From a virus, in IMG/VR virus record IMGVR_UViG_3300014135_000001, positions 1 to 41,684 of that record: DNA of 41,684 bases. One strand, 5' to 3'. Shown here one piece after another: positions 1 to 41,684 of this stretch (position 1 is its first letter; each line of letters begins with the position of its first letter). Both the position numbers and the translations under genes were made by a program. The notes under the pieces are model-generated. The model worked only from the letters and a program-made list of their open reading frames with translations. It had not been told where the DNA came from and did no database searches.

Positions 1-78
1 CTCCTTTCTACACCTTTATTATACCCTATATAGGGTATAAAGTCAAGCGCTTATTTATACTTTTACAAACAAAAAAAA
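1..78. repeat. Terminal overlap copy 1, identical to 41607..41684
   Basis: Direct comparison: ctcctttctacacctttattataccctatatagggtataaagtcaagcgcttatttatacttttacaaacaaaaaaaa occurs at both window ends. Confidence 0.95.
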
Positions 79-121
79 AGAGCCTACTAACCTAGAAAAT
101 ATCTAGGTTAGTAGGCTCTTT
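69..121 (-). terminator. Rho-independent terminator ending the lysis operon
   Basis: 19-bp stem (77..95 pairs with 103..121, aaagagcctactaacctag / ctaggttagtaggctcttt) with a 7-nt loop. On the minus strand it is followed by a run of 9 T (complement of the A run 71..79). Confidence 0.85.
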
Positions 122-199
122 TAAGCTTTTGTCATTCTTTCGATAATCTTTTGAAATCAATCCATGAGTCCACCTGCTCATGATCAGGAGATAATTGGA

Positions 200-685
200 T
201 CACCTCTCTATCGATGAATCACTACTCCGATTATCGCTCCCGCTCCCACCACCTGGGATATGTTGCGTTGCATTCGTAGTCGCTTGATTGTGCGATTGTC
301 CCGCTCTATTTTGTTCGTCAACACGTCTAAAGATTTCTGCATTTCGCTTAAGGTAGCTTCTTGCTTCACTGAGTCCGCTTTGGCTTTGGCTAATTCGCTC
401 TCCAATTTGTTGATTGTATTGTGAGCTTCTGTCAATTCTTGCCCCTGCTTCACGACTAAGGTCTGTGCTTCTGTCAATGGAATGTTGGATGCTTCTATTG
501 AGTTCAAGGCTTTCTCGTTGTTGCTCTTGAGCTCGTTCCACTGCGTTAACGGCACGGTGATAGTCGGCTCCACTTGGCTGGTAGAGGATATATCCTGCGC
601 AAAGCAAGGCGAGCAACACAACACCACCGATAAGAATATAGCGGTTACGAGTGCGATCAAATAGACTTTTGATTTTTTCATACAT
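200..685 (-). CDS. Spanin-like membrane protein, frame A. N-terminal TM helix plus an R/Q/E/S-rich amphipathic region, giving an Rz / i-spanin-like topology.
   Basis: 161-aa ORF. Its ATG overlaps the amidase stop (TAATG) and lies 5 nt after a GGGGGGA SD. TM segment YILIGGVVLLALLCAGYILY. It sits directly after holin and endolysin. It is fully overlapped by ORF 208..681 in another frame. Confidence 0.5.
   Translation of the reverse strand: MYEKIKSLFDRTRNRYILIGGVVLLALLCAGYILYQPSGADYHRAVNAVERAQEQQRESLELNRSIQHSIDRSTDLSREAGARIDRSSQYNQQIGERISQSQSGLSEARSYLKRNAEIFRRVDEQNRAGQSHNQATTNATQHIPGGGSGSDNRSSDSSIER
208..681 (-). CDS. Spanin-like envelope protein, frame B. N-terminal signal/anchor, K/E-rich coiled coil and a hydrophobic C-terminal tail, giving a u-spanin-like topology.
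   Basis: 157-aa ORF whose ATG is 4 nt downstream of the frame A start and shares the same SD. N-terminus MKKSKVYLIALVTAIFLSVVLCCSPCFA-QD. Heptad-like LESELAKAKADSVKQEATLSEMQKSLDVLTNKIERDNRTIKRL. C-terminal VVGAGAIIGVVI. Its amino-acid composition looks typical for this genome. Confidence 0.55.
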   Translation of the reverse strand: MKKSKVYLIALVTAIFLSVVLCCSPCFAQDISSTSQVEPTITVPLTQWNELKSNNEKALNSIEASNIPLTEAQTLVVKQGQELTEAHNTINKLESELAKAKADSVKQEATLSEMQKSLDVLTNKIERDNRTIKRLRMQRNISQVVGAGAIIGVVIHR

Positions 686-1203
686 TATTGTCCCCCCGCA
701 TAATCAGTAATGCCTCGTGCAATCGCACGAACAATAGTATCTAAATCGTTCTTAAGCATAGCGTGGTCTTCTTCATTATCAATGAAGGCCATTTCAACTA
801 ATACTGCAGTTGCATCCGTACCATTTAATACCCAAAGGTCGTCGCGTTTTTTAACTCCGCGGTCTACGGTATTAATGCTTCGGATGATTTGGCTCTGAAT
901 ATCGTTCGCTAAGCGTTGCCCGTTAAAGGACTTATACAAAGTTTCTGTGCCACGAGCTTGCGTATTAAATGCATTGCAATGGAGTGATACAAATATATCC
1001 GCACCCCAATCATCAGATTCAGAACATACAAGGCCTAAATCATCACTTTGCAGAGTTCTAACTTCGCACCCTGCAGTCTGTAGATATCGTGCTAACATCT
1101 TGCCTGCATCACGAGCTACGTCGCATTCACGAGTACCGTGCACAGGGTTGACTGCCCCAGAATCTAAATCAATATCATGTCCGGGATTAATAAATACTTT
1201 CAT
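685..1203 (-). CDS. Endolysin, N-acetylmuramoyl-L-alanine amidase (Amidase_3 / CwlD-like fold), with no cell-wall-binding domain
   Basis: 172 aa. MKVFINPGHD...FVSLHCNAF...TETLY...VLVEMAFIDNEED matches the zinc-amidase type 3 pattern. Its start overlaps the holin stop. Confidence 0.85.
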   Translation of the reverse strand: MKVFINPGHDIDLDSGAVNPVHGTRECDVARDAGKMLARYLQTAGCEVRTLQSDDLGLVCSESDDWGADIFVSLHCNAFNTQARGTETLYKSFNGQRLANDIQSQIIRSINTVDRGVKKRDDLWVLNGTDATAVLVEMAFIDNEEDHAMLKNDLDTIVRAIARGITDYAGGQ

Positions 1204-1532
1204 CGTTTATCCTCCTTTTCTAACTGATCTGGAATGCCGTTGCCGTCTCTATCTATCCAAAGTGCCAAAAACCCTACGAGAGCCGTTAGCACGCTTGGGA
1301 TAAAGATGTGGTCGATTATATTTATCCCAACAGAAATGAGTTTCCCCATCTCATCAGAAACATAACCTTTGGCAAATGCCATACAGTATTCGATTACCAC
1401 CAACAAAATAGGTACTAGCATTGTTAGTACTAGTGCCCTTGTCGCCAATACTCCTGTAGGATGTATATTAGCTATTCGGATTGATTGATATGATTTTTTA
1501 ACTGTACTGATGAGATTTGGTGGTATGTTCAT
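1200..1532 (-). CDS. Holin (2-3 TM helices, charged C-terminus)
   Basis: Start taken at ATG 1532, preceded by AAGGAGGA. Hydrophobic segments ALVLTMLVPILLVVIEYCMAF and IFIPSVLTALVGFLALWI. Tail DRDGNGIPDQLEKEDKR. Lies immediately upstream of the endolysin. Confidence 0.75.
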   Translation of the reverse strand: MNIPPNLISTVKKSYQSIRIANIHPTGVLATRALVLTMLVPILLVVIEYCMAFAKGYVSDEMGKLISVGINIIDHIFIPSVLTALVGFLALWIDRDGNGIPDQLEKEDKR

Positions 1533-1836
1533 GTAGTTCCTCCTTAATATCATCAACTCTTGCTTCAATGCCATCAACTCGTGATGTCAATTTCACATGT
1601 TCCGTATATGCTTTAGTTCGCTGTTCGCGTGACAATTTGATTTCATCCTTTAAATCCTTTAGCGTATCAGTGAGTACGCCCATTTTTTCGTGAAACATCA
1701 AATTATCCTGCATTCTCTGTAAGTCCAACTTTTCGAGCAACGGAATAACTAGCACTTTATAGCCTAGACCAGCCACAATGCTAACTATTGTGATTGTGGT
1801 CAAGATGTCATTTAATTCAAATTGCCATGTCCACAT
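1498..1836 (-). CDS. Membrane-anchored coiled-coil protein, possible lysis accessory (XhlA-like coiled coil but with an N-terminal TM)
   Basis: 112 aa. SD AAAGGAG. TM ILTTITIVSIVAGLGYKVLVIPLL, then coiled coil LKDLKDEIKLSREQRTKAYTEHVKLTSRVDGIEARVDDIKEEL. Its 3' end overlaps the holin start by 35 nt. Confidence 0.7.
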   Translation of the reverse strand: MWTWQFELNDILTTITIVSIVAGLGYKVLVIPLLEKLDLQRMQDNLMFHEKMGVLTDTLKDLKDEIKLSREQRTKAYTEHVKLTSRVDGIEARVDDIKEELHEHTTKSHQYS

Positions 1837-1874
1837 TTAGCAACTCCTTTCTGTTCCCCCTGTGGTTTGGTTAA

Positions 1875-2885
1875 TTATAGATGGTCAGCGATTCGGACCC
1901 CTGTGTTGATGTAGCGATGGTTAGTCGCATCCCATTCAATGATATTCATATCAAAGGCCAGCGTTTCGGACCCCTGTGTTGATGTAGCGATGGTTAGTCG
2001 CATGTTATTATTGAATCCTTCAAATGTTACATTTTCAGGCGTTTCAATATAATAAGGGCCGTAGCTGTTCCAGTTATCGCCTAAGTTGAGTACTGTCGGA
2101 CGATTAGCATACATATACATAGTAGAAATTTTCCAACGCTTAGGGTTTACGTTGAAATTACCATTCACTGTATTGTTAGTAATGTTCATTTTCAACACAT
2201 CGCCATAGAGTTTGTACACAATGCCATTTTCGGTATATTCGGCGTCGGCGTGTTCGTTGGATACACCTTTAATCGTATAGTCCGCCACTTTCGCACCTGT
2301 GAAATTGTGGTAAGTGAGTTTGATGTCATCTTCACCTAATGGCGGAATATTCACGTTACAAGCCCCATTACTGTCTAGCGTGAAAGGTGTATCATTGCCG
2401 ACTACCTTAACGCTGTAATGTGGTTCCCCTGTTACGGATACTACTTGTTGCCCTTGAATGACGCTAGGAATGGTTAAAGGCTTAAAGTCAGTCCGAGGGA
2501 ACGGCTTACCCATATTACCGATTAAAGCAGTAAGTACATCGTCAACGCTTGCACTTTCGCACCATACGTTACCATTTAGCAATAGCTGATGAGCATTATC
2601 TGCCGTAGCACTTGCGCCATCATTGCCCTTATCACCCTTAGGGCCTTTCAATGCCTCTAACTGTTCGGCGGTGAAATCTGCATAGGTGAATGAGTCGCCT
2701 TTTGAACCAGGTTCACCTTGAGGACCTTTTAAGCTATCAAGCCATTCCTGTTCAGTACCCTTAAACCCGTGAGCAGCTGCAATTTCATAAGCACTTTTCC
2801 CATTATCGCCTACCATGGTTGCTTTTACTTCCGCCTCTACTTTAATCGGACCTTCAATTCTTACTGGTAACGCTTTGTTTTGCAT
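1875..2885 (-). CDS. Tail fibre protein with a short collagen-like region
   Basis: 336 aa. SD GAGGAGGA. KSAYEIAAAHGFKGTEQEWLDSLKGPQGEPGSKGD...LKGPKGDKGNDG is the typical phage-fibre N-terminal motif with G-X-Y repeats. Confidence 0.8.
   Translation of the reverse strand: MQNKALPVRIEGPIKVEAEVKATMVGDNGKSAYEIAAAHGFKGTEQEWLDSLKGPQGEPGSKGDSFTYADFTAEQLEALKGPKGDKGNDGASATADNAHQLLLNGNVWCESASVDDVLTALIGNMGKPFPRTDFKPLTIPSVIQGQQVVSVTGEPHYSVKVVGNDTPFTLDSNGACNVNIPPLGEDDIKLTYHNFTGAKVADYTIKGVSNEHADAEYTENGIVYKLYGDVLKMNITNNTVNGNFNVNPKRWKISTMYMYANRPTVLNLGDNWNSYGPYYIETPENVTFEGFNNNMRLTIATSTQGSETLAFDMNIIEWDATNHRYINTGVRIADHL
1886..1930. repeat. 45-bp direct repeat, copy 1, inside the 3' end of the fibre gene
   Basis: cagcgAttcggacccctgtgttgatgtagcgatggttagtcgcat. 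Identical to 1959..2003 except for one base. Confidence 0.95.
1959..2003. repeat. 45-bp direct repeat, copy 2, 73 nt from copy 1
   Basis: cagcgTttcggacccctgtgttgatgtagcgatggttagtcgcat. The 73-nt offset is not a multiple of 3. Confidence 0.95.
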
Positions 2886-2899
2886 AATACATTCCTCCT

Positions 2900-3226
2900 C
2901 TAATCATGCATGGCCACATCCTGAATTATGTTGACTACCCCCATGCCCAGTTTATAATATCGGCTAGGCTCCGATTCCTTATATGCAAAAGCATCATACA
3001 CATGCTCACCAAAGGACTTAATTTCTAGGGTATCCTTTCCGGAAATATTGAATGTCGCAATCTTCCCAGATACTACCCCTTGCACTTTAATAACAAGCGG
3101 ACCACTTGCTCGCTTTCGTATGGCGAATACTGACTTAAACCCTGTCAAATCCACATTGTCATCTTGGACTGCGTAAACTATCCCGAAATCCTCGCCAATA
3201 TTGAGGTCTATATCTTTTACATTCAT
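2900..3226 (-). CDS. Hypothetical tail/fibre-associated protein
   Basis: 108-aa ORF with an SD (GGGGAGATGA), packed between fibre genes. Confidence 0.7.
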   Translation of the reverse strand: MNVKDIDLNIGEDFGIVYAVQDDNVDLTGFKSVFAIRKRASGPLVIKVQGVVSGKIATFNISGKDTLEIKSFGEHVYDAFAYKESEPSRYYKLGMGVVNIIQDVAMHD

Positions 3227-3241
3227 TACTTATCATCTCCC

Positions 3242-4240
3242 CTAATTGAATGGAATCATACCTTGTTTATCGTACCCGGTCACATCGACTACCAAATACT
3301 GAGATGTGGTTTTACCCGAGCAACCTACAGGATACGTGGTGACAGTATTCCAATCAATGAACTGATACGATTTCAGCGACACAGTACTCTCGTCGTGAAA
3401 TCTGAACGTTTGCCACACTAGCCCCGTGTGTGACTTTTTATCTCCATTATTAATATTAGGCCCCCAAACGGATGCATCGATTACGGACATGGGTATAATT
3501 GCAACCTTGACGCCATATGACTTTGGGTCACGGGCCATGTCTGTAAAAGTATCTGGAACGTAGTTTGATAACTGGTTATACCAATCGTGCGCGTAATGAT
3601 CGATTATGCGCAGGTACCTGATGCGGCTATCATATATCACATCATTCTGCAGATTGTAATCTGCTGCCCAGGATGCTTTATAGTACTTGTGACGGCCAAG
3701 CACTTGCAATGCCGTATTAGGCTTACTACTCCCTACCTTGTCAACAAATCGAATACGAGGTGTATCTGCATTAGCCACAACGTCCTCGAAGTATCCAAAG
3801 CAATAGAATTTAATACCAGCCTTCACTTCATCAACCATTGCTTGCGTTACCTTTTCGCCTGGTTTAATTACATCCACTACCAGCACCATTAACTGCTCAC
3901 GACGTTTATGAACCCACTGAGCCGCGAATTCATATCCTTGCGGAACTGATACTGCGATAAGAGGTGCATCGCCATGATATATGCGATTAGTAATATAAAA
4001 GACCTGGATTACATTAGCCTCCCCCGCAATATATCCGTATTGGTATTTACTTGTAGGCACCAGCATAGGTGCGTAAGCTACAGGTTTGAGCGGGATTTGA
4101 ACCGTTGGCGTTATCCCCCTCATCGCCCCAGTGTAAAGAACTGCATCTTTTTGTTTAGGGAAACTAAGATATACTAGATTGTCATAGGTATCGTTTATAA
4201 TTGTGACACCTTCTTTATTCTGGATGTTAATAAATTCCAT
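3242..4240 (-). CDS. Hypothetical distal-tail / receptor-binding accessory protein
   Basis: Start taken at ATG 4240 (MEFINIQNKEG...) behind GAAGGGTGG. The longer track start at 4312 would lie deep inside the upstream gene. Position is downstream of the J-like gene. Confidence 0.7.
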   Translation of the reverse strand: MEFINIQNKEGVTIINDTYDNLVYLSFPKQKDAVLYTGAMRGITPTVQIPLKPVAYAPMLVPTSKYQYGYIAGEANVIQVFYITNRIYHGDAPLIAVSVPQGYEFAAQWVHKRREQLMVLVVDVIKPGEKVTQAMVDEVKAGIKFYCFGYFEDVVANADTPRIRFVDKVGSSKPNTALQVLGRHKYYKASWAADYNLQNDVIYDSRIRYLRIIDHYAHDWYNQLSNYVPDTFTDMARDPKSYGVKVAIIPMSVIDASVWGPNINNGDKKSHTGLVWQTFRFHDESTVSLKSYQFIDWNTVTTYPVGCSGKTTSQYLVVDVTGYDKQGMIPFN

Positions 4241-4532
4241 ACGCCAACCACCCTTCATATGTAAGATTTTTAAATTGACGATTGATATTATATTCATCCT
4301 GGGATACTGCAAAATAATATGTTATGATATTGCCCCTAACCTCTGCCACTAAGTACTGTCCCATGGCTGCGGCCCAGACATGTTGCCCAGGCTGCAAACC
4401 ATTCACAGTAATTTGTTGGCGTCGATTTGGGATATCAGATACATACATCCGCCCCTCGATACGAGTGAGCCTTTCCTTGAGATTTAGTATGATATTGCCG
4501 TTAGCATCATAAGCTAATACATGCGGTTCCAT
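4227..4532 (-). CDS. Hypothetical tail protein
   Basis: Start at ATG 4532 behind AGGAGG (MEPHVLAYDANG...). 101 aa. Confidence 0.7.
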   Translation of the reverse strand: MEPHVLAYDANGNIILNLKERLTRIEGRMYVSDIPNRRQQITVNGLQPGQHVWAAAMGQYLVAEVRGNIITYYFAVSQDEYNINRQFKNLTYEGWLAYGIY

Positions 4533-4540
4533 AATACCTC

Positions 4541-7500
4541 CTACCAGCACCCAAGTTTAATCCGAGGGTTATTGTCATCATCAAAACCTGTAATAAGATT
4601 ATCTTGAATCTCAACACGAGCACCGGTCTCTCTTGATCGAAGTAACCCGATTGTACCGGACACCGCCGATAAACTATCAACATGTAATTTGTCGGCAGTA
4701 ACTGCGTTAGCCTGAATCATCTTATTAACAATGACGTTATCATCGAACTTAGTCGCTCCAGTGATGTGAATCAATTTTCCCGCAATGTATACACCGGACT
4801 GACTGAGGTTAATGCGAGACACCAACTCACCACCATCAATCTCGCCAATACTTTTTTTAACTTGTAAATCGATGCTACCAGCTAACTCAGTAATGCGAGA
4901 TTCCGTATGTGATGCCAAATTCGTAATTCTTCTAGTGGTCTCTTCAGAATTCGTATTGAATTTCTTATCAAGTTCCTTAATTCGTTCATCAACTTTATTC
5001 AACCCGAGAGACTCAAGGTCTAGCAAGCTCGCATCAATTTGTGTCTTAATCACGACTTGCTTCTCGTTAACGAATCCATCTCCGAACACATCCACAAACG
5101 AGCAACGTATCCGGTATATTCCGGCTGAGTTCGAATATGTCAGCATGGTGCTAGTAGTTTCAAAATCATCGGTGCGTTCATCTCCGATCACGTGGCATCT
5201 GATTGCATATGCTTGTGCGGGCTTAGTTGAGAAGTAAAGATTGAATCCGCCTAACTGACTTTTTACTACAAACTCAGGCGCGGCCAACTGCGGAACGTTA
5301 TACTCATATGTTGCTGCAGTCGAGTATTTGCCCAACGTGCTGCGAGCATATAAATAAACAGTATCCGCTCGTTTAGTTAAAGTAAGTACAGCAGATGTAC
5401 CTTTAACTCTTGCCAATAAAGCATTCGTATCTTTACCTGGATTATTATCGGTACGTAATTCGTAATAGTCGACGTCAGCATTCAGCACCTCATCCCATGA
5501 TGCGGTGGCATTTCTACCGAAAGTAATCCCGAAGTTGCTAGGCATATCGGGTATCGCATCCATCGGTTTGACTATCACATCAACCATTTGGGCTGTTTCT
5601 GCTCGGTTGCCAAATCGGTCAACCGAGATTGCTTTGATTCGATACTCCTCACCTGGGCCTAATGATTTGATAATAACCTGACTATTACTACTGCCAGCAT
5701 ACTGCCATTCTTGCCCCGTTACAGGTTTTCCACTTTTCGATTTTAAGAGATACCAAACCTCCGCCACATCGAAATTGGCAGGATTACTAGGCGGGTCAAA
5801 TAGCACTTGTAAGTCGTAGTACACGCTTTTATCTGCAGTCTGATTGTATCGACTGAGTACGTGCAAATTTTGCACATCCTCCGGTGTTTGCATTTTAGGT
5901 ATGTTAATCGATTTAGTAATACCAGTAGTTAACTGTCCTAACTCATTAATAGCCTGCACCCGCACCTCATAGGTTGCCCCTAGCAGTACATCAGATATCG
6001 TGGTAGTGTTTGTGGATGCTGGGTAGTTTCCGATATACTTCCACGTATCACTTTTTACATTTCGGTAATTTACGACTACGTTTGAGACTTTTCCGTCACG
6101 AGGTAACTGCCACGTTACACCTATGCGTGAATACATGATGCCGTTAGCACCATATACATCGCTCACTAATCCCACTGCTTGAATATCAGATACACCGTGA
6201 TTTGTATAATCAATACTTGGCACCGTGCCATCATCTGATACGTAGAGTTCTGGATAATATTCCATGCATTGGATCTTACGAGTCATTTCTGATAGTGTCT
6301 TTGTAATGGCCAACACACGAAATGGCTTAGCCGATTTAGAAACCTCTCCGAATGCATATACCGCATCAGGCTGCACCGGTATAGCCTCTTTAACAATCAC
6401 ATTGAGACCCGATACATTCACTACATTAAACGTAGAGACAATATCCGTAGAATTGTTACGAATTAGCAACTGATAATTCTTCCCTGGTTGTACCGACACT
6501 TCCTTATCGAGTGTAATCGTCTGTCCACTTACGGCAACCACACGACCGCCCTCGCCCCATTCGGGTATGTCGTGCTGAATTAGAATGATATCTCCTACCG
6601 TGCACGCTATAGCATCCGTAAACGCCTCTATTGTCACAGTACGTATTTCATATTTATTACATCGCAAGAAATGCTTACCGTGTTTATAGGCCTGCTCAAG
6701 ACTGGTGCATCCCATGAGTTCAACTTGTGCCGGATTTGTTAATGTATCCGACTCGTCGTAAGTATCCCCATATACAGGGATAACATCTCGCTCATAATCC
6801 TTATCCTTGTTAAGGAACGATATTTCAACAGAGTTCGCTCTAGCCTCTACACCTTGAAACTCTTCAGTAAAGCTGCCTTGTTTTATATTGGCCACAGTAA
6901 ACAACTGTACCGGAGTAGATTGATAATCGCTAACACATGTGAACCTGGTTCCTACAGGAATTACTTTCCCTCGACCTACTGCTTCTGGATACTTTAACGC
7001 ATCCCATAATCGCATAGCGGTGTCGTATATATAGTTGAATGTAAACCCATTTGTTTTGCACTTATCCGCCCATGCCTTAAATGCGTTATAGTCAAGGCGC
7101 ATATGGGGCTGTCCGAATACAATATATTCACCGCCAATCTTACGACAGATATGAATTAAATCATATGCAGCCCATGCCGGATTATCCGCTGGTTGTGCTT
7201 CATACTTATTGATGTACGGATTGAACACATACACCTCTGAACGCTCTTGAATCCATGTCACTTTTGGATCGCTTCCGCTTAGCTGAGATGTAGCCAAAGC
7301 CTTAATTCCAATGAGGGCTTTTCCTGGATGCACGAAATCGTCATAGATAATTTGAGTTAGCTGCACCCAGTAGACCTTATTGACATGGCGCAGGCTTTTC
7401 CCATCTTTCGCACTGCATCGCATACGGATTTCGTAGCGAGCCTTTTCGAGATTGTCAAAGCGAAATACTCGATAAAACGCATTATTTGTCGCCTCTTCAA

Positions 7501-8491
7501 TTCGTCCTGCATAATCGGATGTATTTGTCCCGCTATTATCTGACTTAATAAAGTTCCACGCATCGCGGCGTTTAATATGGCCGGCCATACCTTTTTGATT
7601 TGCTAAAGGTAATGCCTGCCAGGACTCATCCCCTACCTTACGAATTTCTGCTTTCAAGGTGACAGACGTACGGTCAGCGCCGCCGCTATCATTTGAATAA
7701 TATAATCCGTTTGGGAATCCAACAGTTAACTCTATCGCGTCACACGCATCGCCTTGTACCTGTTGCGTACTCCATGATTCAGTCAATTCATAGTTTAGGG
7801 ATTGATCCGCAAAGTTATCATTGAAATTTGGGATAACTGTTTGATCATTTGTGCCCTTTCTGATATCCACCTGCACATCCTTATAATTACTGATTGGGTT
7901 AGCATTAATACGAATATCTTCTATTTTTGATAATTCGCCCTCACCAGCACAGTATAAAAGGTTAAGATATTGCTTTTCACCATCACTAATTACATGGCGG
8001 GATAATAATAACCCAGCGCTTTTCATTCGGCCATACGTCACGGCTAAAGGGGAGCCCTGCCCAGTAACAGTTTCGGTACCTCCCCAGCCATATGTATTTG
8101 ACTGTTCGGAATTCGAACGGTCAACTTTAGGAGCAGTTAACTTTGAGACAATAGCATTACCTATCATCCCTACCGCCATAGCGATGACTGACCGCCAAAT
8201 CAAGCTTTGGATACCAAAGATAGCACCTGAAGCAATACCACCGGTAAATACTGCCAACCCTATTGATAGAAGAACACCAAAGAATTTGCCCTCAACTCGA
8301 GGCATTACTACAATGTAGTCTTCATCGTTTACAACTGTATCCGGCGCCGCCTCATGTCCATTTACTGAATACGCCCATTCCCCAGGTGCGTTGAAGTAAT
8401 AGCTGATAGACTTGCCCTTTTTAAATGGCAAATATTTTGTATCCCGTTGCTCTGGCTTGAACGGATTATTTACAATAATTACGTTAACCAT
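4541..8491 (-). CDS. Central tail fibre / host-specificity protein: gpJ-like body fused to a gpI-like N-terminal module
   Basis: 1316 aa. The N-terminal ~120 aa have a small beta-rich domain plus the hydrophobic stretch FFGVLLSIGLAVFTGGIASGAIFGIQSLIWRSVIAMAVGMIGNAIV, as in lambda gpI. The remainder is large with FN3-like segments, as in gpJ. It follows the M-, L- and K-like genes. Confidence 0.8.
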   Translation of the reverse strand: MVNVIIVNNPFKPEQRDTKYLPFKKGKSISYYFNAPGEWAYSVNGHEAAPDTVVNDEDYIVVMPRVEGKFFGVLLSIGLAVFTGGIASGAIFGIQSLIWRSVIAMAVGMIGNAIVSKLTAPKVDRSNSEQSNTYGWGGTETVTGQGSPLAVTYGRMKSAGLLLSRHVISDGEKQYLNLLYCAGEGELSKIEDIRINANPISNYKDVQVDIRKGTNDQTVIPNFNDNFADQSLNYELTESWSTQQVQGDACDAIELTVGFPNGLYYSNDSGGADRTSVTLKAEIRKVGDESWQALPLANQKGMAGHIKRRDAWNFIKSDNSGTNTSDYAGRIEEATNNAFYRVFRFDNLEKARYEIRMRCSAKDGKSLRHVNKVYWVQLTQIIYDDFVHPGKALIGIKALATSQLSGSDPKVTWIQERSEVYVFNPYINKYEAQPADNPAWAAYDLIHICRKIGGEYIVFGQPHMRLDYNAFKAWADKCKTNGFTFNYIYDTAMRLWDALKYPEAVGRGKVIPVGTRFTCVSDYQSTPVQLFTVANIKQGSFTEEFQGVEARANSVEISFLNKDKDYERDVIPVYGDTYDESDTLTNPAQVELMGCTSLEQAYKHGKHFLRCNKYEIRTVTIEAFTDAIACTVGDIILIQHDIPEWGEGGRVVAVSGQTITLDKEVSVQPGKNYQLLIRNNSTDIVSTFNVVNVSGLNVIVKEAIPVQPDAVYAFGEVSKSAKPFRVLAITKTLSEMTRKIQCMEYYPELYVSDDGTVPSIDYTNHGVSDIQAVGLVSDVYGANGIMYSRIGVTWQLPRDGKVSNVVVNYRNVKSDTWKYIGNYPASTNTTTISDVLLGATYEVRVQAINELGQLTTGITKSINIPKMQTPEDVQNLHVLSRYNQTADKSVYYDLQVLFDPPSNPANFDVAEVWYLLKSKSGKPVTGQEWQYAGSSNSQVIIKSLGPGEEYRIKAISVDRFGNRAETAQMVDVIVKPMDAIPDMPSNFGITFGRNATASWDEVLNADVDYYELRTDNNPGKDTNALLARVKGTSAVLTLTKRADTVYLYARSTLGKYSTAATYEYNVPQLAAPEFVVKSQLGGFNLYFSTKPAQAYAIRCHVIGDERTDDFETTSTMLTYSNSAGIYRIRCSFVDVFGDGFVNEKQVVIKTQIDASLLDLESLGLNKVDERIKELDKKFNTNSEETTRRITNLASHTESRITELAGSIDLQVKKSIGEIDGGELVSRINLSQSGVYIAGKLIHITGATKFDDNVIVNKMIQANAVTADKLHVDSLSAVSGTIGLLRSRETGARVEIQDNLITGFDDDNNPRIKLGCW

Positions 8492-8494
8492 CTG

Positions 8495-8821
8495 CTACTC
8501 CTTCCTTTCGTAAATGTGCTTCAATCGAGGCATGTACTTTGATATATGTTCTATACATGTGCCACTGTGTTCAGTAGCATGTATAAATTTACCTTCACCA
8601 AGATAAACCCCTACATGGTCGAGATTTTTACCATATAACGCAAACACCAAAACACTCCCTGGCATTGGCTCATGAACCTCGCGCCATTCATCCATTTGGA
8701 TTTGGGTATATTCGGGTAGTGGTATTCCACTACGCCGATATACCTCAACAACTACATCCCAGCATTTCATTTCCGAGAATGGGGTGCCTATCATATCAGT
8801 CAAGTCACTTATTGGATGCAT
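8495..8821 (-). CDS. Tail-tip NlpC/P60-family peptidase (gpK-like, lacking the MPN domain)
   Basis: Start at ATG 8821 behind GGAGGA. MKCWDVVVEVYRRSGIPLP...GSVLVF...DHVGVYLGEGKFIHATE matches the Cys/His/His NlpC/P60 pattern. Confidence 0.8.
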   Translation of the reverse strand: MHPISDLTDMIGTPFSEMKCWDVVVEVYRRSGIPLPEYTQIQMDEWREVHEPMPGSVLVFALYGKNLDHVGVYLGEGKFIHATEHSGTCIEHISKYMPRLKHIYERKE

Positions 8822-9410
8822 ACAGTCCTCCTTGCGGGATAGTAGGTTCTCCGCCAAATCGTGCACTGTTCCCCAATTCACGACATCGTGCTAGAGTTTT
8901 ATTGCATTGAGTTTCGCGCCCTTTATACCCACATTGAACCCCTTTAAATTTGAACGGACAGAAATCCTTCATCACACGAATTAACGGGAATCGTCGAGTG
9001 AAACTAAAGTCAGTCCCCAACGTAAACTCCATCCATTCAGCATTCGCATGGGTTCCCGTAATTACGAAATGCTCCTCTTGCTCGCACACATCAGGTATGT
9101 TCGTATTCACTACACGAATGATGACATTGGCTCCAGTGAATCCATTATTAGACTCTGCCATGCGCTGAATTGTACGAGTCACGTTAGACACAGACAGCTT
9201 GATATTAGGTAAATCCGTCGCATTCTCTGTAACATCTTGAATGGTAAATGGAAATGCAATATAGGTATTGCCTTGAAATTGGATATTCTCCGTATTGTAT
9301 ACCAATCGTATCGTATCCCCTTTATAGGATATTTCTAACAGCATTAACCACACACCTGTGGCCGATATTTGGTTTTTCTCTAAAATCGATGCCGTTGAGA
9401 GCGGTAACAT
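8805..9410 (-). CDS. Minor tail protein L-like with a C-terminal four-Cys cluster
   Basis: 201 aa. SD GGAGG. C-terminus CPFKFKGVQCGYKGRETQCNKTLARCRELGNSARFGG is a Cys4 motif as in gpL-type tail-tip proteins. Located between the M-like and K-like genes. Confidence 0.7.
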   Translation of the reverse strand: MLPLSTASILEKNQISATGVWLMLLEISYKGDTIRLVYNTENIQFQGNTYIAFPFTIQDVTENATDLPNIKLSVSNVTRTIQRMAESNNGFTGANVIIRVVNTNIPDVCEQEEHFVITGTHANAEWMEFTLGTDFSFTRRFPLIRVMKDFCPFKFKGVQCGYKGRETQCNKTLARCRELGNSARFGGEPTIPQGGLYASNK

Positions 9411-9411
9411 G

Positions 9412-9777
9412 TTAAACCTCCTGTAATTTCACGGTTCCCATCCACACTCCGTAGTCATTCGCCGCAAAATCTAACTGATCAGCAAATCGCACTTTTAGTG
9501 TTTCCCGTGTTTCTGGATGTACCCAGTCGAATACACCCGAACAGTTGACGTCATCATAGAACGACCGAAGTTTATAGTACTCAGTTGTTGGCAACTTGTA
9601 CCCTACGGAATATGTCCGCCGGGTCTTTGTCGTCTTTTTCCTGGTGATTAGCGTCATGTTTTCAACTTGACCTTTATACGAAATATCTGGAGTAGTCTCC
9701 TGAATTGGGTATATTGGCCATCGAATATCTGGAAATACTGCCATATAGTTATACTGCGGATGCCTTGATGGCGTCAC
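9412..9777 (-). CDS. Minor tail protein M-like
   Basis: GTG start at 9777 behind AGGAGG; an alternative ATG is at 9744. RTYSVGYKLPTTEYYKLRSFYDDVNCSGVFDWVHPETRETLKVRF resembles the lambda gpM core KTYSVTLSVPREEATVLESFLEEHGGWKSFLWTPP. Confidence 0.7.
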   Translation of the reverse strand: MTPSRHPQYNYMAVFPDIRWPIYPIQETTPDISYKGQVENMTLITRKKTTKTRRTYSVGYKLPTTEYYKLRSFYDDVNCSGVFDWVHPETRETLKVRFADQLDFAANDYGVWMGTVKLQEV

Positions 9778-12700
9778 GCATACCTCCTTTGTTTGATTCC
9801 ATAGCGCGAACTACTACATCAATAACATAATTTTCGCCATCGAACCGAGAGTTCTGTTGTTTGCTTTCGAGTTCTTGGCCAGACTGATTAACAATGTTAA
9901 CAACTACGTTGTTGCTTGTAGCTCCGCCGCCCATTAATCTACGGGTTTCGCTTGCTGTGTAAATACGATGGGATCCAGATGACTGTAATAGTTCCGGTCC
10001 GTTTTCTCCAACCAACATAAGCCCTGGGTTCGTTTTTCCTCCGGCGGCAAAACGATTGCCTGTAAATGCCGAACTAAACGAACCACCACCAGCAAAGGAC
10101 GATGTCCCTTTTGCAGCACCTAGCGAACCGATGCCACTAACGGCGCCGCCAAATAATCCTTGCAACTTAGGCATGACGTATTGTTGGAACGTTAACTGAA
10201 TCATCATCTTAATAATGGCATTCGTCATATCCTTGAATATGTCCTTAATACCTTTACTAAATGACTTCGTTCCTGTTGCCATAGCTTCGAGATTATTTGT
10301 CCATGCTGAGTTGATAGAGCTCATCGTACTATCAAAAGTAGACTTCGCTAAATCAGCATAATTGGTAGTCTCTTGCTTATATTGGCGTGCGGCTTCTTGT
10401 AGGCTCGTTTTAAGACTGCGACCTGCGAGTTCCCATAGTTTTTGTTGCGACTCTAATAGGTTCTTTTCAATCTGCAGTCTTTGCGTAGCCGTTAACTGGG
10501 CCTCATTGACTTCACTCCGTGCATAGTCAATATAGGTCTTTAACTCTTCAGCAAGTAGTGCGTCCGCATCACTGCGAGACAATCGGCCAAGAGTAACCAT
10601 ATTAGTTAAGTGGTCAATATTTTCACTTGTTTGAGTGTAGGCTAACTCTCTGATTTTCTGCTCGGTATCAGATGCCAATTTTAGGCGCTCTGCCTGAGCT
10701 TTCTTTTCAGCTAGGTCCTTATCGCCTACGGCTTTTGTATACTCACGGACGTTATCATCAATTTGAGCCTTTTGTGCTTCAGCTTCAGCTTTGAGTAACT
10801 GCAACCGGTCGCCTGTACGTTCAAGATCGAGTTTTTTAATATCCTCGTTCATCTTGCGAACACGGATAGTCTGATTTCGTTGTGCTTCAGCTAATCGCTT
10901 TTGATACAACTCTTCATTCTTGGCTCTAACTTGAGCAGTTAGATTTGACTCAGCAAGCTTCTTAGCATTCTCTGTGCTACCTGCTGAATCAGCAGCAGCA
11001 CTCGAAGCACCCCCTGCTAATAAGCTGGTATCAACATACCCTGTAATAGCGCCAAAATCACTTGATATGCTTGGTTTGCTAACTACACCAGTACTGGAAT
11101 TAGCACCAGTATATCCGCCGTTTCCGTCACTAATTACAATATGATTATCACCAAGTACAACCACACCATCTCCGGCTTTAGGAACATATCCATCGCCCTC
11201 ATCATGCCAGGCACCAGCGGCTCTTGCTGCGTCCATGATAGATGGAACATATCGAGGTACATCCTTGCCGAATGCTTGTAGTACAGAGTCAGAAAATAGC
11301 TTGCCGCAATCCGTTGCCCATGTACCATCTGCTCCTAACTCGTATGCCTTACCTAGTTGTTCATTAGCTGCATCCAGTACGCTCACGGCTTGTCCTACAG
11401 CACCACTATTCACACCTGAAACAGAGCGGATAATATCACGAATATTCTTATTGTTAGATTCATACTGGTTCTTAGCAGTTAGCTTATCGATTTCGTATTG
11501 ACTGCCGTCAATTTGTAGGCTTTGCAAAGTAAGAGACCGATACAAATCGGCCATGCGTTCCACTGCACTCGTCAACTTTTCAGCCGCTTGTTGGGCTTTC
11601 TTAGCTGCCTGCTCTTGAGCTTTGGCCGCTTTCGCTACTTCTTCATTTGCCTTATTGATAGCCTCGGTATTGGTTAAGCTTCCCCCATTAGCAAGGTCCT
11701 CTTTCGCTTTTGCAAGATCTTCATCGAGTTTCGCTTTCGCAGCATCCGCCTCTTCTTTTTGCTTTAAAGCCGCATCGATTCTAGCGCCTTCTTCTTTTGT
11801 AGCTAAACGGTCATTCTTTACAAGCCCAAACCATGCGCTATCCTCAATCCAATACCGAGTATCATGACTATCCTCATAAGCCTGATTTATACCATCAGTG
11901 GAATTCGTATTCTTGTGAATACGCTTCCCGTCAACATCTACCCCCATATAAGAGCCGGATGTTTTTTCGTTGTAGCGAAAATCGAGTAATGCTTTCCCAG
12001 CAAGTCCAATTACCGTAGCTAATGTTACCCAAGGACCGGCTGCAGCAAGTGTGGCCAATCGCATAAATCCGAGTGCGCTGGTTAGCGACCTCATAACTAC
12101 GATTACTGCACCTGCTTCTGCGCCGAATTTGACAATTCCGCCGATAGCTTCCTTCTGCTCAGCGGTCATCGACTCGAATTCTTTAGCAACGTCTAACACG
12201 CCCTTTGCGTAATCATTAAAAACAGGAACTAACTCATGACCGATAGATACTGCAAGGCGTTTTCCGGTGTTTTCTAAATCCTTCAATTCCCGATTTAGCT
12301 TTGCGGACTTAGCTGCAGTCTCGTCGTCAATGATAAGGCCCATCGCTTTGGCACGTTCAGCCACTTTGTCCATCTGTTCAGCGGACATGTTGAGCATGGC
12401 GTGCATCTGATACCCGGTACGTCCAAAGAGTTCCATTTCTACACGAGTCTTTTCAGCTCCGTCCTTCATGCCTCTTAGACGTTCCTGTATCATCTTGAAC
12501 ACTTCAACGGTATTCTTACCCTGAATATCCTCGAGCGTGTAACCTAATTTACTGAATATATCGGTACCGAGTTTCCCCTCTGCCCGAGCGACTTCCATTT
12601 TCTCTTTGGCTGCTCCGACGTTCTTAGAGAACTTAGCAAATGCACCAGCACTATCCTCCATAGCAACGCCCATATAATTAGCCACTGCTAATAGTTCGCT

Positions 12701-12949
12701 GGTTTCTTTCGCCGTAGCACCGGTAATGCCTGATAACTTCTTAACGGCTACATCCCATTGAATAGCCTCTTTGGCAAGTTTGGCACCGATGCCTACTACA
12801 CCAACACCGGCACCTATCGCCATAAGGTCATTCTTCATTTTGCCAAGGGCGGATTTGGCGCCTTCGGCACTAGCTGTAATTTTCTTGAGTCCTGCTTCCG
12901 TATTCTTATCGGTCAACTGAACGACAATATCAATTAAATTATTGGCCAT
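9749..12949 (-). CDS. Tape measure protein with an embedded NlpC/P60/CHAP-like hydrolase domain
   Basis: 1066 aa, helical and Ala/Lys/Glu-rich, with hydrophobic segments. It follows the G/GT chaperones. Residues ~515-635 (nt 11045..11407) read GKAYELGADGTWATDCGKLF...PKAGDGVVVLGDNHIVISDGNGGYTGA. Confidence 0.9.
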   Translation of the reverse strand: MANNLIDIVVQLTDKNTEAGLKKITASAEGAKSALGKMKNDLMAIGAGVGVVGIGAKLAKEAIQWDVAVKKLSGITGATAKETSELLAVANYMGVAMEDSAGAFAKFSKNVGAAKEKMEVARAEGKLGTDIFSKLGYTLEDIQGKNTVEVFKMIQERLRGMKDGAEKTRVEMELFGRTGYQMHAMLNMSAEQMDKVAERAKAMGLIIDDETAAKSAKLNRELKDLENTGKRLAVSIGHELVPVFNDYAKGVLDVAKEFESMTAEQKEAIGGIVKFGAEAGAVIVVMRSLTSALGFMRLATLAAAGPWVTLATVIGLAGKALLDFRYNEKTSGSYMGVDVDGKRIHKNTNSTDGINQAYEDSHDTRYWIEDSAWFGLVKNDRLATKEEGARIDAALKQKEEADAAKAKLDEDLAKAKEDLANGGSLTNTEAINKANEEVAKAAKAQEQAAKKAQQAAEKLTSAVERMADLYRSLTLQSLQIDGSQYEIDKLTAKNQYESNNKNIRDIIRSVSGVNSGAVGQAVSVLDAANEQLGKAYELGADGTWATDCGKLFSDSVLQAFGKDVPRYVPSIMDAARAAGAWHDEGDGYVPKAGDGVVVLGDNHIVISDGNGGYTGANSSTGVVSKPSISSDFGAITGYVDTSLLAGGASSAAADSAGSTENAKKLAESNLTAQVRAKNEELYQKRLAEAQRNQTIRVRKMNEDIKKLDLERTGDRLQLLKAEAEAQKAQIDDNVREYTKAVGDKDLAEKKAQAERLKLASDTEQKIRELAYTQTSENIDHLTNMVTLGRLSRSDADALLAEELKTYIDYARSEVNEAQLTATQRLQIEKNLLESQQKLWELAGRSLKTSLQEAARQYKQETTNYADLAKSTFDSTMSSINSAWTNNLEAMATGTKSFSKGIKDIFKDMTNAIIKMMIQLTFQQYVMPKLQGLFGGAVSGIGSLGAAKGTSSFAGGGSFSSAFTGNRFAAGGKTNPGLMLVGENGPELLQSSGSHRIYTASETRRLMGGGATSNNVVVNIVNQSGQELESKQQNSRFDGENYVIDVVVRAMESNKGGMRDAIKASAV

Positions 12950-13546
12950 TCTTGTGCGCCACCTCCAATTCTTTGGCTTCTAATAATACGAGTAAGTCGA
13001 TAAGGTGCGGTAGTGGCTCAATGCCGTAAGCCCTCGCCACTTCTAACACCGCTGGCATATCGAATCCGGCAATACCGCCTGGATGCCAACGTCGCTGCAT
13101 TCGGCTGGCATTGTATACTCGCATTGCCTGTCTCGTTCCATCTAATTGATGCGGGGAATTAAACTCACACTCCGAGCAGTCAAAATGCTGTTTAGTCTCA
13201 CGTTGCATCTTGATACAATCAGAGCAGTATTTCGGCTTATCGGAGTTGAGCCAACTCCACGCATCAATTAGTTTTTTTCGATTTCAGCCTTTTTTTCATT
13301 AGTGAAACGCATAGTTTCAATTGCTAATTCCATAACGCCATCGTTTGGTGCTTCTGCGATTTCACTATCAGACATCTTATACACATTTTTCATAATCCAT
13401 TCGGCTAAATCACGATACCACAATAATTTAGCCGGCTCAGGGGTTTCTTCCGGAAGAGGTGTGTATAACGGATCTAATTCAGCCTTAATCAATTCGCTAC
13501 GCTCAGCAAATGTTAAACCTCTTAATTTAATATCTTCAAATGCCAT
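12939..13546 (-). CDS. Tail assembly chaperone G-T fusion, made by a -1 programmed ribosomal frameshift
   Basis: The G frame (13268..13546) ends GAA AAA AAC TAA. The -1 frame is open from the slippery site through to 12939 (..KKLIDAWSWLNSDKPKYCSDCIKMQRETKQHFDCSECEF..). Confidence 0.75.
13268..13546 (-). CDS. Tail assembly chaperone (gpG-like)
   Basis: 92 aa, acidic. SD AGGAGGTG. Located between the major tail and tape measure genes. Confidence 0.8.
   Translation of the reverse strand: MAFEDIKLRGLTFAERSELIKAELDPLYTPLPEETPEPAKLLWYRDLAEWIMKNVYKMSDSEIAEAPNDGVMELAIETMRFTNEKKAEIEKN
13271..13277 (-). promoter_or_regulatory. Slippery heptamer A-AAA-AAC for the -1 frameshift
   Basis: The minus strand reads atc GAA AAA AAC TAA. 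The X-XXY-YYZ heptamer lies in the zero frame, directly before the G stop codon. Confidence 0.75.
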
Positions 13547-13557
13547 GTTGGCACCTC

Positions 13558-14520
13558 CTAGTATTGTTCTTGATTATTAACTAAAGTAATGATGGATGCG
13601 GAACGACCAGCATCTGCACGATAGTATGCTTTAAACGGCAATTCAATATTGACGCCACGAGGGCCGTCGATGCCTGGAGATTGTCGTTCGTATACCAGTT
13701 CAGGCAACTTGAATGTAAGCGACCAATCATCTTGTTCAAGTCGCAATTCCAAGCTGGATTCCGTACCGTTAACCGCTTTGTTTAAAAGATCTTTGTTTTG
13801 GAAAAACGCTTTAATCGTTCCGGAGATTGAAACAATTCCTGGGTCGATGTATGTTCTAAAACCTTTACCACCGATAGCGTAAGAGTCGCCATCCAAGCCA
13901 AAATCAAAGTTGATATCACAACTTAAAATATTAGCCACAGTGACGCCACCTTCTTTGATGGTCGCATTTAGATTTTGAAATGGTAAGAAATTTACTGCCT
14001 TAGCTGCAGCATCGAATGTAGTAGCCGCTAATGTTTCCTTACACCCCATTACATCAACGGATGCTGTAAGTTCGGAGTCACCGCCAAACTTGAATCCTAA
14101 TTTACTAACTCGTACGCCAGCGAACTGCTGGAATACGTTAACATCAGGGTAGCCCTGTTCAATAGTTAGAGATGGCATTGTGTTGCCGATTTTAAATATA
14201 TGCTCAGACTTCTTATTTGGCGCTTGGCCAGTTGTATTAGAAGTCGGTTGCCCGAATGCAGCTTTTAGCCAGTATCCGATGTCAATAACACCAACAGGCA
14301 CGGTTAAACTACCGGATGTGTCAATGTTGCCACGGAATGGCGCTGCAGGATTACGATCACCACGGATTACGGTGGAGTCGTTTAGATTTTGACTAGCTTT
14401 TACGGAGCTAGATATGATTGGCGTGATTACACCGCCAGTGGATGGCGTTGTACCAAAATCCGCCTCAAACGCAATCGCCACATGGGACTGAGAGCCCTGT
14501 GCACGTTTTGCTGTTGCCAT
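13558..14520 (-). CDS. Major tail (tube) protein
   Basis: Start at ATG 14520, which has better SD spacing after AAAGGAGGAA than ATG 14526. About 320 aa, upstream of the chaperones. Confidence 0.8.
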   Translation of the reverse strand: MATAKRAQGSQSHVAIAFEADFGTTPSTGGVITPIISSSVKASQNLNDSTVIRGDRNPAAPFRGNIDTSGSLTVPVGVIDIGYWLKAAFGQPTSNTTGQAPNKKSEHIFKIGNTMPSLTIEQGYPDVNVFQQFAGVRVSKLGFKFGGDSELTASVDVMGCKETLAATTFDAAAKAVNFLPFQNLNATIKEGGVTVANILSCDINFDFGLDGDSYAIGGKGFRTYIDPGIVSISGTIKAFFQNKDLLNKAVNGTESSLELRLEQDDWSLTFKLPELVYERQSPGIDGPRGVNIELPFKAYYRADAGRSASIITLVNNQEQY

Positions 14521-14534
14521 ATGCATTTCCTCCT

Positions 14535-15008
14535 TTAATATTCAATATTTCCGCCGATTACATGCGGAATTTCTATAGTAGCTGTTAACCGTCCAGTGAA
14601 TACTGGACGCCAATTCATGCTATCAAGTTCATAATCAATGCCGATTACCGGAAACGCTGGATTCACCTTACAAATGCATTCGATGATTAACTGCCCTAGG
14701 TTATCCGATTCTAGCGCTCCATCGTAACGAATAATATTCTTAATGCGCGTTGCACCTTCATGGACGATTCCCCATACAATCATTAACGAGTATGTGTAGG
14801 TATCAGCAAGCCCTTCATTCTTATTACTCGGTAGCAATATGATACAAGGGCAATCTTCCTCAAGCGGTGCATCGACGTCATCATATCCGACATACAGTTG
14901 CGCTGGCTTTCCGTATTTTTCATTACAAAATTTAGTCAACGCTTCATCGTTCGCTAGGGCTTCAGCCCAACGTTCAACGATGCGCGACAGTGGAATTGTC
15001 TGTTGCAT
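14535..15008 (-). CDS. Tail terminator / tail completion protein (gpU position)
   Basis: ATG at 15008 after AAGGTAAGGTGA. Call rests on synteny only. Confidence 0.6.
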   Translation of the reverse strand: MQQTIPLSRIVERWAEALANDEALTKFCNEKYGKPAQLYVGYDDVDAPLEEDCPCIILLPSNKNEGLADTYTYSLMIVWGIVHEGATRIKNIIRYDGALESDNLGQLIIECICKVNPAFPVIGIDYELDSMNWRPVFTGRLTATIEIPHVIGGNIEY

Positions 15009-15012
15009 CAAA

Positions 15013-15693
15013 TCACCTTACCTTGTAATTACGTCGAGAAGCGGATTGTGCCGCTGGACCATAAATAGCGTAGTCGCCTATCTTACCCTCAATATAAGGT
15101 TTAAGCTTAGGCTGCAATGCAGCTTTCATAGGACCATAAGTATGACGTGGCTGAATTTTGAACATCGATTTTCCTTTTGGTAACGGTACACCGGCAGCAA
15201 ATAACTTCTTACGCATAGGCTCTGTAATTTGCTTAGTGTACCCTTCTTCGATTCGTTCACCCAATCGTTTTGCCGAATTGGATAACCACCCAACTCGGAC
15301 GGATTGCTTGCTTTTGTCATATTGATATCCTACTGCATTCGATAGCTTACCTAGAGGACTATAGCCGATTGTCCTGGCGCTAATACCCATATCAAGTAAG
15401 GCATTTCGTGATTTAGAGCCCCAGGCTTCTCGTTCTGCACGTCCTCCGCTTTGATATGCTTTTCTAAGTTTCGCACCGAATGCTGACTCAAATGCGGCCC
15501 GACGGGCTGGTGCCATGAAGTTAGGATATTTACGTCCACCTGGTGCACCCGACTGGATGCCCTGCTTAATTTCTTTTTGCATCATCCAACCTGTTGACTT
15601 TAACGCTTTACGCATCCAGTCTGGCTTGGTTTCCGCGATGAAATTCAGAAACGGAGTGGCTGTGTCTGTAATTGTAATAGGTTCATTACTCAT
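15013..15693 (-). CDS. Head-tail connector / tail completion protein (gpZ position)
   Basis: 226 aa. TAATG coupling to the upstream gene. Call rests on synteny only. Confidence 0.6.
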   Translation of the reverse strand: MSNEPITITDTATPFLNFIAETKPDWMRKALKSTGWMMQKEIKQGIQSGAPGGRKYPNFMAPARRAAFESAFGAKLRKAYQSGGRAEREAWGSKSRNALLDMGISARTIGYSPLGKLSNAVGYQYDKSKQSVRVGWLSNSAKRLGERIEEGYTKQITEPMRKKLFAAGVPLPKGKSMFKIQPRHTYGPMKAALQPKLKPYIEGKIGDYAIYGPAAQSASRRNYKVR

Positions 15694-15998
15694 TACGGTC
15701 TCACCGCTCTCACGTTATGGACAATTTCCAAACAATACATCGTGCCGTCGAAATTTGAAATGTGATCAACGTACCATTTCTCGCCATTGATATACACCTC
15801 GTCTTTTGGATGTGGATTAGGTACATCCTTAGCACGCACCCAAACTTGAGCCTTATCGGCTAGCGCTTTATCAACGAATCCAGAACCTTTACCGTCATAT
15901 TCGCCAATTTCTATACTTGCTTTGATATCTTGGCCTTTGTAGGTAATTCGTTCACCGAATACAGAAAGCAGTGCATTAGGCTTATATCCTAATTTCAT
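15693..15998 (-). CDS. Head-tail joining protein (gpFII position)
   Basis: 101 aa. SD AGGAGGTAA. Call rests on synteny only. Confidence 0.6.
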   Translation of the reverse strand: MKLGYKPNALLSVFGERITYKGQDIKASIEIGEYDGKGSGFVDKALADKAQVWVRAKDVPNPHPKDEVYINGEKWYVDHISNFDGTMYCLEIVHNVRAVRP

Positions 15999-16021
15999 AG
16001 TGCATTACCTCCTATAGAGTA

Positions 16022-16039
16022 GGCGGGCATATGCCCGCC
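16022..16039 (-). terminator. GC-rich hairpin after the capsid genes, possibly a partial terminator or mRNA stabiliser
   Basis: Perfect palindrome GGCGGGCATATGCCCGCC in the gap between 16046 and 15998. The T-tract is weak. Confidence 0.5.
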
Positions 16040-16045
16040 CTTACA

Positions 16046-16384
16046 TTACTTTTCTACGTTAGGCCAAAGAGCCACATCAACGGTCTTAGCGCTTGCAGAT
16101 TTTGCAGAAATGGCAATGCCCAATACTGGATTTGTGTCTGTTTTAGTTGCACGCTTTTGCGTTTTATCAAAATACACAACATCGCCTACTGCGAATGCAT
16201 CTGTCGTAACCGCATCAACTGTAAAGCATCCAGTGACCTTAACTGCACCGGTTGTACCAGGGTCAATATTTGTGATTGCCACGCCGTGCATTTTGCCGAC
16301 AGGGACAATGTCCCCTACGGCAATCATATCGGATGCTGTATTTTTAAAATCAATACGATCTAATTCTTGAATGAATTGTGCCAT
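16046..16384 (-). CDS. DUF2190-like capsid-associated (decoration / cement) protein
   Basis: 112 aa. SD AGGAGGTAA. Lies immediately after the capsid gene. GDIVPVGKMHGVAITNIDPGTTGAVKVTGCFTV...VLGIAIS matches the DUF2190 pattern as recalled. Confidence 0.65.
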   Translation of the reverse strand: MAQFIQELDRIDFKNTASDMIAVGDIVPVGKMHGVAITNIDPGTTGAVKVTGCFTVDAVTTDAFAVGDVVYFDKTQKRATKTDTNPVLGIAISAKSASAKTVDVALWPNVEK

Positions 16385-16413
16385 ATCTAGTTACCTCCTA
16401 AATCAATTACTAA

Positions 16414-17760
16414 TCATTTACCAGGGTTTTTGTACAAGCCACGGAAGTCGAGAGCTGTTGCATTGCAGTCCATAGCTACTTTGTACTCAATACCGTCGAC
16501 TTTAAAGCCTGTTTGTGTTTCCAATCGAGGTGTTTCAACACCGTTCAAGTACGTTACTTCGATAGTTTGAACATCTGTAGGACGAGCTGCTAAATACCAT
16601 GCATGTGGATCCGTTAACGCTGCATCTACGACAATAGTGAATCGACCACCAAATGGGTTAACTGTATCATTGCTACGAGCAGGGTCTACAGTAGATTTAA
16701 CCAATTGATAAGCCAATGCTTCGAGTTCTGGTGGAATAATCAAATACGTAGGTGCAATGTTCAAATTGCGATTTTCGCCAATATGCTTTTGACGGCGCAT
16801 TGCTGCTACACCTGCGGATAAGGATGCAACACTTAATTCAGCGCCAGTAGCTGCTAAGTTGCCTCTATCAGTACCGAATAGCGCTTTACCGTCACTCAAT
16901 ACGGTATTGCCTGTTAGCAACCCGTACACCATACTGTTAATGGTATCCTTTGCGGAACGGCCAAATTTAGAAGCGATATCTTTGAACACACCCAAATCAT
17001 CATTGATGATAGCTTGTCGTGTTAAGCTGAACGTACGACCGTATGTTAATACACGAACGTCGTTACCAGCTTCTTCCAACTTAGAATCCTTGAATTGTCC
17101 ACCTTCAGGAACTAACTTCAATTCAGCTGTTTCAGAAAGTAAAATACGTTTTGCCGGTTTGAAATCACGATTACTACCTTTGCCGGTCCAGGCATCGAAT
17201 GTAGCCGGTGCGGTTTCATAGCCTTGTACTAAGGATTTATTTGCTACGTTAGACAAAGCAATTGGGAATGTGGATGTGGAGTTAATCGCTTCACGTGCCA
17301 ATTCCAAACGGTCAGCATAGTTAGCGGTTAAGCCTTCACGAACTAAGGACTCGCGAGCTAATTCCATCAAGGACATAGAACGAAGTTCATTTGCGCCTGG
17401 TGCAGGGTTCGCAACAGGGATACCTGCAGACATCATCAAAGCATCTTGCATAGCCATGCGGAACTTATCAGAATCTACTTCACCAACTTTAACGGATACT
17501 GGTTTATTGCGTTCACGCAACGCATCCATTACTGCCTCACGAACTTCGGCAACAGATTTGCCAGATTTGATGAATTCATCTACACCGTCAACTTCGAAAT
17601 CACGGCATAGGCTAGTGATTGTGGATACACGTTCACGTTCTGCCGCAATCAATTTTTTAGCGTCATCCGCATTAAAACCTTTAACTCCGGACTCTGGTAC
17701 TTCCGGTACTACTTGTGGCACGTTTTGCTCAGTGCCTTTTGCGTTTGCATCACCTTTCAT
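16414..17760 (-). CDS. Possible nested in-frame product (scaffold-capsid without the protease)
   Basis: An internal ATG at 17760 (codon 182, MKGDANAK...) is preceded by GAGGAGGAA with 5-nt spacing. This resembles the lambda C/Nu3 nested arrangement. Confidence 0.4.
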   Translation of the reverse strand: MKGDANAKGTEQNVPQVVPEVPESGVKGFNADDAKKLIAAERERVSTITSLCRDFEVDGVDEFIKSGKSVAEVREAVMDALRERNKPVSVKVGEVDSDKFRMAMQDALMMSAGIPVANPAPGANELRSMSLMELARESLVREGLTANYADRLELAREAINSTSTFPIALSNVANKSLVQGYETAPATFDAWTGKGSNRDFKPAKRILLSETAELKLVPEGGQFKDSKLEEAGNDVRVLTYGRTFSLTRQAIINDDLGVFKDIASKFGRSAKDTINSMVYGLLTGNTVLSDGKALFGTDRGNLAATGAELSVASLSAGVAAMRRQKHIGENRNLNIAPTYLIIPPELEALAYQLVKSTVDPARSNDTVNPFGGRFTIVVDAALTDPHAWYLAARPTDVQTIEVTYLNGVETPRLETQTGFKVDGIEYKVAMDCNATALDFRGLYKNPGK

Positions 17761-18303
17761 AGGTTCCTCCTCATTATCATCTACACTTCTGCCTACCCCT
17801 ACACTTGGATCTGCAGGGACAGACACAATACTAATTTCCAACGGTTCCCAGTCTGTGATTACATAACCCGGACCAGTAAATCGACCGTTGGAACTTTTAG
17901 AATCGGAATCGATTAATTCCTCATATCGGCTTATGTCATATCCGACACTCACGCCCCGTAGTGTGCCTTTTAGCACTTTTTGATAAATCTTTTCAGACTC
18001 ATCGTCTTCATCGAATCGAACAATCGCCTTACCTCGATTATCTTCAACCCACACTTTATCAATGTGGCCAACAACGGCGCTGCGATTGTGATTGAATAAC
18101 AATGTGCCTAAACCGTTATTGAATCGGTCTAGATTAACGCATCCGTCGTCATGACACAATATCTCTGTTCCGAACCATCTTTCATATGGCTCTTCAGAGG
18201 AAAAGGACAATTCGACGGTACGATCATCGTTCGCTTCGATATTTGTAATTTGCGCCTCTCGGGCATATTTACCTAAGAGCTGCTTCTTTGCAAATTTCCC
18301 CAC
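16414..18303 (-). CDS. Prohead protease (S78 / HK97 gp4-like) - scaffold-like linker - major capsid protein, all in one ORF
   Basis: 629 aa. GTG start at 18303 (TAGTG overlap with the portal stop) behind AAAGGAGATGA. N-terminus LLFNHNRSAVVGHI...GTLRGVSVGY...VSVPADP is the protease. An acidic/helical linker follows. The C-terminal ~330 aa are capsid-like. Confidence 0.85.
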   Translation of the reverse strand: MGKFAKKQLLGKYAREAQITNIEANDDRTVELSFSSEEPYERWFGTEILCHDDGCVNLDRFNNGLGTLLFNHNRSAVVGHIDKVWVEDNRGKAIVRFDEDDESEKIYQKVLKGTLRGVSVGYDISRYEELIDSDSKSSNGRFTGPGYVITDWEPLEISIVSVPADPSVGVGRSVDDNEEEPMKGDANAKGTEQNVPQVVPEVPESGVKGFNADDAKKLIAAERERVSTITSLCRDFEVDGVDEFIKSGKSVAEVREAVMDALRERNKPVSVKVGEVDSDKFRMAMQDALMMSAGIPVANPAPGANELRSMSLMELARESLVREGLTANYADRLELAREAINSTSTFPIALSNVANKSLVQGYETAPATFDAWTGKGSNRDFKPAKRILLSETAELKLVPEGGQFKDSKLEEAGNDVRVLTYGRTFSLTRQAIINDDLGVFKDIASKFGRSAKDTINSMVYGLLTGNTVLSDGKALFGTDRGNLAATGAELSVASLSAGVAAMRRQKHIGENRNLNIAPTYLIIPPELEALAYQLVKSTVDPARSNDTVNPFGGRFTIVVDAALTDPHAWYLAARPTDVQTIEVTYLNGVETPRLETQTGFKVDGIEYKVAMDCNATALDFRGLYKNPGK

Positions 18304-19796
18304 TAGCTATCATCTCCTTTCATATCAGTGGTGGTATAATCCGCTAGATTCGTTATGTCCCCATTCATATCAAGGGCAACACCCAATTCCTTAATGCGGT
18401 CTTGCTCCAGCTTCCGCTGTTCAAGCACTTCTTCCCAGTCCTTACCAGATGCACTACATACGTCCTCGAGCGTTGTGAGTCCTGCTTTAATAGCTTCCTT
18501 GTTAGCATTAACTTCCTTAACTGGGTCAATCCAAGACCAGCCTGGAGCTAACCACGCCACTTTTTTATATAGTTTTGGGTTCGCTGCATAGTCATTGGCC
18601 GGGATAATTCCCTTTAGGTAGCACGCTTCAATAAAGGCACGCCATACAGGCATACAAAAATGTTCGATTATAAAACGCTGCATCTGCTTGAATGATTGCT
18701 GGTCCTCCAGCATATTCTGCCGAGCTGCGGAGAAGTTACCACTAATATTACGCGTCACTATGTCCGCGCTTAGACCCATGCCTGACGCTATGCGTCTTGT
18801 TTGAGTCGCCGAGTATTCTGATGCGGTTCCAGCATTCCGTTTAGGTTCCGCAAACGAAATAGATTCACCGGCACGTAGATGCTGGATAATCCCTGGTGCC
18901 ATTGAACGAACTTTCTTACCTTTGCCATCTGTTTTGTTGGCAATCATTGGGGTATTTCCAGTATTACTCGTCACAAACGCCCCGAAACATGCTGCTACAC
19001 GAGCCGCTATAAGGTCAGCATCCATGTATTCATCTACATCATGAATACGCTTTAATACGAGGGCTAACATACTAACCCCGCGCAGTTCGCTAGGCCTACG
19101 AGGCTTATGTAATAAAAACGCCCTATTACTTGGTAATCGTGCTTCATTAAACGACCGTATTCCTAATGGATCTGTTTGGAATACGTGATAGGCTATTGGT
19201 CTTCCGTATTTATTAACTTCCACGCCATTAACAATACTGTTGCCATTCTCGCTTACCGATACAGCTCCGATATTCTCGCCCTCGATAAGCTGTAATGATA
19301 GTGGTATATCTGCGCCTTCGGAGGTCATATTAATTAGGATTTCCCCGTCATAGACCATTCGGCGTAGAGCCATTTCCTGCAATTCATAGAACGTAGATAT
19401 TCCTCGGATATCCGCATTCTCTTTATCCACCCAATCAGCCCAAGCCTCCTCAATTTTCTTGTTGAGTCTTTCATTTAGCTTTCCTGCGCGGGTCTTGATT
19501 TTGCACTGTGGCTTTATTCCGGTACCTACTACGTTCCGTAGTAATGCCAATACAACACTTTCAGCGAGGTCACTATTAAGTTCTGCTGCACGTGCACGAC
19601 CTCGGATCAAATCACGTTGGCCTGATGCTACTTGTTCAGCTGTACCAAATACTGGCATCCAGTCGCCACTCAATCGGTCTGTTGACGCCGCATCATATCC
19701 ACGTTCAAGCGAACTACGGAAATATGCTCTACGGGCAGCGCGCTCTGGATTGAAATAAGCTATTACCTTATCGAGTATGTTCATCGTCGCTCCCAT
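18303..19796 (-). CDS. Portal protein, lambda (gpB) family
   Basis: 497 aa, located between the gpW-like and protease-capsid genes. An alternative start at ATG 19784 makes an ATGA overlap with the gpW stop. Confidence 0.85.
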   Translation of the reverse strand: MGATMNILDKVIAYFNPERAARRAYFRSSLERGYDAASTDRLSGDWMPVFGTAEQVASGQRDLIRGRARAAELNSDLAESVVLALLRNVVGTGIKPQCKIKTRAGKLNERLNKKIEEAWADWVDKENADIRGISTFYELQEMALRRMVYDGEILINMTSEGADIPLSLQLIEGENIGAVSVSENGNSIVNGVEVNKYGRPIAYHVFQTDPLGIRSFNEARLPSNRAFLLHKPRRPSELRGVSMLALVLKRIHDVDEYMDADLIAARVAACFGAFVTSNTGNTPMIANKTDGKGKKVRSMAPGIIQHLRAGESISFAEPKRNAGTASEYSATQTRRIASGMGLSADIVTRNISGNFSAARQNMLEDQQSFKQMQRFIIEHFCMPVWRAFIEACYLKGIIPANDYAANPKLYKKVAWLAPGWSWIDPVKEVNANKEAIKAGLTTLEDVCSASGKDWEEVLEQRKLEQDRIKELGVALDMNGDITNLADYTTTDMKGDDS

Positions 19797-19987
19797 GACA
19801 CGTAGGATGTCGTGCTATTACCTTCCTCATCATCAACGCGAGCCATTAACTCACGCTCACGGGCGTATAATGTCGGCAGGTCATGCGTCTTAAATCGCTT
19901 ACCACCTACAGACATCTCGGCGTATCCGTTCGTCTCAATTTCCTCGATTATCGTTCGAATACGCTCCAAGTCTTCTCTTGCGCTCAT
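19781..19987 (-). CDS. Head-tail joining protein gpW-like
   Basis: 68 aa, between terL and the portal as in lambda. Helical and acidic. Confidence 0.7.
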   Translation of the reverse strand: MSAREDLERIRTIIEEIETNGYAEMSVGGKRFKTHDLPTLYARERELMARVDDEEGNSTTSYVSWERR

Positions 19988-20002
19988 GGTCTCACCTCCT
20001 TC

Positions 20003-21886
20003 TTAGCTAAACCAACCTCTGCTATCTGCATTAAAGTCTTCATCATCCGTATCTTCGTCCTCCTCATCGGTATCCGGATTATATTCAGGTAAGTATTTAA
20101 CACCTACTGAGTCCGCCACCATAGCGTTGTATACACACGTATCCAACAAGTGATTTGTTGGATGACTGGTTAATGGCTTCCATTGCACTGTAACTGCACC
20201 GGTCTTCACGTTTCGGATTTCTTGCTTTTCCTCCGACCGGAGGTGTTCTGAATATTCATCAGGGCAATCCTTAAATAGATGGATTGTACCATCCTCATTG
20301 GCCGGCCGTACCATACGTGCAAATATAAAGTCCTTCCAGTAATCGGTATTCACTACGTACAGCTTCATGCCTCCGATAACGCCCTTCTCGATGCTGCTCA
20401 TCTTATACGGCGGCGCTAGAGGACTATGCGACGAATCACCTTTAACTGGCACACATACTTCTGGGTACTGCGCACAGTACTGATATACTTCGTCTGTTCG
20501 GTAGCCGCTATCGATACCGGCCCTCACAATCTTACGGGCCTCACCATACTCTGATGGATATTCTCTATCAATGAGTATCTCGGTTAAGTCTGCCCAACTA
20601 CTTGCTTGACCATAATCAACTAAGTAGCTTGATACGCCATGAGCGTAGGCTCTAACCTCCCACCAGAAATGATCTTGCTGCACATCGACAGACGCAATGA
20701 GCAGTGGTGCGTGTTGCGGCACAATACCGCGAGGAACTTCTGATTGCGTAAACACGAGGTTCTGTGTGCTTTTAGTTTTCGCAGATTTCCAAGGCTCCGC
20801 TAGCCACGAGTTGATAAAGTTCATCAACTCACTTGGCTTATCCTTTGATTTAACAAACTCATACGCTACATCCCCGAATGTGACCCATGGAGAATAAAGG
20901 GATGACAGATGATAGGCTACCGACCGGACGACTCGGACTTGTGATTCATTCACCGTCCGCCATTCGCCTTGCCGGAGCATATCCATCTTGTGCTTATCAT
21001 CAATACGGTGCTTACAATGTTCGCACTCATAATATGCGGTATCACGTATCATATCCGCATTGCCATGGTGTTCCTCCGGCCATTTTATCTGTTTGAATTT
21101 GAGGGTCTGCGACACCCCGCAATGCGGACATGGCACGAAATACTGCTTACGTTCATTTGCGTCCATATATGACTGCCAAATATTGCCACTTTCAATCGTA
21201 GGAGTTGACACCCTTACAATCTTCTTATCAACGAATGTCTTTGTACGTTCCTCAGCCAACTTAATCGGATTCGCTTCCTTACCGGAGAAAGCTGGATACT
21301 TATCAATTTCATCGAAGAATAAGTACTTAATTGACCGACTTGATAAGCTGCTTGGTGAGTTCGCCCCAACAAGCACCATGTAGTTCCCATTAACGAAGTC
21401 TAACTCCAGCAGCTTACTGCCTTCGTCATATATATTCGCAAGCGGCTCTACACTCCTAATCATCGGTTGCACACGTTTATCACTAGCGAATTTCGCGATA
21501 GTATCCGTCGGATACACCATCATGACTGGTGATGCAGTTTGATGTAACGCATATCCGATCATATTGAGTTCGGCTTCCGTCTTACCTATCTGCGCCCCGA
21601 AACATAACGAGATGCTTTCAATAAGAGGGTCCGTGAATTTATCCATAAGCTCCTTGAGATAAGGTGTCCGCGCTGTACGCCATCGCCCAGGTTCAGCAGA
21701 TATATTGGTCAGTACCCTGTACCTATCCGCCCATTCTGAAACGGTGTATCTTTCAGGTGGCTTGAATGCTTCCAGTTCCTCGGGGAACCAGTCAACCTTT
21801 GGTCTTTGCTTTTCCCGCGGCTTTAACTTTCGGCGTGTACTCGCCTTCGCGTGCATAGCTTTCGAGGTATTCTTCGACAAGGCCAT
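20003..21886 (-). CDS. terL: Terminase large subunit, GpA (lambda) family
   Basis: 627 aa. SD AAGGTGGTGA. ..PPERYTVSEWADRYRVL...RWRTARTPYLKELMD...GAQIGKTE (Walker A-like)..FFDEID (Walker B). Zinc-ribbon-like CPHCG..CEHCKH. Confidence 0.9.
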   Translation of the reverse strand: MALSKNTSKAMHAKASTRRKLKPREKQRPKVDWFPEELEAFKPPERYTVSEWADRYRVLTNISAEPGRWRTARTPYLKELMDKFTDPLIESISLCFGAQIGKTEAELNMIGYALHQTASPVMMVYPTDTIAKFASDKRVQPMIRSVEPLANIYDEGSKLLELDFVNGNYMVLVGANSPSSLSSRSIKYLFFDEIDKYPAFSGKEANPIKLAEERTKTFVDKKIVRVSTPTIESGNIWQSYMDANERKQYFVPCPHCGVSQTLKFKQIKWPEEHHGNADMIRDTAYYECEHCKHRIDDKHKMDMLRQGEWRTVNESQVRVVRSVAYHLSSLYSPWVTFGDVAYEFVKSKDKPSELMNFINSWLAEPWKSAKTKSTQNLVFTQSEVPRGIVPQHAPLLIASVDVQQDHFWWEVRAYAHGVSSYLVDYGQASSWADLTEILIDREYPSEYGEARKIVRAGIDSGYRTDEVYQYCAQYPEVCVPVKGDSSHSPLAPPYKMSSIEKGVIGGMKLYVVNTDYWKDFIFARMVRPANEDGTIHLFKDCPDEYSEHLRSEEKQEIRNVKTGAVTVQWKPLTSHPTNHLLDTCVYNAMVADSVGVKYLPEYNPDTDEEDEDTDDEDFNADSRGWFS

Positions 21887-22328
21887 TCACCACCTTTTCT
21901 ACACGAGCACGTTCCTCAGGATCCGTGAACTCACTTCCGATACGCTTACCTAATTTGGTAAATGATGTCTTTAATTCCAATATTCGGTTAGCCCATGCCT
22001 GTGCCACATCGGCACGAGGGACGTATTCGCCATTAAGCACATCTAGCATTTTCTTTTCTCTTGCAGCCTTTGCTTCTTTATAATCTGCTTCGGCTTCTAA
22101 CTTACGAGTTGATGCAGATTTGCTTTTAGCGTTATCACCTTTCGCCTGCCCTAAATATACGAGGACTTCCCGGAGATTCCACCAACCTACAGAGGCCTTA
22201 GGCATCCCTGCTTTATGATGTCGAGAGATAATTTCCGGAGTGACCCGCAAGAGGTCACATAGTTGAGTGCTGGATACGAGCAGATTGCCCGCAGCATCAA
22301 ATTTCACTCTGGGTTTTGTGTCCGCCAT
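21792..22328 (-). CDS. terS: Terminase small subunit, Nu1-like winged HTH
   Basis: 178 aa. N-terminus VSSTQLCDLLRVTPEIISRHHKAGMPKASVGWWNLREVLVYL, then a coiled coil. Immediately upstream of terL with overlap. Confidence 0.8.
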   Translation of the reverse strand: MADTKPRVKFDAAGNLLVSSTQLCDLLRVTPEIISRHHKAGMPKASVGWWNLREVLVYLGQAKGDNAKSKSASTRKLEAEADYKEAKAAREKKMLDVLNGEYVPRADVAQAWANRILELKTSFTKLGKRIGSEFTDPEERARVEKVVNGLVEEYLESYAREGEYTPKVKAAGKAKTKG

Positions 22329-22396
22329 AGGTGTACTCCTTTCTTAAATCGTCTTTCTACATTCAACAGGAAAATTTTCCTCACAGAGAGAGGACC

Positions 22397-22440
22397 ATCG
22401 CGCGGGGGCGACCAGCGGCCATTTTTCGCCCGCGGAGTAC
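22397..22440. other. Candidate cos site region
   Basis: An isolated GC-rich block, atcgCGCGGGGGCGACCAGCGGCCatttttCGCCCGCGG, in an AT-rich gap just upstream of terS. It contains GGCGACC, as in the lambda cohesive end GGGCGGCGACCT. A 14-bp palindrome AGGAAAATTTTCCT lies at 22368..22381. Confidence 0.45.
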
Positions 22441-22490
22441 CTTTTTCCAATTTTCATTTTCTCAATTAGGAATTATCATTGATACTCAAT

Positions 22491-22526
22491 AAAAAAAAGG
22501 TAGACCTCAACTAAGTAAGGTCTACC
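22491..22526 (-). terminator. Rho-independent terminator after the early/middle operon
   Basis: Stem GGTAGACC (22499..22506) / GGTCTACC (22519..22526) with a 12-nt loop. On the minus strand it is followed by 8 T (complement of 22491..22498). Confidence 0.85.
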
Positions 22527-22619
22527 CCGGGGCAGTGCAGCAGGCAGACATATTGTGCGGGCCAGACACTGCCTGCTATCTACTACACTTACATTATATT
22601 AAATTAAGAGTGTGCCATT

Positions 22620-23006
22620 CTATGCCATCTTTTCAAATTCAGCGATTGCTTTCTTGTGAAGTCTGTGAACTTGTCGCCACGAATACCCTAGTTCGACAGC
22701 TATCTGCTCCCATGGCAATGCATTAATGTATCTGAGATTCAATACATCCCTGTATTGTCCGTCAGTTATTTGGTTGATGACTTGCTTGACCTTGTTTCGA
22801 GAATCAATCAATTCATCCCATTCTCTGTTCAGCTCCGCCCTACATTCTTGTAAGTGCTTACTGATTCGTGGCATAGCATCTCCTGATTCACACATCTGTA
22901 TAGCTTCTGAATGTAAATCTCGGTTAATCGCACTTAGCTGAATCTCTAACGCACGCATTCGCTGCTCAGTATGGCGGACAGCTTGTAATTCTTCTATATC
23001 CATCAT
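22620..23006 (-). CDS. Late-gene transcriptional activator, sigma-70 region-4-like (DUF1492 / ArpU-RinA-type)
   Basis: 128 aa. C-terminus QYRDVLNLRYINALPWEQIAVELGYSWRQVHRLHKKAIAEFEKM is a region-4 HTH. It is the last gene before the terminator, cos and terS. Confidence 0.7.
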   Translation of the reverse strand: MMDIEELQAVRHTEQRMRALEIQLSAINRDLHSEAIQMCESGDAMPRISKHLQECRAELNREWDELIDSRNKVKQVINQITDGQYRDVLNLRYINALPWEQIAVELGYSWRQVHRLHKKAIAEFEKMA

Positions 23007-23197
23007 ATGTGATAGTCCCCATATTTACTGATAATCATCTGTGCTCGTAGTAATCCGTCAATGTATCCGCTTTCACGAATTCTATCATCTAGCATAGGTG
23101 ATCTCAGTTGTCTATTCCGGGCTCGTATGATGGCAAGTCTTAAATCTGACTGTATGGCACCTACAATCACATCTGTCCTGCTTCTACGCTTTTGCAT
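23003..23197 (-). CDS. Hypothetical small basic protein
   Basis: 64 aa. SD GGAGG, 6 nt upstream of ATG 23197. Confidence 0.65.
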   Translation of the reverse strand: MQKRRSRTDVIVGAIQSDLRLAIIRARNRQLRSPMLDDRIRESGYIDGLLRAQMIISKYGDYHI

Positions 23198-23438
23198 CCT
23201 TTACCTCCATACGTTCGACAATATCCTCGATGGCTTCTACCATATCTGCTTTGCATTGCTCGACAGCAGTGAACATCTCCTCACACATGGCGTATGCATC
23301 ATCACTCAGGTCATCATCTAATCTCTCGGCAACATTATCTTTGAGATTATCTACAACATTAACTGTATCCATGACAAGATGATACGTATCATCTAGATAA
23401 TGCCCTTTGTTAATTAGTAGACGCTCGACTTTTGTCAT
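23184..23438 (-). CDS. Hypothetical strongly acidic protein
   Basis: Start at ATG 23438 behind AGAGGGAA. 84 aa, of which about a quarter are Asp/Glu. Confidence 0.65.
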   Translation of the reverse strand: MTKVERLLINKGHYLDDTYHLVMDTVNVVDNLKDNVAERLDDDLSDDAYAMCEEMFTAVEQCKADMVEAIEDIVERMEVKDAKA

Positions 23439-23979
23439 GCTGTTCCCTCTTTTCGATTTCACGATTTAGATACCAACGGGCTTTTTTCAAATCCTTAATA
23501 GCATCGTCCTTATGACCAGCTCTGGATACATACTTCACAACATTACCTAATCGATATCCTAGTTTCTTGTCTTCGATGTAATCGATAACCTCGATATCGC
23601 CTTGTGTATAATGACTAGGATGGTTGATATCATCACATTGCTTATCTATGTGTCTAGGAGGTTCAGGAGGTCTGGGAGGTCTATGAGGTCTATCTAGTAT
23701 ATTTCTTCCCATATTTATACCAAATCGATTCGTTGCTTCTCCGAAACGTCTCAATTCTTCATTCGCTATGTAACGACTTAGCTCTTCACTAGCTGATAGC
23801 CTAGTAGGTGGCGGCGGGGGATTATTTGGTCGCTCATACAATCTACCTGGGGTTAACCCATATACAGTCTTGTATTTTCGTTTATCAACGATTTCCATAA
23901 CTTGAATAATCGTGTAACACACTATTATTACAATAGCTCCGATTAATCCCGCCATTATAAACTGGTCCATATTAATCAT
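23410..23979 (-). CDS. Membrane-anchored, proline-rich protein with a C-terminal DUF3310-like domain
   Basis: 189 aa. TM FIMAGLIGAIVIIVCYTIIQV. PNNPPPPPT and RPHRPPRPPEPP tracts. C-terminus NHPSHYTQGDIEVIDYI...GNVVKYVSRAGHK..DLKKARWYL matches the DUF3310 signature as recalled. Confidence 0.75.
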   Translation of the reverse strand: MINMDQFIMAGLIGAIVIIVCYTIIQVMEIVDKRKYKTVYGLTPGRLYERPNNPPPPPTRLSASEELSRYIANEELRRFGEATNRFGINMGRNILDRPHRPPRPPEPPRHIDKQCDDINHPSHYTQGDIEVIDYIEDKKLGYRLGNVVKYVSRAGHKDDAIKDLKKARWYLNREIEKREQHDKSRASTN

Positions 23980-25354
23980 CCTTTCTGTATTTATCGATTC
24001 TCGCTTTTAAACTTTGCAGCACGTATTCCTGTGCCCGGTCTTTTTGGGCTAGTGCATCCATCATATCCTCATCGCGAGTTCCCTCACATATTAGATGATG
24101 GATAATTACCTTCTCCATTTGGCCTTGGCGATGTAGCCGCTTATTAGCTTGTTGATATAACTCAAGACTCCAATTTAACCCGAACCATATTACGTGGTTT
24201 CCGCCATCCTGTAAGTTAAGTCCGTATGCCGTGCTAGCCGGATGTGCTAATAGAATATCAATCTCTCCAGCATTCCACGCTATCTCATCATCGGCACCCT
24301 TTAACTCACGGACACGTAATTTAGTCTTAGCTAATGCTGCTTTTAGTCGTTCACAGTCATGTTTGAAATTGTAAAACACTAATGCAGGCTTGCCGTTTAA
24401 CTGTTCTACAAGTTCCATAAAAGCCTCAATCTTACAGCCGTGTATCTCATGAACGTTCCTATCACCATCATATACAGCACCGTTCGCTAACTGTTGTAGT
24501 TTTGTAGATAATGCTGCTGCACTCAAAGCTGTGATATCTTCGCCAGCTTCAATCAACTCTAATACAGACGTACGCTCCATATCTTCGTAAGCCTTTTTAG
24601 CTTTTGCATCTAACTGCACATATTTAATATCGTTGATGATTGGAGGTAGCTCCAAATAGTCACTGGCTTTCATGGATATACATAACCCAGATATTGCCGC
24701 CATGATACTGTCATTTGAATCGGATTTAGGTTTATAGGAATACACCATTTCGCGTGACCTCTGATCGGGCTCGAAATAGTAATCTCTAAATCCTGTGTAC
24801 GTTTTTCCTAACGACTCCCCACGGTCTAATAAATACACTTGCGCCCATAGGTCGATTAATCCGTTAGGGGCTGGCGTACCTGTTAACAACACCATGCGTT
24901 TGATGTGGTTATGCATATAGGCTAATGACTTAAAACGCTTAGCTGTGTGGTTTTTAAAGGAACTAGATTCATCCACAACTACCATGTCAAACGGCCATGC
25001 ATTCTTATAGTAATCAACTAACCACGTTACATTCTCGCGATTGATGATGTAGATATCGGCAGGTGTGTTTAAAGCCTTAATTCGCTTTTTCAGGCTGCCT
25101 AATACAGTAGCTATCCTTAATATACCTACCCCGTCCCATTTTTGTGCTTCACGTTGCCATGTAGCCTCCGCTACTTTCTTAGGCGCTATGATTAGCACTT
25201 TACGGATGGCAAATCTAGAGTACTTCAATTCGTATATGGCTGATAACGTGATAATCGTTTTTCCCAAACCCATATCCAGGAATAACCCTATCTTATTTTG
25301 ATTAACGGTCTTGTCGATACAATATCGCTGATACGCATGCGGGATAAACTGCAT
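23972..25354 (-). CDS. SNF2-family helicase (second of two)
   Basis: 460 aa. LDMGLGKT (motif I), VVVDESSSFKN (motif II), LTGTPAPNGLIDLW, HRQGQ (motif VI). TAATG coupling to VRR-NUC. Confidence 0.9.
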   Translation of the reverse strand: MQFIPHAYQRYCIDKTVNQNKIGLFLDMGLGKTIITLSAIYELKYSRFAIRKVLIIAPKKVAEATWQREAQKWDGVGILRIATVLGSLKKRIKALNTPADIYIINRENVTWLVDYYKNAWPFDMVVVDESSSFKNHTAKRFKSLAYMHNHIKRMVLLTGTPAPNGLIDLWAQVYLLDRGESLGKTYTGFRDYYFEPDQRSREMVYSYKPKSDSNDSIMAAISGLCISMKASDYLELPPIINDIKYVQLDAKAKKAYEDMERTSVLELIEAGEDITALSAAALSTKLQQLANGAVYDGDRNVHEIHGCKIEAFMELVEQLNGKPALVFYNFKHDCERLKAALAKTKLRVRELKGADDEIAWNAGEIDILLAHPASTAYGLNLQDGGNHVIWFGLNWSLELYQQANKRLHRQGQMEKVIIHHLICEGTRDEDMMDALAQKDRAQEYVLQSLKARIDKYRKDD

Positions 25355-25650
25355 TACGCTTTCACCCCGAATTTTTCTGCGAATTGATCCAAATAACCAG
25401 CCACGGCATCAGCACCTTTTAACACAAATACTTTTTGGTTTAGTTTTTGAAGTTCACGGGCTTGAACTCCCTGCAATCTCGAAAGTACACCTTTGGATGT
25501 CTTCAATTCTACGAAATGAATAACACCATTCGGCCATATGACGATTCGATCAGGCACACCGACATTGCCAGGGGATACAAACTTATATGCCTTACCTCCT
25601 GAACGTTTGACGCCTGCAACTAATTTTCTCTCAATATCCTTTTCTAGCAT
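25354..25650 (-). CDS. VRR-NUC domain nuclease
   Basis: 98 aa. GVPDRIVIWPNGVIHFVELKT fits the PD-(D/E)XK pattern of VRR-NUC. Confidence 0.85.
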   Translation of the reverse strand: MLEKDIERKLVAGVKRSGGKAYKFVSPGNVGVPDRIVIWPNGVIHFVELKTSKGVLSRLQGVQARELQKLNQKVFVLKGADAVAGYLDQFAEKFGVKA

Positions 25651-25674
25651 TTCTCACCTCTGAAATTCTTAAAC

Positions 25675-25920
25675 GTTAACATGTTTACATACGCGTATAT
25701 GAGGGTTCAAATTAAGGCTGTAAAGGGCGTATTTTTTCTTAAAACTCTTTGTTTTGATATTTACCAGTATATAATGTTAACATTGTTAACCAACCTATAT
25801 GAATATAGATAAATACTGACTTTATGCGTTAACATAGTACGTTAACATTCTCCGAATTTGTTAACATTCTAATGTTAACAAAAATACTGAGAATGTTAAC
25901 GCTTAATTGAGAATGTTAAC
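25675..25920. repeat. Iteron cluster: nine GTTAAC-core repeats, candidate replication origin
   Basis: GTTAAC at 25675, 25776, 25785, 25828, 25841, 25860, 25874, 25895 and 25915, mostly in the context (a/g)aatGTTAACa(tt). The last five are spaced 19, 14, 21 and 20 nt apart. This non-coding 271-nt gap begins 2 nt after the primase stop. Confidence 0.7.
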
Positions 25921-25921
25921 A

Positions 25922-28396
25922 CTATAATTTCAGTTTTGACTCATTGATTCTGAACCCTCTTTGATGCCCATATTCACCAAATCTCATCAACTGACTTCCG
26001 CCCATTGTGTACGGGGAGTCCGCTAGTATTTGATTAATTTCCCTAGTCTCAATCTTCTTCATTCGGCTTGGGTCGTTACCGAAACACTCCCACCATACCT
26101 CTGCTGCACAAATACGGTCACGATATACTAACTCTTGACCCTCGGCAGGTTTAGCGTTCATGCTAAGGTACGTCCTCCGGGCACTACGACTCATCACATT
26201 CCAATTTAGTGGCACTTTGATTAATAAAAACTCATTAATCAATCCTGCTTTGGTATTTGATTCCATATGCGCCTCTCTAGCCGCGTCAGCCAGTTTTAGT
26301 ACAGCCGGGTCATCCTCGATAATGAGGCTTTCCCCGCTTTTATAACGATACAAGGCCTCCGCCCATAACTGGTCAACTTCTCCCGGAAGATTAACAAATA
26401 TGTTCTTTCGTGGAATCGTCATCTCAAGATCAATAGGCCAAAATCGGCGATTACCTGTAATATCTTTTAGGAATTCATATTGATTAGTGCTACCAAAGAA
26501 CACACACTGCCGTGGATACTCTTGTGTACGTCGGCCATATGCTTGACGAAATACATCTACTTGACGACTCAGGAATTGCTTAGATGCATTTTCTTCAGCC
26601 CTCGAATACCCAGCCATTTCACCAGCTTCTATAATCCATTTACCTTGAATGCCTTCTGCAGCTTCTTTACCCTCAAAGGTATTTAAGCCATCAGCGTACC
26701 ACTTCTTGCCCATTGTGCGGATAAGAGTACTTTTACCAATACCCTGACCTCCGATAAGAATTGGCATCGTATCATACTTGCATCCAGGCTCAAACGCTCG
26801 CGCTACTGCCGCCGTAAATGACTTTCTAGCGGCTGCACGGGTATATACATTATCCTCAGCCCCTAAGTAGTCGATGAATATAGTATCTAATCGGGCAATG
26901 CCGTCCCAGGATAAACCGTTAAGATAATCTAGTACTTCATTAAATCCATTTTGCTCAGCACACATAATGAGGGCGTCCATGATTTTATCTTTGCCGGTGA
27001 TATCATATTTATTTTCTAGGTACCACCGTAAGCCCGCATCATCTGCGTCTGTCCATATGCGAAGTCCTGGTGTTGGGTTCCATGGTAGGGCTCCTTTTGC
27101 CACGTATCTCGAACCAAATCTATCATAGGCAAGTCTACCGACAAGCGCCGGATCATGGTGCATGATTTTAAGCATGTTATCTAGCGTGTTCTTAGGTCGA
27201 CCATTCTCGTCGTACTTTAAAGTCGAACTTTTCATCCAGTCGACGTTCGTTAACGCATTAGGGTCGAGGTCGGATGTCTCAGCGTGAGCCGATACATCCG
27301 TAATAATATCAGCAAATACATTTGATGCCGATTCTCGGGCGCGAGCCATGTTGAGTTCATTAACGACTACCGTATCTTGCATAGCTAGTTTAGACATAGC
27401 CATGTAAGATGGCAGTTTGTGCCCAGGTGTCCCATCCTTAGCCGTCTCGTCTAAGCTGTGGAACTTATGCAGCCGGATAAGGTCAAAGGCATTAACCAAT
27501 TGACCACTGCACGGGTCAGTATTATGGTGACTGAACAGGAATGTATCGTCATCATAAATAACCGCCCCGGCTACCGTTGAGCCAGTAACGAACGTTAAGC
27601 GGTCCTCGCTGCCGTCAACATCGACATATGCATGAGGTATGAATTTATCGATTGCCTCACGGATACCATATATTCGACAAAAGGCACCTACGATACCTGG
27701 TTTTTCTCTCGGATCAGCTTGCTTTGCAAGTAACTGCTTTTCATGCTGCGATGCTTCTTTACCAGGTACCTGTGGCCAAGAACGCACATCGCGCCAATCA
27801 GTATATTGGCCGAGCATACCGTCAGCAGATAAGAACGCCTTATCGCCTACATAATATACATATTGCGCATCGTTAGGACATGATGGCCAGTACATAAGCC
27901 GAGAAGCTTCGAACGTAGTTCCATCCATCATACCGATGCCGATGAGCTCCGCCAGCTTACGGGCGATAGGCTCATACTCGTCAGGTGTCATTGTTCTATC
28001 AGTCGGGACGATAACACGTAACCGCGGACGATGCACAGTGTGAGAACGGGTTGAGTAGATGACATAAGCCATGCCTAGGCTGTCAATCGTGCGGGCGACG
28101 TTCTCAGTTTCCCCAGGCGACATGGCATCCATATCAAGAGTAATCAGGTCACGCCCAGACACGTTAATAGCTTTACGCTGCAGACCGTTTAACGCACCAC
28201 CAACAAAGCCACCTATGTCCTTTAGCTTGCTTTTCTCAGATTTTGGCAATCTGTGGTACTCGTCCACGGTTTCTGTTGTACGAACGGGGATTTTGAGGCG
28301 TTCACAAAACTCGGACCACAACATCTCCGTACGGGTCCATTGCTTTGATGTGCGACTCGCACCGATACTGATGGTAATCAGTTTATCGTTTTGCAA
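25922..28396 (-). CDS. Primase-polymerase (AEP) fused to a VirE-type P-loop helicase
   Basis: 824 aa. TTG start behind AGGAGGGG. N-terminus ITLDMDAMS...VIYSTRSHT (AEP motifs). C-terminus LIGGQGIGKST...GKWIIEAGEM...FFGSTNQYEFLKDITGNRRFWPI (VirE family). Confidence 0.9.
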   Translation of the reverse strand: MQNDKLITISIGASRTSKQWTRTEMLWSEFCERLKIPVRTTETVDEYHRLPKSEKSKLKDIGGFVGGALNGLQRKAINVSGRDLITLDMDAMSPGETENVARTIDSLGMAYVIYSTRSHTVHRPRLRVIVPTDRTMTPDEYEPIARKLAELIGIGMMDGTTFEASRLMYWPSCPNDAQYVYYVGDKAFLSADGMLGQYTDWRDVRSWPQVPGKEASQHEKQLLAKQADPREKPGIVGAFCRIYGIREAIDKFIPHAYVDVDGSEDRLTFVTGSTVAGAVIYDDDTFLFSHHNTDPCSGQLVNAFDLIRLHKFHSLDETAKDGTPGHKLPSYMAMSKLAMQDTVVVNELNMARARESASNVFADIITDVSAHAETSDLDPNALTNVDWMKSSTLKYDENGRPKNTLDNMLKIMHHDPALVGRLAYDRFGSRYVAKGALPWNPTPGLRIWTDADDAGLRWYLENKYDITGKDKIMDALIMCAEQNGFNEVLDYLNGLSWDGIARLDTIFIDYLGAEDNVYTRAAARKSFTAAVARAFEPGCKYDTMPILIGGQGIGKSTLIRTMGKKWYADGLNTFEGKEAAEGIQGKWIIEAGEMAGYSRAEENASKQFLSRQVDVFRQAYGRRTQEYPRQCVFFGSTNQYEFLKDITGNRRFWPIDLEMTIPRKNIFVNLPGEVDQLWAEALYRYKSGESLIIEDDPAVLKLADAAREAHMESNTKAGLINEFLLIKVPLNWNVMSRSARRTYLSMNAKPAEGQELVYRDRICAAEVWWECFGNDPSRMKKIETREINQILADSPYTMGGSQLMRFGEYGHQRGFRINESKLKL

Positions 28397-28408
28397 GTGT
28401 ATCCCCTC

Positions 28409-30373
28409 CTAATCTTTCATATAATAGTCGTTAGTAAATCCTGCGGATGATAATAGTAGCCCATCTGCCCAAGGTATGGCGATTGAGAATATAGCATTAA
28501 CATCATCCAATGTTGATTCTGCGTTATACTTGTTGATTTCAAGTACAGCTTCATCATGAATATGCATAATAATTTGATATCCTACATCCTCCAATCGGCG
28601 TAATGTTAACGCTAAGCAATCGCGAGCGACTGCTTGTGTGATGTTTTCGACTAACTTACCCCCATAGGTACTTTCAGTAACCCATGCAGCATTTACCTTA
28701 GTCTTAAAATGTACAGCATCCTTACCGAACGCATTCTGCTTAATGCTTGGGCTAGGATAAAATAGCTTACGTCCGCTAGGTAGTTCAATCGTCATATAAC
28801 GGTAACCGTATATTGGATCAATTTCCAAACGGAACAAAATGCCATGGTCAAGGCCTATAGGATTCCCGGTAGTAACGGTGTACACGGCCGCATTTTCAAC
28901 GGCATACCATAAATCTCGTATTCTAGGTGATGCGTTACGCCACAAATTTACGATTTCAGGTAATTCCTCCTCATGGAGTCCCATATCAAGAGCACCCATG
29001 GCTTTTAATGCATTCACTCCGCCTTGATAGCCGAGTGCCAATTCAGCGACTTTACCTTTTTGTCTAAGATGACCATTCTCGCCATGCTTAACAACGGGAA
29101 CACCAAACATCGACGATGCAGAAGCACAGTATATGTCTCCGCCCTCAGCGAATACACGTTGGCGCCAATGTTCTCCCGATAACCATGCAATAACACGAGC
29201 CTCAATGGCTGAGAAGTCGGCCACACATAATGTATTGTCCTTTTCAGCAATAATCGAGGTACGAATTAATTGAGATAGCGTATCCGATACATCACCGTAC
29301 AGAAGTTCTAACCCTTGACGGTTTTTGGTTTTAACGAGATGTCGAGCCGTGTCGAGGTTCTCGATGTAATTTCTCGGTAGGTTTTGCACCTGGATAAGAC
29401 GACCCGCCCAGCGTCCGGTACGGTTGGCACCGTAGAACTGTAATGTTCCTCTGAGACGAAGATCAGCGCCCATAGCACCATCCATCATGGTGTATTTAGA
29501 TACCGATGACTTAGCTAGCTTTTTACGAATCATGAGTACTTTTGCGGCAACGTCATCAGCATCCGTCAGAGCATCGGCCACAGTGTCCTTAGTTAACTTC
29601 TCAAGACTGACATTAGTATTATTGTTTAGCCAATCAAGTAATTGATTCCGACTGTTAGGGTTGTTAAGTCCCGTGATTTGGTAAGCCTCATTCATCAACA
29701 TTTCGCGATTTTCTTCATCAATGTATAAGGCACCCTCAACCAATTCATGGTCGATGCGTACCCCTCTACTATTGATTTGGATATCAAGATACCAATCTTT
29801 CCACGTATCATCAGGTACAGGGAACGAGGCTAATCTGTGATAACATTCCATCTCGGTCACAACGTCCTGGCGGTTGTACTCGATAAAAGCATTCCATTTA
29901 TCCATATCGTGTCTAGGTAGATTACGGGTACGGCCCCCATTACGTTTAGTAGGCTTACATGGCGTACAAAAGTACTTGATAAGTGCTTTCCCCGATGTGT
30001 CCTTTTTCTTATCCTGAGGTAATCCCAGGGCCTTGCCTAGTAAGGCTAGGCCCATAGGATATCCTAGGTAGGCACCATGAATCATCGTGCACTGCCACTG
30101 ATCAACAGATGTGAGTAACCCTGCACGATTTAGACACGTAATTTCAAATTGCGCGTTGTAGGCGTGTTTAATGACATACGGATTCAATAAATCACGAATT
30201 ACACAGTCAGGAATTACCCCTCCCTGCGCTAAATCTACGACTTCAACAGGGCCAAAGTCGTAGGAATATGCAAATAGCAATATAGCGAAATCAGGCGATT
30301 CAGTGTATTTGTACACTCCGAATGAGATATCAGTCGATGAATATGTTTCTATATCAATACTTAGATGCCTCAT
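28409..30373 (-). CDS. DNA polymerase, family A, with a 3'-5' exonuclease domain
   Basis: Start at ATG 30373; the GTG at 30382 is less likely. LSIDIETYS (Exo I), ..RQKGKVAELALGYQGG.., ..MHIHDEAVLE (motif C). Confidence 0.9.
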   Translation of the reverse strand: MRHLSIDIETYSSTDISFGVYKYTESPDFAILLFAYSYDFGPVEVVDLAQGGVIPDCVIRDLLNPYVIKHAYNAQFEITCLNRAGLLTSVDQWQCTMIHGAYLGYPMGLALLGKALGLPQDKKKDTSGKALIKYFCTPCKPTKRNGGRTRNLPRHDMDKWNAFIEYNRQDVVTEMECYHRLASFPVPDDTWKDWYLDIQINSRGVRIDHELVEGALYIDEENREMLMNEAYQITGLNNPNSRNQLLDWLNNNTNVSLEKLTKDTVADALTDADDVAAKVLMIRKKLAKSSVSKYTMMDGAMGADLRLRGTLQFYGANRTGRWAGRLIQVQNLPRNYIENLDTARHLVKTKNRQGLELLYGDVSDTLSQLIRTSIIAEKDNTLCVADFSAIEARVIAWLSGEHWRQRVFAEGGDIYCASASSMFGVPVVKHGENGHLRQKGKVAELALGYQGGVNALKAMGALDMGLHEEELPEIVNLWRNASPRIRDLWYAVENAAVYTVTTGNPIGLDHGILFRLEIDPIYGYRYMTIELPSGRKLFYPSPSIKQNAFGKDAVHFKTKVNAAWVTESTYGGKLVENITQAVARDCLALTLRRLEDVGYQIIMHIHDEAVLEINKYNAESTLDDVNAIFSIAIPWADGLLLSSAGFTNDYYMKD

Positions 30374-30385
30374 ATCAGGCACCTA

Positions 30386-31105
30386 TTAGTAAGGTTGACC
30401 AGTTACAGGGTTAATGCCTACAGGAGCTTGTTGTACAGATTGCTGAGGTGTCGTAGCGTATGCCGGTTGTACATAACCCTGTTGAGCTGCTTGTTGTTGC
30501 ACAGGCTGACCTGCTGCTACTGGAGCACCAGTATATACATTAGCTGCGCTACCTTGAGGTGCACCAAATACAGAGGATGCAGCAACAGGCATGCTACCTA
30601 ATGCTTCACCATCGCGTACTTTTTGAACAGGACCTAAACCACATCCGATACCAGTGGATTGATTGGAGTAGAAGAAGAATCGAACGAGTACATTGACATA
30701 CATGCCGGAGTATACTTGTGTAGGATTTGTGAGAGGATTACCTTGAAGATCTACTACTTCAACTTTATAGCTAGCGTCTTGTGCTGCCGTAAACACCCAA
30801 TGACCTTTACATTCAGGACCAAACTCCTTACCAGATTGTGTGTAGCCATCACCGTCATGAATTGGTACTTTAGGCTGTGCTGGAACACGTGCACCGAATT
30901 TAGTACGAGCTGATTGGATAGCAGCCTCGATAGCATTCATAAGTGCTTGGTGTTGAGCTACATCAGTTTTAGGCAAAAGAATCGTAGCTGAATATCTAGG
31001 TTTAGCACCAGGCTGTGTGGAATTAGCCCAAGGTTCTAATAGATGGCAATAGGATACACGAACATTTTGCAATAATACTTCAGTTGGTTGTGGAACGAAT
31101 GACAT
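30386..31105 (-). CDS. DUF2815-family single-stranded DNA-binding protein
   Basis: 239 aa. SD GGAGG. VRVSYCHLLEPWA...KPRYSATILLPK is typical of DUF2815. Q/P-rich C-terminal tail. Confidence 0.8.
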   Translation of the reverse strand: MSFVPQPTEVLLQNVRVSYCHLLEPWANSTQPGAKPRYSATILLPKTDVAQHQALMNAIEAAIQSARTKFGARVPAQPKVPIHDGDGYTQSGKEFGPECKGHWVFTAAQDASYKVEVVDLQGNPLTNPTQVYSGMYVNVLVRFFFYSNQSTGIGCGLGPVQKVRDGEALGSMPVAASSVFGAPQGSAANVYTGAPVAAGQPVQQQAAQQGYVQPAYATTPQQSVQQAPVGINPVTGQPY

Positions 31106-31107
31106 AA

Positions 31108-32292
31108 TTAATTACCTCCATTATTATCATTAGATACATTAAATATTTGCGCCGCAGTAGGTTGATTGGTAATCCGAGGGCGCTTATCGGATTCCTCAAC
31201 TAGGGTAGGCTTGCCTGCTTTCTTAACTATCATGTCGCCTACCATATCATTAAATTGGGTTTTACCGATGGTCTTTTCCATCTGAGCCAATGTTAATGTC
31301 TTGCGTTCATATAGAATGCTTTCATCGATGCCAGCTTTGATTAAAGTATCTATGGCAGCATCGGTGTCTTGAAATGCCCGACTACCACGACCCTCTACGG
31401 CTTTCCAGCCAGGGACTGTCACCCCATTAAGAGATTCAGTGAGTGCGTAGTCTTTCATATCCTCGAGCCAAGCAGCGACGTCTTTGCCCCGGCGAAGATA
31501 TTCACCGAGTTCTGTCATCGAGATAAGTCGAGGATCGTGATTAGCAACTAGCGCACTGTGCAATGAGTCGTTTGCCTCATATCGGGCTTTGCACTGTTGT
31601 TTTGCCCTGCAGAATCTGCACCAGTCGCCGGGTTCAAATTTACCATTGCCAGATATAGCCTCGTCTGCACGAGGTTTGACAAATGTATTACCCCAATCCA
31701 GTAGTTCTGCCGTAGGGATTTCCCATTCGCTGATATTATTAACACGGGGCTGCACGATAGTCATTTTGACCGTATTAAACATATAAAGTAATCTATATGC
31801 GTCAATCGCACCGAGGGCATATAACATCATTTGCGGATTGTGTTCCGCATCAACGACTACCCCTTTTCCGTGCTTATAATCAACGATGTGCAAGGTGTCG
31901 CCGGATAGGACGATACAGTCAGCCGTGCCGAATCCATCGGGTACATAACGGCTAAAATCAACACGTTTTTCAATGGCTACTACTGGAGTTGCCGTGCAAC
32001 CTAACATAACACCTTTGACATATTCAAGGTATGTTTCCGAAGTATCGTCCATTTCTGGTTGCCACAACTCATCCTTTTTGATTTTGTTGAACTTGCGAGT
32101 GTATGTGGATTTCGCCATGGCCGTGGTATACTTCTGTAGTTTTAACTCACACAGTTCGTGTGCCAGGGTTCCTTCCTTTGCATACACAGATGTACTATCG
32201 GGAAAGTTCTCCTCTAAGAGAGGGGCAGCTGTACAATGCAGCCACCGGTGCGACCCCGATGCGTTTAATAATGCATGTGATCGAGGTGCCAT
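31108..32292 (-). CDS. DUF2800-family PD-(D/E)XK (Cas4-like) nuclease
   Basis: 394 aa. SGSHRWLHCTAAP, ..TADCIVLSGDTLHIVDYKHGKG.., C-terminal CRFCRAKQQC cluster. Confidence 0.85.
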   Translation of the reverse strand: MAPRSHALLNASGSHRWLHCTAAPLLEENFPDSTSVYAKEGTLAHELCELKLQKYTTAMAKSTYTRKFNKIKKDELWQPEMDDTSETYLEYVKGVMLGCTATPVVAIEKRVDFSRYVPDGFGTADCIVLSGDTLHIVDYKHGKGVVVDAEHNPQMMLYALGAIDAYRLLYMFNTVKMTIVQPRVNNISEWEIPTAELLDWGNTFVKPRADEAISGNGKFEPGDWCRFCRAKQQCKARYEANDSLHSALVANHDPRLISMTELGEYLRRGKDVAAWLEDMKDYALTESLNGVTVPGWKAVEGRGSRAFQDTDAAIDTLIKAGIDESILYERKTLTLAQMEKTIGKTQFNDMVGDMIVKKAGKPTLVEESDKRPRITNQPTAAQIFNVSNDNNGGN

Positions 32293-32873
32293 TAGATTCT
32301 TGCCCCCAATCCTCTAATTGCATTTACTAATTCAGGGTATCTATCCTCAGGTACTTGACCTAAGTATTGAACCCCGAATTGTGTCATCAACTGTTGCAAT
32401 TCTACAGCTTTACCAGCATCAAGTAATGGCGCAAGAGCCGCTTGAATTTCAGGCAATGTATACTTCTTAACTTCCTGAGTTACTGGAGCGGTGACTGGTG
32501 TTTGTACAGGTGTTTGCACAGGTGCGGTAACTGTTTGTACCGGAGTATCAGTTGCCACGTTGACAGTTGGTGCTGTAATGGCTACTTGAGTAGGAGTAAC
32601 TTGTACAGCTGCATTAGGTGCCGTCATGGATATGGAGTTTGGTTGCACCGCTACTGTTGTAGTAGGTACACCTTGATTTGTATCTTGTGGAGCTAGATTA
32701 GATACGCACACGGACGGTGTCGCTACTGTAGGCACTACCGTGTCCACTATGCCAGGGGCTTTATCATCCATAGCTCTGTCGTTATCTACAAAACTTCCGA
32801 ATTGATTTAACACAGCTTTTAGCTGATTATATACATCTAGTACATTAACTCCTTGAACTTCAACTTTAATCAT
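32292..32873 (-). CDS. Hypothetical protein with a T/P/V/Q low-complexity linker
   Basis: 193 aa. SD AGGAGGA. Central ..PVQTVTAPVQTPVQTPVTAPVT.. encoded by imperfect DNA repeats. Globular ends. Confidence 0.75.
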   Translation of the reverse strand: MIKVEVQGVNVLDVYNQLKAVLNQFGSFVDNDRAMDDKAPGIVDTVVPTVATPSVCVSNLAPQDTNQGVPTTTVAVQPNSISMTAPNAAVQVTPTQVAITAPTVNVATDTPVQTVTAPVQTPVQTPVTAPVTQEVKKYTLPEIQAALAPLLDAGKAVELQQLMTQFGVQYLGQVPEDRYPELVNAIRGLGARI

Positions 32874-33831
32874 TGTTTAAATCCTCCTGAATATTAATAA
32901 TTGATTGGTTGTAATACGATTCTTTTAACTCAAATCCTAAAGCCCTACGACCCATACGAAGTGCCATAACTGGTACAGTACCGATACCGGCAAACGGATC
33001 AAGTACGATATCATTCGGATTACTCCACAATTCGATGCATCGAGCCACAGTATCTAGCTGTAGCGGGCAAATATGACGTTCGTCCTTATTGTCTCGAGCT
33101 GCTTTATAATTCAGCGTATGTGTTTGACGGATATCGGCCCATACGGGATTAGCATATCGGCGCCATACTTGATGGCTATATATAGGCTCCGTATTGTATT
33201 TTTGCTTTTTATCAAACAAAACTGGATTGGGCGCAGGTCTTTCAATTCCTTTGATTCCCTCAGGTTCCTCTTGACCGAAAAACTGGGTAAACCCTTCTGG
33301 ATGCGCGATGGGCTCCGGATTGTCACCAGGTTTACGCAATGTAACGATGTAATCAGGCGCCCCCATACGGCACATGGCAGAATCTTTTACAATTTGCTTA
33401 TGTAAAAGCCCTAGAGCCTTTGTCCGAGTAGCCTCAATGAGAGGGTCTTTCCAAATCGTGACTCGGGAATGCATCACGAATCCAGCATCCTGAAAGGCTC
33501 GAATAATGTCACCAGGAAAGTCTTTCATTCCGATAACACCGTCCCTGGATTTCGTGAGTGGTAAATCCATACAATGAACTGATACTAATCGCCCTGGCAT
33601 TATTACACGGTATAGTTCTGCGATTAAATACTTGAAATGTTGCCAAAACTCGATATCAGTAGATGAGTTGCCCATATCCCTATCAGAATTAGAGTAGACA
33701 TACAAACTACTAAATGGCGGGCTGAATATAGAGTAATGAACGCTATCATCAGGTAGCCCTTTTAGCACTTCTACTGAGTCGCCGTTATAAATTGCAAATC
33801 GGGACTCAATTAACTGATTTAGCACGTTCAC
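32866..33831 (-). CDS. DNA methyltransferase, beta-class N4-C / N6-A (N6_N4_Mtase type)
   Basis: 321 aa. GTG start behind AAGGAGGA. Motif IV FSPPF lies near the N-terminus and motif I VLDPFAGIGT near the C-terminus, which is the beta-class order. Confidence 0.9.
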   Translation of the reverse strand: MNVLNQLIESRFAIYNGDSVEVLKGLPDDSVHYSIFSPPFSSLYVYSNSDRDMGNSSTDIEFWQHFKYLIAELYRVIMPGRLVSVHCMDLPLTKSRDGVIGMKDFPGDIIRAFQDAGFVMHSRVTIWKDPLIEATRTKALGLLHKQIVKDSAMCRMGAPDYIVTLRKPGDNPEPIAHPEGFTQFFGQEEPEGIKGIERPAPNPVLFDKKQKYNTEPIYSHQVWRRYANPVWADIRQTHTLNYKAARDNKDERHICPLQLDTVARCIELWSNPNDIVLDPFAGIGTVPVMALRMGRRALGFELKESYYNQSIINIQEDLNND

Positions 33832-34288
33832 GTTGTAGGTCCTCCTTTGCTTTCTTATTTAGCGTATGCAGCATTGCAAATCCAAAAAAAGCGGCTACTC
33901 CTTTATTCATGCCTGCATCAACGGCTAATCTAATTGATTTAGCTGCTTTTAATTCATTGATGTGGATGACTCTTATGTTATGATCCTTAGCATAAGCTAG
34001 CTCCAAATTGCACCCGGTTGAGTTCTCCCATCCGTTGCACAGTATGATTGCATCGCAACCACTTAGAAGGTCAATACACCAGCCTATGCCGGTATCATAA
34101 TCAACCTTGTTATATAAATGCCCAAACATATGTATAGGTGATAGGAATATATTATGCGTATCACTGCCAAAAGGTTCCTTTATCGGAAATACACCCATAT
34201 CGTCCTGCAGCCACTTTAATACAGAGTCAGCATTCTTTTTGTTTTTAGCCAACCCTCCGAATGGATGGCTAACGTAAATTTTAGTCAT
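33806..34288 (-). CDS. DUF4406 / nucleoside 2-deoxyribosyltransferase-like protein
   Basis: 160 aa. IYVSHPFGG...FLSPIHMF...CDAIILCNGWENSTGCNLELAYA resembles the Rossmann-like DUF4406 pattern as recalled. ATGA coupling to the helicase. Confidence 0.6.
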   Translation of the reverse strand: MTKIYVSHPFGGLAKNKKNADSVLKWLQDDMGVFPIKEPFGSDTHNIFLSPIHMFGHLYNKVDYDTGIGWCIDLLSGCDAIILCNGWENSTGCNLELAYAKDHNIRVIHINELKAAKSIRLAVDAGMNKGVAAFFGFAMLHTLNKKAKEDLQRERAKSVN

Positions 34289-35658
34289 ATAACAGCCCTC
34301 ATTTCTGCCCAGTTAGGTAACACCATCGGCACACACGGATTGTATTCCGTTGATTCCCGTCTAGTTTTAGATAATTCAGTACGAACAGCGTCACGAGTAA
34401 GCGCAATCATAGCGTCCCTCATTTTTATAGCATCCGCTTCCTTACGTTCGATGTTTGCTTTAACCGCGCCCTCCTTTTCGGAGATTACGATATATGCGTT
34501 CACCTCATGCTTCTGGCCAAATCGCCAGCATCGGCGAAGTGCTTGATAATACTGTTCATAACTATCGGATAGCCCAACAAATATCATATTGTGGCAGTTT
34601 TGCCAGTTCATTCCGAATCCGGCGATACTTGGCTTTGTTACCAAACATTTTAGGAATCCAGAACCAAAACCTAACATCATGCCCTGTTTTCGAGTTGCCT
34701 TATCACTACCTTTGACATCCTCTGCGAGATCAATCATTTCTTTCAAAGTGGTCGATTCATCATTAAGGTCGCACCACACTAGCCATTGCTCATTAGATGC
34801 ATTGACTAAATCAGCTGCTGCTCTACATCTTGATTCAAGAGATGCTTTGCGAGCCCTGCGGCGTTCCAGTAAGGATAAAGTAGGGACATCCTCACCTGTT
34901 TTATCAACAACAATTTCATGTACGTGTAAATCAGGCAATTCGTAACCATCATCTTCATAACCCAGGGATGCCGGATTATCTAGCACTACTGCCCATGACG
35001 CCATCCACTCCCAAAAGGTATTCTCTGCATGGCCTTTTAATCGCCATTTAGCGGTATCACTACCATCGTGCGTGAAATACATGGATAGCATCTCATTACG
35101 GCTCATAATGCCAAGGAACTCCGCATGATTGCCAAGCTCCATATAGTCATTTGGAGCAGGTGTTGCTGTACACGCCAGCCGATATGGTGTATTACTGAAT
35201 CGATTTATTAAATCCGTACGTACTTTACCAGTAAATGACTTTAGGATACTCGATTCATCAAGCACGACACCTATCAGATTATCGGTATTAAATCGGCCCA
35301 ATTTCTCGTAATTCGTAATATTAACGCCTGGTACAATGTCATCATCGGATTCGCATATAGTCACAGGAATATCGAAACGTTCACCCTCAGACTGTGTTTG
35401 AGCGGCCACAGCTAGTGGTGCTAATATGAGTACTGATCCACCTGTATGTAGATAAATCTCATACGCCCAGGACAGCTGCATTAAAGTTTTACCTAATCCA
35501 CAATCCGCAAATATGGCGGCTTTACCTTTTGCCAAAGCCCACTTAACGATATCTCGTTGAAAGTCAAATAAATGTTTGTTTAACATATTTGCGTCAATAA
35601 CAAATCCATGAGATTCCGACATTTTAGACTTGGAGTTGATGAAAGCGTTATAATTCAT
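34285..35658 (-). CDS. SNF2/DEAD-like helicase (first of two)
   Basis: 457 aa. ADCGLGKT (motif I), VVLDESSILKS (motif II), CTATPAPNDYMELG, RRCWRFGQ (motif VI). Confidence 0.85.
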   Translation of the reverse strand: MNYNAFINSKSKMSESHGFVIDANMLNKHLFDFQRDIVKWALAKGKAAIFADCGLGKTLMQLSWAYEIYLHTGGSVLILAPLAVAAQTQSEGERFDIPVTICESDDDIVPGVNITNYEKLGRFNTDNLIGVVLDESSILKSFTGKVRTDLINRFSNTPYRLACTATPAPNDYMELGNHAEFLGIMSRNEMLSMYFTHDGSDTAKWRLKGHAENTFWEWMASWAVVLDNPASLGYEDDGYELPDLHVHEIVVDKTGEDVPTLSLLERRRARKASLESRCRAAADLVNASNEQWLVWCDLNDESTTLKEMIDLAEDVKGSDKATRKQGMMLGFGSGFLKCLVTKPSIAGFGMNWQNCHNMIFVGLSDSYEQYYQALRRCWRFGQKHEVNAYIVISEKEGAVKANIERKEADAIKMRDAMIALTRDAVRTELSKTRRESTEYNPCVPMVLPNWAEMRAVI

Positions 35659-36103
35659 TGACAGACGCCTTTACAGATTCATACTCAGTAAGTAATGCCG
35701 AGAATTCCGGATTATCTTTTGCAAGTAACCGATACATGGTCAAGCGCTCAGCGTTCTTAGCATTTTGTTCGAGTTTCTTTTCTATGTCCTCCAATTTAGC
35801 TCGATCGCTTTCACGTTTATCGCATTTAGAAGTATCGATAACTGCAATGACCTGTTTAACTACATTTCCTTTGAAACCTTGCATCCGAACAGTATCAAGG
35901 TCTTTTGCTTTTTTCAAAACACGAGCAACGCCTAGTCCATTTCTTGATTTAACAACAACCCAATCACCGACACCAATGTTGTCGATTGGAACATTTGTAT
36001 CGGATTCGTAATATCTAAACCAAAATTCATCTGGGCTATGTACAGGTGTGTTATTTTGCCAGTAATAATCACTGGTATCGTAAGTAACTAATAGGAATTC
36101 CAT
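35648..36103 (-). CDS. Hypothetical early protein
   Basis: 151-aa ORF with a C-terminal coiled coil. SD AAAGGA. Confidence 0.7.
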   Translation of the reverse strand: MEFLLVTYDTSDYYWQNNTPVHSPDEFWFRYYESDTNVPIDNIGVGDWVVVKSRNGLGVARVLKKAKDLDTVRMQGFKGNVVKQVIAVIDTSKCDKRESDRAKLEDIEKKLEQNAKNAERLTMYRLLAKDNPEFSALLTEYESVKASVNEL

Positions 36104-36143
36104 AATATGTCCTTTCTGTGGTATACTTTAAGTGGATATTTTT

Positions 36144-36257
36144 CTAATTTGAGCTTGTTGATGTTGCCGCATCATCAGGCTCATTTTTCATGCCCAAATC
36201 CTCGCATTCATCAGGAATGCAATAATCTCGTTTTGGACAGGTACTACAATTTCGCAA
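36144..36257 (-). CDS. Possible Cys-rich mini-protein (37 aa, TTG start)
   Basis: (M)RNCSTCPKRDYCIPDECEDLGMKNEPDDAATSTSSN. It fills an otherwise empty 155-nt gap. The start codon and SD are weak. Confidence 0.3.
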   Translation of the reverse strand: MRNCSTCPKRDYCIPDECEDLGMKNEPDDAATSTSSN

Positions 36258-36258
36258 T

Positions 36259-36765
36259 TTAATCACCACCTTTCAAAGCGCTTAAATCAAGCACCATCTC
36301 CGGCTTCCTATTTTCCCATGTGTAATAATCTAGGCCTGCTTCTCTTAACGCATCTGCAGCAGCTCTACCTGTTTGTGCTTCATCAATAATTCTGTAAGCG
36401 CTTTGTCTGGCGTTGCGTACTTTTGATAGTCGTTCCACGAATGGCTTTAACAGTTCACAAATTGAGGCCCATTCTTTTAGTGGTTCATTATAGAAGCTCT
36501 TACCTCGACTAATCATGCGATCAATTAAAAATTCCGACTTCGGAATACTAGCCAAAACGCTATCACCAAACCCCACTTGTTTAATTTCTCTAGCAGCTTT
36601 CCGTGCTTCGGATAGAGCCTCTTCTAAACGCTTAAAGGCATCTAGCGATTTAATTTCTTGAGTCAATAGAGCTTCGTATTCTTTTTCAATTGCATCGGTT
36701 TTCTCAGAACTAACACGAGATACGAAGTTCCTTATTTTTTGTTTACTGATATAAGGTTTTGTCAT
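36259..36765 (-). CDS. Hypothetical helical early protein
   Basis: Start at ATG 36765 behind AAAAGGAGA. 168 aa. Confidence 0.7.
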   Translation of the reverse strand: MTKPYISKQKIRNFVSRVSSEKTDAIEKEYEALLTQEIKSLDAFKRLEEALSEARKAAREIKQVGFGDSVLASIPKSEFLIDRMISRGKSFYNEPLKEWASICELLKPFVERLSKVRNARQSAYRIIDEAQTGRAAADALREAGLDYYTWENRKPEMVLDLSALKGGD

Positions 36766-36778
36766 TTTCTGTCTCCTT

Positions 36779-37012
36779 TTAGTTGTAATAAGGGTTTTTA
36801 CAATAATCACCGTGAGTTCTCACTCTTGGGATGTATGTGACATCTTCCTGCTCTTCTGCGTCAACTTCTGCCATATCTTTTTTAAATCCGTATAGGGATA
36901 TAACCAGTCCGATTAACGATTGCAATATGAACTGTTCCCATCCAATTTGGTCGAGTTCTAAGGCTCCCATAGAACCTGCGACCAAAAACGTGCCAATTAA
37001 CATATAACCCAT
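36779..37012 (-). CDS. Small membrane protein (2 TM)
   Basis: 77 aa. SD AAAGGAGA. MLIGTFLVAGSMGAL and FILQSLIGLVISLYGF. Confidence 0.7.
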   Translation of the reverse strand: MGYMLIGTFLVAGSMGALELDQIGWEQFILQSLIGLVISLYGFKKDMAEVDAEEQEDVTYIPRVRTHGDYCKNPYYN

Positions 37013-37025
37013 AAATTGATCTCCT

Positions 37026-37106
37026 TTATATCGTCACCATTGATAAAATAGATGCTACTGCTGCTGCAGCTAAGCTCAAATGCATTCCTGCATCAATCCA
37101 TGTCAT
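37026..37106 (-). CDS. Possible 26-aa hydrophobic peptide
   Basis: MTWIDAGMHLSLAAAAVASILSMVTI. ATG at 37106 lies 5 nt after TAGGAGGA. Confidence 0.4.
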   Translation of the reverse strand: MTWIDAGMHLSLAAAAVASILSMVTI

Positions 37107-37116
37107 GATTATCCTC

Positions 37117-37356
37117 CTAATGAATTCCTGCGGATTTAAATTCCGCATCAACTACTTTCACATCCCAACCTAGCGAATGGACAAGGAATGTTCTAAATCC
37201 CTCTTTATCGATAACAAAGCTTCGGGATTTCTTACCCGGCGACTGCCAGGCATATGCGAACGGGAATCGGTCTCTTGCGATTCCCTCTCGGGTTGCCGTT
37301 AGGCTAACACCAAGTACAGCCGACATTTGAGCGACCGAAATTACTTTTTTAATCAT
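37117..37356 (-). CDS. Excisionase-family (HTH_17-like) DNA-binding protein
   Basis: Start at ATG 37356 behind AAGGAGGGG. ISVAQMSAVLGVSLTATREGIARDRFPFAYA...FVIDKEGFRTFL. Confidence 0.65.
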   Translation of the reverse strand: MIKKVISVAQMSAVLGVSLTATREGIARDRFPFAYAWQSPGKKSRSFVIDKEGFRTFLVHSLGWDVKVVDAEFKSAGIH

Positions 37357-37605
37357 GTGCACTGCCCCTCCTTTCATATAGCTTTTAAAATCATTCTGAT
37401 TTCTTGGCCTACTTGTAAACGATCTTTAAAGGTATCTTGATTACGAAAATCATCCATGTAAACTTCTAACATCTCTCGGTATATAGATGCTTTGAAGCTT
37501 TCTGGTTTCTCTACATCTTCTCGATTTCTTTAACATCCTTCAGTGCCTTGAACATCGACGCGTACCCCATGAGGCGGTCGAAGCATTTAAAAAAGCATAC
37601 AAGAG

Positions 37606-37764
37606 TTACGGTAAGACCATTTCAGTAGAGTAAGGTCTCCGGTATGGGATATTGACGGTAATAGTACAATCCACATTGTGCTTTTCCTCAATATCCTTTA
37701 CCTGTTTAATGACGTCGCTAACATGGATTTCATTAACTCCTACAGTTACGATATTTATTTTCAT
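37606..37764 (-). CDS. Hypothetical small early protein
   Basis: Start at ATG 37764 behind GGAAAGGAGAA. 52 aa. Confidence 0.6.
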   Translation of the reverse strand: MKINIVTVGVNEIHVSDVIKQVKDIEEKHNVDCTITVNIPYRRPYSTEMVLP

Positions 37765-37792
37765 AATGTTCTCCTTTCCTTCAATGTGTTGC

Positions 37793-38011
37793 CTATCGGG
37801 TATTTCCATATGCAGATTCTGATGCGATTAAATCAGCCAACGGAATCTGATAAACTTTTGAGAACGCCTTTAAAGTTGCCACGCTAAGGCTTTTCTGTCT
37901 TTTGCCAGTCTCTAAATTTGATAAATAATTTTGAGACATAAAAAGCTTACTTGCCGCCTCAACCTGGGTGAGCCTTTTTTTATTTCTGGCGTCAATCAAG
38001 TACTGTCTCAT
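37793..38011 (-). CDS. cro: Cro-like XRE-family HTH regulator
   Basis: 72 aa. LTQVEAASKLFMSQNYLSNLETGKR. Divergent from the repressor gene. SD AAAAGGAGGTGA. Confidence 0.85.
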   Translation of the reverse strand: MRQYLIDARNKKRLTQVEAASKLFMSQNYLSNLETGKRQKSLSVATLKAFSKVYQIPLADLIASESAYGNTR

Positions 38012-38036
38012 CCAATCACCTCCTTTTATACCTAAA

Positions 38037-38055
38037 ATATCTCAATTTGTGATAT
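38037..38055. promoter_or_regulatory. Operator O1, ATATCTCAATTTGTGATAT
   Basis: 19-bp site with inverted arms ATATCTC / GTGATAT, just downstream of the cro promoter -10 element. Confidence 0.7.
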
Positions 38056-38056
38056 T

Positions 38057-38085
38057 AGTATATCTCAATTTGAGATTATCGTCAA
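38057..38085 (-). promoter_or_regulatory. Early (cro-side) promoter, TTGACG-17-TATACT
   Basis: On the minus strand the -35 is at 38085..38080 and the -10 at 38062..38057, with an exactly 17-nt spacer that contains O2. Confidence 0.7.
38060..38079. promoter_or_regulatory. Operator O2, ATATCTCAATTTGAGATTAT
   Basis: The left 13 nt are identical to O1. The right arm is degenerate. Confidence 0.6.
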
Positions 38086-38093
38086 CAATATAT

Positions 38094-38122
38094 TTGAAAA
38101 ATATCGCTATATGTGATATTGT
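38094..38122 (+). promoter_or_regulatory. Repressor-maintenance promoter, TTGAAA-17-TATTGT
   Basis: -35 at 38094..38099, -10 at 38117..38122, 17-nt spacer. O3 overlaps the spacer and the -10. Confidence 0.6.
38101..38119. promoter_or_regulatory. Operator O3, ATATCGCTATATGTGATAT
   Basis: 16 of 19 positions identical to O1, with the same ATATC...GATAT arms. Confidence 0.65.
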
Positions 38123-38154
38123 GTAAGCAGGGAAACTTTTAAGGAGGAATACTT

Positions 38155-39084
38155 ATGAAATTAAGACAATTACGCCACATGTTAGGGCTTAGTCAACTAC
38201 AGTTCGCCGAAGACTTAGGTGTTGCTCAAAATACATTAAGTAATTATGAATCTGAGAAGAGACAAATTCCTTTGGATTTGCTAAAGCGCATCGCGGAACG
38301 CTATGATGTTACTGTTGATTACCTAACAGATTCGGACCTGATAGCCGATGACCGCATCCCGAGGGCGTTAATCAATGAAAGAGTTAGCTCAGGTTTATCC
38401 CTTCAGGACCTGTCAAAAATAACAAAAATCCCCAAGGAAGACCTTGAGGATTATGAGGCAGAGATAGAGCCCATTAATTTGTTTTTACTCAAAAAATTAT
38501 GCGATGTGTATGGTAAAAGTTTGTCCCAGTTCTATATGGATAACGACCTGTATGATGAATATATCCCGAGCGTGTTTAACGGCGATTCAGACAGGTTTGA
38601 ACAGTTCGAATCAGCCAGCCGTTTTGACGCAGAATCTGATGCGTTCATAGATATGGTTCACCTCAACAATTACAAATACGTACCCTCCGCAGTATCTGCA
38701 GGGGCGTTAACTAATATAGAGGGTATTAGCACCCTCCCTACCGTATCAGTCCCAGACTTAATGATGGGTCGTTACGCAGGCAATAAGAATATTATACTTA
38801 TGTCGGTTAACGGTGAAAGCATGAACAACGTTATCCAAAACGGCGCTATTATCGCAGTATTAAGAAATATAGAACTACCAGATATCCATGATGGCGATAT
38901 TGTTGTTATTAAAAATGGGGGCGAATATACAGTTAAAAGATTCTACAATGATATCGAACACCAGGAATTCGTATTTAAACCCGATAGTAGCATACTATCG
39001 TTTAGAGATATTATATTTAGATATGATGCATCTGACGATTTATATTTAGTAGGTAAGGTTGTAATGTATAATGTAACTTTATAA
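38155..39084 (+). CDS. cI: CI-like repressor: two XRE HTH domains plus an S24 (LexA-like) autopeptidase domain
   Basis: 309 aa. SD AAGGAGGAA. HTH1 LSQLQFAEDLGVAQNTLSNYESEKR. HTH2 LSLQDLSKITKIPKEDLEDYEAEIE. Candidate Ala-Gly cleavage site VSAGAL. Catalytic Ser in VNGESM and Lys in YTVKRF. Confidence 0.9.
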   Translation: MKLRQLRHMLGLSQLQFAEDLGVAQNTLSNYESEKRQIPLDLLKRIAERYDVTVDYLTDSDLIADDRIPRALINERVSSGLSLQDLSKITKIPKEDLEDYEAEIEPINLFLLKKLCDVYGKSLSQFYMDNDLYDEYIPSVFNGDSDRFEQFESASRFDAESDAFIDMVHLNNYKYVPSAVSAGALTNIEGISTLPTVSVPDLMMGRYAGNKNIILMSVNGESMNNVIQNGAIIAVLRNIELPDIHDGDIVVIKNGGEYTVKRFYNDIEHQEFVFKPDSSILSFRDIIFRYDASDDLYLVGKVVMYNVTL

Positions 39085-39109
39085 GATTATTTAACAGAGG
39101 AGATAAGCA

Positions 39110-39742
39110 ATGAAATTCTATAAAATTTTATCTATCACAGTATTATTTGCAGCATTTGCTGGTTCTTCATTTGCACAATTTATCGATGTAACCTCGGATA
39201 CATACAACAAAATATGGAGTGTTGGCCAATCATATAAGACGGACCGAAAATTAGAAAATCCTGTCAATTACGGTGTTGAACTTCGGAGTGGCGCAGGCGG
39301 TGCGGCCGTATTAGTTACACCTGGCACAATCACAAAGTACATTGCTTACTCTAAAGACGACCGCCTTATTTTTCCAGACGAATCTTTTAAAAAAACCGTA
39401 CTAAACAGTAATGACTATGTATACATAGCTACATATGCACTTCATCTTAAAAATCCATTAGCCGGTACAGTAATGCCTCAACTACCATCACAACGATTAC
39501 TTATAGAAAAAGACAATCAGTATATAATCCCAGTAGCGATGGATACCAAAATCTATGATTTGATGCCGCATAGCTATGCCCTTGTCTACTATGCAATACC
39601 TAAACAAATAATTATGAACCCACCATATACTATCAAATTTATTAATGGAAATGGCGATAAAATTGAAATACCTATTAACTCTGATAAATTAGCAGAACTT
39701 ATGGACAAAGAAAATAAATTAGTCTATAAGACAAATGATTAA
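39110..39742 (+). CDS. Secreted / periplasmic protein of unknown function (lysogeny-module moron)
   Basis: 210 aa. SD AGAGGAGA. Signal peptide MKFYKILSITVLFAAFAGSSFA-QF. By eye the gene is more AT-rich than its neighbours. It sits between the repressor and integrase and has its own downstream hairpin. Confidence 0.8.
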   Translation: MKFYKILSITVLFAAFAGSSFAQFIDVTSDTYNKIWSVGQSYKTDRKLENPVNYGVELRSGAGGAAVLVTPGTITKYIAYSKDDRLIFPDESFKKTVLNSNDYVYIATYALHLKNPLAGTVMPQLPSQRLLIEKDNQYIIPVAMDTKIYDLMPHSYALVYYAIPKQIIMNPPYTIKFINGNGDKIEIPINSDKLAELMDKENKLVYKTND

Positions 39743-39747
39743 TAAAC

Positions 39748-39785
39748 GTAAGCCCCTATCCGATATGATTCAGATAGGGGCTTAC
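39748..39785 (+). terminator. Hairpin terminator after the moron
   Basis: 13-bp stem gtaagcccctatc / gataggggcttac with a 12-nt loop. The T-tract is weak (attta). Confidence 0.55.
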
Positions 39786-39808
39786 ATTTACAGGAAGGAT
39801 ATATAATT

Positions 39809-40891
39809 ATGGCCATGAAACGCGCCAACGGTACAGGCACCGTATATAAGATGAAACATAAGCTCCTACGTAAGCCATATCGAGCCGTGGTGACTCTCGG
39901 ATACAATTCCGAGGGTAAACCCTTACGAAAATCCATAGGCACCTTTGCGACGCAAAAAGAAGCGTATAATGCCCTATCAGCTTATGACGCTAACGCCCCG
40001 CAATACGAGACCAAGGATACAACCTTTGGCCAATGTTGGGAATGGATGATCGAAGATAAGATGCGCAAAGGGGTACAACTAGACAAAGGCGGTTACCCTC
40101 ACAATAAAAAGAAAATGCTACATCTTATGAATATCCCCATTAAAAATATTAGATTAGCCCATCTACAAGCAATTATTGATGATCATAGCCACATGAGCGG
40201 GCCTGCGTTAGCACAGATTAAAACAGCCATGAACGGATGTTTTCTGGCAGCCATACGAAATGACATTGTTGACAAAAACTACGCTAGCCTAGTCACGTTG
40301 CCCGCAAAAGAAAAGTCAACTTTACATAAGCCATTTTTACCGGCAGAGATTTATGATTTATGGCAATTATCGAATACAGATGAATATGCAAGAATCATGT
40401 TATGCTTAATATACACAGGCATGCGACCTGGCGAAATTAAGTCAATAAAATTTACTGATGTGCATATAAAGGAACGCTATATGATTGGCGGTATTAAAAC
40501 GGATGCGAGTAAAAACCGCATCATACCGATAGCCAATTGTATTATGCCATTTATAAGAAAATGGTACAGCGCGAGTCGATTCGAGCACGGAGAGTATATG
40601 CTTCCGGCATCCACGCCTAAAAACATACAAATGGCGCTCAGCCGGTATTTAAAAATGAAAGTACCAGGGCATTTGCCCCATGACGGGAGACATACATTCG
40701 CCACTCTTCTTACACAGATAGGCACATCCGATGCTATGACAAAAACGCTAATGGGGCATTCGCATAAAGATGTTACGAATCAGGTGTATATTCATAGAGA
40801 CGTCGATGAATTGATATCCGTTGTTAACCAAATACCGCATGGCGAGGCGATATTATCTGTGAAGGATGTTATCAAAAGGCATGAAGGTTGA
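39809..40891 (+). CDS. int: Tyrosine recombinase / phage integrase
   Basis: 360 aa. N-terminus NGTGTVYK (arm-binding type). Catalytic region ..TGMRPGEI.., HDGRHTFATLL, GHSHKDVTNQVYIH (R-H-R-Y pattern). Confidence 0.9.
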   Translation: MAMKRANGTGTVYKMKHKLLRKPYRAVVTLGYNSEGKPLRKSIGTFATQKEAYNALSAYDANAPQYETKDTTFGQCWEWMIEDKMRKGVQLDKGGYPHNKKKMLHLMNIPIKNIRLAHLQAIIDDHSHMSGPALAQIKTAMNGCFLAAIRNDIVDKNYASLVTLPAKEKSTLHKPFLPAEIYDLWQLSNTDEYARIMLCLIYTGMRPGEIKSIKFTDVHIKERYMIGGIKTDASKNRIIPIANCIMPFIRKWYSASRFEHGEYMLPASTPKNIQMALSRYLKMKVPGHLPHDGRHTFATLLTQIGTSDAMTKTLMGHSHKDVTNQVYIHRDVDELISVVNQIPHGEAILSVKDVIKRHEG

Positions 40892-40907
40892 GCAACGGTT
40901 GAGCAAC
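40887..40907 (+). repeat. Tandem pair of GTTGAGCAAC, candidate integrase arm sites (left)
   Basis: GTTGAGCAAC at 40887 and 40898, an 11-nt period. The first copy overlaps the int stop codon. Confidence 0.6.
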
Positions 40908-40946
40908 TGATTAAATTTTAAAGAATTTTAGCCGATTTATAAAAAC

Positions 40947-40984
40947 AAAGAACCCAGTAGGCATCGATGCCTACTGGGTTCTTT
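40947..40984. terminator. Bidirectional terminator (38-nt perfect palindrome)
   Basis: AAAGAACCCAGTAGGCATCGATGCCTACTGGGTTCTTT, with A/T runs on both sides. Confidence 0.8.
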
Positions 40985-41072
40985 AAATGAAATTCTATAT
41001 ATCCCTTACATATGAATTTTATTATAAAAACATTGAGAATTCAACAATCGTTTGCGTTTTAGTGTGACAAAA

Positions 41073-41093
41073 GTTGAGCAACAGTTGAGCAAC
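41073..41093 (+). repeat. Tandem pair of GTTGAGCAAC, candidate integrase arm sites (right)
   Basis: GTTGAGCAAC at 41073 and 41084. Same orientation and 11-nt period as the left pair. Confidence 0.6.
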
Positions 41094-41122
41094 CGCTACA
41101 AATTTTGCAGAGATTTAGAGGC

Positions 41123-41362
41123 CTAATGTTCGTCTGACACGCTTTTTATTACACTACTTAAAGCGGATTCTTTTCCGTATAACCGTTCCATACCTTGACG
41201 AGTTACAAGCCACATTTTCCCCGACTTCTTAAACTCGCCTTCTTTAAATCCGTTCTTTACACGGCCTCTACAGTTCTGTTTAAGGGAATCGGCAGTAACC
41301 TTCCACCGTTCCGCAGCCTCTTGCGTTGTCATGATATCGTCTAGTTCGTATTTCAATTTCAT
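41123..41362 (-). CDS. Excisionase-family HTH DNA-binding protein (possible Xis or moron regulator)
   Basis: Start at ATG 41362; the track's GTG at 41365 is less likely. MTTQEAAERWKVTADSLKQNC...KSGKMWLVTRQGMERLYG. Confidence 0.7.
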   Translation of the reverse strand: MKLKYELDDIMTTQEAAERWKVTADSLKQNCRGRVKNGFKEGEFKKSGKMWLVTRQGMERLYGKESALSSVIKSVSDEH

Positions 41363-41442
41363 CACCTTCTAGCTAAACGCTTAATTGCTAGTATCAAAAT
41401 AATAATAGTCGCTATATTAATTAGCCATTCTAAATATTGCAT
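41362..41442 (-). CDS. 26-aa hydrophobic peptide translationally coupled to the HTH gene
   Basis: MQYLEWLINIATIIILILAIKRLARR. SD GAGGTGA 4 nt before ATG 41442. Its TGA stop overlaps the next ATG (TGATG). Confidence 0.45.
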   Translation of the reverse strand: MQYLEWLINIATIIILILAIKRLARR

Positions 41443-41479
41443 AATTCACCTCGTTGATTTACAATAATGTTGAAAAGGT

Positions 41480-41498
41480 GGCGGGGCTTTCACCCGCC
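41480..41498. terminator. Short GC hairpin between the two mini-ORFs, a possible attenuator or terminator
   Basis: GGCGGG (41480..41485) / CCCGCC (41493..41498) with a 7-nt loop. T5 follows on the plus strand and T4 on the minus strand. Confidence 0.45.
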
Positions 41499-41504
41499 CG
41501 CTTT

Positions 41505-41597
41505 TTAGTCTTTGCTAACAAGTTTTAAAATGATGATTGCTAGTGTCAGTAGCGTTAACTCATTTATTAAGCTTGTTAGCTCTTTTATTATGTCCAC
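41505..41597 (-). CDS. 30-aa hydrophobic peptide, first ORF of the moron transcript
   Basis: (M)DIIKELTSLINELTLLTLAIIILKLVSKD. GTG start 8 nt after AAAGGAGGTGA, about 20 nt downstream of the predicted transcription start. Confidence 0.45.
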   Translation of the reverse strand: MDIIKELTSLINELTLLTLAIIILKLVSKD

Positions 41598-41623
41598 TTT
41601 TATCACCTCCTTTCTACACCTTT

Positions 41624-41652
41624 ATTATACCCTATATAGGGTATAAAGTCAA
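41624..41652 (-). promoter_or_regulatory. Consensus sigma-70-type promoter, TTGACT-17-TATAAT (second copy at 18..46)
   Basis: The minus strand reads gcgcTTGACTttataccctatatagggTATAATaaagg. -35 at 41652..41647, -10 at 41629..41624, exactly 17-nt spacer. Confidence 0.75.
41625..41646. promoter_or_regulatory. 22-bp perfect palindrome TTATACCCTATATAGGGTATAA, candidate operator (second copy at 19..40)
   Basis: It equals its own reverse complement. It fills the promoter spacer and most of the -10 element. Confidence 0.7.
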
Positions 41653-41684
41653 GCGCTTATTTATACTTTTACAAACAAAAAAAA

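Follow-up and report, generated by a model that had tools for sequence, protein, structure and literature searches.

An almost fully overlapping gene pair ends the lysis cassette of Negativicutes phages and is a candidate for lipoprotein-independent outer-membrane disruption

The stretch of Veillonella phage DNA analysed here (the window, 41,684 nt in its entirety) carries a lysis cassette on its minus strand, the final gene slot of which is open in two frames. The first gene of the cassette (1498..1836) encodes an XhlA-like protein with a transmembrane (TM) helix and a coiled coil (phrog_8369, E 2.7e-12), and is followed by a gene for a holin-like membrane protein (1200..1577, likely ATG start at 1532; phrog_27828) and by an Amidase_3 endolysin gene (685..1203; Pfam E 1.4e-35, phrog_435). 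Behind the endolysin lie ORF A (200..685, 161 aa), which matches phrog_18860 (E 1.7e-46), and ORF B (208..681, 157 aa), in the +1 frame relative to A. Their start codons form an out-of-frame dual start, ATGtATG (679..685), with the ATG of A at 683-685 and that of B at 679-681. One Shine–Dalgarno sequence, GGGGGGA (691..697), stands 5 nt 5' of the former and 9 nt 5' of the latter, within the 3' end of the endolysin gene, and the endolysin stop codon (TAA, 685-687) has base 685 in common with the ATG of A. An intrinsic terminator with a 20-bp stem and a T-run (76..122) closes the operon, after which there is a promoter-like TTGACT-17-TATAAT (46..18). These ORF coordinates, the 4-nt spacing of the starts, the Shine–Dalgarno sequence and the overlap with the endolysin stop are as given in a preliminary description of the locus, which also placed the pair at the spanin position of the cassette. 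That placement holds in the window and in related loci, where the XhlA-like gene is kept and the holin-like gene remains 5' of the endolysin; hairpins analogous to the terminator stand 3' of the pair in other lineages. Inspection of the ORFs and the cassette of the window gave no spanin candidate besides A and B.

So long an alternative frame had been thought unlikely to arise by chance in AT-rich DNA. The composition was misjudged, as the window has 43% GC and the A/B overlap 46%, which is not very AT-rich; the improbability itself was borne out. With the B protein held fixed and codons resampled according to phage codon usage, frame A picked up 14.2 stops on average and none of 100,000 resamplings left it open; shuffling of B's own codons only gave P = 0.002 for an open frame A. 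The corresponding frame of the remaining ORFs of at least 120 aa in the window stays open for no more than 75 codons where the gene is real, and for 85 codons in a single plus-strand ORF overlapping a gene on the minus strand. A stop in frame A requires a B codon with a final T ahead of AA, AG or GA; T stands before these dinucleotides at 38% of the positions in those other ORFs, and at none of 43 in B.

The same avoidance is seen across relatives. Among 85 close relatives the stop-making T occurs in 7 of 2134 contexts as against 1501 of 6135 (24.5%) elsewhere, and alignment columns change base where the context changes. Among 18 lineage representatives, in which B falls to ~25% identity, the corresponding figures are 0 of 446 and 266 of 995 (27%). 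Of 92 close loci, 91 have both frames open, and an A-like ORF is open over 118-167 codons in every lineage, whereas in the six loci farthest away each gene has 14-19 stops in the third frame; divergent relatives retain these two frames and not the third. The DNA-level comparisons cover the branches other than P0264, P0270 and P0289, which had no relatives in IMG/VR. It might still be argued that frame A (or B) is a chance opening that persists by shared ancestry only, since long alternative ORFs do arise by chance and gene callers disagree at this locus. The comparative data refute this explanation, to which we assign next to no probability: besides the resampling result, the lineages that lack the stop-making T are saturated for synonymous divergence, bases follow their context, the third frame is full of stops and third-position wobble is clear in B.

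Substitution patterns identify B as the more strongly conserved frame (dNN/dSN 0.25). Its synonymous rate of 0.52 lies 2-3 times below the 1.03-1.48 measured at these loci for the neighbouring endolysin, holin-like and XhlA-like genes, and its nonsynonymous pos1/pos2 ratio is inverted (0.80, compared with 1.70-2.17 in those lysis genes). Suppressed synonymous change and frames that stay open in homologous loci were the signs that the preliminary description proposed to look for, and both were found. The direct estimate for A (dNN/dNS 0.80, CI 0.61-1.06) is marginal alone and convincing only against the control genes. Between lineages the A frame is 29% identical against a null of 16%, and its identity lies above the null for 50 of the 60 pairs of lineages; with all three positions constrained the third frame rises too, to 27%, so that this test is not specific to A and the case rests on stop avoidance and the comparisons with control genes. 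Codon usage is abnormal in both frames.

These figures bear on the possibility that only the B product matters and that A is translatable just to tune initiation of B or to couple it to the endolysin. The greater constraint on B would fit, as would the non-significance of the A ratio by itself, and a start codon overlapping the endolysin stop is what one would expect of a coupling device. A few codons suffice for coupling, yet A stays open over its whole range of lengths in every lineage, its TM helix and motifs are conserved between lineages in which B is ~40% identical, its identity lies above the null in most lineage pairs, and the low synonymous rate and inverted position ratio run along the gene; we judge a role for B alone to be quite improbable. 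Each of the 18 lineage representatives for which there is DNA carries, beside B, an overlapping A-like ORF that is open and under selection, purifying selection being evident in the dNN/dSN of B and, for A, in stop avoidance and the control-gene comparison. The earlier view that both frames are real is upheld, and comparative sequence analysis leaves us highly confident that A and B are dual-coded and that selection maintains both.

The start region is conserved as well. ATGtATG is present in 91 of the 92 close loci, with ATGCATG in the remaining one, and it recurs in at least three unrelated upstream contexts, all of which carry an SD-like AGGAGG, GGGGG or AAGGAG at equal distance; the neighbouring spacer varies and the ATG of A stays conserved. 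Farther away, ATGnATG with its +4 offset is found in 10 of 12 distant lineages and in two more (L213 and L214), the variants +7, +16 and ATGTG leave the relation of the two frames unchanged, and the Anaerosinus lineage has a separate GGAGG for each of its two starts. Each ORF is thus provided with a conserved start and a ribosome-binding site, as expected of dual coding. The 3' ends are less fixed. The pair had been described as sharing both ends, which is true of the window's clade; A stops 22-103 nt short of the B stop in the other lineages and also in six close relatives; in those six its length is down to ~133 aa. In the window the whole of B is embedded within A, in its +1 frame; the overlap of the two genes is mutual elsewhere. 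The embedding makes the claim that the pair fits none of the three spanin arrangements an overstatement, and we regard it as an extreme embedded/overlapped case; nevertheless this arrangement is missing from the reference spanin survey, the architectures of which are embedded, overlapped, separated and unimolecular (PMC6139136).

Programmed ribosomal frameshifting, which could for instance fuse the N-terminal TM helix of A to the helix and anchor of B, is suggested by chimeric A/B proteins in the databases (P0242, P0244, P0260, P0263). We rejected it as highly improbable: there is no conserved slippery site, the run of adenines that follows the window's start codons is not conserved, and both frames, each with its own start codon, are open and constrained over nearly their full length. 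The chimeras are rare cluster representatives, and the related locus L208 contains N's, which fits indels or assembly errors, for these always yield full-length ORFs where both frames are open. Such chimeric 'proteins' pollute the databases.

The product of A is laid out as a basic N-terminus, a TM helix, one long helix and a tail, judging by hydropathy and an AlphaFold2 (AF2) model, and the hydrophobic segments of both A and B are where the preliminary description had them. The TM helix (aa 16-35, YILIGGVVLLALLCAGYILY; 581..640) falls within a modelled helix at residues 11-34; a segment of this type is found in the A-like ORF of every lineage, and its DNA doubles as code for the hydrophobic core of the B signal peptide. 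The long helix (aa 40-137; 275..568) is modelled with a pLDDT of ~90 over residues 60-125, and alignments across lineages show the conserved motifs ERAQEQQRESLELN, DRSTxLN, ERIDES and RNxxLF. The C-terminal tail (aa 134-161; 203..286) is clade-specific, being absent in the six close loci and most lineages; its last ~28 residues are predicted to be disordered (pLDDT below 50), and alignment columns 400-474 (window ~212-285), which lie inside it, are unconstrained (dNN/dNS 1.54). Beyond the TM helix A has no Cys. Arg, Ser and Gln abound in it and Lys is scarce, as is typical of an overprinted frame, and in GC by codon position it is closer than B to an ordinary gene of the window's phage. The Rz-like topology first ascribed to A is supported by hydropathy and model alike: an N-terminal TM domain, N-in/C-out orientation and a helical periplasmic domain, by which i-spanins are defined, are all predicted, and the A-like ORF has this topology in all lineages but L214, the N-terminus of which is lipoprotein-like. 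We predict that A is an N-in type II membrane protein with a dispensable tail.

The B product comprises a signal peptide, a linker, a long helix, a basic RQRN motif and a C-terminal hydrophobic anchor. N-terminal variants and the family alignment point to a signal peptide of 28 residues (aa 1-28; 598..681) with a predicted SPase I cut after CFA. The AF2 model is all-helical apart from a disordered linker at residues 23-44, with a helix at 4-22 and a later one continuous to residue 156. The basic juxtamembrane motif KRLRMQRN (aa 133-140; 262..285), in which Q138 is invariant across the family alignment, precedes the anchor (aa 141-155, ISQVVGAGAIIGVVI, then HR; 217..261), which was placed by hydropathy and AF2. 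All members of the B family have an equivalent segment, short (15-19 residues) and ending in K or R, such that the C-terminal TM domain of a unimolecular spanin is predicted for B. The preliminary description had likened B to this class and noted a signal-like N-terminus with three Cys. A signal peptide is predicted here as well; in relatives G or S stands in place of the cysteines, or they are absent, and neither the N-terminal variants of close relatives nor the family alignment contain a conserved lipobox Cys. The conserved site is instead xFA|[SQA][DG], of SPase-I type, and B as a lipoprotein was rejected on these grounds. Mature B has no Cys, and B would not act alone in the way of a unimolecular spanin, given its pairing with an A-like ORF in every lineage representative. 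The resemblance to unimolecular spanins is not supported, the lack of a conserved lipobox Cys and the all-helical model standing against it, and the missing lipobox makes B neither a canonical u-spanin nor an o-spanin.

The A/B pair ends the lysis cassette, in most lineages as the immediate 3' neighbour of the endolysin gene; in the Megasphaera lineage it is not immediately adjacent. The endolysins ahead of it are of Amidase_3, Amidase_2, Peptidase_M15_3, GH25 and a fifth, unidentified type. Named hosts are all Negativicutes (Veillonella, Megasphaera and Anaerosinus), although these are three genera only and most members are unassigned metagenome contigs. The B family comprises 58 representatives down to 23% identity; the full alignment and one subgroup were too divergent for deriving search patterns. 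Database relatives number 2684 and 3286 in two counts for A and 2507 close relatives for B, the best 120 of these 2507 all being 157 aa long. The two frames are equally distributed in every lineage sampled. At the level of sequence comparison, these data establish the pair as an ancient, mobile module of Negativicutes phages.

Searches for better-known relatives were without result. Megablast and tblastn with both frames, and tblastn with the distant relative P0280, matched nothing in 50,697 phage records, and there is therefore no isolated, annotated phage for comparison. Homology of A or B to known spanins was undetected, the best match being phrog_1152 'Rz-like spanin' at E = 0.51. Pfam, PHROGs (for B), NCBIfam, PADLOC, PDB sequences and Foldseek against BFVD gave sub-cut-off coiled-coil noise only, and Rfam nothing within the A/B overlap. 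One long helix offers a fold search no information.

How might the two products act? We propose that one stretch of DNA yields two proteins from two same-strand frames through a shared ribosome-binding site and starts 4 nt apart, an arrangement that would set their co-expression and ratio. A would be held in the inner membrane by its TM helix and extend a ~100-residue helix into the periplasm. B would be exported by its cleavable signal peptide and retained by the C-terminal anchor after RQRN; being both exported and C-terminally anchored, it would also place its ~95-residue helix in the periplasm, in opposite polarity to A. Once the peptidoglycan is degraded, the two would jointly disrupt the outer membrane (OM) and so complete lysis, as a spanin equivalent without need of an OM lipoprotein. 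Translational coupling to the endolysin and the terminator directly after the pair speak for a role in lysis; Negativicutes hosts, spanin-like topologies and the want of another candidate in the cassette speak for the outer membrane. The location in the lysis cassette and the embedded or overlapped arrangement are those by which two-component spanins are recognized. Published u-spanins and o-spanins need an OM lipoprotein signal (PMC6139136), and in V. parvula neither OM lipoproteins nor homologues of the Lol proteins have been identified (PMC10665443); a lipoprotein-free spanin equivalent is what one would expect in hosts with no identified Lol pathway or OM lipoproteins. On sequence considerations we put a spanin-equivalent role at even chances or marginally better. 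A and B contain no OM anchor or OM-binding element and are both predicted to be anchored in the inner membrane, so that the bridge between inner and outer membrane that defines spanins is missing from the model.

Alternatively, both proteins may be made for some other job, such as antiholin-like timing, positioning or activation of the endolysin, release of the OmpM-peptidoglycan tether or superinfection exclusion. Inner-membrane anchoring of both products would suit such tasks, spanin homology is lacking, and the cassette has another protein with a TM helix and coiled coil, the XhlA-like one. That the pair stays last in the cassette whichever of five unrelated endolysin types precedes it, and with holins of more than one type, speaks against a regulator tied to a particular partner; moreover, all named hosts are diderm Firmicutes, and the cassette holds no other candidate for the outer-membrane step. 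A function away from the outer membrane thus seems to us a serious though distinctly less probable explanation, and we lean slightly towards the full proposal of a dual-coded pair with a lipoprotein-independent role at the outer membrane. More tentatively, and with somewhat less than even confidence, A and B may represent a new class of OM-disrupting machinery confined to phages of diderm Firmicutes: lipoprotein-independent, built of oppositely anchored helices, obligately encoded by the same DNA, and co-initiated with a hard-wired ratio.

How Negativicutes phages breach the outer membrane is explained by no described mechanism, since no Lol pathway and no OM lipoproteins, on which all known spanins depend, have been identified in their hosts; the A/B pair is a concrete and widespread candidate, and V. 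parvula is described as genetically tractable (PMC10665443). Same-strand dual coding over ~120-157 codons, kept to ~25% protein identity, is unusual for a dsDNA phage and makes the overlap a good natural system for the co-evolution of two membrane proteins on one sequence. Gene callers choose either frame about equally (2684 versus 2507 database clusters), with the consequence that the other protein is missing from essentially every annotation.

Among known systems, lambda Rz/Rz1 resembles A/B in occupying the final gene slot of the lysis cassette, in drawing two products from one DNA stretch, where the second gene is read in frame +1 relative to the first, and in the i-spanin design of N-terminal TM helix and helical periplasmic domain that is also seen in A. 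Rz1, however, is a short gene within Rz, whereas the starts of A and B are 4 nt apart and ~120-157 codons of each gene lie in the overlap, and the partner B is a signal-peptide protein with a C-terminal anchor rather than an OM lipoprotein. Periplasmic cysteines for covalent homodimers are described as ubiquitous in two-component spanins (PMC6139136); A and mature B have none, and share no sequence similarity with these proteins. The unimolecular spanin T1 gp11 is like B in having an N-terminal export signal, a C-terminal anchor, no periplasmic cysteine and a place behind the endolysin. Unlike it, B lacks the lipobox, and with it a lipid anchor for the OM, always comes with a second protein encoded in overlap, and is all-helical, u-spanins having been likened to class II fusion proteins (PMC6139136).

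As outlined in a preprint (bioRxiv 10.1101/515445), phiKT gp28 is a single protein resembling cationic antimicrobial peptides that disrupts the outer membrane independently of spanins. On that outline it offers a precedent for a non-spanin OM step, and B likewise has a strongly basic segment beside a hydrophobic one, but A and B are two anchored helical proteins of ~150 aa. Overprinted viral gene pairs have atypical codon usage and composition in the overlap (PMC8227390). Those of the phiX174 D/E type are like A/B in lying on the same strand, in the greater constraint on one frame and in suppressed synonymous change; A and B differ in overlapping almost end to end, in being retained to ~25% protein identity, and in that their products belong to the same architecture class, a membrane anchor with a long helix. 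Lambda S105/S107 has two in-frame starts behind one ribosome-binding site that give, at a set ratio, proteins differing by two residues. A and B share with it the starts a few nt apart behind one ribosome-binding site, but their starts are out of frame and their sequences are unrelated.

Two ORFs share the same DNA at the spanin position of the minus-strand lysis operon: A (200..685, 161 aa) and B (208..681, 157 aa), with B in the +1 frame of A. Their start codons form ATGtATG (679-685) behind a GGGGGGA (691-697) that lies 5 nt ahead of the ATG of A and 9 nt ahead of that of B, and in the window sequence the ATG of A shares a base with the TAA of the Amidase_3 endolysin (685..1203, minus). The coordinates, dual start, Shine–Dalgarno sequence and endolysin overlap reported in the preliminary description are all confirmed. 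Further upstream on the same strand are a holin-like gene (1200..1577, starting at TTG 1577 or ATG 1532) and an XhlA-like TM/coiled-coil gene (1498..1836), whose out-of-frame overlap (1498..1577) amounts to 35–80 nt depending on the holin-like start. Downstream of the pair, a terminator with a 20-bp stem (122..76) is followed next by a near-consensus promoter, which makes A/B the operon's final gene slot. Beyond the XhlA-like gene, the 3' end of a tail-fibre-like gene (minus, 1875..2885) contains a 55-nt direct repeat (1876-2003; 91% identity, 73 nt start-to-start). As this spacing is not divisible by 3, one sequence is read in two frames within a single ORF (MRLTIATSTQGSE, ATNHRYINTGVRI), and recombinational loss of one repeat unit would alter the C-terminus of the protein.

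Frame A can gain a stop only at a B codon followed by AA, AG or GA (hereafter, danger contexts), and then only if that codon has T as its last base. B, with its many K, E, N and D residues, has 43 such contexts and T in none of them, compared with 1193 of 3128 (38%) in all other window ORFs that reach 120 aa, where the equivalent alternative frame in any real gene is open for 75 codons at most. When codons were resampled with the B protein fixed and phage codon usage, frame A acquired 14.2 stops on average and none of 100,000 trials left it open, bearing out the earlier view that a second open frame was unlikely by chance; a shuffle restricted to B's own codons gave P = 0.002 for an open frame A.

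In a large protein database A has 2684 relatives and B 2507, their named sources being Veillonella and uncultured Caudoviricetes, and to judge by these counts gene callers settle on each frame in about half of cases. With both frames open, every indel or assembly error gives a full-length chimeric ORF; proteins joining the A N-terminus to the B body, or the B N-terminus to the A tail, occur in databases (P0242, P0244, P0260, P0263), and a fusion of this kind is found at the related locus L208, whose sequence contains N's. Our close-relative set comprises 92 loci (80 from IMG/VR, 12 from Veillonella genomes) with a gap-free 477-nt core; 85 of the sequences are distinct, and their nucleotide identity ranges over 70-99.8%. 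All but one of the 92 have an intact B, and A is open in each of these 91, ending at ~133 aa in six. The ATG of A is retained in 91 of 92 loci, in at least three unrelated upstream contexts and beside a variable spacer. The last ~28 residues of A are without constraint, missing in some relatives and disordered by prediction.

Nucleotide diversity peaks at A1/B3 (0.287, versus 0.133 at A2/B1 and 0.126 at A3/B2) and dNN/dSN for B is 0.25 (CI 0.20-0.31), the classic wobble signature for B. Taken alone, the direct estimate for A is marginal (dNN/dNS = 0.80, CI 0.61-1.06). Within these comparisons, selection on A too is shown by stop avoidance, synonymous rate and position ratio. Among close-relative codons with a synonymous T-ending alternative, T occupies 7 of 2134 danger contexts versus 1501 of 6135 (24.5%) safe ones; six of the seven fall at a single codon and yield the 133-aa form of A, and column bases switch with context (codon 28 is G in 32 of 32 danger and T in 39 of 39 safe cases). 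Suppressed synonymous change, a check proposed in the preliminary description, is seen at B synonymous sites (0.52, versus dS of 1.03 for the endolysin, 1.28 for the holin-like gene and 1.48 for the XhlA-like gene at the same loci). The ratio of nonsynonymous change at position 1 to that at position 2 is 0.80 for B, whose codon position 1 is codon position 2 of A, versus 2.17, 1.70 and 1.81 in the same three genes. From synonymous rate and position ratio alike, the effective omega of A comes out at roughly 0.4.

Among 1.84 billion cluster representatives searched, B has a family of ~140-177-aa proteins, at identities down to 23%. Every member combines a signal peptide with a TIxVPxxQWNxLK-type motif and a long helix, and has a basic RxxRQRN(x)W motif followed by a hydrophobic C-terminal segment with K or R at its end. 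Lineage DNA came from 12 clusters (B ~35-45% identical to that of the window, except L112 and L181 at 71-75%), Anaerosinus (Selenomonadales) prophages, three very distant metagenomic loci and one Megasphaera lineage. Every one of these lineages, like 91 of the 92 close loci, keeps both frames open, as the preliminary description had proposed to check: a 118-167-codon ORF in the -1 frame relative to B covers most of B. The third frame is riddled with stops (14-19 per gene at the six most distant loci), and its longest ORFs share no more than 70-170 nt with B. Pooled over 18 lineage representatives (the window, 11 of the 12 clusters and six distant loci), T would create a stop in 446 contexts and occurs in 0 of them, versus 266 of 995 elsewhere. 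Most lineages have ATGnATG (+4) as their start; where it is replaced by +7, by +16 and a second GGAGG, or by ATGTG, the frame relation is unchanged. A-like proteins have in common an N-terminal TM and the motifs ERAQEQQRxSLxLN, DRSxxLN, ERIDES and RNxxLF, with a mean between-lineage identity of 37% (43% for B); A-frame identity is 29% versus ~16% expected from B conservation alone, and for 50 of the 60 lineage pairs no simulation out of 200 reached the observed value. In our judgement dual coding by A and B, which display all the computational hallmarks of an overlapping gene pair, is as firmly established as comparative data allow. The description of the two ORFs as co-extensive holds for the window's clade, to which it is peculiar; A ends earlier in most lineages, 22-103 nt ahead of B's stop and just before B's anchor. 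In the L114 and L120 lineages a 42-nt in-frame insertion (alignment A5, columns 126-139) adds 14 residues to A and B together, both frames staying open, and looks like a duplication of two heptads. In the very distant L214 lineage (~1926-1990) the A-like N-terminus is MNAKNCCLFLIVIFVLSVASCGG, which, with VASC as the apparent lipobox, resembles the signal of a lipoprotein more than it does a simple TM anchor.

In nearly all lineages the pair lies directly 3' of the endolysin and ahead of a terminator. The endolysin is of Amidase_3, Amidase_2, Peptidase_M15_3, GH25 or a fifth type, and holin types vary too, so A/B is a module recombining independently of the peptidoglycan hydrolase. Named hosts are all Negativicutes (Veillonella, Megasphaera paucivorans, Anaerosinus/Massilibacillus massiliensis). 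In the Megasphaera lineage (L216, 1567-2052; L217, 2001-2525) the ATGTG start combines B's ATG with A's GTG, and a 120-aa protein with a C-terminal TM is encoded between the GH25 endolysin and the pair. A conserved 32-aa single-TM ORF, ME[EK]LKAFI...GALHHY[LF]GL, which may be a further small lysis protein, sits directly upstream of the pair in L214 (1802-1918), where an Amidase_3-type endolysin just precedes it, and in L215 (1812-1925). At L112 a second pair of L114 type (~2534-3650, minus) is convergent to the first and has its own putative endolysin, resembling the weak Amidase_2-type enzyme of L114; this looks like a junction between two prophage ends or remnants.

AlphaFold2 predicts for A a TM helix (11-34) and a single helix (40-137; pLDDT ~90 over residues 60-125), in keeping with the Rz-like i-spanin topology first suggested for this frame. 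For B the model starts with a signal-peptide helix, passes through a disordered linker (23-44) and ends in a single helix (45-156; pLDDT 85-96) that continues into the hydrophobic C-terminus. B was also considered as a lipoprotein, and this was rejected: the three cysteines remarked on earlier in its signal-like N-terminus are not kept in relatives, and what has been conserved instead is an SPase I-type site. Neither sequence has a periplasmic cysteine, and neither matched curated families, solved structures or viral predicted folds.

In Veillonella parvula neither outer membrane (OM) lipoproteins nor Lol homologues are known (PMC10665443). Since two-component and unimolecular spanins need an OM lipoprotein signal (PMC6139136), phages of such hosts need another solution to the OM step, and we found none in the literature for phages of these hosts. 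By position, endolysin independence, host range and topology, the A/B pair fits a role in OM disruption, and it is the only candidate for this step in the cassette. What chiefly tells against that role is the predicted anchoring of both products in the inner membrane, with no assignable OM attachment, and the same prediction favours a serious rival, namely that the pair has some different envelope-related lysis role. For the OM role, attachment might speculatively lie in B's conserved mature N-terminal motif or its basic-plus-hydrophobic C-terminus. We consider the chances about equal that A/B does or does not represent a new, lipoprotein-independent class of OM-disruption machinery.

Two-component and unimolecular spanins alike require an OM lipoprotein signal (reference survey, PMC6139136). 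The A/B pair lacks this defining feature of o-spanins and u-spanins, so the unimolecular-spanin likeness once proposed for B is not supported, and neither protein has detectable homology to known spanins; thus we do not file A/B under the o-spanin or u-spanin family. In its working the pair would be closest to an embedded Rz/Rz1 pair, in that an i-spanin-like protein is accompanied by a second product in its +1 frame.
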